Part shown: in pieces, positions 1-64,000 of the stretch | How positions within the stretch are numbered: the stretch's first letter is position 1 | Layout of the letters: every line of letters begins with the position of its first letter | Assembly: GCA_044507735.1 (NCBI GenBank) | Contig: JBIQJB010000009.1 | Coordinates: forward strand, 8,746-72,745 | Direction of reading: 5' to 3' | DNA: 64,000 nt | From: Nitrosopumilales archaeon | Lineage (GTDB): Archaea > Thermoproteota > Nitrososphaeria > Nitrososphaerales > Nitrososphaeraceae | Notes under the pieces: model-generated | What the model was told of the DNA's origin: nothing | What the model saw: the letters and a program-made list of their open reading frames with translations, nothing else | Database searches by the model: none | Program-made: the position numbers and the translations under genes

Positions 1-73
1 CCGCCAGCACGATGACTGGCCGGTTCAATCGAAGTGATTTCAAGAACTCTTCTTTTGCGCTGTATGTTCTCAT
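1..73 (-). CDS. 5' part of an unknown protein running off the window (MRTYSAKEEFLKSLRLNRPVIVLA...)
   Basis: ATG at 73 lies 2 nt after the stop of the 76..291 ORF and the frame stays open to the window edge, so it looks like the third gene of an operon. Confidence 0.55.
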   Translation of the reverse strand, partial: MRTYSAKEEFLKSLRLNRPVIVLA

Positions 74-75
74 CC

Positions 76-291
76 CTACTCACTTTCGTCGTCCCAAGAT
101 ATTGCGTTCGTGCCCTGGACGAGCATGTTACAGTTGTCACAAAAATACCTGCAATTATCAAAGTAGTCGTAGGACTGCTCCAGTGGCGAATCGCAATCGG
201 GACACGACATTCCATGATGGCCATGATCTTCCATCTCTGCTGACAATTCTGGGGCAACAAGCTGTTGCCTTGATTCTCTTGTCATGCCCAA
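76..291 (-). CDS. small Zn-ribbon protein
   Basis: CPDC...CDNC pair and an HGHH patch; 8 nt downstream of the PIN gene. Confidence 0.7.
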   Translation of the reverse strand: MGMTRESRQQLVAPELSAEMEDHGHHGMSCPDCDSPLEQSYDYFDNCRYFCDNCNMLVQGTNAISWDDESE

Positions 292-299
292 TTTCTCCC

Positions 300-776
300 C
301 TACTGATACACCCTAAAGTTGCCCGGAGTGCATGTCATGATTCCTTCCATCCTTGCAACCATTCGCAAATCGCTATCGTATGTCACGAGTACCGCGCCGA
401 GATTCTTGCAATAAACAAGGTAGATATTGTCTGGAGAATGACAAAGGTTCAGATACTTGGCCTTTAGCTCGTCAGCTTCCGACATTATCCTGCCAACATC
501 TTCGCCGCTGCATTGGCCGACATAGTCTATCTGTCCCATCATTGAGAATGATTCTATTAGTTCCAAAGCCCGTTCGGTGTCAATCTTGGCAACCCTGGAC
601 ACTTCTTTAATCAGGATGCTGGGGACTACTATTCTGATGTCCTTGCGATGAGCAATCTTTTTCCTCAGCTCCAGAGCTTCCGGCTTGTTCTCGTATGCAC
701 TAACTATCGTGCAGGTATCGAGCAGTATCAGTGTCTGTTGCTGTGATGACAGGAGCTTTGCGAACTGGTTCATCAT
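300..776 (-). CDS. PIN-domain (VapC-like) ribonuclease
   Basis: ILLDTC N-terminal strand, ILIKEV, PDNIYL and LVTYDSDL give the acidic PIN motifs. Confidence 0.85.
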   Translation of the reverse strand: MMNQFAKLLSSQQQTLILLDTCTIVSAYENKPEALELRKKIAHRKDIRIVVPSILIKEVSRVAKIDTERALELIESFSMMGQIDYVGQCSGEDVGRIMSEADELKAKYLNLCHSPDNIYLVYCKNLGAVLVTYDSDLRMVARMEGIMTCTPGNFRVYQ

Positions 777-810
777 GACGACAGTTATGGTGGAAATTTA
801 TTTATTGATG

Positions 811-836
811 TTGACGTCAATAACGTTAACAACGTT
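811..836. promoter_or_regulatory. candidate operator in the divergent promoter
   Basis: Palindromes TTGACGTCAA (811-820), TAACGTTA (821-828) and AACGTT (831-836); ACGT cores at 814, 823 and 832; next to TTTAAA. Confidence 0.45.
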
Positions 837-866
837 TAAATCATTAACAATGTAAGCATTAGTTGC

Positions 867-1628
867 ATGCCTACAAACCTTCGAGTCCACGTCTCACCGG
901 TTGGATTTGATCCTCAGGAGCGCGTAACGGCCCCACTGATTGAATACCGCGCCGACAAGGTTTATCTTGTATCAAAAAGCAAGGACGATTCTGCCGCTCA
1001 CCGGCTGAAACAAGTCCGCAAGGCCCTTGAAAAGCATCCACACATTGAAGTCCAAGATGTCTATGTGAATATCTGGGATCTTTTTAGCTGTCTAGAAAAA
1101 TTCCGGACAATCTTTGACTCGGAGAAAGGTAACCACATTCACGTCAATGTCTCCACCGGGAGCAAGATTGTATCTATAGCAGGTATGCTAGCGTGCATGC
1201 TCTGGCGCGGCACTCCTTACTACGCCAAACTGGATTATAATGGTAGTGGACCTTCTTCCAGTCCAGAACAGCGCAGGGTAATCGCTACTGAATTCCTGCC
1301 TGTTTATCAGATAAACATGCCCCAGCCAGAATTGCTGCAAGTACTGTCGATTGTTCATGGTAACGGCGACAGAATTAGTAAGAAGGAATTGATTGAAGAA
1401 TTGCAAGGTCTGAGGATGATTCCGGTGTACGGTCCATCCCAAACAAAGAGTGCTCCACACAGCAGATTGCGAGCGATACTCGAGCCGCTTGAGAATCACT
1501 GGCAATTTGTCCAGGTCGATGCCAGGGGGAGAAGAAGCCAAGTTTCGCTTACTGAGCAGGGAAAAAGGGCTTTGAGAATATTTGGCAGTGGGGAAATGCT
1601 GGCGCAGCAACAATATCGCACGCCATGA
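867..1628 (+). CDS. CARF-like Rossmann + winged-HTH transcriptional regulator (DUF6293/HFX_2341/Csa3-like)
   Basis: VHVSPVGFD..ERV, ADKVYLV and VNVSTGSKI motifs; C-terminal ISKKELIEEL...VSLTEQGK winged helix. Confidence 0.8.
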   Translation: MPTNLRVHVSPVGFDPQERVTAPLIEYRADKVYLVSKSKDDSAAHRLKQVRKALEKHPHIEVQDVYVNIWDLFSCLEKFRTIFDSEKGNHIHVNVSTGSKIVSIAGMLACMLWRGTPYYAKLDYNGSGPSSSPEQRRVIATEFLPVYQINMPQPELLQVLSIVHGNGDRISKKELIEELQGLRMIPVYGPSQTKSAPHSRLRAILEPLENHWQFVQVDARGRRSQVSLTEQGKRALRIFGSGEMLAQQQYRTP

Positions 1629-1794
1629 GAAGCGCTTGGCAATTGGAAGTAAGCCTCTGTTGCAAAAACAAAATTGTCTTCAAAATGCGATGATTGGCAA
1701 GCCCTGCAAGCGACAGCTACGGCATTTGTTGTGAGCACAAGGGTGGTAGCTTCTGTCTGCCGTATGTCAGCAGCCTGGACGCGTTATTATCCGT

Positions 1795-2352
1795 CTATGC
1801 TCGTTTCTTATAGATCAGGACGGCCGCTCTTTCCAGATTCTTGACTGCGTTTGAGACTGATACCAGCGCTATGCCGGTCAGTATTCCTCCCACTCCAAGG
1901 GCCAGAACTGTCACGGAACCAAAATACAATCCATCCTTCAGAGCGAGGGCACCGTACCCTACAGAGTGGATCAAGTTTGCTGTATGCCTGAAATCATCTC
2001 CGATATTTTGCATGTTGTCCGCCAAGGCCTCTAGGTTCGAGCCCATGTCATTCAGCTGGTTCCTCTGTGATGACAGATCGAAAAGTCCCACGCAGCCTCC
2101 GTCCTCAGAACAGGGGAGGGAATTGCCAAAATTCTGCAGTCTGATGCCAACGTCCCTCAGGCTGCTTGAACCGCTATAGAACTCACCCTCTGTTCCGGGA
2201 TTGTAGTTTATCAAATCCCATCCAACCTTATTCAGGCTGTCCAAGGCAGGAGGCAACACTATGATGAATGTGTATGCGGCAAGACCCGTCGTTCCGATGC
2301 CCAAGATTAGGACCACTACCGCCAGCGCGGCTATTACGCTATTGGGTCGCAT
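1795..2352 (-). CDS. hypothetical membrane protein (two TM segments flanking a helical extracellular loop)
   Basis: Hydrophobic N- and C-terminal segments; heptad-like central region with a C-x5-C loop. Confidence 0.7.
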   Translation of the reverse strand: MRPNSVIAALAVVVLILGIGTTGLAAYTFIIVLPPALDSLNKVGWDLINYNPGTEGEFYSGSSSLRDVGIRLQNFGNSLPCSEDGGCVGLFDLSSQRNQLNDMGSNLEALADNMQNIGDDFRHTANLIHSVGYGALALKDGLYFGSVTVLALGVGGILTGIALVSVSNAVKNLERAAVLIYKKRA

Positions 2353-3241
2353 GTCATCGCCCTCCCCGTCCTTTTTCTTGCGCCGTCTGTCGTCTTTTGA
2401 TCATCTGTCTGGCGAATGGCGATGGATTTATTGGATCTGCTGGAGCTGCCGACATTGCTTTGGGCTGAATCGTTGATGAGTATTGATCGCTATCAATTAG
2501 CATGTTCAACTTACTTTGGTAGAACTTTTACGTCATTCGAAGAAAAAATAATTAAGACAATCCTGACGCGGGGTAGCAGAACGGTTTACTAGCATGATAG
2601 GCGCGATTCGGACTCTGGTTCAAATGTTGGCACAATTTTCCTTTAAGATGCCAAAGTTACTCTGGGCTACAGCGTCCTCTGGGTATTTGCATGAAGTAGG
2701 TCCTGTTCTAGAAGAGCAAATATGGTTCAAGGGGTGCGAGCAAAAGGCAAACAGCCTTCCATCTAATGCACTGGAACGCGCCCCTCTGCGATCTTCTCAA
2801 TATGGGCTAACACATCTCTACTGATCTCACACGCGCGAGTTTACACTGTGGGGATGCTCTTGCAGCAACCCTGATAGGTGTCTTTTAGATGATGACATGG
2901 AAAGCTCGCAGGCAGCGCCAGAAGCAAAAATCGGTCTGCCTCTCTTTGCACAGAGATAAAGAGGATCTAATCTGGTCATTCAATAATACCAACGAGATAA
3001 ATCCTGGGCAGCAGTAATGGAATTCCGCAATGAAAAAAATTGAGATGGGTTACCAGATGGTCTCTTTGGCAATGCATGCTTATATGGAACAGCTTGACCC
3101 ACTGGTGGCTACAAGGTCTGCAATTTCCTGAGCATTTTAGGTCGAGCTGGAATGATAAGTTCAGAACCAGCCTGCTAACTGAATCCTAGTCCAATATCCC
3201 GGTTCTGTTATATGCAATATTGCGCATGTGAACGTGTCCTG

Positions 3242-4129
3242 ATGATAAAGCGGGCTAGGCCGGTATGTGGGAATTGCGGCGACGGCCAAAAGGTAACTGA
3301 CACTGAAACGGGCGAGCTCATTTGTATCAACTGTGGCTTTGTCATACGAGAGCGCCTGGGCAACGAAGATGAAGGCTGGAGTCTACCTGATAGGGAGCCA
3401 GAAAGCAGATTGAGGACAAGCCCGACGTCACTTGCTCGCTCTGGCATGGGTCTCTCTACAATCATGGGGCGGCCAGATAGGAGCGGCGGCAGGGGGATCA
3501 ATGCAGCCATGCGGTCCACGTTCGACCGGCTCAGGGCGTGGGATTTTCGGATAAAGGGTCAGGACGAGCGGACTCTCCGGCGCGCATTTGTAGAGCTTGA
3601 CAGGCTTCGAAGCTCACTCGGACTGTCAGATGCTATGGTGGAAAAGGCAGCGTACATCTACAGACGGGCTCAGGAGCAAGGGCTTGTCAGGGGCAGAACA
3701 ATGCGGGCCGTCATGGGAGCAGCCATCTACATCGCGCAGAGAGAGATGGGCATCTCCGGCACGCTCGATGATGTGATTGCTGCAACCAACACGAAGGAGA
3801 AAGACCTCGCAAGATCTTACCGGATGCTCTTGCGGGAACTCGATCTGAAGGTGCCGATGCTAGATCCTTTAAAGTGCGTCTCCCGTGTGGCTGGCAGGGC
3901 CAACATCAGCGAGCGCACAAAGCGAAAAGCCATGGCTATCGTTTCCAACGTCATGAAGAAGGGACTTGCCGTTGGCAGGAATCCGATGGGTCTTGCAGCG
4001 TCTGTCTTGTACATCGCCTGCGTCAGTAGCGGCGAACCGAAGAGCCAGGCTTCGATTGCAAACGCTGCGGGAGTGTCGGAGGTAACGTTGAGAAAGAACC
4101 AGCAGATGATAATGCGGAAAGTGACCTAG
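3242..4129 (+). CDS. tfb: transcription initiation factor IIB paralog
   Basis: Zn ribbon CGNC...TGELICINCG, two cyclin repeats, GRNPMGLAA and AGVSEVTLR HTH. Confidence 0.95.
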   Translation: MIKRARPVCGNCGDGQKVTDTETGELICINCGFVIRERLGNEDEGWSLPDREPESRLRTSPTSLARSGMGLSTIMGRPDRSGGRGINAAMRSTFDRLRAWDFRIKGQDERTLRRAFVELDRLRSSLGLSDAMVEKAAYIYRRAQEQGLVRGRTMRAVMGAAIYIAQREMGISGTLDDVIAATNTKEKDLARSYRMLLRELDLKVPMLDPLKCVSRVAGRANISERTKRKAMAIVSNVMKKGLAVGRNPMGLAASVLYIACVSSGEPKSQASIANAAGVSEVTLRKNQQMIMRKVT

Positions 4130-4512
4130 TCCTCGAAATTCCCCCCCCCATCTTTCCTGCAGGTTTTTGGATACGTCACCAGCCGTTCGATTGTTGTGGC
4201 GTATTTTTCCATATGCAGTGGCAAAAAGTGCTCTACCTTCCGTATGGGCTGCGATTAGTGATTGGAGCACATTTTTTGATTCCTGCCGTTTCAGACTGCT
4301 GCGCTCGTTGCCGAGCAATCAAAGGTCCAGCAATGACATAATTGTGGAGTACAACAACGGCATGGAAAATCCCTAGTTAACAACAAGATGAAGTGCAATG
4401 CACCCGCCTTCCAATAAAGGAACAGGCGTAGACAATGACTACAGCATTACACGTTGCTTCTGCATGAAAAACATGTAGGAAGGGCATTTTTCGAATATGT
4501 TGCATCTCTCTT

Positions 4513-4677
4513 TTAGGCTACTTCAAGCAGGTTAAATTCAAGATCATTGTCGTATTCCCCATTCATTATCTCAGTCCAACATCTCTTGCAAAACGAATCG
4601 TCTTCGACCAATCGCTGTTCAAACGTAACATCAGAAGGATCAAATTCATCCAAGCACATCACGCAGAAATTCGCCAT
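4513..4677 (-). CDS. 54-aa Zn-finger micro-protein, absent from the ORF track
   Basis: Manual translation MANFCVMCLDEFDPSDVTFEQRLVEDDSFCKRCWTEIMNGEYDNDLEFNLLEVA has two CxxC. Confidence 0.7.
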   Translation of the reverse strand: MANFCVMCLDEFDPSDVTFEQRLVEDDSFCKRCWTEIMNGEYDNDLEFNLLEVA

Positions 4678-5232
4678 ATCCTCACTACAACTAATTCTAC
4701 TTGCTTATGAATTTGGTGCAAGCTTGTTCTATTATGGAATTAAGGACGAAAAAGCTCCTGCCGTCTGTGGCGATGTGACAAATCGAAGTCACATCTCTGT
4801 TAGATAACACTCTTGAGAAATAGTCTCGGTTCATCGAGGGAGGCTACTAACGAGACGATGATAGCGAAGTTGAAAGCGAGTGGCTTTTCAGTGGATTGGC
4901 GAGGACCAGCGCTTTTTTCTTAACAAATATCAAGGCGTCCGTCTGCCAAAGACACAGCTTGCCTACGCTATTTGCGCATTCCTGCACCTACTTCCATATC
5001 GCAACATGGCTCCGCCTCCTGGTTGGCGCCCGTGATTGACTTGTGGCTTTTGCAGCTTGGAACTGCTGGGATTGAAATACAAGAAAAATGCATATCTGGA
5101 TAGAGATGTGTATTTTCTCTTTCTAATGATACAATCAAGATCTAGGATAGTCCTAGCTTACATGGTACCCTAACAGGGTCCTATGTTACTGCAGCTTGCT
5201 TAAATGCTACTGCCGCTTGCCTATAGTTGCAC

Positions 5233-6006
5233 ATGCAACAAGTGAGTAGGACGTTTCATGCGTCCAAAGACACTAAGGTAGAGATAGACGAGATCAAAGA
5301 TGGCATTTATAGGATATCCGGATTTGTCAAGGAGTTCGGGATAACATTCAACCAGTTCCTTGTCAACGACGAGCAGCCGACGCTCATCCACACCGGGCCC
5401 ATAGGGATGTACGAGCAGGTGGAGCAAAGAGTAAAGGAGGTCATTCCACTTGAAAGGCTGACCAATGTCGCCTTTTTGCACTTTGAGAGCGACGAATGGG
5501 GAGGCATGGAGTTTCTGAAGGCACCAAAGGCTAGGCTCGTTTGCAGCGACCTGAGCTCAAAACTCAACCTAGTAGGATGGTACAACATGCCCGCGGATCA
5601 CATTTCGTTCTGGGACAATGAGACCCTGAGCACTGGGAAGCGAACATTCAGATTCATGATGACCCCGCACGTGCATCACTGGGACAGCATGATGATCTTT
5701 GAAGAGAGCACAAAGTCGCTTTTCCCATCCGATCTGTTTCTCCAACCGGGGCAAAACAAGCCCGTCATATCCGACGACCTATCAGAAAGCATGATCAACG
5801 TGTACCGTAAGGTAGGAATTTTTGCAAGCGAGCAACCTGTTAGGCAGACCGTGGAGAGGCTAGTAAAACTAAAGCCAGAGATGGTCTATCCTATGCATGG
5901 TTCGTGCTTCGACGGGTCGGTTTTCCCGAAATACGCCGATGCGTTGATGAAGAACGAATTTGCGTATTCCGGAATGCTCCTTGGACAAAAGTTGGAAATC
6001 AGCTAA
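5233..6006 (+). CDS. stand-alone MBL-fold di-iron protein (FprA/ODP-like, no flavodoxin domain)
   Basis: GITFNQFLV, HFESDE, TPHVHHWD, SDLF and PMHG motifs. Confidence 0.85.
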   Translation: MQQVSRTFHASKDTKVEIDEIKDGIYRISGFVKEFGITFNQFLVNDEQPTLIHTGPIGMYEQVEQRVKEVIPLERLTNVAFLHFESDEWGGMEFLKAPKARLVCSDLSSKLNLVGWYNMPADHISFWDNETLSTGKRTFRFMMTPHVHHWDSMMIFEESTKSLFPSDLFLQPGQNKPVISDDLSESMINVYRKVGIFASEQPVRQTVERLVKLKPEMVYPMHGSCFDGSVFPKYADALMKNEFAYSGMLLGQKLEIS

Positions 6007-6226
6007 TGATGGACGCAGGAACCCTGCTGATGTGCGAAGACGATGTCTAACAGATTTATGCCCGGATCTTGGGGGATTGCATTCGGGCCGTTTCCTACTT
6101 GCATCCGGCCGCCGGTTATGTTCGAGCTGCCTGGCGGCCACCCAGAATGACGATTGCAAGCCAATTGCCCAGTTTTTGAATGTTTTTTTGCTACTGCTCG
6201 CACGATACTGCCCAAGGAGATGTTCT

Positions 6227-6349
6227 GAGAAGCTAGTTACCTTGAGCTTTGGAAAGTTAGAATTCGAGTACAAGCTCCAAAAGGCAGACGGCAGCTTGGA
6301 TGCTCCGATAAAAGTTGGATACGACCTAAAGACGAACCGGAGAATATAG
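6227..6349 (+). pseudogene. C-terminal fragment of a T6SS tube protein of the Hcp1 family
   Basis: EKLVTLSFGKLEFEYKLQKADGSLDAPIKVGYDLKTNRRI* matches the Hcp C-terminal signature (V.L.F.KI..EY..Q..DG......G.DL..N). Confidence 0.65.
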
Positions 6350-6443
6350 ATCCACCATCTTCTATCATTTCTTGTGTTGAGATACAGTAGAGAAGTTGTT
6401 GTTTTTCTAAAACCTGTATAGCCTATTTTGCGCACAGAGCTAC

Positions 6444-6656
6444 ATGGGTAAAGGGGATGGGATGAAGATAATCGCGTCCGACTTTCAATGTTTTGTGTGC
6501 GGCGCAGTTTTCACCACAGACCAGGACAGGCGCCAGCACCTTGAAAAGGAGCTGGCAGGCAAGGCTCGCGACGACGCAACAAAGCAGGACATCACGACTG
6601 CAAAAATGCAAACCGAGTTGGCGGAAGTTAACCGTCAACCATACGAGTCTGTCTGA
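6444..6656 (+). CDS. small C2H2-like Zn-finger protein
   Basis: FQCFVCGAVFTTDQDRRQHLEKE. Confidence 0.75.
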   Translation: MGKGDGMKIIASDFQCFVCGAVFTTDQDRRQHLEKELAGKARDDATKQDITTAKMQTELAEVNRQPYESV

Positions 6657-6719
6657 CATCCTCTCCATGCCGCGGAGGGGTACGCTGACGTTCACTCTCC
6701 GTCATGTAGTTCCTGTATA

Positions 6720-6923
6720 TTACCACCACACCTGGAGATCCCGGTACATGTCACTACTGATGCCTTCACACAGACACACCATATTTGCCTGTACCTCTGC
6801 GGAGAGGAGTCTTCCCGCTCTCCTCTTCGCCTGCTCTCTGTCACTGTATTGTCTTGACTGTGGCTTGTTGATTCTTCTCTGCATCGCCCTTATCTTCGAC
6901 CTTGAGGCCACGCTTTTCGGCAT
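6720..6923 (-). CDS. small basic hypothetical protein
   Basis: 67-aa R/K-rich ORF filling the gap between genes. Confidence 0.45.
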   Translation of the reverse strand: MPKSVASRSKIRAMQRRINKPQSRQYSDREQAKRRAGRLLSAEVQANMVCLCEGISSDMYRDLQVWW

Positions 6924-7114
6924 TTCACAAGCCGCAGAACTTCTCGCTGGATGAGCAAGTGCTGCGCATCACTGATAATCCATGCGACCCTGACGGCGAT
7001 TCGTCCTAGTCATCCCATGTTCTAAGGAAAATGGCCTTCTAACAATGTTCTTGTGATTGCACCACAGTGAGCGACCATAATTAAATTTTAATACAATAAC
7101 GCAGAACAGTAGTT

Positions 7115-7663
7115 GTGTCACAGGTCCTCATAGTCGAGGACGACAGTATTGCAGCAATGCAATACAAGGTCGCCTTAGAAGCGAGAAAGCACAAGGTTCG
7201 CATCACACGCGATGGCGAGGAATGTCTTCGAGCGTATAGCGAAGCACTCTCTGCATCGAGGTCCATGGATCCTGAGCTTATGACGCATCCATATGATGTG
7301 GTCATAATCGACTTCAGGATTCCCAAGATCAACGGCGCCCAAGTCGCAATGGAAATTCTCTCATTCAATCCGCGACAAAAAATAGTGTTTGCTACCGCAT
7401 ATTTGAGCGAGCTTATGAATCATTTCCCAGACATTGCGCGGTTGGGGCGCTACATCTCTATTCTTCCAAAGCCTTTCGAATATCGCCTCTTGATAGATGA
7501 GGTTGAAAGCAGAATAATTCGGGACCAGTTACAGGCATTGGGGGTTGATGTGGATGCATTATTGGCAGCAGGTGCCACGCATGATAAGCTTGTGGCACTG
7601 CTTGAAAAGATCAAGGCACTTTCGGATGATGATAACAAAGACAACGGCAGTTCGCTCCGATAG
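7115..7663 (+). CDS. response regulator (receiver domain + short helical tail)
   Basis: VLIVEDD, DVVIIDFRIP (phospho-Asp), FATAY and KPF. Confidence 0.92.
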   Translation: MSQVLIVEDDSIAAMQYKVALEARKHKVRITRDGEECLRAYSEALSASRSMDPELMTHPYDVVIIDFRIPKINGAQVAMEILSFNPRQKIVFATAYLSELMNHFPDIARLGRYISILPKPFEYRLLIDEVESRIIRDQLQALGVDVDALLAAGATHDKLVALLEKIKALSDDDNKDNGSSLR

Positions 7664-7711
7664 TGTCAGATAGGGCAGCACTTGTGAATCAAGGTTGTAA
7701 GCAGGATATTA

Positions 7712-9157
7712 TCAATGTGCTACAGGAAGATCGATGGTAAACGTAGCCCCGCCTGTTTCATTATTGGCTGCAAAGATCAGGCCGGCGTGGGCGGTTATGA
7801 TTTCCTTTGATATGTATAATCCCAGACCTGTGCCCTTGTTGTCACCATCTGCCTTGGAGACGAACTTTGTAAACATCCTTGACAGGACCTCCGGGTCAAT
7901 TCCCCTGCCAGTATCGCTTATTTCGATCCTAACTCTGTCAAGGTCTTGTATTTTCCTGAGAGTGATTGTAATTTTGCCCCTTGCGGTGAACTTGATAGCG
8001 TTGCTGACAATGTTTCCAAGTGCGTGCGTCAAAAGCAGCGCGTCTGCCATGACATACAAATCCCGGCAACTCCCGCTTTCCAATATCAGATCTATTGCAA
8101 TGTCCTTGCCTATCAAAGTGCTACTTCTTAACGGAGAAAGCATGTCTCTCACCAAGTCATAGATTTTGATCCTCTTGAAGTTGCAGGCTAGAACGCCGGA
8201 CTCGATTCTGCTTACATCAAGCATGTCGTTCGCAGTCTGCTGGAGTTCTTTTGCGAGCTGCAATATCCCATCCAACGCTTCTTGCTGTGCAATGTATCCT
8301 TCCTTGGAGAGCTGGGCGTACCCCAATATCGGCTGTATGGGCTTCTTCAGCTGGTGCGATACAAATCCTATGAACTCTTTTTGTGTCCTATCATACTTTC
8401 TCAGCCGGTCGACCATTTCATTAAAGGAATAAGCGAGATTGGATATCTCGTCCTTGCCGTAATCCGACTTTACGGTGACATTGAAGTTCCCGTTCTTTAT
8501 CTCATCTGCAGCTCTTGTGATGTCAATCACTGGCCTCACCATCCTGATGATCACATATAGCATCAAAAGATGAAACCCGACATTGGCAGCGAGCAACGAT
8601 ATCTGCATTTGAACCAGGTTCTCGGATTTTTCCCTGGCATTGCTACTCAGCTGTTCAACTAGGTCATCTGATGCGCCGATCAGATTGCCTCCGGCCACTT
8701 CAATTTCGGCGATGGACATCTTTAGGTCAGCGAGACCCGCAGCATGGGCTCGGGTTTTCTCGTTTATGGAATCCTTTAGTTCAAGGCGCCTTTCATTGAT
8801 CACGTCCCAGTACGGGTGGTACATGGGTGAAAGCGGCTCGAGGTCTTGATCCGAGATATGGCTTCCTGCTTTAAGAGCATCGATGGTGGAATCAAGCTCA
8901 GAGAGAGCTCTGTCAAGTTCTGATATCTCTGATTGCCCCAGAAGATATTTTTCAACATGAAGAATCACCTCGGAAGTAAGAAACCGATTCTTCCCAGCAA
9001 TATTGATCGAGTTGCCAATCAAAGCCGACTGCGATTCAAAGTATGTTAGTATTGCAAAACTGGCAATGATTAAGGCTATCTCTATGGCTACCAAGATGCC
9101 GATTCGTGTAACAATACTTCCTTTCTTGAGAGTCAGGAGGGAGTGTCTTCTCCGCAT
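7712..9157 (-). CDS. membrane sensor histidine kinase: NarX/PilJ-like sensor, HAMP, HisKA, HATPase
   Basis: TM, INIAGKNRFL, TM, HAMP (DEISNLAYSFNEM), SHQLKKP, NAIKF, DTGRG and GTGLGL; start placed at ATG 9157, downstream of a TATA-like tract. Confidence 0.92.
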   Translation of the reverse strand: MRRRHSLLTLKKGSIVTRIGILVAIEIALIIASFAILTYFESQSALIGNSINIAGKNRFLTSEVILHVEKYLLGQSEISELDRALSELDSTIDALKAGSHISDQDLEPLSPMYHPYWDVINERRLELKDSINEKTRAHAAGLADLKMSIAEIEVAGGNLIGASDDLVEQLSSNAREKSENLVQMQISLLAANVGFHLLMLYVIIRMVRPVIDITRAADEIKNGNFNVTVKSDYGKDEISNLAYSFNEMVDRLRKYDRTQKEFIGFVSHQLKKPIQPILGYAQLSKEGYIAQQEALDGILQLAKELQQTANDMLDVSRIESGVLACNFKRIKIYDLVRDMLSPLRSSTLIGKDIAIDLILESGSCRDLYVMADALLLTHALGNIVSNAIKFTARGKITITLRKIQDLDRVRIEISDTGRGIDPEVLSRMFTKFVSKADGDNKGTGLGLYISKEIITAHAGLIFAANNETGGATFTIDLPVAH

Positions 9158-9511
9158 ATGGGTTAATCTTTTAAAGATATAAACAAGCGCGTTTTTGACC
9201 GCTTCTCCAGTCGAAACCACAAAAGACAGCGAATAAGTACGCAACTTATTGCCAAATCTGTCAGCCTGCATCCGGTATTGCAATCTTGAAAATTTGGATA
9301 GTATTATCCGGATAGGGTGCATTGTAGAGCATGCAGGGACTTTGCAATAGCCTTAGAACTCCGCTCGTTCTCTACATGCTCTACCGAAAATGCTACTGTA
9401 TAAATAAACCAAAAGTTTCTTCAGATCGCACAATCCAGACTCACAATCAAGTTTTGAAATAATGTAAACTACTCCAACAAAGTTTTAAGGAATGGTAATG
9501 CTCGGCACGCA

Positions 9512-10129
9512 ATGCAAGAAAGGCATCCACCAGAAAACAACCAACGTCAATACGTCCTTCTGAGACGTGGGTGGACCGTTAGAAGACTCTGGATCATATC
9601 CATTGTCGGGCTAACAGGGCTAGCCCTGGATGCAGCATTCCACACACTCAGTTCGGGAACGCCACTGACCATTATCTTTGACGGGGCGGATTTTTCAACC
9701 GGGGAGATGGTCCTGACTACTTCCCCAGAGATCGCGACGCTATCCTGGGTAGGGCATACAATGTTCTTGGCGGCATTTGCTTTGCTGATAGTGCTACCGC
9801 GGGTTTTCTTCGGCAAATCTCCTTGGATGGAGCCGGCAGCCGGCGGACGGAGATGGTCAGTGCTGAAGCAAGGCCGCACCGTGACGCAGCTTTGGATGGT
9901 AGCAATGGTCGGGCTGGCAGGAATGTCCCTTGATGTCGCCTTTCACTGGTTGCAAGACGGCTCGCCTGAGCAGGTGCTGATCAACGGCACCGATGATCCA
10001 AACCCTGCAATTGGTGCACTCGCGCTGGCCGCGCATGTAATGTTCATAGGCGCGTTCACAATGCTGATCTTTCTGCCAAAGATACTCTTTGCTAGACACA
10101 CCACGACGATGCCAGTTGCAAACAGGTAA
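9512..10129 (+). CDS. 4-TM membrane protein with internal duplication, DxxxH...H in each half
   Basis: Two alignable repeats: LDAAFH...GHTMF and LDVAFH...AHVMF. Confidence 0.8.
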   Translation: MQERHPPENNQRQYVLLRRGWTVRRLWIISIVGLTGLALDAAFHTLSSGTPLTIIFDGADFSTGEMVLTTSPEIATLSWVGHTMFLAAFALLIVLPRVFFGKSPWMEPAAGGRRWSVLKQGRTVTQLWMVAMVGLAGMSLDVAFHWLQDGSPEQVLINGTDDPNPAIGALALAAHVMFIGAFTMLIFLPKILFARHTTTMPVANR

Positions 10130-10130
10130 G

Positions 10131-10670
10131 ATGAAGCCACACATAATTGCGGTTGCAGCAGCCGCATTCGCCATTTTCTTTGCCACGTCAGTCGGCTATC
10201 ATGTCGCACCTGTGTACGCCCATCTTGCTAGTAGTGTTGATAGCGGGGCCGCAATAAAGAACGTCAACAACAAATACCAGATAGCGTTTCAGCAGTATCC
10301 CAAAATCGCAAAAATGGGCGAAAACGCAACGCTGCATTTCACTATCCTCAACAGCAGCGATAACTCAAACGTACTTGGCGTACATGCCGCGATGCTGATG
10401 AAGGAAAAGGATTCCGGCAAGGTTGTCAACCAGATGCCCTACAGATTCTATGAAGTCGGCGACATTTCTATACCCTACAAATTCGCCAGCAACGAGGATT
10501 ATGTGGTAACACTGGTAGCAAGGACGAGTGAGGATCCATCTGAGCCGATTGAGGCGGATTTTGACGTATCTGTGGGCCAAACAATGTCTTCAAATCTACT
10601 TCTCATGATGTTCGTGCCATTCGCAGCGGCAGTTGCCGGCGGCCTCATCTTTATGCTTAGGCGCAAATGA
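10131..10670 (+). CDS. exported Ig-like (YtkA/FixH-like) protein with a C-terminal membrane anchor
   Basis: Signal peptide ending VYA|H, beta-rich middle and a C-terminal TM followed by RRK; starts 1 nt after the upstream stop. Confidence 0.75.
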   Translation: MKPHIIAVAAAAFAIFFATSVGYHVAPVYAHLASSVDSGAAIKNVNNKYQIAFQQYPKIAKMGENATLHFTILNSSDNSNVLGVHAAMLMKEKDSGKVVNQMPYRFYEVGDISIPYKFASNEDYVVTLVARTSEDPSEPIEADFDVSVGQTMSSNLLLMMFVPFAAAVAGGLIFMLRRK

Positions 10671-10996
10671 TCTTGTGCGTTGTGGCATTCATCGTTGATG
10701 TCTGTGCCAAAATCTGGTGCAGCATGACACTGTACCGTCAAGTCAATCCTACACTAGCTTACAAAAGCTGACCTCTGCATTCCTTTTGCCAGTCGCTCTA
10801 GATGCGCGTATGTGTGCATGCATGCATGCATGAATACATGTCCGCTGGCCAGCATCAGATTGTTTGATATGCTCAGAGGCAGGGGGCAACAGCAGCGGCT
10901 GCTATACTATCTGAAAGCCATGTTCTGTCTCCGTTATTTAGCAGGGAGGTGATTGAATACCTATAAGGTAGGAAATGCAACTATATCATTGCCATC

Positions 10997-12169
10997 TTGT
11001 CGTTTCAGATAGGGCATGTCCGAGGCATACCAGTGAGGATACACTTTACACTGGTTCTGGCATTCTTGCTCATAATGTGGACGCTTGCAGTCGGATTCAT
11101 GCCCCAGTACTCGCCGGGCCTAACTACTGCGCAATACTGGATCATGGGGGCGGCCGGCGCGGTAGTATTGTTCTTCTCTGTCTTTGTTCACGAGCTAATG
11201 CATTCGGTAGTCGCCATACGTTATGGAATCAAGGTAAGGCAGATCATGCTTTTCATCTTTGGCGGCGTGTCTGAAATAACTGAAGAGACGCGAGATTTCA
11301 AGAAGGAATTCAACATCGCAATAGCGGGTCCGGCGACCAGCTTTGTGATAGCCGCCGTGCTTGCGGGGCTGTGGTGGGCCGTGTCAAATACCGATGTCGC
11401 CAACTTTCAGCTAATGCTTGCGATGCAGACGATAGAAGGCGTGCTGCTATATGGCGCAATAATAAACGCGCTGGTAGGCGGGTTCAATCTGATCCCTGCT
11501 TTCCCGCTAGACGGCGGCAGGGTGCTGCGCTCCGCCCTTGTCCGGCAGAAAAGGAGCTTCGACGACGCCACAAGGATCGCTGCTAGGGTGGGCGTCGCAA
11601 TATCCTACGTGTTCATGGGCATCGGGTTTGTCATAATGCTGACTGGCTCGTTTATCAGCGGCATATGGCTGCTGGTGTTAGGATGGTTTCTGAACAGCGG
11701 AGCGCAATCGTATCTGCAACAGCACGAGCTCTCCTCATTGCTATCAGGATTGAAGGTCGGGAATCTCATGAATACTCAGGTCATTGCAGTAAGGGAGGAT
11801 GTTGCGGTCGATAAATTGCTGCAGGACTATTTTGGGAATTATATGAAAAGCTCTTTTCCAGTAGTAGATGCTACCGGCCGGCTCTTGGGTATGGTGATGC
11901 TCAGGGCCGCAGTACAGGTCCCTGTTGAAAAGAGGCAGCTAACAAGAGCCAGCGACATAATGGTCCCTGCCAGCGAACTAGCAATCATGGGACCTGACAG
12001 AAAAGCGGACGAAGCATTGCAGCAGATGACCCGGACCCGAATTGGCAAGGTGTTTGTCTGCGATCCAGATAGAAGGCTGATAGGACTTGTGAGCAAGACT
12101 GACATATTGAGCGTTGCCAGCGAGAGGCAGGAATACAGAAAGGGGCTCGAGGGCTACACCACTAGGTAA
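10997..12169 (+). CDS. site-2 protease (M50) with CBS pair
   Basis: HELMH, NLIPAFPLDGG and C-terminal CBS domains. Confidence 0.95.
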   Translation: MSFQIGHVRGIPVRIHFTLVLAFLLIMWTLAVGFMPQYSPGLTTAQYWIMGAAGAVVLFFSVFVHELMHSVVAIRYGIKVRQIMLFIFGGVSEITEETRDFKKEFNIAIAGPATSFVIAAVLAGLWWAVSNTDVANFQLMLAMQTIEGVLLYGAIINALVGGFNLIPAFPLDGGRVLRSALVRQKRSFDDATRIAARVGVAISYVFMGIGFVIMLTGSFISGIWLLVLGWFLNSGAQSYLQQHELSSLLSGLKVGNLMNTQVIAVREDVAVDKLLQDYFGNYMKSSFPVVDATGRLLGMVMLRAAVQVPVEKRQLTRASDIMVPASELAIMGPDRKADEALQQMTRTRIGKVFVCDPDRRLIGLVSKTDILSVASERQEYRKGLEGYTTR

Positions 12170-12239
12170 TGCATGGCGCAAGTCTGCTTGCATGTGTTCT
12201 ACAAAAAAGGAGAAGGAAAAAGGAGAAAGGAAGACTATG

Positions 12240-12776
12240 TTAGATGTCGTTCTTGCCTTCGAGATGGGCCCTCAACATCCACGCCATCTTCTCGTGCTTT
12301 TCAACTTTTTCCTGCAAGAAGTTACTCGTCACCATATCGTCATACTTGTCTTCACATTCCTCGACGTTCTTGCGGAGTGTCTGTATGATAGTCTCATGGT
12401 CACTCAGGAGGTTTGATATCATTGTCTGTGCATCCGGGTGCTGACCTGGATCCTCATTGATGCTTGAATGCCTGACAAATTCGTCCAGTGTGCCTAGTGA
12501 CTTGGCACCAAGCTGCCTCACTCTCTCTGCAATCCCATCAACCATTTCGTCGAGCTCTTCGTACTGCTCTTCAAAGAATTCGTGGAGCTGATGGAAACGG
12601 GGTCCCACAACGTTCCAGTGATACTTTCTCGTTTTCGTGTAGAGCACATATTCGTCACACAGCCTCATGTTCAGGATCTCGGCAATCTTTTTCCGAGCAT
12701 CATCCTTGACTCCGATATCGACCTTGACATCCTTATCCATTACTGCAGTTGCTTCGGTAGCACTTTTTGATGCCAT
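12240..12776 (-). CDS. dps: Dps ferritin-like protein
   Basis: YHWNVVGPRFHQLHEFFEEQY...DGIAER and HEKMAWML. Confidence 0.95.
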   Translation of the reverse strand: MASKSATEATAVMDKDVKVDIGVKDDARKKIAEILNMRLCDEYVLYTKTRKYHWNVVGPRFHQLHEFFEEQYEELDEMVDGIAERVRQLGAKSLGTLDEFVRHSSINEDPGQHPDAQTMISNLLSDHETIIQTLRKNVEECEDKYDDMVTSNFLQEKVEKHEKMAWMLRAHLEGKNDI

Positions 12777-12859
12777 GTGCACAATGAGACACAAAATTAT
12801 TTATGAGATATACAACAAGGTGCCGGACGGCTTATTATGCTTAGTAGCGCAGCTGATTC

Positions 12860-13267
12860 ATGGCAAGGAAGAAAGCCACTGCACGCGACGTTGACATGCT
12901 TTTTCGGATTGCCGAGCTCTATAACACCGAATATGATTTTTCAGCTGCCGAGTGGTTCTGGGGGCAGTTCCACGAAAAGACCATAGAAGAATTTACTAGC
13001 AAGTATGCGCATGGGAGCAGGGAGTACCAGTATTTTGAGAGGTTTACAAGCAAGTTTGAGCTCGCGGGTCTTATGGTTGAGCATGGGTTTCTCAGTGCCG
13101 ATCTGTTCTTTGACCGCTACGGGTCGCTGGAAGCAGAATGGGACAAGTCCAAGCCCATAATCTATGGTTTGCGGGAAAAGTGGAACGAGCCGCGGCATAG
13201 AGAGAACTTTGAGCTCTTGGCAATGGAGGGGAAAAAGTGGCATGAAACACACCCGCCCAAATTGTGA
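12860..13267 (+). CDS. hypothetical helical protein (DUF4760-like)
   Basis: FELAGLMVEHGFL..DLFF and ENFELLA pattern; divergent from dps. Confidence 0.65.
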   Translation: MARKKATARDVDMLFRIAELYNTEYDFSAAEWFWGQFHEKTIEEFTSKYAHGSREYQYFERFTSKFELAGLMVEHGFLSADLFFDRYGSLEAEWDKSKPIIYGLREKWNEPRHRENFELLAMEGKKWHETHPPKL

Positions 13268-13399
13268 AGAGCCATTATGGCACTGAACTACCCAATATCC
13301 TCCTTCAACACTTAAAACAGATGCGGAGTCACAGGGGCGGCATATGATAAATTCTGCTTTAACCGAGAAGCTCGTGCAATTCTTTAGCGAATCGCTTGC

Positions 13400-13708
13400 G
13401 ATGGAACATATGCTGCATCTGTGGACAGCAACATAACGACGATAGACACAATGACAGAATTCACAGGGGATTGCATTGTTGCACAGAGAATAATCCAATA
13501 ATAGTCAACGCAGACGTGAGTGGTGCGTACAATATGTTGATGAAGGTAGCTGCAAATGGCTCTTCTTCTCGTGATTGTTCTGAGCACAACAAACAGGAGA
13601 GGAGCAGCAGTAGCAGGCATTTGGCTATGCCTCTAATGCTCAGGTGGGAGAAGTACCATCGATGGCATTAGGAAGAAGCCCATACTCTTCAGGGTTGGGA
13701 GAAGTCAC
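13400..13708 (+). mobile_element. IS200/IS605-family remnant: tnpB 3' end plus right end
   Basis: CCICG...RIHRGL..C...NADVSGAYNML (TnpB Zn finger/RuvC-III), then GAAGCCCATACTCTTCAGGGTTGGGAGAAGTCAC hairpin end. Confidence 0.75.
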
Positions 13709-13801
13709 ATGATATCTGGAGTTTTTTTGCGAGATTCAAGTTCAGAGTGATGATAGTGCGAAATATTATTCATTTATAATTTCGATGGTGCAAAGCTCTC
13801 C

Positions 13802-14125
13802 ATGCAAAATCCATCTGATTCCATCGACGACGACCTCCTGCCAGCGGAGAAAATAGCATTCATTGCTTACAATGTTGGAGTATTTGAGTCCGTGCAAAAG
13901 TTTGGCAGCCTCATTATCGCAGGCAAGATAGAAGGAGGAATGGATCCCGCAAACGTTGCAGAGCTCCTCGAGAATGTACACGCGTTTTACGACTCTGAGA
14001 TGATTGCACAGCTCGTAAACGGAATGCTGAGGCAGAGTGGAAACACCACCATAGGCCGGGTGACCGCCGGCCAGGTAGAAAATGTCATCAGGCAGCTAAA
14101 GGCTGCCGGTGTGCGGCTCGGCTAG
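13802..14125 (+). CDS. hypothetical protein
   Basis: 107-aa ORF with protein-like composition filling the intergenic space. Confidence 0.7.
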   Translation: MQNPSDSIDDDLLPAEKIAFIAYNVGVFESVQKFGSLIIAGKIEGGMDPANVAELLENVHAFYDSEMIAQLVNGMLRQSGNTTIGRVTAGQVENVIRQLKAAGVRLG

Positions 14126-14244
14126 GAAGAATACTGGTCTTCGCCACCGAGCGATTCAAGATAAGCTGAATGACACGCCTTGCACTGGTTCCCGACAAAC
14201 TCCTTTTCGTCAACTTCCTGCTTACACGTGTTGCACTTTTTCAT
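14122..14244 (-). CDS. 40-aa Zn-finger micro-protein
   Basis: MKKCNTCKQEVDEKEFVGNQCKACHSAYLESLGGEDQYSS (two CxxC); 3' part of the 107-aa track ORF. Confidence 0.65.
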   Translation of the reverse strand: MKKCNTCKQEVDEKEFVGNQCKACHSAYLESLGGEDQYSS

Positions 14245-14333
14245 TTTTTGAAAAAAATTGTGCTGCCATTGATAACTGTTTGCCTGGCAACAATGCATGG
14301 GGCGGGAATTCGCTGTGCAGGTAAGCTTGAGGA

Positions 14334-14921
14334 TCAAAGGATGAGTACAGCAGCGCTGACCACCGTCGTCCAGAGGCCATCCTTGTGACCCTCGGCCGAC
14401 TTGGTAAAGTTCTGAGTCTTGTAAATCTTGTTTGACAGCCTCCACTGCTCCTCCTTCTCATTCCATGTCAGGCTTGGGTCGTTCGGCAGCCCGAGAGTGG
14501 TGGCCAGCATTTCCATCGCCATGTCCTCAGCATAGTCTCCGGCCTTTTGTGCAGTTTCACCGGTTGGATGGTGTTCCGACAAGTATCCATGCTGGCTTTC
14601 GTCAGCCGGCCTAGCAAGGCCGATGGACGCGCACACTAGTCTATTCGGCTCGTTGGTAGCAGCCCTTGCCATCACCGCAAACGTCACCTGGCCAGGAAGC
14701 AGGCGCCTTCTGCCCTCCTGCCTGCTCACAATCTTGCAGCGGGGAGGCAGGATGCTTGAAACAGAGACGAGGTTGAGATCAGCTATCTCGGCATCCCTGA
14801 GTGCAAGCTCAAAGCTTGTCAGGTAGTCCTTGTGCACGCCTTTGCCTTTTGTAAAGAACATCATCTTTGGCACATAGAGCGCAGGGTTTGAAGTAGACGA
14901 TGAATCCTGCTGCAGTTCCAT
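14334..14921 (-). CDS. pdaD: pyruvoyl-dependent arginine decarboxylase
   Basis: SFELALRDAEIADLNLVSVSSILPP (S-S cleavage site) and GYLSEH. Confidence 0.93.
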   Translation of the reverse strand: MELQQDSSSTSNPALYVPKMMFFTKGKGVHKDYLTSFELALRDAEIADLNLVSVSSILPPRCKIVSRQEGRRRLLPGQVTFAVMARAATNEPNRLVCASIGLARPADESQHGYLSEHHPTGETAQKAGDYAEDMAMEMLATTLGLPNDPSLTWNEKEEQWRLSNKIYKTQNFTKSAEGHKDGLWTTVVSAAVLIL

Positions 14922-15350
14922 GAAAAGGATTGGCCGACAAAACAGATTAGGGTTCTATAATATATAGTCAAGATGGGCCGCCCTGCAGTTTGTCCAAAGC
15001 TGTATTATACCGGAAGCGCCTATATGTGGTTGAAAATGATGGAAAATGCAGTCTTTTTCCGCATTGGCGATGCCCATAGTGAACTCACTAGGAGCATCTG
15101 GCTACCCTGCGCTGCAAACCTTCTTGTTTCATGTATTGGATAAGAAGAGTAGACTCTTCTTGCTTTCAAGCAAAAAGACGTTCTTTGTCATGCTTGCCGC
15201 AGTTGTGGCAGAGGTGCTCGAGGAAGTATTCTAGATGGCGGGCGAGTAGGTATCGGCCGCCTTCATCATCATCCTACTTTTTTTCGATTTTGCATCAAGA
15301 CCCTCGGTCTAGTTTAATATAATCCGGTCAGCAAAACAAGGCTTGGACTA

Positions 15351-16208
15351 TTGTTGTTGAAGATCGGGGACGTCAAGATCGGCGGGGCAAGAAGCAAGCT
15401 TGTGCCAAAAGTGCTGGGGATCATTAATGCAAGCCCCGAGTCCTTTTACAAGGCGTCTGTCCGCACAAGCGAGCAGGAGATCGCAGCAGCTGCAAGACAG
15501 ATGCAGGCCGATGGAGCCCACATCATCGACGTTGGCGCAATGTCTACTGCGCCCTATCTTGAGACAGTAATCCCTGTCGAGGAAGAGATCAGGAGGATGA
15601 AGATGGCCATCAAGGCTGTGAAAGGCGCATGCGATCTGCCTGTCTCTGCAGATACTCCGCGTGCTGCAGTCGCTGAAGAAGCAATAGCGGCCGGAGCCGA
15701 TGCGATAAACGACGTGACTGGCCTGAAACACGACGGCAAGATGGCAAATGTTGCAGCAAAGACTGGAGTACCTGTAATAATCGGTGCTTACAGCAAGTCT
15801 CCTGCCACGGGCAGGCTCGCAGGCACGGTAAAGGCATTGAAGGAAAGCCTTGCCATTGCAAGAAAGGCCGGCATCAAGGAAGCAATAGTCGATCCGTCGA
15901 TAGGCTTTTTCAGAGAGGAGGGCAAGAATCCTTTCTTTACGAGAATGAATGATGTGCCGTGGTATGTGCGCGATATCGAAGTGCTCAATAATCTGGAAAA
16001 GATTGCCTCGCTGGGGCCCGTGTGCGTGTCTGTATCTAGAAAGTCTTTCATGGGGCACCTGCTTGGCATAAAGGGGGATGACAGGCTCGTGCCCTCCATC
16101 GTGTGCGAAGTGATGGCGGTCATGAACGGCGCAGGGATGATAAGGACGCACAGTGTCAGAGAAACTGTTTACGCTCTGACGATGCTGCAGTTGTTGAAAG
16201 CCCCATAG
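15351..16208 (+). CDS. folP: dihydropteroate synthase
   Basis: GIINASPESF, DVGAMST, SADT, INDVTG, SRKSF and RTH. Confidence 0.93.
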   Translation: MLLKIGDVKIGGARSKLVPKVLGIINASPESFYKASVRTSEQEIAAAARQMQADGAHIIDVGAMSTAPYLETVIPVEEEIRRMKMAIKAVKGACDLPVSADTPRAAVAEEAIAAGADAINDVTGLKHDGKMANVAAKTGVPVIIGAYSKSPATGRLAGTVKALKESLAIARKAGIKEAIVDPSIGFFREEGKNPFFTRMNDVPWYVRDIEVLNNLEKIASLGPVCVSVSRKSFMGHLLGIKGDDRLVPSIVCEVMAVMNGAGMIRTHSVRETVYALTMLQLLKAP

Positions 16209-16259
16209 GAATACCAAACGCTTATAATCCTACGAGCCGACTAGACAGCAAGGGAATAG

Positions 16260-17693
16260 TTGGAGATCAGAGAAGGTCTGACATTTGACGACGTACTTCT
16301 TGTTCCTAAACGGTCGCCCGTAGTTTCCAGGTTACAGACAGACCTCCGCACAAAGCTTTCGCGCAACATCACGCTCAACATACCGATCATTAGCGCCAAC
16401 ATGGACACCGTGACAGAGTCGGGAATGGCCGTAGCACTTGCAAGAGAAGGCGGAATCGGCATCATACACCGCTTTATGACAATAGAGGATCAGGTTGACG
16501 AGATCCTGAAGGTCAAGAGGTCAGAATCTGTAATGATAGAGCAGCCGTACACTGTCAAGCCGGACATCACTGTTGCGGAAGTGAAAAAGGCGATGGCAGA
16601 ATATGGCGTTTCAGGATTGCTAGTTGAGGATGGCAGAAAGCTTGTTGGCATAATCACCCGGCGCGATATTACTTTTGAAAAGAACAACAAGCGCAAGGTA
16701 TCAGAGCTTATGACTAAAGAAGTCATAACTGCCAAGGCCGGCACCACAATAGATCAGGCAAAAGAGATCCTGCACAAGCAGCGCATTGAAAAGCTGCCGA
16801 TAGTGGACGACAAGCAGAGAATAGTGGGGCTCATCACCAGCAAGGATATTTTGAAAATGGATCAGTATCCGCACGCGTCAAAGGACAAGAAGGGCAGGCT
16901 GTTGGTAGGCGCAGCGGTAGGAGTAAAGGGCGACTACCTGGAGCGTGCAGAGGCCCTGCTGGAGGCGGGAGCCGACGTGCTGGTCGTTGACATTGCGCAT
17001 GGCCACAGCGAAAATGCGATAAACACTGTCCAGATGATAAAGAAGGCCTTTCCAAACTGTGAACTGATAGCGGGCAACATTGCGACAGGCGAAGGTGCCC
17101 GCGACCTCATCAAGGCTGGCGTTGATGCCGTCAAAGTCGGGGTAGGCTCGGGATCAATATGCATCACAAGAGTCGTGACAGGCTCTGGCGTGCCGCAGTT
17201 GACGGCCGTCCTTGATAGCGTCAAGGTCGCTCGTGATTATGATGTTCCGGTAATTTCTGACGGAGGCGTCCGGACTTCTGGAGACATTACAAAAGCGCTT
17301 GCCGCAGGCGCGTCTTCTGTGATGGTGGGCAGCCTCTTTGGAGGAACTGACGAGAGTCCTGGAAAGACCCTGGTGAAGAACGGCAAGAAATACAAGATGT
17401 ACCGCGGCATGGCATCGTTCTATGCGTCGCTTGGCCGCAAGTACCGTGAAGAGGGCCCCGAAGTAGTCGACTCTGACGACCTCAATGACTATGTGCCTGA
17501 AGGCGTCGAGGCGATGGTACCCTACAAGGGAAGTGTGGTTGAGATCGTGCGGCAGCTGGTTGGCGGGCTGAGATCGGGTCTGTCGTACTGTGGCGCCAAG
17601 ACCATTGCTGAAATGCAAAAGAACGCCGAGTTCATAAAGATGACCTCTGCCGGTTACATAGAGAGCCAGCCTCACGACGTTGACCTGATGTAA
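16260..17693 (+). CDS. guaB: IMP dehydrogenase
   Basis: [13 protein letters not shown] pair and [10 protein letters not shown]. Confidence 0.98.
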
Positions 17694-17800
17694 TCACAGT
17701 CCATTGGTAAACATGGCTCGAAATCTCTTCCGGAGTGAGTACATGTTTTCTCGAATCGGGCTCTGTACCTCCTAAATAGTGAGCCATCGTTTGGCTTGTA

Positions 17801-20272
17801 TTGAGCAGGAAGAAAGGGGTAGCAGTTGCCATTATCGCGGTTTTTGCAGTAATTGGGGGAATGGTGGCTCTTGCAAACATGCCACGACAGGAGGGGTCTA
17901 GCCTTGCTCCGTTACTTACAACGATGGACCGGAGCAATGAATCAGAAAACGATAGCACAGCTACTACAATAACTGAAAAGCCAGAGGAACAGCAGCAGCC
18001 GGACGGTACCACCAATGGTTCAGTGAGTGCCGGTAACACCGTCATTGCAAACAACACGACTATCGTGATAAACAAGCCTGTTTACCGCAATAACACGATA
18101 ATTTACCAGCCAGTCACGATAAACCTTGAGAACTACAAGACAGTCATCAATACCTCCAGCCACCCTGTGCAGGCGAGCGGTGAAGTGGGGGGAAACAGCC
18201 AACCGGACGGCCAGGCAGCAGATACCAACCACAGCATGACTATTACCGCGAAAAGGATCAAGTCTGAAGGCTGGAGCGATAGATTCATCGACGACCGAAC
18301 TGGCATGTTTACGGCAGTTTATGATATCCACGGCAATTTGATAGACGCAGGCTATGCAGACGAGCGCGGCTTTACCGTGGGCGGCCTTGAAGACAAGCTC
18401 TACTTTGTGTTTCCTGCAGACTGCACCGACTGTAACGGATCAAAGAATGATATAATGTTCCAGCATTGGGAAGACGGCAGCACTGACAGACCTCGGCTGG
18501 TTCCCGCCGACTCGGAGCTTAGCGCCAGCTATAGGTTGGTGGTACCTGAACGGCCAAAACAAGTTCCTATTACTCCCCCTCCAGGCGAGAATCCGCCAGG
18601 CGGAGCGGAGCAAGAAGCAGCTCCTCGAACCGACAACGGGACTGCGAGTGCAACAGAACCAAAGATAACTCTGGAGGCACAGGATGCAAGATTCGTCTAC
18701 GGGTGGGTGCAGGTCATTGCGCGCTTACAGAACAAGGTGGACGGCTTTGACCAGATTACAATCACGGTGTACAGGCCAGACGGGACGCTGCACGATACCT
18801 TCTACTCTGACCAGATGGGATTTTTTGCGTCAAGGGAAGCAGGCGAGGGGGATTACAGGATAGTCGCGACCTATGAATACGGTAATGGCACTGCTGAGGC
18901 CGAGATCACACACCCGATCAAGTTTGCAACACCTGAATTTTCCAAACTTGCAGTGATGGAGGATGATGGCAATGGTACCGTGCGCCTCAATGGCATGCTA
19001 GAGAATGGGATTGCAGGCGAGAACATCACTATATCGGTCAAATCGCCAAGTGGAGGCGAACTAAAGAAGTACCGCTTGAGCTTTGGCACAACACCTGTGT
19101 TTACGCTCTTTATCTCTGCTGACGATGTTGATAAGATATTCAAGAGTACCGGCAACTACACATTCACAGTCACGCACGTGCCGACCGGCGTAACCGGCAA
19201 CGCCACCCTGTTCCATGGCGCCCCTGAAACCCAGACAGCGAACGTTGTCCTGAACGTCAGCGCCAATACCGGCAGGTCTGTCAATGCGGCGATAGCGGCT
19301 CAGGGAAGCAGAGTTTACGCAGTATGGGAAGACGACACTTCGGGCCAGAGTGGAATCATGTTTGCAAAAAGTGACGACGGTGGCAAGACATTCGGCGAGC
19401 CGGTCACAATAGGCCAGCCAGAAGCGGGCGGCTTTGTGCAGGATCCGGACATCGCAGTCTCCGGCAACAATGTCTATGTTGTTTGGGCAGACTATGATTC
19501 AGGCGAAGCATCGACTGCTGCGTTTGCCATGAGCGCGGACGCCGGAAACACCTTTGGCAACAAGACTGTACTTGGCGACCGCCTAGGCGAAGGGGCAGAT
19601 CCGAATGTTGCTGTATTTGGAGGGAACGTATATGTGTCTTGGATAAGAGGTGCACAGGAAGAGTTTGCAGGCAATCTGATCATCGCAAGAAGCTCAGATG
19701 GAATTGTCTTTGAGGCGGCACAGATGACAGAAAAAGTGGATGCCGTATCGATGACCAGCACCGATACCAGTCTGTACCTCACATGGCTGCACTATCCAAC
19801 CGGCGACAGCTCTGAACAGTCGATCAACTTTGTTGCAAGAAGCGAAAACGGCGTTGACTTTGAAATAACAGAGGAAGATCCATTCCCCGGAATTGTGGCG
19901 ACCTCTATTGCAGCTTCACCCAACAATAATAACACGGTCTACGTCGCAGGCTATGCAAACGATACAGTAATCCTTGCAAAGGGTAACAGTGGCGATATCA
20001 ACGCCTTTAGCACGACAGAAATTTCCAACGGCACAACAGCGTCTGTGGCCGCTTCAGGCAACGCCGTGTACCTTGCGTGGGAATGGGATGGGGAAATATT
20101 CTTCTCATCAAGCTCTGACCGTGGCGAGACATTCGGCGATCCAGAGAATATCAGCAACAGCGACGAAATCTCGTACTGGCCAAACGTGGCTGCAGCGAAC
20201 CAAACTGCGTACATAGCGTGGACGGAAGGAGCTGGATCCAGCTCTGACATACTGGTAGTGGCAGCAAGTTAG
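17801..20272 (+). CDS. large exported/surface protein with Ig-like domains and a C-terminal Asp-box (BNR, sialidase-like) propeller
   Basis: N-terminal TM; repeated S.D.G.TF (SDDGGKTF, SADAGNTF, SSDRGETF) and VYVVW strands; many NxT sequons. Confidence 0.8.
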   Translation: MSRKKGVAVAIIAVFAVIGGMVALANMPRQEGSSLAPLLTTMDRSNESENDSTATTITEKPEEQQQPDGTTNGSVSAGNTVIANNTTIVINKPVYRNNTIIYQPVTINLENYKTVINTSSHPVQASGEVGGNSQPDGQAADTNHSMTITAKRIKSEGWSDRFIDDRTGMFTAVYDIHGNLIDAGYADERGFTVGGLEDKLYFVFPADCTDCNGSKNDIMFQHWEDGSTDRPRLVPADSELSASYRLVVPERPKQVPITPPPGENPPGGAEQEAAPRTDNGTASATEPKITLEAQDARFVYGWVQVIARLQNKVDGFDQITITVYRPDGTLHDTFYSDQMGFFASREAGEGDYRIVATYEYGNGTAEAEITHPIKFATPEFSKLAVMEDDGNGTVRLNGMLENGIAGENITISVKSPSGGELKKYRLSFGTTPVFTLFISADDVDKIFKSTGNYTFTVTHVPTGVTGNATLFHGAPETQTANVVLNVSANTGRSVNAAIAAQGSRVYAVWEDDTSGQSGIMFAKSDDGGKTFGEPVTIGQPEAGGFVQDPDIAVSGNNVYVVWADYDSGEASTAAFAMSADAGNTFGNKTVLGDRLGEGADPNVAVFGGNVYVSWIRGAQEEFAGNLIIARSSDGIVFEAAQMTEKVDAVSMTSTDTSLYLTWLHYPTGDSSEQSINFVARSENGVDFEITEEDPFPGIVATSIAASPNNNNTVYVAGYANDTVILAKGNSGDINAFSTTEISNGTTASVAASGNAVYLAWEWDGEIFFSSSSDRGETFGDPENISNSDEISYWPNVAAANQTAYIAWTEGAGSSSDILVVAAS

Positions 20273-20279
20273 CATGGAG

Positions 20280-20428
20280 ATGGGTATGGGAACCAGAGAA
20301 ACTCTGCACGTCGTTTATGGGTGGGATGAATCTCTCTCTCTCTCGTCGTGAATAAATCTCATGTACGTAATAACTTACCTTGTTTCGAGGAAGCAATAGG
20401 CCCACGAATTTGTTCGTGGGTAGTTTAC
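20280..20428 (+). mobile_element. IS200/IS605-type right-end remnant (non-autonomous)
   Basis: Perfect hairpin CCCACGAA-TTTG-TTCGTGGG (20401-20420) followed by TAGTTTAC; left boundary approximate. Confidence 0.5.
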
Positions 20429-20465
20429 AAAAGCGCTATATAGCACCGCTCCACGACTCTGGACG

Positions 20466-20915
20466 TTGACTAGCAAGATCTTTTATGTCGCGCTGGCTGC
20501 CGGAATCGCATTCATAATCATAGGCGCAGCGTCAGGCATCTATACCAATACTGCAGTGGATGTTCCGCTCGACAATACTGTCAGGCCAGGAGCATCAGAT
20601 ATCATTACACCCCTGATGGATACGGGCAATACGGCCAGCATAACGGTGTCCGGCTCTATCTTTGACATTACAATTCAAGAGCCTGACGGGCAGGTGGTGG
20701 TATCAGAAACCAATGCCACTTCCTTTAGCTACGACCTGACTGCTCAAAAGTCTGGCGAATACAGGATAGTGATCGACAATAATGGGGGCGAAGATCTGAC
20801 AGTCAGCGGCCGTGCACAGACCAAGTCAGGTACGTTTGGGTTCGCGGGTGCACTGATGCTTGTGACAACAGGGGTAATCGTGATCGGGCTGGGTATGCGC
20901 TTCAGGAACCACTAG
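20466..20915 (+). CDS. membrane protein with a GOLD-like beta domain
   Basis: Two terminal TMs and FSYDLTAQKSGEYRIVIDN. Confidence 0.7.
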   Translation: MTSKIFYVALAAGIAFIIIGAASGIYTNTAVDVPLDNTVRPGASDIITPLMDTGNTASITVSGSIFDITIQEPDGQVVVSETNATSFSYDLTAQKSGEYRIVIDNNGGEDLTVSGRAQTKSGTFGFAGALMLVTTGVIVIGLGMRFRNH

Positions 20916-21610
20916 TCCAGATCCTGCAGCAACCTGTGGATGCCTGAATCCTTCATCCTGCTCTTCATGCTGGTTATTATCTCTCTCAGGTCGGACTCTT
21001 TCTCGTCCAGGATATCTGACAGCTCTGCCAGTGACTTGGGCGATTCTTTTACTATTGTGTAGAGTACCTTCCTTTCTTCGCCTTCAAAGTTGTCGGCACC
21101 TATTTCATGCAGCCTGTGGAGGATTTGTTGTCTGAGCGCTCTGAGGTCCGCGAGCCGGGATTCAAACAGCGCGATCTCTTCATCGATGGCTGCCATGCTT
21201 TGCTGCAGATAGGCAAGTGCGCGCCCCGTGTCTTCCGGAATAGAGTCAAGCTTTTTGTAGTATTTTTTCATCGACTCCTTGTGTCGGATCTCTTGGATCT
21301 TTTGACTGGATATAGTAAAGTCATCCTCTGATAGTGCGATGGTAAGCACAAATGATGAGTTGAGCCTGTAATACTTCCTGTTGGGCGCGCCAAGATCGCT
21401 TTTTTCAGCGTAAGTCTCAACAAGACCGCTCTCCTCAAGCGCTTCCAGATGGCGGAGTATTGCCTGCTGGCCGATGTCTATCTCTCTTGCCAGCTGGTTG
21501 AAATACATCGGCTCACGGGCCAGCACGCTCAGTATTCTGCGCCTGGTGTCGTTCCCCAGAATATCTAAAATAACATCAGATTCCAGTTGATCCCTCTCCA
21601 ATCGGATCAT
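20912..21610 (-). CDS. ArsR-family HTH regulator with coiled coil (Phr/HSR-like heat-shock regulator candidate)
   Basis: ILGNDTRRRIL, QQAILRHLEALE and GAPNRKYY; directly downstream of the thermosome gene. Confidence 0.85.
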   Translation of the reverse strand: MIRLERDQLESDVILDILGNDTRRRILSVLAREPMYFNQLAREIDIGQQAILRHLEALEESGLVETYAEKSDLGAPNRKYYRLNSSFVLTIALSEDDFTISSQKIQEIRHKESMKKYYKKLDSIPEDTGRALAYLQQSMAAIDEEIALFESRLADLRALRQQILHRLHEIGADNFEGEERKVLYTIVKESPKSLAELSDILDEKESDLREIITSMKSRMKDSGIHRLLQDLD

Positions 21611-21665
21611 CACCTGACAAAAATAAAAAGAAATTGGTGGACATCCTTTTTTCTTGTTGTTGTTG

Positions 21666-23324
21666 TTACATGTCCATGTCGCCCATGCCGCCACCGCCAC
21701 CCATGCCGCCGGCACCACCACCGGGCTTGGGCATGTCCTTGGGCTTTGATGCGGCAATGACGTCGTCAATTCTCAGGATCATGCATGCTGCCTCAGTCGC
21801 AGCATTTATGACCTGCTCCTTGACGGCAAGGGGCTCATAGATGTCCTTTGCGGCCAGGTCAGCCACCTTGCCGTTTATGACGTCTATGCCATATCGGGCC
21901 TTTCCCCCGGTGCTGCTGCTCTTTGAGCGAAGCTGCACCTGAGTGTCAAGCGGGTCCATGCCTGCGTTCTCTGCAAGGACTATTGGGATGGTCTCGATGC
22001 CGTCTGCGAACTTTTCGGCAGCCAGCTGCTCTCTTCCAGACAATGTGGCAGCCCACTCTCTCAGCTTGAGCGATGCCAGAGCTTCCGGAGCTCCACCACC
22101 CACCAGGATGTGCGGGTATTCAACCACGTCCTTGACTGCCATGATTGCGTCATGTACCGACCTTTCAGCCTCGTCGACAACCCTCTGAGAGCCTCCTCTT
22201 ACCAAGATAGAGACGGACTTGGGGTTCTTGCATTCCTCAACAAAGACCCACTTGTCAGTTTCCACCTTGCGCTCCTCTACAAGCTTGGCAAAGCCAAGGT
22301 CGCTTGCGGAGAGCTCGTCAAGGTTGTTGACAATCCTGGCGCCGGTTGCCCTTGATAGCTTGTACATGTCGCTCTCCTTTATCCTGCGTACAGCAAGGAT
22401 GCCGGCCTTGGCAAGGTAGTGCTGCGCAATGTCGTCTATTCCCTTCTGGCATAGGAGGACGTTTGCGCCTGCTGCTACAATTTTATCAACCATTTCTTTC
22501 AACATGCGATTTTCTTCGTCCAGGAATTGTTGCATTTGGTGAGGGTCTGAAATCCTGATCTCTGCGCTCATTTCTGTCTTTTCGATCTCAAGTGGGCTGT
22601 TGACGACAGCGATCTTGGCATTTTCAATCCTTTTTGGCATGCCGCCGTGCACGACTTCCTTGTCAAGGACGACTCCGTGGATGAACTTGGTGTCACTTAT
22701 GCTTCCGCCAGCCTTCTTCTCCACTTTTATGTCATCAATGTCTACCCTGTATTTGTCACCTGATTTCTCCGCGACAGCCAGGACCGCATCGACTACCATA
22801 TCAGACAGTTCTTTGGAATCCGCTGCGACCATCTTTGATGCCATGGATGTCCTTGCGATCTTGGTCAGAAACGTCTTGTCTGTCGGGTCGACTTTGGTGG
22901 CGATTTCGCGCAACGTCTCGATTGCCTTCTCAGACGCCCTCTTGAATCCATCCACAACTATGGTCGGGTGGACGTTCTTTGTTATCAGCTCCTCCGCCTT
23001 TTCAAGCAGCGAGCCGGCAAGCACTACAGTAGAAGTGGTGCCATCACCAACTTCATTGTCGGTAGCCTTGCTTATCTCCACCATCATCTTTGCGGCTGGA
23101 TGCTGCACGTCGATCTCTTTCAAAATGGTGGCGCCGTCGTTTGTTATGGTAACGTCGCCAAGAGTGTCAACGAGCATCTTGTCCATCCCTCTTGGTCCCA
23201 GCGATGTCCTGACTATTTCAGCGATTGCCTTTGCTGCTGTGATGTTGTTTCTCTGAGCTTGGTTGCCTTTTGTTTCAGTGGTACCCTCTTTCAGAAGAAC
23301 AATTGGAACTTGTTGCGCTGACAT
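21666..23324 (-). CDS. ths: thermosome (group II chaperonin) subunit
   Basis: LGPRGMDKM, TNDGATIL, GDGTT and a GGM tail. Confidence 0.98.
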   Translation of the reverse strand: MSAQQVPIVLLKEGTTETKGNQAQRNNITAAKAIAEIVRTSLGPRGMDKMLVDTLGDVTITNDGATILKEIDVQHPAAKMMVEISKATDNEVGDGTTSTVVLAGSLLEKAEELITKNVHPTIVVDGFKRASEKAIETLREIATKVDPTDKTFLTKIARTSMASKMVAADSKELSDMVVDAVLAVAEKSGDKYRVDIDDIKVEKKAGGSISDTKFIHGVVLDKEVVHGGMPKRIENAKIAVVNSPLEIEKTEMSAEIRISDPHQMQQFLDEENRMLKEMVDKIVAAGANVLLCQKGIDDIAQHYLAKAGILAVRRIKESDMYKLSRATGARIVNNLDELSASDLGFAKLVEERKVETDKWVFVEECKNPKSVSILVRGGSQRVVDEAERSVHDAIMAVKDVVEYPHILVGGGAPEALASLKLREWAATLSGREQLAAEKFADGIETIPIVLAENAGMDPLDTQVQLRSKSSSTGGKARYGIDVINGKVADLAAKDIYEPLAVKEQVINAATEAACMILRIDDVIAASKPKDMPKPGGGAGGMGGGGGMGDMDM

Positions 23325-23370
23325 AGATTGTTCACCTATGTTAGTAACATTGCGTGTGTAACAGGATTAT

Positions 23371-23622
23371 TTATGTGTTATTTTGTATTCTTTCCCTGCC
23401 CCTGACGGTCAGGACATAGCCTGAATCAGTCATCCTGACCAGACCCTTGCCCTGTAACGTGAGCAGCCACATTCTCATGCTGAATTCGTCCTTCAATCCA
23501 ATTGCATGCAAAACATTCTTCAGCATTCCTCTGTCAGCTAGATTCGATTCGCCAATTATCCTTAGGATCCTCCTTTCCAGTTGATCTCTAGTTGAATAAT
23601 TGCGACTCCTCGAGATGATCAG
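23371..23622 (-). CDS. 83-aa winged-helix protein with a probable CTG start, absent from the ORF track
   Basis: ...DQLERRILRIIGE..DRGMLKNVL...LTLQGKGLVRMTDSGYVLTVRGRE; SD GAGGTGA 7 nt upstream of CTG. Confidence 0.7.
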   Translation of the reverse strand: MIISRSRNYSTRDQLERRILRIIGESNLADRGMLKNVLHAIGLKDEFSMRMWLLTLQGKGLVRMTDSGYVLTVRGRERIQNNT

Positions 23623-23710
23623 AATTATATCACCTCAAAGCGCGTAATGTATTCTCCGAAGGGCTATTTAACATTGCTCACAGCATTTGTGTAAGTAATA
23701 AATCCCGTGG

Positions 23711-23920
23711 ATGACTATTCAGCTGTACCGGGTGACGATAAATTTGGCTGCGATATGTATAGGCGATAGAATCCGTTGCGATGATGGGGTGGAGGGAGTG
23801 GTAACAGATCTGCACAAGTATGGAAATGAGCGGCACATAGTAATCAAAACTGCTAGTGGAGAAGAAAGGGATCTAAAGCTTTCCGACTACTGCCGGAAAT
23901 GGGTGCATTTATTTCCATAA
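23711..23920 (+). CDS. small SH3/KOW-like hypothetical protein
   Basis: IGDRIRCDDGVEGVVTDL beta-barrel pattern. Confidence 0.6.
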   Translation: MTIQLYRVTINLAAICIGDRIRCDDGVEGVVTDLHKYGNERHIVIKTASGEERDLKLSDYCRKWVHLFP

Positions 23921-24127
23921 TTCTCTTTCCGGAAAAAATAAATTTCAGTGAAGCTAATATTTTAGCGCGGCCTTGGAGAGTCTCCTGACGCTCCGCTTCG
24001 GCGTATGCACTGTTGTCGGCTGCTCAGGTCTTTATCAACCAATTTCTACTCTCTGGGGCCGTTTTGAGAATGGATAAAGAATTCGCTGCTGCTCCCAGTT
24101 GCCAGCCTCTTCCGTGCAACTTTCTTC

Positions 24128-24286
24128 CTATCTTGCCTGGACATACTGCACGATGATGCTGTGTACGTGTGGAGAATCTTTCTCCCTCGAACATGTATTG
24201 CATAGCCACCGTATCGGTTCGCTGCACTCTTCGCATGATTCTAGAACTGCAAGTTCAGATCCACATGATCTGCATAGCTTTTCCAT
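24128..24286 (-). CDS. 52-aa triple-CxxC + HxH Zn-binding micro-protein, absent from the ORF track
   Basis: MEKLCRSCGSELAVLESCEECSEPIRWLCNTCSREKDSPHVHSIIVQYVQAR. Confidence 0.75.
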   Translation of the reverse strand: MEKLCRSCGSELAVLESCEECSEPIRWLCNTCSREKDSPHVHSIIVQYVQAR

Positions 24287-24817
24287 TTGTAATTCCTCCA
24301 GATGGTCACAGAATGTGTGTGACCGCGTATTTAATTCTTATTTTGCAAGCTTGATTGCTTTTATGAGTCCCTGAATTGCCAAAGGCGCCCTGTAAGATCA
24401 AGAGCTTTGTTTCTTCACGACCTAGGCTAATGTCGAGCCATGTTGGACAAAAAGAGTGGGTGGAAAATCGCTCTCCAGAATATGGCTGTTGTGTCCATGG
24501 TTAGATGATGAAAGAGTCATCTGTTGCCAATGAGATACTTGCAACAAGGACTACTATAGAGCCATCATTCAGGATACTGGAAATGTTGATTCTGGCAGAA
24601 AAAATCGCAATTGGCTGTCGCTAGTCAAGGCATCATTACGTAGAGCCACTCTTGCATCCCATGACGCTGACCGTCCGCCCTGTTGTATGCATTGGAGGGT
24701 GGCTGCTGTTGCTGCAGTTGCATTTATCCAACAAACACCCTCAGTCAATAAAGTAGAGAGTGGCACCTTTGGCGCGGACCAACTATTCTGACACCGACTT
24801 TCAGAATCTTTTTGTCG

Positions 24818-25033
24818 TCATCTTCTTTTGTTTAGCTTTAGCCTTTTCTTGATTTCTTCCTTGATTGCTCTGCGCAGTTCTTTCTTGGATTGGATTGTGC
24901 CAATCAATCCCTCGATTCCTATCTCCGGTGTCTGGTGCCATAATGGATCCTGGCTATGCCAATTTTTCAATGACTGTAGTGCCAGGCTTTTCTTCTGCAG
25001 TACAGTTGTTGTTCTCTTTCCCTCTCTTCGCAT
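24818..25033 (-). CDS. small basic hypothetical protein
   Basis: ATG after a GAGGTG SD; 71 aa, K/R-rich. Confidence 0.5.
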   Translation of the reverse strand: MRREGKRTTTVLQKKSLALQSLKNWHSQDPLWHQTPEIGIEGLIGTIQSKKELRRAIKEEIKKRLKLNKRR

Positions 25034-25551
25034 GTATATAACACCTCTAGAAGACAACTTGGCAGCAGCATGGCTGCCAGGGATGTCCGGTCTTACTAAT
25101 TCTACAATGCAAGATTTAAAGTTACTCACAACGTGTGAGTCATGAATGCTTCGCCTCTGGGCAATATTGGAGTCGGATCATCTGAAAATGTGCAAGGGTC
25201 TCAAATCTGATTCTGGGGGGCAGCCCATTGAGGAGATTGGCAGGGATTTGGCCGATGCCATGGAAACACCTGGTATGATCTCCACAAATACACATAACAT
25301 GAGAATTGGAGACTTTGGCAGGGGAAACTTTGCCACGGCTGCTGTCAAATCACTGCAGGCTGTGGCTGCGTGCGGGTCATAATGGAATTTGGAGGCATAA
25401 GGACCCGCGGAAGAGGTTGGATAGTGCTAAGCGAAACCGAAGAGCTGCCTGCTATTGGACAGAGAACTTGAAGAAAGAGAAATTGTGCTGACTACCGCAT
25501 AACAGGCTAGTGGGATCCTCTCTCCCGCACACCTCTCTGTCCAAATATGAA

Positions 25552-26379
25552 CTAGCAGAACTCTGCCTTTTTGTAAGAACCCAGGATCTTGATGTATGAT
25601 GTCTTTGGTTTTATTGACTTGAGAGCTTCTCGTACAGCCTTGTCACGAGTATGGCCTTCAAAGTCCACGTAAAAGTTGTACTCCCACGGAGTTTCTTTTG
25701 TTGGCCGGGATTCTATCTTGGTCAAGTTTATCCGGCGCATAGCAAACTCACCCACAACCCCAAACAGCGCACCGGGGATGTGCTTTACCGAAAATATTAT
25801 GGATGTTTTGTAATTGCCACCCTTTGCATTGCCCACCTTCTTCTTGGCAGACAATACTAGAAATCTGGTATAGTTGTTCTTTCTGTCTTCAATGCCTTCG
25901 TCAAGGATCTCCATGTCGTAGAGCTCGGCAGCCCTCCTGCTCGCAATGGCCGCGGAATCGAGCATCTTGTTTTCCTTTATCATCTTCACTGCGCCAGCAG
26001 TGTCGTAGGCCGGCACCGATTCAAGCTTCTTCTTTTGTAGGTAGCCCCTGCATTGCGCCAATGCTTGAGGGTGCGAGTGTACAAACCTGATCTTGGTGGC
26101 GCCCTTGTTTGCAATAAGGCAGTGTCTCACTCTCTGGTATACTTCTCCTATCACGCTCATCTTTGTCTGCAACAGCAGATCGTAGGTCTCGTTGACGCTA
26201 CCTTCAATCGAGTTCTCCACTGGCACGACGATATAGTCAACTTCGCCGTCGCTAGCGGCGTCAAAGACATCCTGAAAAGATTTTTTTGGTACAAGAGTCG
26301 CCCTGGGGAAATATTGAAGGGCCGCCATTTCCCCGAATGCACCACGTTCACCTTGAAAGGCGACCTTTGCCATGGCCAT
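25552..26379 (-). CDS. pheA: prephenate dehydratase
   Basis: PVENSIEG, SHPQALAQC, NYTRF and INLTKIESRP. Confidence 0.97.
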   Translation of the reverse strand: MAMAKVAFQGERGAFGEMAALQYFPRATLVPKKSFQDVFDAASDGEVDYIVVPVENSIEGSVNETYDLLLQTKMSVIGEVYQRVRHCLIANKGATKIRFVHSHPQALAQCRGYLQKKKLESVPAYDTAGAVKMIKENKMLDSAAIASRRAAELYDMEILDEGIEDRKNNYTRFLVLSAKKKVGNAKGGNYKTSIIFSVKHIPGALFGVVGEFAMRRINLTKIESRPTKETPWEYNFYVDFEGHTRDKAVREALKSIKPKTSYIKILGSYKKAEFC

Positions 26380-26981
26380 TACTTGCCTGCTTTTTGTATC
26401 AATCGAAATGATTCTTTGCCGTAGTCGTGCGCAAGCTTGCGATTCTCAAACGCGCCGCACTCGACACACTTGATGGTGCTTTCGTTGGTGCGCACTGTGT
26501 CTCCTCCGCACATGAAGCAAAGTGCATAGAGTAGCCCGAACTCTTTCTCTGCAAGCGTTAGGTGGATCGTCGAGTTTAGGAGGCTAATGACCCTGCCCCT
26601 TACAATGTCTCCATTGTGAAAGGTAGCGCGCCTGTCGCCCCTCCTCTCCATATCGGCACGGGTGCCAAGCTTTGCAGAAGCTATGGCCGAAAAGCCCGCG
26701 TCGGACCACTTGTCGTTGATATAGAGAATCTTGATAGAAACCATAGTGCTAAACATCATCTCAACATACCCTACAACGATGTCGCCAATCTTTGGGAGCA
26801 TCGGAGAATGCTTGGGCTCAATTTTGACAATCCTGCGCTTCAGGTCGTAAACCTTGGTTCCAATGGTTGTGGAGCGCACTGTCCCATCAGATGCTAGAAA
26901 AGTGTTCTTGCCGCCCTCAAATTCTTCAATGGAGGCAATATGTTCGCCGGGCAACATTGGCTTGTTGTCATGTTTGCTCAT
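26379..26981 (-). CDS. csl4: exosome complex RNA-binding protein Csl4
   Basis: LPGE..EEF, S1 domain and Zn ribbon CFMC...CVECG..ENRK. Confidence 0.93.
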   Translation of the reverse strand: MSKHDNKPMLPGEHIASIEEFEGGKNTFLASDGTVRSTTIGTKVYDLKRRIVKIEPKHSPMLPKIGDIVVGYVEMMFSTMVSIKILYINDKWSDAGFSAIASAKLGTRADMERRGDRRATFHNGDIVRGRVISLLNSTIHLTLAEKEFGLLYALCFMCGGDTVRTNESTIKCVECGAFENRKLAHDYGKESFRLIQKAGK

Positions 26982-27120
26982 TCAATAATTGAACTCTGAT
27001 GGAAAGTTATAACTGTTTAGAGGATAAAATTTTGGAAATTTTTTGCGTTTTGCATGTAAACCTATAGGTTTGTTGCCGGATAATCTGGGCGAAAGATAAT
27101 AAAGGTATAAAGAGCAGTAA

Positions 27121-29301
<2,181 letters not shown>

Positions 29302-29407
29302 ACTCTTTTTCCTTTTTCATTCATTTTTTGTTTGGAATTTTTCCGACACTGTGTCAAGGCAAATGTTTTTAAGCAATTGGTTTTATGTTAGACGTAACTA
29401 AAAGAAA

Positions 29408-30751
29408 TTGGTTGAAAATTCACAGGTTCAACTCGTAGAAAAACCAACTGCAGCCACTCTAAACCGCTTTGTCAAACCCGTTGACATCAACAAATTAGTT
29501 GCACAGTACGGGACACCGCTTTATTTGGTGGATGAAGACACGCTGCACGCAAAGGCCAAGGAACTACACAGCGCTTATTCAAAGTACAAGGGTCCAGTCA
29601 AGATCGCGTACTCGATCAAAGCCAACTTTACGCCGGCAGTGATCAAGACGTTCATGAAGGACGGGTTGACTTTCGACCTGACTTCTCTTGGCGAGCTCCA
29701 TTTCATCAAGCGCTGCAAGGCAGATCCAGAGAATGTCATTTACACGAGCGTGACAGAAGAGCCAGAAGAGTACATCGAAGTGCTCCAGAGCGGCGTCCGC
29801 AGAGTTGTCGTCAGCTCCTTTAACGGGATGACAAACTTGGCCAAGGCTGCAAGCAAGGTAGGCACAAAGCCGCTCACGATGATACGCGTCAACCCAGAGG
29901 TGGGCGTCAAGGCCGAGGTTCGCGCATCATATAGGAACGGCAAATTCGGAGTACCGTTTAACGGTGGCACGATCGACAGCGCAGCCAAGATTGTCAAGCA
30001 CATCATGGGCAATGACTACCTCAAGTTCGAGGGCTTCCACTTCCATCTCGGTTCTCAGATCACCGACTTTTCATGCTATACCCACGCACTCGACAAGATG
30101 GACGCATTCATGACCAAGATGAAGAAGGAAAATCCTGGCTTCCATGTCAATACGTTTGATATTGGAGGAGGAACACCTGTATTTTACAACGATCCAGTCC
30201 CGACTCCTGCACAGATGGCTGAAAATCATGTCGGCAAGCTGAACCAACTTGCAGAGACCCATGGCACATTCACTCTAATGATCGAGAGCGGTCGCTTCCT
30301 GGTGGCTGAATCGTCGATGCTGATCTCAAGAATTGTCAACACCAAGGTATACAACGAGCACAAGATCGTGATAGTTGATGCAGGATATCACATACTTCTC
30401 GACGCGGCGCTGCTCAAGCAGGAATATCCGCAGGAAGTAGTGCCAGTAGTAGACAGCAAGGACAGGACAACTGCACTTGCGCCTGTGAAAAATACTCACC
30501 TTGCGGGAAGACTGTGCGACACCTATGATGTATTCCCGCTTTCAAAGGCGTCAGACCTGACCGAGTCAGAGGTCGGCAGATACGTCTCGTTCTACAATGT
30601 TGGGGCCTACTCGGTCGTTTTCAACATGCCCTTCCACTGCCAGATCAAACCGCCGATAGTCATGAAGGACAGCGACGGCAAGTTCCGTCTGGTTAGAAAG
30701 GAAACGACGTACGAGCACCTCTTCAGAGAAGAGGGCGGCGACCTGGTCTAA
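29408..30751 (+). CDS. lysA: diaminopimelate decarboxylase (group IV PLP decarboxylase)
   Basis: YGTPLY, YSIKAN, KFG, HFHLGSQ, DIGGG, ESGR and LCDTYD. Confidence 0.85.
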   Translation: MVENSQVQLVEKPTAATLNRFVKPVDINKLVAQYGTPLYLVDEDTLHAKAKELHSAYSKYKGPVKIAYSIKANFTPAVIKTFMKDGLTFDLTSLGELHFIKRCKADPENVIYTSVTEEPEEYIEVLQSGVRRVVVSSFNGMTNLAKAASKVGTKPLTMIRVNPEVGVKAEVRASYRNGKFGVPFNGGTIDSAAKIVKHIMGNDYLKFEGFHFHLGSQITDFSCYTHALDKMDAFMTKMKKENPGFHVNTFDIGGGTPVFYNDPVPTPAQMAENHVGKLNQLAETHGTFTLMIESGRFLVAESSMLISRIVNTKVYNEHKIVIVDAGYHILLDAALLKQEYPQEVVPVVDSKDRTTALAPVKNTHLAGRLCDTYDVFPLSKASDLTESEVGRYVSFYNVGAYSVVFNMPFHCQIKPPIVMKDSDGKFRLVRKETTYEHLFREEGGDLV

Positions 30752-30829
30752 CAGCAGCAACAACAATTGCATCCGCCTTTTTTGCGGCGGGAACATTTTT
30801 TAAATCAATGACAACAGCAATACTGGAAG

Positions 30830-31117
30830 ATGAGCGACAGCAAAAAGACCCGCGCCCACATCCTTGTCAGTGGCACAGTCCAGGGCGTATATTTCAGACA
30901 AAACACAAAGGAGGTTGCGACGAAGCACAATGTTACTGGCTGGGTGCGCAACCTGCCGGACGGTCGGGTAGAGGCCATCCTTGAAGGTAATGAACCTGAT
31001 GTCAACAAAGTGATCGAGTGGTGCCATGTTGGGCCACCAAAGGCCAAGGTGGACAACGTGAGCGTAAAGTTCGACAATTACACGGGCGAGTTTGCCGACT
31101 TTGTAATAAGCTACTGA
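30830..31117 (+). CDS. acyP: acylphosphatase
   Basis: VSGTVQGVYFR and GWVRNLPDGRVE. Confidence 0.96.
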   Translation: MSDSKKTRAHILVSGTVQGVYFRQNTKEVATKHNVTGWVRNLPDGRVEAILEGNEPDVNKVIEWCHVGPPKAKVDNVSVKFDNYTGEFADFVISY

Positions 31118-31455
31118 ATTTTCTGGTACGCCTCTGCAATCTGCTTTTTTACATTCTCTACTTCTTCGGTAGTCCTGACTGTTGCCGTCGTCGGAGGAGC
31201 AGCCCTGCCGTACCTTATCGACAGTACAAGCGAGTCGCTTGCCGGCTTGATATCAAGGAAAGTGCGAAAATTCATTGTCTTTGCATAAGCAACTCTATGA
31301 GGTCTAACCTCTTCGATGACGTTGCTGCCAAGCGATCTAACGAAACCGCGGAGGTCAAGCAGTATCGTCCTTGCCGGCTCTTTCAGCCCTTCCAAGTGAC
31401 TTTCAAAAGGGATGTGGTTGTTGGGAGCGCTGGACATCATATCTTGATGGCACAT
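31111..31455 (-). CDS. hypothetical protein (DUF5655-like)
   Basis: VRSLG.NV.E...HRVAY...F and ...IAEAY pattern. Confidence 0.65.
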   Translation of the reverse strand: MCHQDMMSSAPNNHIPFESHLEGLKEPARTILLDLRGFVRSLGSNVIEEVRPHRVAYAKTMNFRTFLDIKPASDSLVLSIRYGRAAPPTTATVRTTEEVENVKKQIAEAYQKIQ

Positions 31456-31474
31456 GGGGCTATTTCAAACTATT

Positions 31475-31582
31475 CGATGATCCAACCGTCGTCACGCTTC
31501 TTGCCAGCCCGGGAGCAGGAGCTGTGCTTGCGATGATATGACCCGTGGCCGGGCCTTGAAAGCGGGCCGCGGGTGAAATTCC
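31475..31582 (+). ncRNA. candidate two-hairpin structured RNA
   Basis: GCTTCTTGC/GCAGGAGC and ACCCGTGGCC/GGCCGCGGGT stems, each with a G-U pair valid only on the + strand. Confidence 0.35.
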
Positions 31583-31840
31583 TTGCTGTCGACTCTCATA
31601 TTTCCATCTATAGTCAGGATTGTTCTATTATCTACCAGAATGGCGTACCAATTAGTAGTTGTTGCCATGGCGAGACAGCGGACGCAGCGGCACTAGCAGT
31701 GTGTCATTCATCCTGTTGCGAAAGTGGATGCGCTATGGTTTCACGCAGTGGAATGCCCCCTCGCCAAATGTGCAGACATGGATTGGTTTGGTGCCAGCGC
31801 AGCTGCAGCCAGGCGCTCTCACGTCTTGAACTGATACTGC

Positions 31841-32281
31841 TCAGCTCACAACCACCGTTCCCTTCATGCTCGGATGGATCTTACAGTAATACGGGAATTC
31901 TCCTTCTTCTTCAAAGGTAAAGCTGAACACTTCTCCGCTCCTCAATATTTTCGAGTCAAAGGTGTCGTCGTTAGAGCTTGCAGTATGTATGGTAGCGTCA
32001 CTGTTTTGCCATGTCACGGTTTCTCCGACATTGACCTCGACGGGGTTTGGATCGTACGAGTCGCTTCCCGCATCAGCTACTATTCTCACCACTGTTGTAG
32101 CATTTGCAGGAATGATGGTCGCATCGGTGCCTCGCCTGGCATTTCCAAATCCTTCAATATCTCCAAAATCCACAGTATTGTTCGCGTTGACCGACAGAAC
32201 CTGAGCGGCCACGATGGCAGCACCTATTATGAACGATCCGATCACGATTGAGATCGACAGCAACACAATTTTCCAAACCAT
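31841..32281 (-). CDS. membrane-anchored cupredoxin (plastocyanin/azurin family)
   Basis: YDPNPVEVNVGETVTW.N.D..IH and YYCKIHPSMKG type-1 Cu ligands. Confidence 0.93.
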   Translation of the reverse strand: MVWKIVLLSISIVIGSFIIGAAIVAAQVLSVNANNTVDFGDIEGFGNARRGTDATIIPANATTVVRIVADAGSDSYDPNPVEVNVGETVTWQNSDATIHTASSNDDTFDSKILRSGEVFSFTFEEEGEFPYYCKIHPSMKGTVVVS

Positions 32282-32334
32282 GGTAAGGACTAGTCTGTTT
32301 GATTTTTGTTTTAACCCTTGTTTACCTGTCCTAC

Positions 32335-32347
32335 GTAACTGAGTTAC
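32335..32347. promoter_or_regulatory. palindromic operator GTAAC-N3-GTTAC, copy 1
   Basis: GTAACTGAGTTAC upstream of the cupredoxin gene. Confidence 0.55.
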
Positions 32348-32491
32348 CTGAATACTTATTTGCCCTGCGACATATCTGACTCTTACTACTACTGGCTGTA
32401 GATCGGCACCAGCATCAGCTGCTACTGCACCTGTTGCCATCGCTCGGCCAGACAGTAACTAACAGCATATTCCTATGGCAATTGAGTCAAA

Positions 32492-32803
32492 TTGGTACAT
32501 GCACATCGGGAGAGAATTTACATCAGGAAGGATATAATATTGAAGCTTAACGATTACGGCGAGCTCAATCAAAGCCAGCTCCTGAGCTATTGCGGATTGA
32601 ACAACGTGAAGCACAAGCCGATAATCGACGAGCTGGTAGAAAAGGGACTGATAATTCGGTTCGAGGAACCGTGGGGCGAGCAGAACCGCATAATCAAATA
32701 CAGGGTTTCGGAGAAGGGGAGAGAAATAGTCGCATCGATCCTTGAGCCATACGAGCTATTGTTTCCAAGGAGTGAAAAGGAGAAGCATGAGCACGACAGG
32801 TAA
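32492..32803 (+). CDS. winged-helix transcriptional regulator
   Basis: LNQSQLLSYCGLN...IDELVEKGLI...YRVSEKG. Confidence 0.85.
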   Translation: MVHAHRERIYIRKDIILKLNDYGELNQSQLLSYCGLNNVKHKPIIDELVEKGLIIRFEEPWGEQNRIIKYRVSEKGREIVASILEPYELLFPRSEKEKHEHDR

Positions 32804-32812
32804 CTCTGTTAC
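32800..32812. promoter_or_regulatory. palindromic operator GTAAC-N3-GTTAC, copy 2
   Basis: GTAACTCTGTTAC just upstream of a TTTATAA box. Confidence 0.55.
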
Positions 32813-32847
32813 TGTCCACTTTATAATGGAGAAAAGTGAATCGCTAG

Positions 32848-33237
32848 ATGAGTGACATGACAGATCGCGGCAGCGGTAACCGCAGGAGCGGAACGGCACA
32901 CGAGAACCTGCTTGAGATACTGGACAATGTCATTCACGAGCTGGACTTCACAAAAAAGATGGCAATAATAATGGTTCTCTCGTTTATCATTATCCTGCCC
33001 GTATCTGCCGTTGTTGTGGGCTTGCTGCTGGAGCGAGGCGTTGAAGTTGCGATTGCGCTACCCATAATTGGAGCTGCGGTCTTTCTGGTTTGGCTTGGAG
33101 TTGGCATCCGTCAATGGATCGTCTTTTCAAAGTGGATGCAAAAATACAGGCTGTACAAGGAGCTGCAGAAAAGGCTGGACGAAAGACTGGATTTTGACAG
33201 GGATGATAAGGGCACTGGAGAAGAGCCGCCGCAGTAG
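32848..33237 (+). CDS. two-TM hypothetical membrane protein
   Basis: Two hydrophobic helices, then WLGVGIRQW and a coiled tail. Confidence 0.75.
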   Translation: MSDMTDRGSGNRRSGTAHENLLEILDNVIHELDFTKKMAIIMVLSFIIILPVSAVVVGLLLERGVEVAIALPIIGAAVFLVWLGVGIRQWIVFSKWMQKYRLYKELQKRLDERLDFDRDDKGTGEEPPQ

Positions 33238-33245
33238 TAATTGTT

Positions 33246-34049
33246 TCACAACCTGATCTTGACGCCGCTTCTCTTCAAGTATCTCTTTACTTTGTCGACC
33301 GTCGACTTTTCGTAGTGGAATATCGACGCAGCAAGCGCGGCGTCAACATCCGCCTTGTCAAACACGTCAAGCATGTGCCTGGCGCTTCCGCAGCCGCCAG
33401 AAGCTATCACAGGCACCCTGACTGACTTGCATATTGCCTTTGTAAGCACAATGTCATATCCGTTCTCGGTGCCGTCGGCGTCGATGCTGGTCAAGAGTAT
33501 CTCGCCGGCTCCCCTCTTCTCTACTTCTTTTGCCCACTTTATTGCGTCAAGGCCTGTGCCTTCTTTGCCCCCGTAAATCCTCACCTCAAACCAGAACTTC
33601 TTGCCCTTCTCTCTGAATATCGTCTTGCCCTTTTCGATGTTGTAGTTTCTCTTTGCGTCAATGGCAACCACCACGCATTGCTTTCCAAAGATGGACATCA
33701 ACTGCGTTATCAGTTCCGGGTTCTTGACAGCCGCTGTGTTTATCGAAACCTTGTCGGCGCCGGATAGCAGAATGTCGCGGGCATCTTCCAGCTTTTTGAT
33801 GCCGCCGCCGACTGTGAAGGGGATGTCGATGACGCTTGCCACCTTTCTCACGACGTTCTTCATTGTGTCCCTACCCTGCTGCGATGCCGTGATGTCGAGG
33901 AAAACCAACTCGTCAGCTCCCTGCTCGCTATATTTCTTGGCAAGCCCGACCGGGTCGCCGGCGTCCTTCACCTCTGCAAAGTGGATGCCCTTTACCACCC
34001 TGCCATTGTCTACGTCAAGGCACGGTATTACCCTCTTTGCAAGCGTCAT
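33246..34049 (-). CDS. hisF: imidazole glycerol phosphate synthase, cyclase subunit
   Basis: [11 protein letters not shown] and [13 protein letters not shown]. Confidence 0.98.
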
Positions 34050-34744
34050 GCCAGCGCCTTCGCCCTCTCTACCGTGATCTTGCCGTCATACAGTGCCTTG
34101 CCCAGTATGACAGAGCTGCAGCCAGCGCTTCTGACCTTGACGATGTCATTCAGGCTGGCGATGCCTCCGCTTGCGATTATCCTCGCAGATTTGGCGGCCT
34201 CTGCAAGGGTTTCGACATCAGGTCCCTGCAGCGTGCCGTCCCGCTCGATGCTTGTAAGCAAGAACTCGTCTACGCCCATTACTGAAAACTGGGATATCGC
34301 GTCGGCCACCTTTGTGCCTGTTGACTCTTTCCATCCCTTCACCATAACGTTGCCGCCTATCTGGTCTATCGAGACAACGATCCTGCCGGGATTCTTTTTC
34401 GCAAGCTTTCTTACTGCCTCTGGCTGGTTGTATGCCATGGTGCCGATCACCACCCTTGCCGCCTTTCCAAGCATCTCCTCCGCCTTTTCAGCCGACCTTA
34501 TGCCGCCGGCCACCTGCACGGGGATATTTATCGCCCCAGCTATTGCAGCGACCAATTGCGAGTTGTCCCCGCTTGCGAACGCCGCGTCAAGGTCGACGAT
34601 GTGTAGCATGTCTGCTCCAGCGGCCTCCCACTTTTTCGCCGTTTCAACGGGGTCGCTGCTGTACACGGTCTTGTTTGCAGGGTCTCCCTTGACCAGCCTG
34701 ACTACGCTTCCACCCATGATGTCAACTGCGGCAATGACTCTCAT
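34046..34744 (-). CDS. hisA: ProFAR isomerase
   Basis: [17 protein letters not shown] and DGTLQGPD. Confidence 0.96.
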
Positions 34745-35367
34745 TTTCCACCATTGTCACACATTTTGATAAAGTTCCTGAGCATGACCGCGCCGACTTC
34801 GCCGGACTTTTCTGGGTGGAACTGGACACCAATAAGGTTGCCCTTTTCGATGACTGCCGGGACGCTGACCCCGTAGTCGGAGGTAGCCACCACCAGATTG
34901 CGGTCCTTTGGAGCCGTGCGGTAAGAGTGCACAAAATACACCCACGAGTTGTCCTTGACTCCCTTTAGCAGCTTGCTGTCGCGCTTTATTTGCAGGTTGT
35001 TCCACCCCATGTGCGGGATCTTGACCTTGTTCTTTGGAAGGAGAACCACCTCGCCATCCAATATCTTCAATCCGTCAAGCTTGCCTTCCTCGCTTCTCTC
35101 AAAGAGCATCTCCATGCCAAGGCAAATGCCCATAACTGGCATTCCACCATCTATCGCTCTGCCCAGGTGCTTTGCGCTGTTCTTTATTGATTCTATGGCT
35201 GGGTCAAAGTTGCCTACGCCCGGGAGCACCAGGCCGTCGAACCTGTCAAGGTCCTTCAAGTCATAGATTATCTCGACGCTTTCCGCCCCGTTGCGCTCCA
35301 ATGCTGATTTCAGGCTGAACAGGTTGCCTGCGCCATAATCGAATATCGCTATCTTTGCCAGGTTCAC
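34741..35367 (-). CDS. hisH: imidazole glycerol phosphate synthase, glutaminase subunit
   Basis: DYGAGNL, GICLG and QFHPEKS; GTG start overlaps the hisB stop. Confidence 0.96.
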   Translation of the reverse strand: MNLAKIAIFDYGAGNLFSLKSALERNGAESVEIIYDLKDLDRFDGLVLPGVGNFDPAIESIKNSAKHLGRAIDGGMPVMGICLGMEMLFERSEEGKLDGLKILDGEVVLLPKNKVKIPHMGWNNLQIKRDSKLLKGVKDNSWVYFVHSYRTAPKDRNLVVATSDYGVSVPAVIEKGNLIGVQFHPEKSGEVGAVMLRNFIKMCDNGGK

Positions 35368-35957
35368 ATTGCCCCCTTTGTACTTGGGACTCCCTTCCTC
35401 CTGCTGTCGATGCTTGCTGCCATACGAAGCGCCACGGCAAACGCCTTGAGCGCAGCTTCGACCTTGTGGTGGTCGTTGTCGCCATATTGCACTACCATGT
35501 GCGTGCACGCATTCAGGTTTTGCACAAGCGACCTTGAAAAGTGCTCAAGGTCTTCCCTTGGCATTCCCTCTATGCTGTCGCGGGTCAGCATTAGCTCTAC
35601 CTTCTGGTACGGTCGTTTTACCAGATCAATTGACGCGTATGCAAGCGCTTCGTCCATCGGGATCAGCGCATATCCAAACCTTGCAATCCTTTCCCGCTCG
35701 CCCAGTGCCTTGTCTATTGTCTGGGCCAGCGCAATGGCAACGTCTTCTGCAAGGTGGTGGATTATGCCGTCGTTTGACTTGCCATTTAGCGTGATGTCTA
35801 TCATGGCGTGCTTGCCGATCGAGGTGACAAGGTGGTCGATAAATGAAAGGCCGGTCTTGATGTTTGTCTTGCCCGTGCCATCAATGTTGACCTGCACGGT
35901 GACTGCAGTTTCTTTTGTTTCCCTCTCGATCCTCGCCCTTCTTGGACCAGCCAACAT
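35364..35957 (-). CDS. hisB: imidazoleglycerol-phosphate dehydratase
   Basis: RETKET, HHLAED, PMDEAL and NDHHKVE. Confidence 0.97.
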   Translation of the reverse strand: MLAGPRRARIERETKETAVTVQVNIDGTGKTNIKTGLSFIDHLVTSIGKHAMIDITLNGKSNDGIIHHLAEDVAIALAQTIDKALGERERIARFGYALIPMDEALAYASIDLVKRPYQKVELMLTRDSIEGMPREDLEHFSRSLVQNLNACTHMVVQYGDNDHHKVEAALKAFAVALRMAASIDSRRKGVPSTKGAM

Positions 35958-35960
35958 CTG

Positions 35961-36917
35961 TTAAGCAGCCAGTACCTTATTTATCGTGTTCGGTAACTGG
36001 TTGACGCTCTTTGCGATGGCCTCAACTCCCTCTCGCTTGAACTGCGCCACGGTGTTTGATGGGTTTGGGCTGTTGCCATAAATGCCGACGAATGCTATCT
36101 TCACGCCCCCTTCTTTCTCGGCCCGCCTTGCCATCAGGAGGTCTTCTACCGAGTCGCCGGCATACACGGCGGTCCTTGCATCCATTACGTCCATCGCCCG
36201 CCAGATGGCATATGGGTTCGGCTTGGCGTATTCACGCTTTTCGTCTTCGAGGAAGACGCAGGCGTCCAAATTGAAATATTTCATCACCGGCTTGAGCGAA
36301 TACTCGGCCGCAAGCCTGCTTCTTCCAGATACTATTGCAAGGTTGCCGCCAAACATTTCATGGAGCTTTTTCATTGTCTTGCCGGTTACCGAAATCCTGT
36401 CGTTCTTGATGAGCGGCTTGTTGCCCCTTTTCCAGTATTTTGGCTCTAGATTGTTCTGCTTCCTAAAGAGCTCGGGGCCGTAAAATAGCTCGTCAAACAC
36501 CCTTGCAAGGATGCTTTCCTTAACAGGCGCGGGGTAGTTCAACTGCTTTTTCCACTTTTCAATATCATAGCGTTCAGAGAGGAACTTTTCAACCGACGGA
36601 TACCCGCTCTCGTCAGCGTTTTCTGCCACTTGTGCCAGGAATTTTCTTCCCTCAGTAATGTTCTTTGGAGCACGGGCGAGCATTGCAAGCGTTATTGCAT
36701 ATGTCGTATCTGTGTCGTTGTTAAAGCCGCCCCTCAGCCTGAACTTTAAGATGATCTGGTCTGTGACCAGGTTTCGATATAGTGATGATGAAGAAGAAGA
36801 CGTCTTGCCTCCTATGGACTTGAGCATGTATTCCACAGTCTTTTTGATTGCGGCGTTGTACGATTTGCGTATATCTACAAGGACGCCATCAATATCAAAG
36901 AGCGCACAGTTGTACAT
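35961..36917 (-). CDS. HAD-family hydrolase, probable histidinol-phosphate phosphatase
   Basis: FDIDGVL, KPNP and GDSVED; located inside the his operon. Confidence 0.85.
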   Translation of the reverse strand: MYNCALFDIDGVLVDIRKSYNAAIKKTVEYMLKSIGGKTSSSSSSLYRNLVTDQIILKFRLRGGFNNDTDTTYAITLAMLARAPKNITEGRKFLAQVAENADESGYPSVEKFLSERYDIEKWKKQLNYPAPVKESILARVFDELFYGPELFRKQNNLEPKYWKRGNKPLIKNDRISVTGKTMKKLHEMFGGNLAIVSGRSRLAAEYSLKPVMKYFNLDACVFLEDEKREYAKPNPYAIWRAMDVMDARTAVYAGDSVEDLLMARRAEKEGGVKIAFVGIYGNSPNPSNTVAQFKREGVEAIAKSVNQLPNTINKVLAA

Positions 36918-37984
36918 CAGGCAGAGAACCCTTCTTCAATGCTCTGAAGGAACTTATCATTCATTTCCCTGGTGCCTATCGTCACTCTCATGCAGCCCCT
37001 GTGGCCTGCGATGTTGCCAAGCATCTTGACCACTATTCCGTTGCTTTGCAGGGCCCCTGAGATATGCTGGTAGCGTTTGCCAGTTTCGATAAAGAGAAAG
37101 TTGGCGTCTGACTGGAACACCCTGATGCCTTCAAGCCTCGATAGCTTGTCGTACACCCTGTCCCTTTCGCTTCTTATGGTTCTGATCGTCTGCATTACGT
37201 GGTCTGCGCGAGCCAGGACGCTGGACGCGATAGCAAGTGAAAGCGTGCTGATCGGATACGGCGACTGTATGACAGATCTGAAGGTGCGGATGAATTTCCT
37301 GTTCGCCACCATGTAGCCTACCCTTGCGCCGGCGAGACCGTATGCCTTTGAGAGCGTGCGAAGCACTATTACATTGCTGCGTTTAGTCGCGTCTTCAGAA
37401 AGAGAGTAGTCTGCAAAGTCGACATAGGCCTCGTCCACGAGGATCAGCTTGCCTCTGAGCGAATCGACAATCTCGATCACAGTCTCCTTGTCTATCTGGT
37501 TGCCAGTAGGGTTGTTTGGCGAGCAGATGTATACAAGATCCGATTTCCTTGCGCTCTTTACAAACGCCCTCTTGTCAAGCGTAAAGTCTCGTGATAATGG
37601 CACCTGGTCGACCTTTATGCCATGCAACTCGCATCTGTTTATGAAATAAGAGAAAGTGGGCGCAAATACTGTCGCCCGCCTGCTCCCAAGCGTGGAGAGG
37701 AGAAGCTCGATTACCTGGTCCGACCCGCTGCCGGCCGCAATGCACTCTTGGTCAACGCCTGCATACTCTGCAAGCTGTGAATAAAGCTGTTCGAGCTGGT
37801 CAAGGGGATATTCCCTCAGGTCAACCTTCTGCGCAGCCTCGGCGGCAATGCCCGTGACAAACTGTCTGTCAAGCGCAAAATTCTCATTCGAGTCCAGCTT
37901 TATTGCGCCTTCGACCTTTTCGGGCTTGACGTAGTGGCCAAGCTTGGCGATCCTTTTCACCGAATCTTCAAAGCTATTCTTCAT
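36917..37984 (-). CDS. hisC: histidinol-phosphate aminotransferase
   Basis: LDSNEN, PNNPTG, DEAY and RTLSKAYGLAGARVGY. Confidence 0.96.
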   Translation of the reverse strand: MKNSFEDSVKRIAKLGHYVKPEKVEGAIKLDSNENFALDRQFVTGIAAEAAQKVDLREYPLDQLEQLYSQLAEYAGVDQECIAAGSGSDQVIELLLSTLGSRRATVFAPTFSYFINRCELHGIKVDQVPLSRDFTLDKRAFVKSARKSDLVYICSPNNPTGNQIDKETVIEIVDSLRGKLILVDEAYVDFADYSLSEDATKRSNVIVLRTLSKAYGLAGARVGYMVANRKFIRTFRSVIQSPYPISTLSLAIASSVLARADHVMQTIRTIRSERDRVYDKLSRLEGIRVFQSDANFLFIETGKRYQHISGALQSNGIVVKMLGNIAGHRGCMRVTIGTREMNDKFLQSIEEGFSA

Positions 37985-39290
37985 CTTCTTCTTCTTCGTT
38001 GCCTTCATTCTCCTCATGCCTCGCCCTCACTGCTTCGTAGTGGTTCAGCAATCCTTCTGCCGACGTCATTTCCCTGACCGCCCTGTCCACTTTTGCGAGT
38101 CCTGCCCTTGTCACCCTGACCTTGTTTACTATCTTGACAAAGTCAAGCACAGAGAGCGATGCGCGGGACTTGCCAAATCCAAGTGTCGGAAGCACATGAT
38201 TTGACCCGAGTAAATAGTCGCTTGCGGACGACGGCGCATACTGGCCTATCAGCACAAGCCCTGCAGAGTGCACCTTCTTTGCTACCGATTCTGCGTTCCT
38301 GCCAATTATCTCGAGGTGCTCTGGCGCAAACTCGTTGACAAAGTCGATGCAGGCATTTTCGTTCTTGCAGATGGCAACAAAGCCATTGTTCCCTAGACTC
38401 GACTTCACAATGTCTGCGCGGGTTATCCTTTCAACCATCGAAAGCACCTGCTCCTGCACCTGCCGTGCAAGCTTTTCACTTGACGTCACAAGCCCGCAGA
38501 TCGTATCTGAGCTGTGCTCCGCCTGCGAGATCAGATCCACCGCAACCAGGCGTGGGTCGGCGGATGCGTCGGCATAGATCAAAAGCTCTGTCGGGCCAGC
38601 CACCATGTCAGTTGAAACAGAGCCGGACGCGATCAGCTTTGCAGCTGTGACAAACATTCCGCCAGGCCCTACTATCTTACTCACCGGCTTTATCGACTGC
38701 GTGCCATACGCAAGAGCCGCAATGCCTTGCGCGCCTCCCATCTTGTAAAATTCGTCGACACCGCAGACGTCTGCTGCGACGAGTGTTAGCGGGTCAATAG
38801 TTCCGTCCTTTCTTGGAGGCGATGCTGCCACCACTCTCTTGACGCCTGCAACCTTGGCCGGCACCGCGCACATTACCACCGTGCTCGGGTAGCGGGCCTT
38901 GCCTCCGGGAATGTAACAGCCAACGCTCGCCACTGGCCTAACCACTTTGTCTATCTTGACCCCCTCGGACGACACCGCGATGCCCTTTAGGCGGCGAAAC
39001 ACTGCAAGCTCGCTCTTCAAAAGCTTCTGCTTCATGAGCTTGACTGCCTTGACCTGCTCCTTTGTGACCTGGCTATATGCCTGCCTTATCTCCTGCTTAC
39101 TCACCAGGAGCGAGCCAGGCCTGACTCCGTCGAATTTTGCGGTGTAATCAAGAACCGCCTGGTCGCCGTGCTGAGCGACATCCTTCATTATGGCCATGGC
39201 ATCTGCAAAAAGCGAGTCTGGGATTGCGCTTGCCTTGCGAAGTCGCGAGGCCTCGGCTGCCGGATCTGAAACACTGAGAATCCTTATCAA
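37974..39290 (-). CDS. hisD: histidinol dehydrogenase
   Basis: YIPGG, AGPTE, QAEH, APEHL and GSNHVLPT. Confidence 0.97.
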   Translation of the reverse strand: MIRILSVSDPAAEASRLRKASAIPDSLFADAMAIMKDVAQHGDQAVLDYTAKFDGVRPGSLLVSKQEIRQAYSQVTKEQVKAVKLMKQKLLKSELAVFRRLKGIAVSSEGVKIDKVVRPVASVGCYIPGGKARYPSTVVMCAVPAKVAGVKRVVAASPPRKDGTIDPLTLVAADVCGVDEFYKMGGAQGIAALAYGTQSIKPVSKIVGPGGMFVTAAKLIASGSVSTDMVAGPTELLIYADASADPRLVAVDLISQAEHSSDTICGLVTSSEKLARQVQEQVLSMVERITRADIVKSSLGNNGFVAICKNENACIDFVNEFAPEHLEIIGRNAESVAKKVHSAGLVLIGQYAPSSASDYLLGSNHVLPTLGFGKSRASLSVLDFVKIVNKVRVTRAGLAKVDRAVREMTSAEGLLNHYEAVRARHEENEGNEEEEDEE

Positions 39291-40264
39291 GAATATCCGT
39301 CCAAGTTTATCTCGTCAAGTGGCAGTATCTGCTTTGGCTCAAGCACCACCAAACCCTGAGCCAGCTTTCTCATCCTGGGCACTATTCTGATAAACTCGTT
39401 CTTGTCGATCACCGTGTTGACGCCGTACCAGCCCTCTTCTGATAGCGGGCTGATAGTGGGCCTCTTGAGGGCAGGCAATTCCTTCAACAGATTCTGAAGG
39501 TTCTCCTTCCTGACATTAACAAAGATGTGCAGCTTTTTCCTTCCCTCGACTACGCCCCTCATGAGCGCTATCATGTCTGCAATCTTTTCGCGCTTGGCAG
39601 GGTCCTTCAGCGCCTTCTTGTTTGCCACAAGAACAGCCGTTGATTCGGCCACTGTGTCGATTATCTTGAGGTTGTTCTGGGCAAGAGTCGTACCTGTCTC
39701 TGTAATGTCAAAAATGGCATCTACGTCCTCTGGTGGCTTGGCCTCTGTAGCGCCAAACGAGAGGAATATCTCTACCTTCTTGTTCTCGCCAAGCCTCAGC
39801 CAAGGCGTGATTATCATGGGGTCGGCATTTCCAAATGCATTCTTGTATGCGGCGTTTGACTTGAAGTGCCTCGAAGTTGTAGTAAGGTATTCGGAGGAAA
39901 CCCTCAGCGTCCTCCCTGACTTGGCAAAGTCTGCGATCATCTCGTCCAGGTTCTTGTAAGGAAAGCTTGACGGGACCGCTATCACCTGCTTGACGCGCCC
40001 AATTTCCAAGTCAAGCAATATCTCTACATCTGCGGTTGCCTCGAGAATCCAGTCTCTGCCTGTTATGCCTACATCGTAAAAGCCTTCCTGGACATAGGTC
40101 GGGATTTCTTGAGGTCTCAATATCTTGACGTCGATTTCCGGGTCGCCAAGCTTCACTCTATAGGTGCGACCCCTGCCGCTGACCTGCTGCCACGCCTGTT
40201 CCAGCAGCCTGAAAGTGACTTCCTCAATGCTCCCCTTTGGGACTGCAAATTTTACAGTAGGCAT
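39287..40264 (-). CDS. hisG: ATP phosphoribosyltransferase (long form)
   Basis: AVPKG, GATE and DITETGTTL. Confidence 0.96.
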   Translation of the reverse strand: MPTVKFAVPKGSIEEVTFRLLEQAWQQVSGRGRTYRVKLGDPEIDVKILRPQEIPTYVQEGFYDVGITGRDWILEATADVEILLDLEIGRVKQVIAVPSSFPYKNLDEMIADFAKSGRTLRVSSEYLTTTSRHFKSNAAYKNAFGNADPMIITPWLRLGENKKVEIFLSFGATEAKPPEDVDAIFDITETGTTLAQNNLKIIDTVAESTAVLVANKKALKDPAKREKIADMIALMRGVVEGRKKLHIFVNVRKENLQNLLKELPALKRPTISPLSEEGWYGVNTVIDKNEFIRIVPRMRKLAQGLVVLEPKQILPLDEINLDGYS

Positions 40265-40301
40265 CGATAGCTATCAGCAAGGAGTTTTACAGGATATATA
40301 T

Positions 40302-41426
40302 CTACTTGCTGAATTTTCGGTTGTGCAGCCTCATGTGGCCTGCCTGGATGCCTTCAGCGGAAAGTGCCCTTATTGCGGCGAGGTTCTGCGCAAGGCCAGC
40401 TGCAGCCATTGTCATTGCTAGCTCCTTTGCACTCTTTGCGCCCAAGATCTGGAGTGCAAGCTTGGCAGTCGGGTGAGCATTGACCACGCCGCCGACGGTT
40501 CCTACTGCAAGCGGTAGCTCGATTTCGCCCGCAAGGTCGCCTTCTTCGGTCCTGCGCCATCTGGTAAGCGAGCGGTAAGTCCCGCTCCTTGCCGCATAAG
40601 CGTGGGCGCCGGCTTCAATAGCCCTAAAGTCCTGACCTGTCGCAAGTGCGACTGCATCAATGCCGTTCATGACGCCCTTGTTGTGAGTCACTGCCCTGTA
40701 AACATCAGAATGCGCAAGTGCGTAGGCGTACAGTATCCTCTTCACTACCTGGCTTCCGCCCAGCTCGTCTTTGTCAAAGACGGCCGTGCATCTGACCATC
40801 CTTCTTGTCGCATAGTTGGACAGTATTTTTAGAACGACTTCGCCGCCAGTGATCTCTGCTATCTTTGGCGCCATCGCCTCGCACATTGTGTTTATCGCGT
40901 TTGCTCCCATCGCATCCTTTGTGTCGACAACGACTTCTACTATCAGCATGCTGCCCATCTTGTTCGGGCTTGAATCGCGAAGCAGCCTGGCCTTCAGGTC
41001 AACTGCAGTAACTGATCTGCTCTTTGAATTGGCAATTGCGAGCAGCTGCTTCTTGTTCCTGATGACTTTTTGCATCGCGCTCTTTGTGGCGGCCCCAACT
41101 ACCTGCACCTGGCCTATCATGAGTGAATCGTCTGCCTCCGCAGTAAAGCCGCCATTCGCCTTGGCAATCTTGGCGGCCTTGCTGGCTGCAGCAATCACTG
41201 ATGGCTCTTCTATGGCCATGGGCACTAAACACTCCTTGCCGTTTATCACAAAATTAGTCGCAATACCCATTGGCACTGACATGATGCCTATGGCATTCTC
41301 TACCATCTTGTTTGCATCTTCAAAGGAAAGCGGCCTGAGCATCAATTCAACGTCCGCAACGCCTGTCACCTTCCTCAGGTATTCCAGGCGCTCTTCCCTG
41401 CTCATTTCATAGAACTTTTGGGTCAT
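40302..41426 (-). CDS. hmgA: HMG-CoA reductase (class II type)
   Basis: ENAIG, EEPSVIAA, DAMGAN, THNKGVMNG and GIQAGHM. Confidence 0.95.
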   Translation of the reverse strand: MTQKFYEMSREERLEYLRKVTGVADVELMLRPLSFEDANKMVENAIGIMSVPMGIATNFVINGKECLVPMAIEEPSVIAAASKAAKIAKANGGFTAEADDSLMIGQVQVVGAATKSAMQKVIRNKKQLLAIANSKSRSVTAVDLKARLLRDSSPNKMGSMLIVEVVVDTKDAMGANAINTMCEAMAPKIAEITGGEVVLKILSNYATRRMVRCTAVFDKDELGGSQVVKRILYAYALAHSDVYRAVTHNKGVMNGIDAVALATGQDFRAIEAGAHAYAARSGTYRSLTRWRRTEEGDLAGEIELPLAVGTVGGVVNAHPTAKLALQILGAKSAKELAMTMAAAGLAQNLAAIRALSAEGIQAGHMRLHNRKFSK

Positions 41427-41440
41427 TCGTTGATTTCACG

Positions 41441-42544
41441 CTACTGTGGAGTTATGATCCTTAAAATCTTGTCATCGCTGCTGTCCGGGATTGCCCTGCC
41501 GTCCCTGTTGCTGGTAGCCACATATAGCGAGCCGTCAGCACCCTCAACCACGTCGCGGATACGGCCAAAGCCCGTCAGCACGTTGTTTCCGCTTCCATCT
41601 TGGTCGATGTGCCTTAGCTGCTGTCCCTTCAGGGCAGCCAGAATGATGTCGTTCTGGTAGCCGAGCGTGTCGTGTGCCGGGATGGCAATTCCTGCAGGCG
41701 CTATCGCCGGGTTGAAGCAGTGAACTGGCTTTTCAAAGCGCTCGGCGGCGCAGCCCTCTATGGGCCAGCCGTAGTTGGCGCCGGGCTTGATAATGTTCAC
41801 TTCGTCGTTGCCCTCAGGACCGTGCTCGCTTGCATACAGCTCGCCGGTGACCGGGTGCCATGTCAGCCCCTGTATGTTGCGGTGACCATACGAATACACC
41901 GGAGAGCCTTCAAATGGGTTGTCGTCTGGGATGGTGCCGTCCGGGTTCAGCCGCAGTATCTTGCCTGCCAGCGAATTGGCGTTCTGCGCAAGTTCCGGCT
42001 GCCGCGCGTCGCCCGTTGCAATGTACAGCTTGCCATCAGGGCCGAATTTGATCCTGCCTCCGTCGTTCCCATTGGCCGCCGGGATTCCGTCGATTATCAC
42101 CTTCGATTCTACTATCTTGTTGTCCCTTTCAGTCAGCATCAGCACCTTGTTAAAGACATTCGAGCCGTTAGAGTAGGTGTGGTAGACATAGAGCAGATGG
42201 TTCTCTTCAAAATCCGGGTGAAGAGCGAGGCCAAGCAGCCCTGATTCGCCATTCTGTGCAACATTGATAAACGCTGCAGGCTCGAGGAGCGTTCCATTTT
42301 CAATTATTCTTATCTTGCCGGACCTCTCTGTGAAGAATATGCGCCCATCTTCTGCGATGTCTATCGCCCAGGGCACTTCAAGGTTATCTGCCAGCACTCT
42401 CACGCCTGACCTGCTATTGTTTCCGCCAGAACCTGGTTCCGGTATTGGAAGTGTAGTCTGGGAAGGGGTATAGAGGGCAGTGGTAATCGCGGCCGCCACT
42501 ACTATTGCTGCAGCCACAATAACAAGCCGCCGCTCCTTATCCAT
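41441..42544 (-). CDS. PQQ-dependent glucose/sorbosone dehydrogenase family protein, membrane-anchored
   Basis: GLLGLALHPDF, GGRIKFGPDG and YGHRNIQG. Confidence 0.92.
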   Translation of the reverse strand: MDKERRLVIVAAAIVVAAAITTALYTPSQTTLPIPEPGSGGNNSRSGVRVLADNLEVPWAIDIAEDGRIFFTERSGKIRIIENGTLLEPAAFINVAQNGESGLLGLALHPDFEENHLLYVYHTYSNGSNVFNKVLMLTERDNKIVESKVIIDGIPAANGNDGGRIKFGPDGKLYIATGDARQPELAQNANSLAGKILRLNPDGTIPDDNPFEGSPVYSYGHRNIQGLTWHPVTGELYASEHGPEGNDEVNIIKPGANYGWPIEGCAAERFEKPVHCFNPAIAPAGIAIPAHDTLGYQNDIILAALKGQQLRHIDQDGSGNNVLTGFGRIRDVVEGADGSLYVATSNRDGRAIPDSSDDKILRIITPQ

Positions 42545-42639
42545 GGATATGTTGTCTGATATTCAAGACGCATTATAACCTATTGTCTTCTTGCAAAATG
42601 TGAATGTTTAAAATACGAAGACCAAGACTGTCTAGTGAG

Positions 42640-43737
42640 ATGAATGTATCGGAAGTAATGGTAAGAGATGTTATTACACTTACGTCAGAAGACACCGTGG
42701 CCCGGGCCCTAAACATGATGGCCGACAAGTCGATTAACCAGATACCTGTCGTTGACGACGATGGCAAGTACCTTGGTATGATATTTGCAAAGCAACTTTT
42801 GAATTCCAGCGCGCAGCCTTCTTCGAAAGTAAAGAGCTACATTGTCAACACATCGGCGATAAGTCCCGACAAGGGAATTGAAAATGCTGCCAAGCTGGTC
42901 ATTGGCAGCGGAAACAGGGCCCTGCCGGTGGTGGAAAAGGGCAAACTTGTCGGCATCATCAGCGAGACCGACCTTGTTTTGACTGCCGACTTTGGGCACG
43001 CCATAGTGGACGAGGTCATGTCAGGCGCCATCGTAATCGAAGAGGATACTCCGCTTTCTGACGCCATGGCGAAGATACGCCGATACAACATCTCTCGCCT
43101 GCCTGTGATAAACACAAAGGGTGTTCTCAGGGGAACGCTCAGCATCCTTGATATTGGTAGAATAGTTGCGACACCCCGGGAACGCACCAGCAAGTCAGCA
43201 GCAATTTCTGGCATGACGGCAGCGATAAGAGATGTCAAGGTAAAGGATATCATGAGAAGGGCAGCATCAGTCGAGCCGGGCACAAAGCTCAACTCGATAT
43301 TGGATCACTTCAGGCGCAGCGAAGAAGTGATTGTGACAGGCGACGACAGGCCTATGGGCATCGTGACGCCAAAGGACGCACTTGAACTCATGCTCCCGAA
43401 AAAGAACGCAGCTCCTATGATACACATGGCACACCTCGACGACGAGCATGACAGGACAGAGATTCAGGATCAGCTGGACCGCTTTTTCAGAAAGATACAC
43501 GGCAAGCTTGGTGACGTGCGTTCGGTGGTTGTATATGCGGACAAACACAAGACCCGCAAGTATTCGCTCAGGACAAGAGTCATCACATCAAAGGGCGTCA
43601 TTGCGGCCAAGGCAGTGGGCTACGACCCGATCAGCGCGTCAAAAGAGCTCATCGCCAGGCTTGACCGAAGGATAAAGGCGGAGCACAGCCAGCGGGTAAA
43701 GGACAAGAAGCACCGCGAGACTCCTAGAAGAGTTTAA
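42640..43737 (+). CDS. four-CBS protein with a C-terminal HPF/RaiA-like domain
   Basis: Four CBS repeats; tail ...KYSLRTRVIT.KG.I.AKAVGYD..SA.KELIARLDRRI. Confidence 0.8.
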   Translation: MNVSEVMVRDVITLTSEDTVARALNMMADKSINQIPVVDDDGKYLGMIFAKQLLNSSAQPSSKVKSYIVNTSAISPDKGIENAAKLVIGSGNRALPVVEKGKLVGIISETDLVLTADFGHAIVDEVMSGAIVIEEDTPLSDAMAKIRRYNISRLPVINTKGVLRGTLSILDIGRIVATPRERTSKSAAISGMTAAIRDVKVKDIMRRAASVEPGTKLNSILDHFRRSEEVIVTGDDRPMGIVTPKDALELMLPKKNAAPMIHMAHLDDEHDRTEIQDQLDRFFRKIHGKLGDVRSVVVYADKHKTRKYSLRTRVITSKGVIAAKAVGYDPISASKELIARLDRRIKAEHSQRVKDKKHRETPRRV

Positions 43738-43739
43738 GG

Positions 43740-43865
43740 CGCGGATGAGGAGATTCGAACTCCTGATCGCCCGAAGGCGAATCGGCTCTCAAGGCCGACG
43801 CATTATTGTGTTCCCCTCCCTTTCAATCACTGAAAAGAAGGAGAAGACCACTCTGCCACATCCGC
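43740..43865 (-). tRNA. tRNA-Ser(TGA) with a non-canonical D-loop intron (approx. 43805-43846)
   Basis: Acceptor GCGGATG/CATCCGC, anticodon arm TCGGC-CT-TGA-GA-GCCGA, long variable arm and GTTCGAATC. Confidence 0.92.
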
Positions 43866-43991
43866 ACAGCCACCTTCTCTTGCTTTCTTATTATTATATG
43901 TTAATTACTTCTTTCGTTGCATGACAACCCGCAAACAGAAACCTGTTTCAGATAGCTTCGCGACCGATTTTTATATCTGAGATGCGAATGA

Positions 43992-44279
43992 ATGTTGATT
44001 GCCGTGAAAGGCGAACAGAAGTTAAAGTCAATTTCTGTGCTTGTCCCGTTAGAGAGAGTGCAGGCTAGCCTTTCTGAAATCGGGTTTCTGCTTGACGACA
44101 CGGTCACCATTGTCGCCGATGGAAAATTCTGGAGCAAGATGCTCTATGTCAGGGGCGACGAAACTATCAGCGTTTCTGAAGAGATAGGCGACGCCTATCC
44201 AAAGGATCCAATAATAACCATCTGCGGTTCAAGAACGACGATCTCAAAGGTAGTCAAGGACGTAGTCGGTGGAGAATAG
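43992..44279 (+). CDS. hypothetical protein
   Basis: 95-aa ORF ending 6 nt before the next gene, with an SD-like GGTGGAG. Confidence 0.6.
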   Translation: MLIAVKGEQKLKSISVLVPLERVQASLSEIGFLLDDTVTIVADGKFWSKMLYVRGDETISVSEEIGDAYPKDPIITICGSRTTISKVVKDVVGGE

Positions 44280-44285
44280 CAGAAT

Positions 44286-44840
44286 ATGCCATTATACGAG
44301 TGCAACGAGCACCAGTTTGTCGAGAACATCCGGCGCCTGCTCGAGTCAAAGGAAAAATTCGTTGTCAATCGCAAAATAGTCCTGCACGACGACGCCAAGT
44401 ACGGCCCGGCCACCATGCCTGATCCGGAATTCAAGCGGTACGAAGTGCTTTGCACGAGGAAATCTGTCAATTCGACAGTCTATGCAAAGGTACCCTTTAT
44501 CGATAGCTTTCACGGTGGTAGAATGTACGACGAAGGTGAGAACCTGCACGCCGCAAGCGCCCTGATGTTCCCAAGGATGTCCGTGCCCTATTATAGAGTA
44601 GAATACTCTGTCAACGTTTGGGGTGGAACCTACTTTTTTGCATTTGACGCATTATTCAATCCTGAAATAGTGATTGAAAAGAGGACCGGCAGGAGACTGG
44701 GCAAGTCTGGGTCGCTTGTGCACGTCCTCCGCTACAATCCCCCGGAAGAGCGAGTGCTGTCAATAAACCTGCCAAAAGAAGTCATGGTCTTTGACGTCAA
44801 GCACATGGTAAGGGTTATCGATCATTCTTCAAACTTTTAG
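44286..44840 (+). CDS. hypothetical protein
   Basis: 184-aa aromatic/beta-rich ORF; no family recognised. Confidence 0.8.
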   Translation: MPLYECNEHQFVENIRRLLESKEKFVVNRKIVLHDDAKYGPATMPDPEFKRYEVLCTRKSVNSTVYAKVPFIDSFHGGRMYDEGENLHAASALMFPRMSVPYYRVEYSVNVWGGTYFFAFDALFNPEIVIEKRTGRRLGKSGSLVHVLRYNPPEERVLSINLPKEVMVFDVKHMVRVIDHSSNF

Positions 44841-45410
44841 CAGCATCCACTCGAGAAATGGCTGAAGCGAGCTCTTGAACGGAAGTGCCTGTCTATCCTT
44901 CACGTTAAAGCCTAACAGCAGCATCCTCCCTTCGAGTCTATTCTTGAGCGAAGGCGGGATCTGCTCTGGCTTGAAAGGCTGGAAGAGCTCAAAAAAGAAA
45001 CCCTGTCTGTGATATGCGATGTGCTGCGCAAAACAGTCTGACAATATGGCAGGATCGCCGGCCACGCGCATGTCGACATCTGTTTGCATGCCACTATCAA
45101 CCACTATCTGGAGCGATCTTCTCGTATAGTTTTCCCGGGTGAAGCTTGGATCCATCTTTTGGGGGTTGGAGGAATAGAGCCGGATGTCCCTTGCTACCTG
45201 CTCAACGGTGCTCTTGGCGATGTCAGTTGCTGCCTTTACCTCAGTGCTGTCTGCAACACCATAGTCCTTGCCAAATAGGTAGAACGCTGCCATTATCTCT
45301 TCTTTTTCTACGAAGGGGAAATCAATCTGGCCTGCCATGAACTGCTTTACCCTGAAAGAAATGTCGGATGGCATGAAAATGCCCATGTATGAGTCAGAGA
45401 CGACAGGCAT
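44829..45410 (-). CDS. hypothetical protein
   Basis: 193-aa ORF convergent with, and overlapping, the previous gene. Confidence 0.8.
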   Translation of the reverse strand: MPVVSDSYMGIFMPSDISFRVKQFMAGQIDFPFVEKEEIMAAFYLFGKDYGVADSTEVKAATDIAKSTVEQVARDIRLYSSNPQKMDPSFTRENYTRRSLQIVVDSGMQTDVDMRVAGDPAILSDCFAQHIAYHRQGFFFELFQPFKPEQIPPSLKNRLEGRMLLLGFNVKDRQALPFKSSLQPFLEWMLLKV

Positions 45411-46273
45411 TGATTTTCATAGACTAATGCCCACCCATAAATGGTGCGGGATTTTTTCCTCGCGTTAACTTGTACCTTTTCCCCTAGCATCACAAGAGGT
45501 TCGGGCTGGTGATCAATGTGTGCCCCCTGCTGCCGTGGATAGCACCCACAGGGCTTGTTGCATGTGATGTTCAAATGCTGCCGCCGCCATGGCTGCCATT
45601 TTTCTTCTACAGTGTCTTGGAAGTGGAACAGACCTTGCATGTCTCACTATGTGACAGAAGGCGAAGCCCCAGATCGCTTCCCTCCAGACGACGAAGCGGG
45701 CACAAGGGCCTGAAGTCTCTGTCAAATCACAGACGGACATCAAAATGGAACAAGGTCTGAGAGCTAGACCTTGTGTTTGTGTCGGAGATACCACCACATG
45801 AAAACAGATGCTGCAATGCCCGCCATGATTCCTCCATAAAAACATCACATTTCCCACACTAGGGGCAATTGCAGGATCGCCAATGGATATCGCTACCAAC
45901 ACATCATGATTCACTCTGCAATTAATAAGGTCTATGGAGTTCTGGAATGTTATTTGGTTGATTTTGATGCGCCAACGAATCTGACTGCCATTCTGGAATC
46001 CAACAATGTGTAGCTTGGCAACCCTAGTTCCTCTTCAACGAAGTCTTGAATAGAAGAGGGTCTTCCGAACAGTGGATGATGAGCTTTCAGGCCTTCGTCG
46101 TGATTCTGTTGCGTCCTTTCTGTTCCCTGCGACTCTAAACAATTTGCACGACTTTGGAGAGGCAGATGTGGTTATCTGCATTTTACATGTGGGTTCCTTG
46201 CTATAGCGATTTGACTGCCGGGTGTATGATCCCTTCTAAACTCTTTTATTGGCTTTTGCAGCTTTTCCCATTT

Positions 46274-47455
46274 GTGAGACTAGTCATCTATACCGGCAAG
46301 GGGGGTACTGGCAAGACTGTTACTTCTTGTGCTACTGCAATCAAGATGGCAGAGCGCGGCTACAATACTCTTGTTCTTTCGGCCGACCCTGCGCACACCC
46401 TGAGCGACGCCTTTATGATGAAGGAAGTCGGCAACGAGCCGACGCAGGTGGCGCCCAACCTCACTGCGCTCCAGATAGACCCGGTGAGCGAAATGAGCAA
46501 GCAATACGACCCTATCCTGTCGTATATGGCAGCGATATTCTCCGCAAAAGGCATCGACGAAACGCTAGCTTATGAGATCGCGATGCTGCCTGGCATGACA
46601 CAGCTGTTTTCTCTGCTGAAGATACAGGAAGTCGGGCGATCAAAAGCATATGACTGCGTTGTACTGGACATGCCTGCTTCGGGAGAAGCATTGCGCTATC
46701 TGTATTTCCCAAAGCTGGTCGGCAGCATAGGCCGCAAGCTGACTGGTCTTGCAGGCCTCTTTAGCGGCTTTGCCAAGGTATTCCAGCCGGTGGCCAAAAT
46801 ACCTGCGCCAGGCAAGGATGTAATAAAGAGCGAGATGGATTTTCTCGATAGGCTTGACGAGCTTGCCAAGATAATCAGGAATAACGACATTACGAGCATC
46901 AGGCTTGTAGCAAACCCGGACACTTTCAGCATAGAGAACGCCAAGAGGGCGCTCATGTCCGCCAGCCTTTATGGCATTAACGTCGACATGGCGGTGATAA
47001 ACAAGATAATGGCCAGCTCACAAGATGAGTATTATGCCAACTGGGCTCGCTACCAGAAGGACAAGGTGGAAGAGGCAAAGGCAAACTTTTACCCGCTGCC
47101 CGTAAAGGAGGTGCAGCTGTACAACACCGAGCTGCGCGGCATAGACATGCTTCGTAGGCACGGCGACGTGCTATTTGGAAGCGACGGCGACCCTGCCACT
47201 ATATTCTACCGCGGCAAGCCATACAGCTTTGAAAGCGCGGACAACACAATCAACATGAGCGTGCAAGTGCCGTTCACCGAGAAGGATGACTTTTCAATCG
47301 AGCGCTATGGTGACCAGCTGACGCTGAGCGTCAAGACCGCAGCCGGGCAGATAGTGAACATCATACCCCTGCCAATCGCCACCGCGGGAATGAAGCTCGC
47401 CCGAGCAAAACTGATGAACCATGAACTGAACGTGATTTTCGAGAAAAAGTCCTAG
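46274..47455 (+). CDS. ArsA/GET3-family ATPase with a C-terminal HSP20-like domain
   Basis: GKGGTGKT, DPAHTLSD and LPGM; beta-sandwich C-terminus. Confidence 0.9.
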   Translation: MRLVIYTGKGGTGKTVTSCATAIKMAERGYNTLVLSADPAHTLSDAFMMKEVGNEPTQVAPNLTALQIDPVSEMSKQYDPILSYMAAIFSAKGIDETLAYEIAMLPGMTQLFSLLKIQEVGRSKAYDCVVLDMPASGEALRYLYFPKLVGSIGRKLTGLAGLFSGFAKVFQPVAKIPAPGKDVIKSEMDFLDRLDELAKIIRNNDITSIRLVANPDTFSIENAKRALMSASLYGINVDMAVINKIMASSQDEYYANWARYQKDKVEEAKANFYPLPVKEVQLYNTELRGIDMLRRHGDVLFGSDGDPATIFYRGKPYSFESADNTINMSVQVPFTEKDDFSIERYGDQLTLSVKTAAGQIVNIIPLPIATAGMKLARAKLMNHELNVIFEKKS

Positions 47456-47589
47456 AAAGTGATGCGCCGGTCAGACTTTTTCTTCTTCCTTTCGTCAAGC
47501 TGCCATTTTGTTACGAGTATGATGCCAAAGATCGGAAAGCTGGCGATGAAAGCGTAGGGAAAGACCGCCAGAAACGCGGAAGGCTCCAT
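47452..47589 (-). CDS. 45-aa single-TM micro-protein, absent from the ORF track
   Basis: MEPSAFLAVFPYAFIASFPIFGIILVTKWQLDERKKKKSDRRITF. Confidence 0.6.
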   Translation of the reverse strand: MEPSAFLAVFPYAFIASFPIFGIILVTKWQLDERKKKKSDRRITF

Positions 47590-47723
47590 ATCTTATTAGA
47601 GCAATCTGAATTCATCATTATTAAACGCTGCAGAACCGGCTTCGACAATGAGCTTCTCGCGCTACTCGATGTCCAAGAAAAAAGAGTTTATATAATATGG
47701 AACTTGATTAATCTCGATAAAGA

Positions 47724-48260
47724 ATGCCAATAGATCCAGACTTTCCAAGGAATCATCAGGTGATAGGCAAGATCAAGCACGCTGATGGCGAGCACTTCCA
47801 CTATAGGTGGGGCCCCGGCAGTGCAAAGGAAGCTGCAGAAAATGAAGAAGTCAAGGCAGCTTATCAGGCGAGGGGCGAAGAACTGGTCCCACTCGGCGTT
47901 AGTGGAACCATGGTCGCTGTCGACTGGGATTCCTGTGTTGCAGACGGCGCATGTATTGAAGCCTGTCCAGTGCAAGTATTCCAGTGGTACAGGACAGAGC
48001 ATGATGTCCCAGCCGCAGAAGCCCACAACCAGACATTTGCCGGAACTGGTAGCTCTGTCAAGGAAGAGCGCAAGGACTACACCGACAAGGCAGACCCGAT
48101 CAGGGAACATGACTGCATCTGGTGTATGGCATGCGTGTCTGTTTGTCCACCACAGGCTATCAAGGTTGACCAGTCAAATCTGGAGTTCCACGAGAAGGCT
48201 TCAGGCACGTTCAACGAGGCACTCTCGAAGAGCAGCGCCCCGCCACCTCACGCGCACTAA
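47724..48260 (+). CDS. zfx: zinc-containing ferredoxin
   Basis: MPIDPDF N-terminal extension with His; CVADGACIEACP and CIWCMACVSVCP. Confidence 0.92.
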   Translation: MPIDPDFPRNHQVIGKIKHADGEHFHYRWGPGSAKEAAENEEVKAAYQARGEELVPLGVSGTMVAVDWDSCVADGACIEACPVQVFQWYRTEHDVPAAEAHNQTFAGTGSSVKEERKDYTDKADPIREHDCIWCMACVSVCPPQAIKVDQSNLEFHEKASGTFNEALSKSSAPPPHAH

Positions 48261-48309
48261 CTCCTCTCTTTTCTTATTATTTTGTACTTCTTGATCCTTC
48301 CGCCTATCA

Positions 48310-48880
48310 AATACTATCTCTGCTAATTGCAGACAGTGGTCGATTCTCAGCTGTTGCCGCGATGCCAGCCAGCTCCTGAACATGTTGTCGTGGAATTCTG
48401 GAGTCTTGTTTCCCAGTGAAGCGTTTTGCTTGTGCTGTTCTGTCCCTATCTCTCCTCACCCCACAGTCGTCGTGCAGAGATTGCTTGCGCCCCGCCATCC
48501 TCATCTATTTGCCATGTTGTATTGGCACTGACCTTGCGAACATTTCCGGTTGCCTCTGTGCAAGAAAGAATGGAAAGCATAGGCATTGTCTGCCCAACCC
48601 TGCACGCATACATTCAGTTGCAACCAGCACTATCCTGGACTCCGATTTTGGCAGCTGTGTGGGTATCTGCAGCCTTGCTCTTTGACTATTCATCTTTTTC
48701 TCTCTCTAAAATTCTACTCGCCAGTTCTCTTCGAAAAGAATCGTCATCAGGGACAAGACAAAATACGCTATGTTGCCTGACAATGCTGGTCGTTCTGTGA
48801 GTACTGCGCACAGTCACAATCCATTTTTCTCTCTCCTGTTTGCCTCAAATATTGTAGCTGGCCATCTTATGGGATCGTTC
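48310..48880 (-). pseudogene. heavily decayed tnpB-like remnant
   Basis: Frameshifted pieces AGLGRQ, ATGNVRKVSANTTWQ and DCGVRRDRDRTA occur in TnpB order. Confidence 0.4.
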
Positions 48881-48981
48881 ACGCTGAAATAGAGAGCCCA
48901 AACTTGCTCCTGCAAAGCTGGTTGATAAGATGATGATCTGCTCTACTTACTAGAAATAGAAACAAAAAAGAAAAGGGTACG

Positions 48982-50208
48982 TCAGCTGACGTATGCCCGC
49001 TCTGCGTGCTGTGTAACGTCCAGCCCGATGTCTTCCTCTTCGTCCTTGACCTTGAGCCCAATCGTCTTGTCTATTATCTTCATGATGGCGATCGTTCCTC
49101 CAAAGCCCAGTACTGCAGATACGGCAACTCCTACCGCCTGGATTGGCAGCTGCATCGGGTTTCCATACAGCCATCCGTCTGGACCAGCTGGGTTGATCAG
49201 GCTGCTTGCGACCAAGCCTATTGCCAGCGAGCCAACGATGCCTGTAACACCGTGGACTGAGCTGACGTCCAGCGCATCGTCGATCTTTAGGTGCTCTTTG
49301 AGCAAGAGGATCGCAAAGTACGACGCAAAGCCCAGCACTATGCCCAGGAAGAAGGCATTCTGGCCGCTTATGAAGCCGGCAGCTGGTGTTATGCCTGCCA
49401 GACCGCAGATGGCTCCGTTGATTGCTGCTGTTGTAGATGGCTTGCCTGACCTCTTCCAAGAGAGCAGTATCCAGACAAACGCGGATGTCGACGCGCCTAT
49501 TTGCGATGCGAGTATCGCGTTGGCTGCAAGCGCGCCGGATGCGAGGGCACTTCCACCGTTAAAGCCGAACCATCCAAGCCACAGAAGGCTTGCACCAAGA
49601 ACCGCCAGCGGTATGTTGTGCGGCACCATGATGTCCGGTCCAAAGTTCTTTCTCCTTCCAAGAACTAGAGCTGCTGCCAATGAGGCCATTCCTGCGCTGG
49701 TGTGAATCACCATGCCGCCTGCAAAGTCATATACTCCAAATTCTGAAAGCCATCCACCGCCCCATATCCAGTGTGCCAGCGGATAGTAGATGAGAAAGCT
49801 CCAAGCTATGCTGAACACAAAGAATGCACTCCATTTTACCCTCTCTGCAAATGCTCCAGTGATCAGAAGTGGCGTAATTGCTGCAAACATCATCTGGAAG
49901 GTCGCAAAAGTGACGCCTGGAATGGTAGGAGCTATTTCAAGCGGCTCGTCGATTGGAACGTTGTTGAAGAACAGGTAGTCCAGCCCTCCAATAAAGCCTC
50001 CATTTGACGGTCCGAATGTCAGCGTAAAGCCTGCCACGAACCAGATGGTCGAAAGTATTGCCACGCCCGAGAACGTCTGCATTATGACCGAGAGCGAGTT
50101 CTTGAGTCGCAGAAGACCTGCTTCAAAAAAGCCAAGCGCAGGTATCATCAACAGCACAAGACCCGTCGATACAAACATCCATGTAGTATCTCCAGTGTCG
50201 ATCGGCAT
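48982..50208 (-). CDS. amt: ammonium transporter
   Basis: FQMMFAAIT, HWIWGGG, DFAGG..IH, WFGFNGGS and DDALDV..VHG. Confidence 0.97.
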   Translation of the reverse strand: MPIDTGDTTWMFVSTGLVLLMIPALGFFEAGLLRLKNSLSVIMQTFSGVAILSTIWFVAGFTLTFGPSNGGFIGGLDYLFFNNVPIDEPLEIAPTIPGVTFATFQMMFAAITPLLITGAFAERVKWSAFFVFSIAWSFLIYYPLAHWIWGGGWLSEFGVYDFAGGMVIHTSAGMASLAAALVLGRRKNFGPDIMVPHNIPLAVLGASLLWLGWFGFNGGSALASGALAANAILASQIGASTSAFVWILLSWKRSGKPSTTAAINGAICGLAGITPAAGFISGQNAFFLGIVLGFASYFAILLLKEHLKIDDALDVSSVHGVTGIVGSLAIGLVASSLINPAGPDGWLYGNPMQLPIQAVGVAVSAVLGFGGTIAIMKIIDKTIGLKVKDEEEDIGLDVTQHAERAYVS

Positions 50209-50294
50209 TTCCCTTTTGTATTAGGCCGAGATATAGTATAAAAATGTATATGGAACTATGATAATAACATAATATCACAATTCTATGTCATGGA

Positions 50295-51416
50295 TTATTT
50301 CTCAAGTAACTCCCTGATGCTACTCGCGATGTGCTCTACGTCCGACTCACTAACGTGCGGGTGGGTCGGTAGCGACAGAACGTGGTCTGCACTCCACTCT
50401 GTTGCTGGAAGCCTCGTCCCCGGTGCCATTTGCAAGTAATATGGGGTCATGTGTACCGGCGGGTTATAGTAGACTGTCGCACCAATCTGGCCATCTTTGA
50501 CCAACTTCTCCCTTATTGCGTTCCTGTCGTGGTTATTGTTGTTGAACGCAACCGTATAGAGGTACCAGTTGAACTTTTTGTCCGGTGTCTCTTCGGGCAA
50601 CTTTACTCCGTATTTGCTGGCGGGTTGGAGGAGGAGCCGGCTTAGCATCTCTGCGTTGCGTCGCCTGATCTGGAGCATCTTGTCGAGCTTTTCCATCTGG
50701 ACTTTTGCCACTGCGGCACTCAGCTCCGGCAGTCGCAGGTTGAGCCCCAGGACCCTTGTGTCGTAGCCCTCGACCATGCCGTGGTTCCTTATCATTTTCA
50801 GCTTGTCTGCAAGGTCATCACTGTCTGTAGCCACCGCGCCTCCTTCGCCGGCTGTCAGGACTTTGCTTGCATACATGGAAAAGCATCCCATGGCGCCAAA
50901 TGTGCCTGTCTGCTTCTTCTTGTATGTCGAGCCCAAGGACTGACAGGCGTCCTCGATTATGTCGATGGAGTGTTTTTGGGCAACCTCGGCAATCTCATCC
51001 ATGTCGGATGGGTGTCCATATAGGTGCACCGGGATCACGACCTTGGATCTCTTGGTGATCTTTGATTCTAGATCGGATACGTCAATCGTATAATCATCTT
51101 TCTTGATGTCTACAAACACCGGCCTACCTCCTGCCGCCACGACAGCGTTGGCCGTCGCTACGAAGGTGAACGATGGTATGAGTACTTCGTCGCCCTGCTT
51201 TATTCCAGCTGCCATAAGCGCAGCTTGCAGCGCGGCGGTTCCTGAGTTGACTGATATGACATGCTTTGCGTTCAAGTAGCTCCTCATCTGCGCCTCGAAA
51301 TCACGGACCCGCCTGCCTCCATCGCGGGCCGCCGTCGTCAGCGCATTTTCTTCAAGCACACTTGCCACCTCGCGCTTTTCTTCTTCTCCTATCCACGGTT
51401 TGTTAATCGGAATCAT
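50295..51416 (-). CDS. DegT/DnrJ/EryC1/StrS sugar aminotransferase
   Basis: NSGTAAL, PSFTFVAT, PVHLYG, EDACQSLG and GEGG. Confidence 0.94.
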   Translation of the reverse strand: MIPINKPWIGEEEKREVASVLEENALTTAARDGGRRVRDFEAQMRSYLNAKHVISVNSGTAALQAALMAAGIKQGDEVLIPSFTFVATANAVVAAGGRPVFVDIKKDDYTIDVSDLESKITKRSKVVIPVHLYGHPSDMDEIAEVAQKHSIDIIEDACQSLGSTYKKKQTGTFGAMGCFSMYASKVLTAGEGGAVATDSDDLADKLKMIRNHGMVEGYDTRVLGLNLRLPELSAAVAKVQMEKLDKMLQIRRRNAEMLSRLLLQPASKYGVKLPEETPDKKFNWYLYTVAFNNNNHDRNAIREKLVKDGQIGATVYYNPPVHMTPYYLQMAPGTRLPATEWSADHVLSLPTHPHVSESDVEHIASSIRELLEK

Positions 51417-51726
51417 TTCATGCGGTACTTGATGCGTGGTCAACATCTTACCATATAGCGTTTTTGCTTATAATGGGTCTCGTTACAGAACTGACTAACA
51501 TAATGGTTAAGAACGCTGACGGCAGCGATCTAATAATTCGAAAAAGACGAGCTTTGCGGGTTTAGAACTCGACAAACAACGTGTTTTCTTTGGTGATTGT
51601 TGAAAATAGTTCCCAGGATCGGATAGGCAGAGGAGAAAATACCCAGTACTAGAGCATTATTCCGGTATGTTTCTATAGATGGAAATTGCACAACGGCTTT
51701 TAATTTACAAACCTTCTTCTAGTAAA

Positions 51727-52929
51727 ATGGACAGGAAAAAGGTTCTCATTCTTGGGATCGACGGGTACATAGGCTGGAGTCTTGCGATGCATCTCGCCAC
51801 GAGGGGCCACAGGGTAGCCGGAATCGACAATTACTCTCGAAGGAGGAATGTTGCCAAAGTTGGATCGATATCTGCAACTCCAATCCGGGAAATGGAAGAG
51901 AGAATTCATGTTTTCAACTTTACATATCCTGACGCCAAAGGCGGAATCGCCTTCAAAGAAGTAGACCTTTTGGACTATAGCTTTGTAAAAGACTACATCA
52001 AGTGGTTCAGGCCCGACACCGTTGTCCATCTGGGAGAGCAGCCTTCCGCGCCGTTCAGCATGATCGACAGGGAGCATGCAGTCTATACGCAGCACAATAA
52101 TGTGATCGGGAATCTCAATCTGCTTTACGCAATCAAGGAAGTTGTTCCTGACTGCCATCTGCTAAAGCTAGGAACAATGGGAGAATATGGATATGATACC
52201 GAGCTTGAAATCCCCGAAGGATTCTTCGAAGTTGAACACAAGGGAAAAAGAGCTACAGTTCCATTTCCAAGGATGGCCGGCAGCTGGTACCACTGGAGCA
52301 AGGTGCACGACTCTAACAACATAATGTTTGCCTGCAGACTTTGGGGCCTAAGATCTACAGACGTAATGCAGGGAATAGTTTACGGCACAAGAACAAGCCA
52401 AATGGTCTCAGACGAATTGCTGACGAGGTTCGACTTTGACGAATGTTTCGGCACGGCCATTAACAGATTCTGCGCACAAGCTGTCATTGGACACAAACTA
52501 ACTCCCTACGGGAAGGGTGGTCAGAAAAGAGGGTACTTGGCACTGACAGACTCTATACAGTGCCTTACAATAGCCACCGAGAATCCGCCGGAAAAGGGAG
52601 AATACAGGGTATTCAACCAGTTAGACGCGGTCTACAAGATCAACGACCTTGCACTGACCGTTCAAAAGGTAGCCCGCAGGAAGGGCATGGATGTTGAAAT
52701 CGAGCCGGTGGACAATCCAAGAGTCGAAAAGGAGGAACATGTATACAAAGTGCAGGCGGAAAAGCTGAGGAAGCTGGGATTCAAACCAACCAGAGGGTTG
52801 GAAGAAGAAGTTGACATCATGCTCGATGATCTAATGCGGTTCAGAAACAGAATTCTTGCAAAGAAAGAAGTGATAATGCCCAAGGCATACTGGAAACAGG
52901 TAAGCCAACCTCCCATGCTTTCACGATAG
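51727..52929 (+). CDS. sqdB: UDP-sulfoquinovose synthase (SqdB/Agl3)
   Basis: GIDGYIGW, EQPSAPFSM, KLGTMGEYG, GSWYHWSKVHDS and GEYRVFNQ. Confidence 0.93.
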   Translation: MDRKKVLILGIDGYIGWSLAMHLATRGHRVAGIDNYSRRRNVAKVGSISATPIREMEERIHVFNFTYPDAKGGIAFKEVDLLDYSFVKDYIKWFRPDTVVHLGEQPSAPFSMIDREHAVYTQHNNVIGNLNLLYAIKEVVPDCHLLKLGTMGEYGYDTELEIPEGFFEVEHKGKRATVPFPRMAGSWYHWSKVHDSNNIMFACRLWGLRSTDVMQGIVYGTRTSQMVSDELLTRFDFDECFGTAINRFCAQAVIGHKLTPYGKGGQKRGYLALTDSIQCLTIATENPPEKGEYRVFNQLDAVYKINDLALTVQKVARRKGMDVEIEPVDNPRVEKEEHVYKVQAEKLRKLGFKPTRGLEEEVDIMLDDLMRFRNRILAKKEVIMPKAYWKQVSQPPMLSR

Positions 52930-52962
52930 GTCTGCTAGTGTGCAACAGGGAAGGTAAATCAA

Positions 52963-53703
52963 ATGGCGAGGATATTCCTAGGGGGCCTATTTGCTACGGT
53001 GGCAGTTCTGGTCGTTGGTGTGGCCATTGCCTTGCCGCCTTTCCTACAGCCACCTCGAGGTCCTCCAATAATGCTTGCCTTCAGCATCACAAAAGAAAAT
53101 GACAACATCTTCGACTGGTGCTCTGGGCTATCTGACATTCTGAGGAACAATGATGTAGATGCAGTTGTCTTCTTCTCGGGAGTAATTGCAGAAAATCATC
53201 CGCAATGTGTCAATTCTTTTGGTGAGAACATTGACATTGGAAGCAGCACATATGGCTACAAGAACCTTGCCGCAATAACAGATTATTCGGAAAAACTCAA
53301 GGAAGTGCAAAATGGCAAGAATGCGGTTGACTTTGCAGGAGATCTCGATTCGAAATCATTCAGAGCACCATATGGAAGCGTGGATGATGACATTTACTCG
53401 CTATTAGGCCGTTCTGGGATACTCGCCGACTTCTCTTACACCGATCGATATCACAAGTACTATCAAGGCAACTTCATCTGGTTCAGGATTACTGTTTACA
53501 ACGCATCGTCTATTTCTGGAGAATACATTCGAGCGTCGCAATACAATGAAGATGACAGGCCAATCCAAATCGACATAGATAACACCGTACCTCTGAGCAA
53601 GATTCAGGAAATCATTGACGCGCTAAAAGACAAACGGGCGAATTTCCTCAATGCGTCAGAGCTGACTGGCATTGAATTGACCGTACGAGGAGGTAGACAA
53701 TAA
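52963..53703 (+). CDS. membrane-anchored NodB/polysaccharide-deacetylase-like protein, probably inactive
   Basis: AVVFFSG, IDIGSSTY and FRAPYG; the metal ligands are replaced. Confidence 0.75.
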   Translation: MARIFLGGLFATVAVLVVGVAIALPPFLQPPRGPPIMLAFSITKENDNIFDWCSGLSDILRNNDVDAVVFFSGVIAENHPQCVNSFGENIDIGSSTYGYKNLAAITDYSEKLKEVQNGKNAVDFAGDLDSKSFRAPYGSVDDDIYSLLGRSGILADFSYTDRYHKYYQGNFIWFRITVYNASSISGEYIRASQYNEDDRPIQIDIDNTVPLSKIQEIIDALKDKRANFLNASELTGIELTVRGGRQ

Positions 53704-53704
53704 C

Positions 53705-55108
53705 CTGCAAGTACAAGATCTACAAAAGTTTGAAAATACACAGACGATCGGCGCGGATGGAAGAATTGTAGTAAGAAGGTATGCTAAGGCACTAAGATTC
53801 CTCTTTCTGAGCGGGCTTGTAACATTTCTTGTTATTGGAGGATACAATACCATTGATCTGAATAACCCTTTCATGGTCTATTCAACCATAGTTCCCATAC
53901 ATTCTGTCTTGATCCTGGTAGTTGCTTGGGGGATCTACAAAGACCCTGCACGGGGGCAACTTAGCAATGATCTGGTATCCGTGATAATACCAATCTACAA
54001 CCAAAAATCTATGATCAGGTCAGTAATTGATGCGATATTTCGGTCTACATACCAAAACATCGAGATCATTGCAGTGAATGACGGGAGTAAAGATGGAACA
54101 AAGGAAGTCTTGAATGAGCTAGCTCTGAAATATCCTGGTCTTAAGGTTATTCATAAAGAGAATGCAGGAAAACGAAAAGCAGTTGGAACAGGATTTGCAG
54201 CTTCAAAAGGCCGGTTTGTTGTGTTTATTGACTCCGACAGCATTGTCCATCCAAACGCGATAGAGCAATTCGTAAAGACATTCAACAGTGACGAGCGGAT
54301 CGGAGCAGTTGTGGGAAATGCAAGAGCATGGAATGCAAATAATAATCTCCTTTCAAGACTCCAGTCGGTCTGGTACGACATCCAGTTCAACATACACAAG
54401 GCTTGTGAAAGCACATTTGGTCTCGTTATTTGCTGTTCCGGCTGTCTGTGTGCATATAGGCGCGAGGCCATAAGCGAGTTTATTCCACGCTGGGTTAACG
54501 CCAAGGTAATCATTGGAGATGATAGAGAACTAACATCATTTGTGACTGCGAAGTCCTGGGCAAAACCTGATCTGCTTTCGCATTTTGCGCAAGTGAACTT
54601 GGAAAAGGCAGCAAAATATGATGATGCAGAAGACAGGATTCTTACAGCGCAAACTATAGTACAGTGGAAGGCGGTATATGTTGCATCGGCGGTTGTCTTT
54701 ACCGACGTTCCTGAAAGATTCAAGGGATTCATTAAGCAGCAAATCCGGTGGAAGAGGGGGTATCTGCGCGCTCAGTTCTTTGTAAGCTCATTCTTTTGGC
54801 ACAACAACCCAATCATGGCATTCATATTCTATCTCGAATTCATGGCATCACTTACCATGCCACTCATCATTTTCACGGTTCTTGTGTACGAGCCGTTTTT
54901 CAGAGGAGAATATATGTTTAGCATTTTCTTCGTGATATCGCACATGGTGACTGGTATGATTGAAGCAACTGATTCAAAGTTTAGAAATCCTAACGATCCT
55001 AACTGGAAATACAAGCCACTGATGAACGTATTGTCAACAACGGTACTTTCTTGGTTGGTAGTCTATTCCTGGCTTACACTGAAGACCGACAAGTGGGGGA
55101 CGAGATAA
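53705..55108 (+). CDS. processive GT2 glycosyltransferase (NodC/hyaluronan/PNAG-synthase-like), probable CTG start
   Basis: NDGSKD, GKR, FIDSD, EDR and QQIRW; the frame is open from CTG 53705 (SD GGAGGT) and adds a TM helix. Confidence 0.9.
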   Translation: MQVQDLQKFENTQTIGADGRIVVRRYAKALRFLFLSGLVTFLVIGGYNTIDLNNPFMVYSTIVPIHSVLILVVAWGIYKDPARGQLSNDLVSVIIPIYNQKSMIRSVIDAIFRSTYQNIEIIAVNDGSKDGTKEVLNELALKYPGLKVIHKENAGKRKAVGTGFAASKGRFVVFIDSDSIVHPNAIEQFVKTFNSDERIGAVVGNARAWNANNNLLSRLQSVWYDIQFNIHKACESTFGLVICCSGCLCAYRREAISEFIPRWVNAKVIIGDDRELTSFVTAKSWAKPDLLSHFAQVNLEKAAKYDDAEDRILTAQTIVQWKAVYVASAVVFTDVPERFKGFIKQQIRWKRGYLRAQFFVSSFFWHNNPIMAFIFYLEFMASLTMPLIIFTVLVYEPFFRGEYMFSIFFVISHMVTGMIEATDSKFRNPNDPNWKYKPLMNVLSTTVLSWLVVYSWLTLKTDKWGTR

Positions 55109-55411
55109 TTGATCCAACTTGCGGCTTCATCATTTGAGATTCTGCGCAGTCCTGGTCAACATCGATCGAATTCTAAACAAGAGCTATTGTCTGGCTATGT
55201 GTGCATAGAAAGCAACGATTCGAAATCACTCCAAGCATTAGGGAACCTGTGTACTGGGGAAACGATTGATAACGTTGTCATCATTTACCGGGACTACGCC
55301 TTTTCGTTAACTGGGGCGTCATTCAGCGACATCAGCGCACAATGCCTGGAGACGACGCATTCCTTCAAGTTTGATGCACTGGATATTCATCTTGTAGGCG
55401 TCCACATCTAG
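55109..55411 (+). CDS. hypothetical protein
   Basis: 100-aa ORF abutting the GT2 stop. Confidence 0.45.
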   Translation: MIQLAASSFEILRSPGQHRSNSKQELLSGYVCIESNDSKSLQALGNLCTGETIDNVVIIYRDYAFSLTGASFSDISAQCLETTHSFKFDALDIHLVGVHI

Positions 55412-55470
55412 AAATGTCCAAAAAAGGGGACAAGAGCTAGAATATAGCTACAGAAGGTTAATATACATAA

Positions 55471-55668
55471 TTGTGCCATAAGACGGATACTATGGTAGGA
55501 TCTATGGTCCTTTGCAAATTATGCAAGACTCCTCTTAGCTACAAAGAGCAATTCATAGGACACCATATATTCTCCCACGAATTCAGGGTCGAAGATGCAG
55601 AACGCGCATGGCAGCTGACCACTAGCAATTCAATTCCTTATCCAAGCGGAGGTGTATCCAGCGAGTGA
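55471..55668 (+). CDS. small C2H2 Zn-finger protein
   Basis: CKLC...FIGHHIFSH. Confidence 0.7.
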   Translation: MCHKTDTMVGSMVLCKLCKTPLSYKEQFIGHHIFSHEFRVEDAERAWQLTTSNSIPYPSGGVSSE

Positions 55669-55796
55669 TCCTGTGCATGAAATGCTACCGCAAGACTGGA
55701 ATAGCATACAACGAAATGTGCTACCGCTGCTACAGGAGAATCAGAAGGATGCCTGCACACAAAGTCTTGGAGGCGAACAGAATTGTCCGTGATTAA
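55665..55796 (+). CDS. 43-aa Zn-finger micro-protein, absent from the ORF track
   Basis: MILCMKCYRKTGIAYNEMCYRCYRRIRRMPAHKVLEANRIVRD; GTGA overlap and SD GGAGGTG. Confidence 0.65.
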   Translation: MILCMKCYRKTGIAYNEMCYRCYRRIRRMPAHKVLEANRIVRD

Positions 55797-56035
55797 GCCA
55801 TGTGTTTATTGCTGCAGTCCTGTTACCATTACAGACAAGGAAGAAGGGTCCTTCAGATCTCACGGCATTAATCTGGCCACGCTGCGTGTTTCCTGCTCCT
55901 CGTGTAGCAACCGGAAAATACAGCCTGTGCAATCTGAAGACGGCTGATTAGCCACACCCTTTTTACTGCGATGGGACGCGAAGCTGACTGGCAGCCACCA
56001 GTGGCCTATCTCTTAAATAACTACGGAAATCATAT

Positions 56036-57136
56036 TTGATTGTGGCAGAGAAAGCCAAGCTAGCTTGGAAGCCGCGCGTTGCAGGCCTGAAAAATAACTT
56101 GCTTTTTCACTGCGACAACCTCCGCTGCATCAATTATCTGCTCAAACATGGCTTTGAAGGCAAGATTGACCTGGTCTACATCGATCCTCCCTTTTTGACA
56201 GGCGAGCGATATTTTCATCGTATTGAAAACAACAGCAGCGTTGCGTTCGATGATCTCTGGGATCGCGACAAATACCTCGAAATGATGTATGAACGTCTAA
56301 GCGGGATCCGCGAGCTGCTATCATCAGCAGGCACGATCTTTGTCCATCTGGACTGGCACGCCGTCCACTATGTCAAGGTGATAATGGACCGGATCTTTGG
56401 ACCTGAAAACTTCAGGAATGAAATCATTGTACGAAGGGGCCGAACAAAGAACCTGCAGTACCAGTTTGATTCGATAGATAGGATGCACGCAGCGTATGAT
56501 TCGATATTGTGGTACACCAAGTCTCCAAAGACCAAATTTTCCCTGCCCCTTGCAGAGCATCACTCAAAATCAAAGTGGATGGGGTTCTGGAGCAACGTCG
56601 ACAGGCCCACAATGCGTTATGAAATCTTTGGAGTCAGACCTGAAAGAGGGCAGTGGAAGTGGACAAGAGCGAGGGCGCTCATGGCCATAGCAAATTACAA
56701 AAAGTATGAGCGGAAATTTTCGGAAAAAATGACACTTGAGCAGTACTGGGAGTCGACGTGCAGGAAGCTGGAATTTGTGCGCAAGCGGCCCACTGTGAAG
56801 TATGCCGAGTATTGGATCCCTCCCAAGACGCACAGGATAATCGACAACGTCTGGCTCGATGTACACGCTTACAGCTATTCGACAGGCTATGGGACAGAAA
56901 AGCACCCAGAGCTCTTAGAGCGGATTATCGGTCAGTTCTCAAGACGGGGTGATCTGGTGGCAGACTTTTTCTGCGGATCTGGCACGACGCTGGCAGTGGC
57001 GCAAAAAATGGGCCGGCGTTGGATTGGCTGCGACTCTTCAAAAGAGGCGGTATCTGTTACAAAGAAGCGCATCGGAGGTGGCTTTGCTCTTGTGAATATC
57101 CATAATGGTTCCGTTAAGCCTTGGCCTGATGGCTGA
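56036..57136 (+). CDS. beta-class DNA amino-methyltransferase (Mod-like), no adjacent nuclease
   Basis: LVYIDPPF before DFFCGSGTT; FRNEII. Confidence 0.92.
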   Translation: MIVAEKAKLAWKPRVAGLKNNLLFHCDNLRCINYLLKHGFEGKIDLVYIDPPFLTGERYFHRIENNSSVAFDDLWDRDKYLEMMYERLSGIRELLSSAGTIFVHLDWHAVHYVKVIMDRIFGPENFRNEIIVRRGRTKNLQYQFDSIDRMHAAYDSILWYTKSPKTKFSLPLAEHHSKSKWMGFWSNVDRPTMRYEIFGVRPERGQWKWTRARALMAIANYKKYERKFSEKMTLEQYWESTCRKLEFVRKRPTVKYAEYWIPPKTHRIIDNVWLDVHAYSYSTGYGTEKHPELLERIIGQFSRRGDLVADFFCGSGTTLAVAQKMGRRWIGCDSSKEAVSVTKKRIGGGFALVNIHNGSVKPWPDG

Positions 57137-57380
57137 AACTTGCTTTTCTCCATCGATTCCCGATGTACTTGTGCCTGGCATGTTGGAGCTAGTTATTTTG
57201 GGTTGAGAACGGTTGGAATCGCTCCTGCACCCCGGCTGTCAATGCTATAAGTGAATCTATCGTCTCTGGGATGGAAATAATAGAAACGTACAGACACACA
57301 CTTGTGTGAGGAGACTGCGCCTATATCCGATACAACTGCATACATTAATTAAACAGGCGAGCATCTGATGGTACTGCTGA

Positions 57381-57815
57381 ATGAGCAAGTCGCAGTATGC
57401 CGAGTATGAACAGTTGCTAAAGAGGCTGCAGGACAAGCTGGGCGGTACTGCAAAGAAAGCAAGGTCAAGGTTGGAGATCCCAGAGCCGCAGATCATCTGG
57501 GTCGGCAAGAACACTATATTCCGCAACTTTATGGAGTTCCCAAAGGCGCTCAGGCGCGACCCTGAGAAACTATTACTCTACCTTAACAAAGAGCTGGCAT
57601 CTGCGGGATACATCGCTGGCGAGCGGGTGATATTTCTCGGGCGCAAGACCCCGTCGTCTTTCGGGGCCCTGATCGACCGCTACGTCAAGGACTATGTCCT
57701 GTGCCCCGTGTGCGGAAGCCCTGACACGCATACTGAGAAGAGCAAGCCCAAGGTGGCGTTCCTAATCTGCGAAGCATGCGGCGCAAAGTCGTCGATAAAG
57801 GGCAATTATGCCTAG
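57381..57815 (+). CDS. eif2b: translation initiation factor aIF-2 beta
   Basis: NTIFRNF, LNKELA and YVLCPVCGSPDT...CEACGA. Confidence 0.95.
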   Translation: MSKSQYAEYEQLLKRLQDKLGGTAKKARSRLEIPEPQIIWVGKNTIFRNFMEFPKALRRDPEKLLLYLNKELASAGYIAGERVIFLGRKTPSSFGALIDRYVKDYVLCPVCGSPDTHTEKSKPKVAFLICEACGAKSSIKGNYA

Positions 57816-58030
57816 GTCTTTCCAGTCGACAAAAAGTCGTAATTATACAAGTCCCTGATCCATGCATTCACCACGGACGTGTCGCGATGGTAGGATGCTT
57901 TTATCTGGGCGTTCATCTCGTTAAATTCGGCTACCTTTCTCTTTACAGAATGGTTCCTGCTCTTGATGTGCTGTTCAACAGCTGAAGTGCTGATGATTTC
58001 GTCGCAAATGTTGCACCTGATCTTCTCCAT
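57812..58030 (-). CDS. small C2H2 Zn-finger protein
   Basis: CNIC...QHIKSRNH. Confidence 0.75.
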   Translation of the reverse strand: MEKIRCNICDEIISTSAVEQHIKSRNHSVKRKVAEFNEMNAQIKASYHRDTSVVNAWIRDLYNYDFLSTGKT

Positions 58031-58093
58031 GCCTTATCGCATTTCACCAGTGTTATGTATTGCAATACCAAGCCAGCTTGGCGCATTCGTCAG

Positions 58094-58624
58094 CTATTTT
58101 TGATCAGCAGGGGCAGGGTCTCGTATATTGTCAAGCACATACTTTAACTCCGGATCGCTTGTCAACTCCTTCAGGAATCCTCTTACTATTTGCCTTGTAG
58201 TGCGCTCTGCTGCGCCTTCGCCTCTATGCTGTACGTTGACGACATAGTCATAGACGAACGGGCTGATATACAGAGAACATACGTCTGCGATCCAGCTGAG
58301 CAGTGTCGCTGTGCTCTCATCTTCAAGCATTGCCTGCCGCTTTTGTTCAAACATTCTCCCGATGACGCGCACGTTATAGAGGTACATCTTTTTCCCGGTC
58401 TCTTGGTCTACACCAGTAAAGAGCACGGAGTCCTTTTCGTCATAGATCAAGCCAAACGACACGTTGTACGGCATTTTGACGTGTTTGCTCTTTGGCGCGT
58501 ATTCGAACAGCTCGTCCATCAGGGCCTTGAGGAGCGAATAGAATCTTTCGACACTCCTTTGCTTTTCGTCGTTCTCTTCCTTCTTCCTCTTTATCAGGCC
58601 CACTTCAGTGTAACTGCCGCACAC
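58094..58624 (-). CDS. hypothetical protein
   Basis: 176-aa ORF with protein-like composition. Confidence 0.7.
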   Translation of the reverse strand: MCGSYTEVGLIKRKKEENDEKQRSVERFYSLLKALMDELFEYAPKSKHVKMPYNVSFGLIYDEKDSVLFTGVDQETGKKMYLYNVRVIGRMFEQKRQAMLEDESTATLLSWIADVCSLYISPFVYDYVVNVQHRGEGAAERTTRQIVRGFLKELTSDPELKYVLDNIRDPAPADQK

Positions 58625-58806
58625 GGGTTATAAAATTGCCAGCGTTCGAGTATGCGCAAAATCTTGTAAAAATATGAGACGAATTGCCTCAAGTGATAAT
58701 TTTTTTCAGTATCTGTCTCATGGCTCGCCCCATGTCAACTGATTTCACTACGGTATTTGAGAAAGTTGACTACCGGTGCTAAGTACAAACCCGGAATTAT
58801 CTCAGC

Positions 58807-59025
58807 ATGACAGCCATAATGTCACTCCACAACGAAACCGCAAGCAGAAGCAACTTCACCACCGGCCAGAGCTGGGGCGCACTGAGAAAGGCATGGAAGG
58901 GATACAGGATCGCCAAAGTCCAAGGCGACAACGCCAAGATGAGGGAATACGCCACCAAGATCCGCAAGCTCCAGGGCGAATTGGGAATCAGCGTTGCTTC
59001 GTTTCCGCACTTAGGCATTAACTAA
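58807..59025 (+). CDS. small helical hypothetical protein
   Basis: 72 aa; GQSWGALRKAWKGY...IRKLQGELG; T-rich terminator follows. Confidence 0.75.
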   Translation: MTAIMSLHNETASRSNFTTGQSWGALRKAWKGYRIAKVQGDNAKMREYATKIRKLQGELGISVASFPHLGIN

Positions 59026-59067
59026 GTGCGGTCTTTCTTTTATTTTCCTCTTGTCCGCCTCATATTA

Positions 59068-59505
59068 CTACCCATAGATCGAACTGTTATTGCCTGACAG
59101 ATGCTGTTTTAGCTTCATCTCGATCTGTGCCTTTGGGAGCGCTCCTATCATAACGTCGACTACCTTTCCACCCTTGAATATCATCATCGTGGGGATGCTC
59201 TGGATTCCAAAAGACCCAGCTACCATCTGATTCTCATCAACGTTGAGCTTGCCAAACGCGATCTTGCCTGAATATTCCCTCGCCAGCTGCTCGATGATGG
59301 GCGATACCATCCTGCAGGGGCCGCACCACGGTGCCCAAAAGTCGACAAGCATTATGGGATACTTTGAAACCTCGCTGTTGAAATTAGAGTCCGTGAGGAC
59401 CACCGGCTCGGTGAGAGAAGACATCATTGCCCTCGTAGCCGCGGCCTTTTGCAGCTCTGCCATCTTTTTCTGCTTTATCGCCTCAAGCTCTTCGTCTGAA
59501 CTCAT
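59068..59505 (-). CDS. trxA: thioredoxin
   Basis: WAPWCGPC and IQSIPT. Confidence 0.97.
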   Translation of the reverse strand: MSSDEELEAIKQKKMAELQKAAATRAMMSSLTEPVVLTDSNFNSEVSKYPIMLVDFWAPWCGPCRMVSPIIEQLAREYSGKIAFGKLNVDENQMVAGSFGIQSIPTMMIFKGGKVVDVMIGALPKAQIEMKLKQHLSGNNSSIYG

Positions 59506-59586
59506 GTAGTGAAGAATTGCACGAAAGTGGCTATATTCCTTACCGGGCGATACGTATTATTGTCTGATCCACATTTGGGGTATGCG

Positions 59587-60186
59587 TTGGAAAAAGGGGA
59601 GGAGGATGGTACTCTGGAGCAAGAACCTCAAGATGAAAAGACTACTGAGAATGATCTAGAGGCATTGAGAGCAGAACTCCACTCTGTGAAGGAAGAACTG
59701 AAAAAGGCAAAGGAATCATCGGAGGGCAGCCTCAATAAGCTCAAGTACCTCATGGCTGATTTTGACAACTATCGCAAGCAAATGGAAAAGCAGGCCGCCT
59801 CAAAGGTCGAGACTGCCAAAGCCGAGTTGCTGCTAAAGTTTCTCAATATAAGGGACGATTACCTGAGGGCTCTGTCTGTGGCAAAGCAGGCCAAGACCGA
59901 GGCCGTCGTCATTGAGGGGCTGGAGGGGATACTGAAGAACATCGACTCGCTTCTCGCATCAGAAGGCGTGCGAGAAATCGAGACTGTTGGCACGCCCTTT
60001 GACCCCAACGTGCACGATGCCATAGCCTATTCGGCCAGGGACGACGTAGAGGAGAATACTGTAACCGCCGAGATTAGAAAGGGCTACATCCTCAACTCAA
60101 AGGTGCTCCGGCCAAGCCTTGTTGAAATCTCCAAGAAGATAGTTAAAAATAGCGTTTCTGACACTACACAGGAAGTAGATAGGTGA
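59587..60186 (+). CDS. grpE: nucleotide exchange factor GrpE
   Basis: [16 protein letters not shown] and KGY...KVLRPS. Confidence 0.96.
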
Positions 60187-60193
60187 TAACAAT

Positions 60194-62053
60194 ATGGGCA
60201 AGATAATAGGCATTGATCTTGGAACTAGCAACTCGGCAGCCGCTGTGATGATGGGCGGCAAGCCAACTATTATTCAGGCAGCAGAAGGCACGTCCGTAGG
60301 CGGCAAGTCGTTCCCGTCTGTGGTAGCCTTTACAAAAGATGGCCAGCTTATCGTCGGGGAGCCCGCTCGCCGCCAGATGCTCTCAAACCCTGAAGGGACT
60401 GTCATCGCGGCAAAGCGCAAGATGGGAACCGACTTTAAATTCAAGGTGTTTGGCAAGGAATACACGCCACAGCAGATATCGTCCTTTATCCTGCAAAAGA
60501 TAAAGCGAGACGCGGAGGCGTTCCTTGGCGAAACAGTTGACCGCGCCGTCATTACCGTGCCGGCGTATTTCAATGACAACCAGCGCCAGGCGACAAAGGA
60601 TGCAGGCGAGATCGCCGGTCTGCAGGTAGTGCGCATTATCAATGAGCCGACAGCCGCATCTCTCGCATACGGCCTTGACAAGGCGAACAAGGACCTGAAG
60701 ATCATGGTCTTTGACCTTGGCGGAGGGACGCTCGATGTCACCATCATGGAGATGGGCGGCGGCGTGTTCCAGGTAAAGTCAACATCGGGCGATACACAGC
60801 TTGGCGGAACCGACATGGACAACGTGCTTGTAGAATACGTCCTCCAGGAATTCCGCAAGCAATCTGGCCTCGATGTAAGGAATGACCAGGCTGCCATGAT
60901 GAGGATAAGGGAAGCGGCAGAAAAGGCCAAGATAGAGCTTTCAAACGTGGTCACAACAGAGATCAACCTGCCATTCCTTGCCTATGACCCGCAAAGTGGG
61001 CCAAAGAACCTCATCTTGCAGCTGACAAGGGCCAAACTCGAAGAGCTGCTCAAGCCCATTGTTGAGCGGTGCAGGCAGCCTATGTTGCAGGCGATTCAGG
61101 ACGCCAAGCTGACGCCGGCAGACATTGACAAGATCATATTGATTGGGGGTCCCACCAGGATGCCGATGGTGAGGCAGTTTGTGGCGTCCGTCATGAACAA
61201 GGAGCCAGAGAGGGGCATCGACCCGATGGAGGCCGTGGCCATGGGCGCGGCAGTGCAGGGCGCAATAATTGCTGGCGACGTTTCCACCGACATCCTGCTG
61301 GTGGACGTGACTCCGCTGACGCTTGGAGTCGAAGTGCTTGGCGGACTAAAAGAGGCACTCATCGAGCGCAACACCACTATTCCGACCAAGAAGAGCAAGG
61401 TCTTCACCACCGCAGCAGACTACCAGACGGCTGTGACGATACATGTGGTGCAGGGCGAGCGCCCGATGGCGGCTGATTGTGTGTCGCTGGGCATGTTCAA
61501 CCTGTCTGGAATCCCGCCAGCGCCGAGAGGCGTGCCCCAGATAGAAGTCACCTTTGACATTGACGCAAACGGCATACTGAATGTCAGCGCTAAGGACTTG
61601 GCTACCCAGAAGGAAGCCAAGATCACGATAACCGCAAACAACAAGCTGTCCAAGGATGATATTGAGAAGCTCAAACGCGAATCGGAGCAGTTCGCCGAGG
61701 CCGACAAGAGGAAAAAGGAGGAGGCCGAGGTTCGCAACGAGGCAGATAACCTCATTTATGCCGCAGACAAGCTGGTCAAACAGGACCTCAAGGACAAGGT
61801 CAAACCAGAGCAGGCAGAGCGGGTGAACAAGCTGATACAGGAGCTGCGCGATGCGATTTCAAGCAACAATATTGAGACAATCAAGGCAAAGGTTCAGGAG
61901 CTGAAAAATGTGCTGGCAGAAATCAGCACAGCGGCCTACCAGGGCGCCGGAGCAACTACGGGGGCCGCAACGGGCCCGCAGTCCGGCGGAGCTTCTGAAG
62001 CAGGGCCTGGCTTTGCGGGCGGAACCGCTGCAGGTCCAAACCCCAACCCGTGA
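60194..62053 (+). CDS. dnaK: chaperone DnaK
   Basis: [20 protein letters not shown] and [10 protein letters not shown]. Confidence 0.99.
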
Positions 62054-62085
62054 AACTAATTGATAACACAGCGCGGTGAACACCC

Positions 62086-63201
62086 TTGAGCAACAAGCGG
62101 GACTACTACGAAGTCCTAGGATTGCAAAAGGGCGCTAGCAAGGAAGAGATAAAGAATGCCTATCGAAAGCTGGCGCTGCAGTACCACCCAGACAGGAACA
62201 AGGAAAAAGGAGCAGAAGAAAGGTTCAAAGAGATATCTGAAGCGTATGCTGTGCTCTCTGACGACGAGAAACGTAAGCGCTATGATACATATGGCCACGT
62301 TGGTCAGGAAGAAGTCTTCCGCGGCTCTGAAGCGAACTTTGACGAGATATTCCGCGATATGGGCTTTGGGGGGTTCCGAGATATCTTTGAGCAGTTTTTC
62401 GGAGGCGGGGGCAGGCGCGGCGGCTTTTTCGGCGAGGACCTCTTTGGTTTTGGCGGCGGCCGTCGCAAAGGGCGCGACATCATTTACGACATGGAGCTCA
62501 CGCTTGAGGATGTGCTCCGAGGCAGAAAGGAAGAGGTTGACGTGCCGCGAATGGGCAGGTGCGGAGAGTGCGGAGGCACCGGCGCGGCGCCGGGAACCAA
62601 ACTGCGCAAGTGCTCCGTGTGCGACGGTCAGGGACAGACCCGGCGCGTCTACAGCCAGAATAGGTTTTCCACCTTTGTAACGCTGGAGCCGTGCAGGACC
62701 TGTCAAGGCCGTGGCCAGATAGTCGAGCGGCCATGCAGCAATTGCAAAGGGGAAGGCAGGGCGCGGCAGGTCAAGAGGATCAAGCTGGAAATTCCTCCTG
62801 GAATGGAGGATGGGATGGCATTTCAGATGCGCGGCGAGGGCGAGATGTCTGACTCTGGCATACCCGGTGACCTAATAGTCAGGATTCACGTAAAGCCGGA
62901 TCCAAGATTTGAGAGGCTCGAGGATGGCCACCTGCTCTACAAACTCGACGCCAAATTCACCGACCTTGCGCTTGGGACCGAGGTCAAGGTGCCTACCATT
63001 GACGGGCAGGAAAAGCTAAAGATCCCTGCAGGCACGCCGGCAGATGCCGTTCTCAGGATAAAGGGCAAAGGTCTTCCGCGTTACGGCAGGTCTGGCAGGG
63101 GAGACCAGCTCGTAAGGATAAACATCAAGATTCCCACCAAGCTCAGCGACAGGCAAAAGTCGCTCCTCAAGGAATTGGACAGGGAGCTTGGCTCGGACTG
63201 A
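62086..63201 (+). CDS. dnaJ: chaperone DnaJ
   Basis: HPD J-domain, G/F region and four CxxCxGxG. Confidence 0.99.
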
Positions 63202-63242
63202 TACCATTACTTTAAAATATAATTCTGACCCATTTTTACAAC

Positions 63243-63830
63243 ATGTCGTCACCATTTGATGAATGGTTTGGCAGAAGAAGGCGCATTGGATCCTGGTTCC
63301 CAGATATTGACGAGATGATGCGGCAAATGGACAAGATGATGCAGGAGGCGTTCAGAAATATTGAACAGCAGGTTCCAAAGAACCTTGTACGAGAACGCAA
63401 GATGGATGACGGCTCGGTGGTCCGCGAAATGGGGCCAATAGTTTATGGTTATTCTGTCAAGATTGGTCCAGATGGCAAGCCCGAAGTCCGCAAGTTCGGC
63501 AACATTGATGCGTTTCCAAACTTGCTCGGCGGCGGGCTTTCTGTCAAGGAAGAGCGCGAGCCATTGGTTGACGTCATCAAGGGCACTGACGAGATTCGCG
63601 TAGTGGCCGAAGTCCCTGGCGTCAGCAAGGAAAACCTGCGTGTGACTGCCGACGAAAATTCCGTCACAATCGAATCTGTCACCGGACAGCCTCGCTATCA
63701 CAAGCGGGTTGAGCTGCCAGAGACGGTCAACCCTGAGACTGCGAAATCTACATACAAGAACGGAATACTTGAAATTTCGTTCAGACTGAAGGGCAAGGCG
63801 AGCTCGGGCATCAACATCCGCATCGATTAA
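63243..63830 (+). CDS. hsp20: archaeal small heat-shock protein
   Basis: GPIVYGYS..IGPDGKP, REPLVDV and YKNGILEI. Confidence 0.95.
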   Translation: MSSPFDEWFGRRRRIGSWFPDIDEMMRQMDKMMQEAFRNIEQQVPKNLVRERKMDDGSVVREMGPIVYGYSVKIGPDGKPEVRKFGNIDAFPNLLGGGLSVKEEREPLVDVIKGTDEIRVVAEVPGVSKENLRVTADENSVTIESVTGQPRYHKRVELPETVNPETAKSTYKNGILEISFRLKGKASSGINIRID

Positions 63831-63873
63831 GCACAAAACGATATTATATTCGCAAGAACGCAGACGTCCGTGG

Positions 63874-64000
63874 GCGGGGGTCGCCAAGCCCGGTCAACGG
63901 CGTGAGATCAAATTCTGATTGACACGACGCTCAGATGTTGATGATAACAGTCTGATGACTGGGACACCTCATTCCTTAGGGATTCGTGGGTTCAAATCCC
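63874..64000 (+). tRNA. tRNA-Leu (anticodon probably CAG) with two introns, truncated by the window end
   Basis: GCGGGGGTCGCCAAGCCCGGTCAACGGCG, long variable arm and GGTTCAAATCCC; introns at 63907-63928 and 63936-63965. Confidence 0.85.

Follow-up and report, generated by a model that had tools for sequence, protein, structure and literature searches.

Does the CARF-like protein encoded near one end of this 64,000-nucleotide stretch of DNA from a soil ammonia-oxidising archaeon (hereafter the window) control the putative nuclease operon that it faces, and if so, what would such a switch serve? The original prediction described a tightly packed minus-strand operon sharing a 90-bp promoter with a CARF-like regulator, and ORF reading bore this arrangement out. 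All four genes were found at their predicted coordinates. The gene encoding a PIN-domain nuclease ends 8 nt before the start of a small zinc-ribbon gene, whose stop (76) lies 2 nt from the start of a third gene (73), and the 90-bp gap at positions 777–866 forms the divergent promoter region. The genes neighbouring the regulator encode the PIN nuclease, the zinc ribbon, a rhomboid, and a membrane protein.

The regulator (867–1628, plus strand) is a 253-aa member of the DUF6293/HFX_2341 family, with a CARF domain at approximately residues 1–123 and a winged helix at approximately residues 144–240. In Pfam searches it matches HFX_2341_N (PF19810; 97.6 bits, cut-off 30, residues 6–121) and the winged helix-turn-helix domain DUF6293_C (PF22665; 63.2 bits, cut-off 27, residues 144–239). 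The Pfam Csa3_N model also scores above its cut-off (33.1 bits, cut-off 27), and CARF_Card1 scores below (19.1 bits, cut-off 24.6). The protein matches the PADLOC model PDLC01847 "CARF3--CARF" over its full length (3.8e-54), the label CARF3 being taken solely from the name of that model. The DUF6293 family is present as a single copy in the genome (99.2 bits in a whole-genome family search). Compared with PDB chain sequences, the regulator profile gave only weak CARF matches (E ~0.1), and a fold search was needed to establish the CARF identity. The AF2 model (pLDDT 91.7) has a helix-helix-helix-hairpin arrangement in its C-terminal half, and its Foldseek matches in the PDB include, among those listed, SSO1393 (2e-8), Sis0811, Csa3, Can2, Csm6, and Card1. 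Structure comparison thus confirmed the predicted CARF-like N-terminal half, and the Pfam DUF6293 winged helix confirmed the DNA-binding half.

The regulator itself is not novel, as its family already has a name and has been studied experimentally in one paper (PMC11434293). In the available part of that paper, HFX_2341 of Haloferax mediterranei behaves as a transcriptional repressor; this 308-aa protein is vertically inherited and is described as a global repressor. An assignment of the window protein to CRISPR-associated Csa3 was rejected: NCBIfam TIGR01884 gives 30.9 bits (cut-off 60.2), and there is no cas-gene neighbourhood. A search for relatives on viral contigs returned 18 pattern matches, none of which was confirmed.

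The CARF signature [DN]x[ST]xxx[RK], which the accessible text of PMC4012209 places directly after strand 4, is found in the regulator as N94-V-S96-T-G98-S-K100, right after model strand 90–94. In 26 regulator sequences N94, S96, and G98 never vary, and K100 is kept in at least 90% of them. The CARF superfamily has a polar S or T closing strand 1; in that column the window regulator carries S10 and the family consensus is A, with P11 and G13 invariant instead. The predicted ligand-pocket signature is intact.

The first gene of the facing operon (300–776, minus strand) encodes a 158-aa PIN-domain nuclease with a VapC/HARP-like fold, which matches PF01850 (9.9e-11, 42.7 bits, cut-off 23.6). Its predicted catalytic acids are kept, with D20, E58, and D116 invariant and D134 present in 11 of 13 aligned sequences. 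The AF2 model (pLDDT 86.9) matches HARP RNase P, VapC toxins, and Nmd4 in Foldseek; the PIN profile has no significant match among PDB chain sequences (best E-value 0.018). A custom HMM detected one copy in the genome. Weaker PIN relatives occur in four Nitrosopumilaceae genomes in an unrelated receiver-domain/ABC-permease context, and on viral contigs 85 pattern matches yielded no confirmed relative. A Nob1-type endonuclease, which combines a PIN domain with a zinc ribbon, was considered and set aside. The listed Pfam matches are only PF01850, PIN_4, and PIN_12, and Nob1 has a universal single-copy distribution in archaea, whereas, of 101 genomes sampled from the order, two have a high-scoring orthologue of the window PIN, each adjoining DUF6293.

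The second gene (76–291, minus strand) encodes a small acidic zinc ribbon of 71 aa, read from TTG at 291, with CxxC knuckles at C30–C33 and C51–C54. If translation starts instead at the in-frame ATG two codons further on, the protein would have 69 aa, as does cluster P0136, which is 99% identical. The pattern CPxC...L..YD...CxNC is invariant in eight homologues, and all eight have a pI of 4.05–4.33. Pfam gave sub-threshold zinc-ribbon matches only, and judged by its sequences this is a small family without a name. With PF01850 and the paired CxxC knuckles, both original domain calls for the operon hold. Among DUF6293 loci, the zinc-ribbon family is confined to the PIN clade and the genome G069 (custom HMM). 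The locus had been described as free of an antitoxin gene; no ORF indeed separates the PIN gene from the promoter region, but the acidic zinc ribbon could itself be a PIN inhibitor. Complex prediction for PIN and zinc ribbon scored 0.00 against a mark of 0.32, with the zinc-ribbon fold itself uncertain. The idea that a small zinc-ribbon ORF is the universal first gene facing DUF6293 was dropped, as the small ORFs of three other loci (L012, L020, and L022) have no CxxC pairs. A second weak zinc-ribbon relative lies elsewhere in the genome (C29:56061–56282) among purine-biosynthesis genes, unlinked to DUF6293.

Only the first 24 codons of the third gene lie in the window (1–73, minus strand), and the rest lies upstream. 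The complete gene (C40:8084–8818, minus strand) encodes 244 aa with the N-terminus MRTYSAKEEFLKSLRLNRPVIVLAA and matches PF01694 Rhomboid (1.4e-7, 32.2 bits, cut-off 22.6). Its opening RPVIVLA had been suggested to lead into a P-loop; the upstream DNA overturns this, showing a rhomboid-type membrane protein in which these residues begin the first hydrophobic segment. Rhomboid proteases are defined by HxxxxHxxxN, a GxSG catalytic serine motif, and a later membrane histidine. The third gene has HRSWDHLLAN at 65–74, GASG at 136–139, and, in its translation, a later histidine within the hydrophobic segment "...NVFVHGVAF...". A 19-residue Kyte-Doolittle scan gave five separate hydrophobic stretches. 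The gene product is thus classed as a rhomboid-type membrane protease, with the protease role predicted from sequence.

The shared control region of the PIN operon and the regulator (777–866, 90 bp) has 34 invariant columns over six loci whose PINs are 45–84% identical to the window PIN. On the minus strand, an A/T-rich TATA-like box (795–806) that is kept in this alignment lies approximately 19–30 bp upstream of the PIN start codon (776). It is the putative PIN-operon promoter, and the PIN transcript leader is putatively short or absent. On the plus strand, a second TATA-like box, TTTAAAT (835–841), lies 26–32 bp upstream of the regulator ATG (867), with TTTAAAT, TTTATAT, and TTAATAT as variants in the alignment. 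The promoter roles proposed for both boxes follow archaeal promoter geometry. Between the boxes sit conserved tandem 9-bp GTTAAYA units. In the window, three such units (GTCAATA-ac, GTTAACA-ac, and GTTTAAA) form a putative operator (816–840, plus strand), preceded by the perfect palindrome TTGACGTCAA (811–820), and the third unit is overlapped by the regulator's box. Both genomic occurrences of ACGTNAAYAACGT fall in this control region, and GTYAAYA-NN-GTYAAYA has two genome sites compared to zero to one in three shuffles. In-phase chains of at least two units were found upstream of all eight PIN-clade regulators, compared to 41 of 20,000 random 150-nt genome windows. The regulon search found the motif at no other promoter of this genome.

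Linkage of the regulator's homologues to the PIN/zinc-ribbon pair had also been predicted, and the trio recurs at nine of nine other close loci in at least four different genomic surroundings. Because of this recurrence, the arrangement is beyond chance. All six loci found via the regulator have a divergently adjacent PIN gene (L007, L008, L009, L010, L023, and L066), and all three found via the PIN have the regulator (L029, L030, and L031). The zinc ribbon is present in eight of the nine, and the contig of L031 stops just after the PIN gene. A rhomboid with DUF72 surrounds the trio in the window, L007, and L030, and a UvrD-PD-(D/E)xK helicase-nuclease in L009 and L010. L006/L010 have a HerA/TrwB-like ATPase (Pfam) and a 369-aa ORF, which was read as a putative IS110-type transposase, and L066 has a DinB polymerase and an HTH gene. 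The third gene varies accordingly among rhomboid, helicase-nuclease, or none; a rhomboid orthologue follows the zinc ribbon in L007 and L030, and L023 retains a broken one. As these surroundings differ between loci, the trio looks transferable, and this compact accessory cassette has probably moved between genomes. With the window regulator as query, a match was found in 1 of 24 congeners and in none of 16 genomes of other families. The pair is also separable. Two loci of G069 have a zinc-ribbon homologue adjoining DUF6293 without a PIN gene, and in that genome a homologue heads a NurA-HerA-Mre11-Rad50 operon divergent from the DUF6293 gene; in the genome G095, PIN relatives adjoin DUF6293 without a zinc ribbon. 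Two copies look decayed: the PIN of L008 has neither the fourth acidic residue nor a Pfam match, and every gene of L023 is fragmented.

More distant DUF6293 regulators face other cargo. Cassettes of multi-ubiquitin, E2, and E1 were found at six loci, with TIR in L015, L016, and L019 and a dCTP-deaminase-like protein in L018; no added effector was identified among the neighbour genes of L013 and L022. Other cargo includes DdmD (1e-48), PbeA (5e-207) with PbeC (2e-69), a ParE-like toxin, a type I restriction-modification S subunit, and NurA (L011 and L042). In-phase GTTAAYA chains occur in 7 of the 12 clade II + L011 loci. Since relatives of the regulator front recognised anti-virus cassettes, the PIN/zinc-ribbon pair is read as defence or stress cargo. 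The PIN, zinc ribbon, and rhomboid have no PADLOC match, and their defence role is thus guilt by association via the regulator family. In the tree, cargo follows the regulator clades without free shuffling, so "portable switch" describes the family as an overview and not a demonstrated recent swap.

We therefore favour a ligand-gated local regulator of an uncharacterised PIN/zinc-ribbon defence or stress cassette, a reading whose chances we put at about even. Under this reading, one or more regulator dimers would bind the repeats. These overlap the TATA-like box of the regulator gene, so that binding would give autorepression, and they abut the upstream edge of the putative PIN promoter. A small, probably nucleotide-derived ligand in the CARF pocket would alter DNA binding and thereby switch the PIN operon. 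The effector would be the PIN protein, most likely as an RNase acting against invader RNA or slowing or killing the cell, and the acidic zinc ribbon would work with it, as inhibitor or as targeting subunit. The proposed nucleotide-signal-inducible RNase module is one we infer from sequence, and the original interpretation as a whole is partly supported. As to the signal, neither a DAC cyclase nor a match to the Cas10 models Cmr2 and Csm1 was found in the 97%-complete genome, and SMODS gave a sub-threshold match only. A wider proposal, tentative and somewhat doubtful, is that DUF6293 is the archaeal counterpart of BrxR/CapW, with its own GTTAAYA operator, fronting interchangeable immune cassettes and answering a nucleotide-like alarm not made by Cas10; the PIN/zinc-ribbon pair, with rhomboid or helicase-nuclease add-ons, would then serve soil ammonia-oxidising archaea as a so far unrecognised two-gene effector of antiviral defence or abortive infection.

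The same genes could form a three-component toxin-antitoxin or addiction module, in which a VapC-like PIN toxin is paired with a downstream zinc-ribbon antitoxin that does not bind DNA, and DUF6293 acts as a separate regulator, the whole stabilising its island without any ligand. Omega of the omega-epsilon-zeta system, a separate transcriptional regulator, is the model for such a role. The closeness of the PIN fold to VapC toxins and HARP, with its acids kept, agrees with a toxin, as does the small zinc ribbon (pI ~4.1) with an antitoxin, since many antitoxins and nuclease inhibitors are small and very acidic. The 8-nt spacing of the two genes, their co-occurrence in eight of nine close loci, the mobile-element genes beside some copies, and the decay of L008 and L023, common for toxin-antitoxin loci, point the same way. 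However, the toxin gene comes first, a DNA-binding antitoxin is absent, the partners occur apart in G069 (two loci) and G095, neither PIN nor regulator was found on the viral contigs searched, and the conserved CARF pocket would be left without a role. We consider this module unlikely. A DNA-damage or repair regulon appears quite improbable. DUF6293 would here act like Sulfolobus Csa3a, which regulates DNA-repair genes (cited in the available part of PMC11434293; accessible text of PMC8844856), with PIN and zinc ribbon as nucleic-acid-processing helpers co-induced with end-resection enzymes. The helicase-nuclease third genes of L009 and L010, the G069 operon headed by the zinc-ribbon homologue, NurA in L011 and L042, and DinB near the L066 cassette speak for such a regulon. 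Yet what lies downstream in the window lineage is a rhomboid protease instead of a repair enzyme, the cassette has a rare, patchy distribution in the genus, unlike a core repair regulon, and the structural matches of the PIN are RNases rather than flap endonucleases. UvrD-type helicases and NurA/HerA are also found in defence systems, and the L009 helicase matches GajB models in PADLOC.

A link to CRISPR, in which a Csa3-type CARF domain senses cyclic oligoadenylate from a type III system elsewhere and so ties immunity to the PIN RNase, bears on the original statement that no CRISPR lies nearby. A repeat scan of all 55 contigs upheld this for the window contig (C40), which has no array, but located a 65-repeat array at a contig edge (C12:53–4292); a Cas1 fragment lies on C17. 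The regulator fold also resembles cA4-binding Csa3, ring nucleases, Can2, and Csm6. Against this stand the unmatched Cas10 models, the sub-threshold NCBIfam Csa3 score, and the scanned neighbour genes of 33 other loci, which have no cas-family Pfam match except Cas4-like similarity within PD-(D/E)xK domains; the available part of PMC11434293 also places the Haloferax homologue in species without CRISPR. We regard such coupling as highly improbable, and keep the ligand-gated local regulator as our working reading.

No publication concerning the regulator-PIN-zinc-ribbon trio was found, judged by titles and abstract openings. Control of defence and toxin genes is barely known in archaea outside Sulfolobales and haloarchaea, and archaea that oxidise ammonia have a major role in soil nitrogen cycling. 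The locus is a small testable system, with a barely studied sensor-regulator, a 25–30-bp candidate operator, and an assayable two-gene cargo. Signal binding by the CARF pocket, in a genome where Cas10 was not found, would indicate an archaeal nucleotide alarm pathway that does not depend on CRISPR; protection against viruses by the PIN/zinc-ribbon pair would make it a new defence cassette. Should neither hold, the locus would be an ordinary toxin-like accessory module with its own regulator.

Among known systems, HFX_2341 shares PF19810 and PF22665 with the window protein, a CARF-like sensor half joined to a winged helix, and both occur without an adjacent CRISPR-Cas locus. In contrast to the global Haloferax regulator, the 253-aa window protein is rare in its genus and tied to the PIN/zinc-ribbon pair, and no other promoter in the genome carries its candidate operator. 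Csa3a and Csa3b of Sulfolobales (PDB 2WTE and 6WXQ) have the same architecture and fold (Foldseek E ~1e-7), with the ligand-pocket motif after strand 4 in both. These CARF-wHTH proteins regulate type I-A CRISPR and DNA-repair genes, whereas the window regulator has no cas neighbours in a genome where Cas10 was not found. Csa3 sites are described as palindromes in PMC8844856, and the candidate operator here consists of direct 9-bp repeats. BrxR/CapW, as presented in the available parts of PMC9122601 and PMC9122588, likewise are ligand-sensing factors at the edge of interchangeable defence cassettes and their presumed controllers; they are bacterial, have a WYL sensor fold, and are experimentally shown, whereas the CARF parallel here is drawn from gene neighbourhoods. 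VapBC pairs likewise combine a PIN fold bearing four acidic residues with a small protein encoded in the same operon. Here the partner is a downstream zinc ribbon instead of an upstream DNA-binding antitoxin of the AbrB, RHH, or PHD type, and regulation is apparently delegated to a separate CARF-wHTH protein. Single-polypeptide CARF-PIN proteins also tie a CARF sensor to a PIN domain; unlike their allosteric tie, the one proposed here would be transcriptional and would join separate genes.

In the window (C40:8746-72745 of genome G000), the cassette comprises a regulator gene (867-1628, plus strand, 253 aa) and a divergent minus-strand operon encoding a PIN-domain protein (300-776, 158 aa) and a zinc-ribbon protein (76-291, 71 aa). 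The regulator and PIN genes are 90 bp apart, and the minus-strand genes are tightly packed: the PIN and Zn-ribbon genes are separated by 8 nt, and a further 2 nt separate the latter from the third gene. The ORF list and Pfam confirmed these three genes and the divergent gap as first described. The third coding sequence extends past the window edge, and reading the upstream DNA gave a 244-aa ORF at C40:8084-8818. The suggestion that this gene leads into a P-loop was wrong, because its product is a rhomboid protein by Pfam (PF01694, 1.4e-7, exceeding the cut-off), with the motifs HxxxxHxxxN (residues 65-74) and GASG (136-139) and five separate hydrophobic stretches.

The 158-aa protein contains a PIN domain (PF01850, 1e-10), whose acidic residues D20, E58, and D116 are the same in all 13 homologues, with D134 found in 11 of them. 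In its AlphaFold2 model (pLDDT 86.9) the protein has a generic PIN RNase fold that could not be assigned more closely, with matches to HARP (minimal protein-only RNase P), to Nmd4, and to many VapC toxins. Zinc-ribbon matches of the 71-aa protein are all below the Pfam threshold. Its family (eight sequences) retains CPxC...L..YD...CxNC and an acidic tail, with a pI of 4.05-4.33 in every member. A profile search of a 5.8-billion-protein set returned only 19 clusters, none usefully named. A second weak relative (67 aa, HMM E 3e-6) is encoded elsewhere in the genome at C29:56061-56282 (L068 7062-7265), amid purF-, purL-, and purQ-like purine-biosynthesis genes and beside a 69-aa ORF, without DUF6293 linkage.

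The regulator contains an N-terminal HFX_2341_N domain (PF19810, 9e-28) and a C-terminal DUF6293_C winged helix (PF22665, 3e-17), and the PADLOC model CARF3--CARF (PDLC01847) matches its full length (3.8e-54). Pfam Csa3_N passes (33.1 bits against a cut-off of 27) and CARF_Card1 falls under its cut-off (19.1 against 24.6 bits). The NCBIfam Csa3 model reaches 30.9 bits against a cut-off of 60.2, and a Csa3 assignment was set aside. The confident AlphaFold2 model (pLDDT 91.7, built on 26 homologues) was compared with the PDB using Foldseek. Among the matches listed, all are CARF proteins, including the ring nucleases SSO1393 and Sis0811, Csa3 with cA4, Can2, Csm6, and Card1, which bears out the CARF-like N-terminal domain of the original prediction. 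PMC4012209 defines the CARF superfamily signature as [DN]x[ST]xxx[RK], placed behind strand 4. The regulator carries it as N94-V-S96-T-G98-S-K100; across the 26-sequence alignment N94, S96, and G98 never vary and K100 hardly does, so the ligand pocket looks maintained.

The control region shared by the two transcription units (777-866) has 34 invariant intergenic columns common to six loci, whose PINs are only 45-84% identical to that of the window. It contains the palindrome TTGACGTCAA (811-820) and three 9-bp tandem units (816-840). On the PIN side of the repeats, 19-30 bp from the start codon, is an A/T-rich box; on the other side TTTAAAT stands 26-32 bp before the regulator ATG. This geometry fits a pair of putative divergent archaeal promoters whose leaders are short or absent. 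The array is unique within this genome: ACGTNAAYAACGT occurs twice in 2.33 Mb, both times in the control region, and GTYAAYA pairs spaced by 9 bp occupy 2 genomic sites versus 0-1 in three shuffles. The DNA preceding each regulator gene was scored for chains of at least two in-phase GTTAAYA units, tolerating one mismatch. Such chains were found in all eight loci of the PIN clade, 7 of 12 loci of the more distant clade II plus L011, and 0 of 10 loci of the third clade plus L025. Random 150-nt windows of the genome contained such chains in 41 of 20,000 cases, none reaching three units. The array overlaps the TATA-like box of the regulator itself, which suggests autorepression. It lies 9 bp from the PIN-side box, a position compatible with either repression or activation. 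Upstream of Methanoperedens DUF6293 loci, 4-5 in-phase GTTAAYA units are present.

Three routes led to close relatives of the regulator (identity at least 61%): a species-representative genome scan (L007, L008, L009, L010, L023), a search of relatives' genomes (G016, corresponding to L010, and G049, corresponding to L041/L066), and a PIN-based search of metagenomes (L029, L030, L031). The proposed co-occurrence of the trio holds: PIN is divergently adjacent in 6/6 close loci found via the regulator, the regulator is present in 3/3 found via PIN, and the Zn ribbon is present in 8/9 (the L031 contig stops just past PIN), counts that rest on crude ORF calling among kin that are not independent. 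The L008 PIN is 33% identical, with the fourth acid missing and no Pfam match at E ≤ 0.001, and genes in L023 are fragmented throughout; both copies look decayed.

The third gene and the flanks vary. The gene after the Zn ribbon encodes a rhomboid in the window, L007, and L030 (a broken copy in L023), a UvrD + PD-(D/E)xK helicase-nuclease of 933-1120 aa in L009 and L010, and a Pirin_C-like ORF in L066; in L008 the same strand is empty beyond the Zn ribbon. Flanking genes include a HerA/TrwB-like ATPase (Pfam) and a 369-aa ORF, read from its translation as a putative IS110-type transposase, at L006/L010, a transglutaminase-like gene at L009, and a DinB gene and an HTH gene at L066. The cassette is rare. 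Searched with the window regulator, one of 24 congeners had a match and none of the 16 genomes from other families did; the rhomboid was found in 1 of 40 congeners, that one being the broken copy. Of the 101 genomes from the order, two (the genome studied here, G000, and G049) have a high-scoring PIN orthologue, and strong Zn-ribbon matches occur in these two and twice in G069, every one of these genes adjoining DUF6293. Regulator, PIN, and Zn ribbon form a conserved accessory unit, which probably has moved between genomes.

Some 5-8 kb upstream of the window start, C40:1000-4000 has a G+C content of 0.38-0.41 versus 0.485 for the genome and encodes a 485-aa ORF that weakly matches HTH and Phage_integrase models (E 0.002-0.005); no tRNA genes were found in the surrounding 11 kb. 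An integrated element near the cassette may have left this stretch behind. On the other side, a 185-aa protein (1795-2352, minus strand) convergent with the regulator has no Pfam match and, by eye, a hydrophobic stretch at each end. It is kept beside the regulator in L007, with a 198-aa version in L029 and L030, and is followed in the window by a TFB (TFIIB-type) transcription factor gene (3212-4129, plus strand).

In more distant DUF6293 loci (n=24; 14 from the species-representative scan and 10 from the relatives search, with L011 and L042 encoding an identical protein), the adjacent or divergent genes include defence-type cargo. In six loci from Nitrosopumilaceae, Nitrosotenuis, and other Nitrososphaerota contigs (L013, L015, L016, L018, L019, L022), an operon of Multi-ubiquitin, prokaryotic E2 (family E), and (JAB-)ThiF E1 faces the regulator gene. 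A TIR-domain protein follows E1 in L015, L016, and L019, L018 encodes a 541-aa protein matching the PADLOC dCTP deaminase model (1e-149), and no added effector was identified in L013 and L022. By gene content these loci represent a predicted ubiquitin-like defence system under a CARF-wHTH regulator. A DdmD-like 1150-aa helicase-nuclease (PADLOC 1e-48) faces DUF6293 on a Methanoperedens contig (L012 1061-4513), as do PbeA (5e-207) and PbeC (2e-69) on a Nitrososphaerales contig (L021 64-4394). NurA accompanied by an unknown 324-aa protein, a ParE-like toxin, and, from a Clostridiaceae contig, a type I R-M S subunit are also among the cargo.

The 31 regulators placed in a maximum-likelihood tree fall into three well-supported clades, and cargo tracks clade. 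Clade I (99/95) holds all PIN/Zn loci as well as the long-branched L011/L042. The defence cassettes belong to clade II (90/86), and clade III (100/99) comprises Nitrosopumilaceae chromosomal copies, the two Zn-linked copies from G069, and the bacterial contig. PIN relatives with weaker scores (49-67 bits) also exist. G076 (where the gene is frameshifted), G095, and G123 have them next to or in the vicinity of clade III regulators, and four other Nitrosopumilaceae genomes have them in an unrelated context of receiver-domain and ABC-permease genes. In G089 a PIN comes after a MazE-type antitoxin. A conserved four-gene neighbourhood surrounds a distant PIN relative in L072-L075 (G139, G136, G036, G130), where an approximately 280-aa unknown protein is divergent from PIN (139-142 aa), a receiver-domain protein, and an ABC permease.

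We consider it an even call that the cassette encodes a ligand-gated regulator of a PIN/Zn-ribbon effector for defence or stress. The regulator would bind the repeat array, its CARF pocket would take a small ligand, and ligand binding would switch the PIN operon; PIN, partnered by the Zn ribbon, would be the RNase effector. Across the loci compared here, the results agree with the family tending to act as local regulators, each with its own candidate operator. A three-component toxin-antitoxin or addiction module appears unlikely; VapC toxins are among the PIN model matches. A DNA-damage regulon is a slightly weaker candidate again. G069, from a different genus of the same family, has two DUF6293 paralogues (L065 6420-12500 on C34; L067 3188-3382 on C64), each opposite a Zn-ribbon homologue, one of which is the first gene of a NurA-HerA-Mre11-Rad50 operon; the opposite side of that locus encodes a GIY-YIG nuclease and a DNA methylase.

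Coupling to CRISPR is very improbable. A CRISPR-like array lies outside the window at a contig edge (C12:53-4292), with up to 65 repeat copies containing GGTTTGAATCGAACTATTATAG, and ORFs in the following 15 kb gave no cas-family Pfam matches. The same C12 region encodes a TraG/HerA-like ATPase (L032 16366-18561). C17 carries a Cas1 fragment with a stop codon, and Cas3-core matches are sub-threshold only. Neither Cas10 model matched in this 97%-complete genome, no DAC domain was found, and the one SMODS match is under its cut-off. These searches therefore lend no support to cyclic oligoadenylate made by a type III system as the signal.

The pairing of the regulator with PIN/Zn ribbon and the GTTAAYA candidate operator did not come up among the papers listed in the literature searches; a 2020 CARF census, outside that coverage, may list such neighbourhoods. 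The regulator family itself is already known, and profile scores place the window protein in DUF6293/HFX_2341, not Csa3. As described in PMC11434293, the one paper in the literature search to name this family, the Haloferax mediterranei member is a repressor with many target genes, shows HHpred similarity to Csa3a, and represses cas genes upon over-expression.
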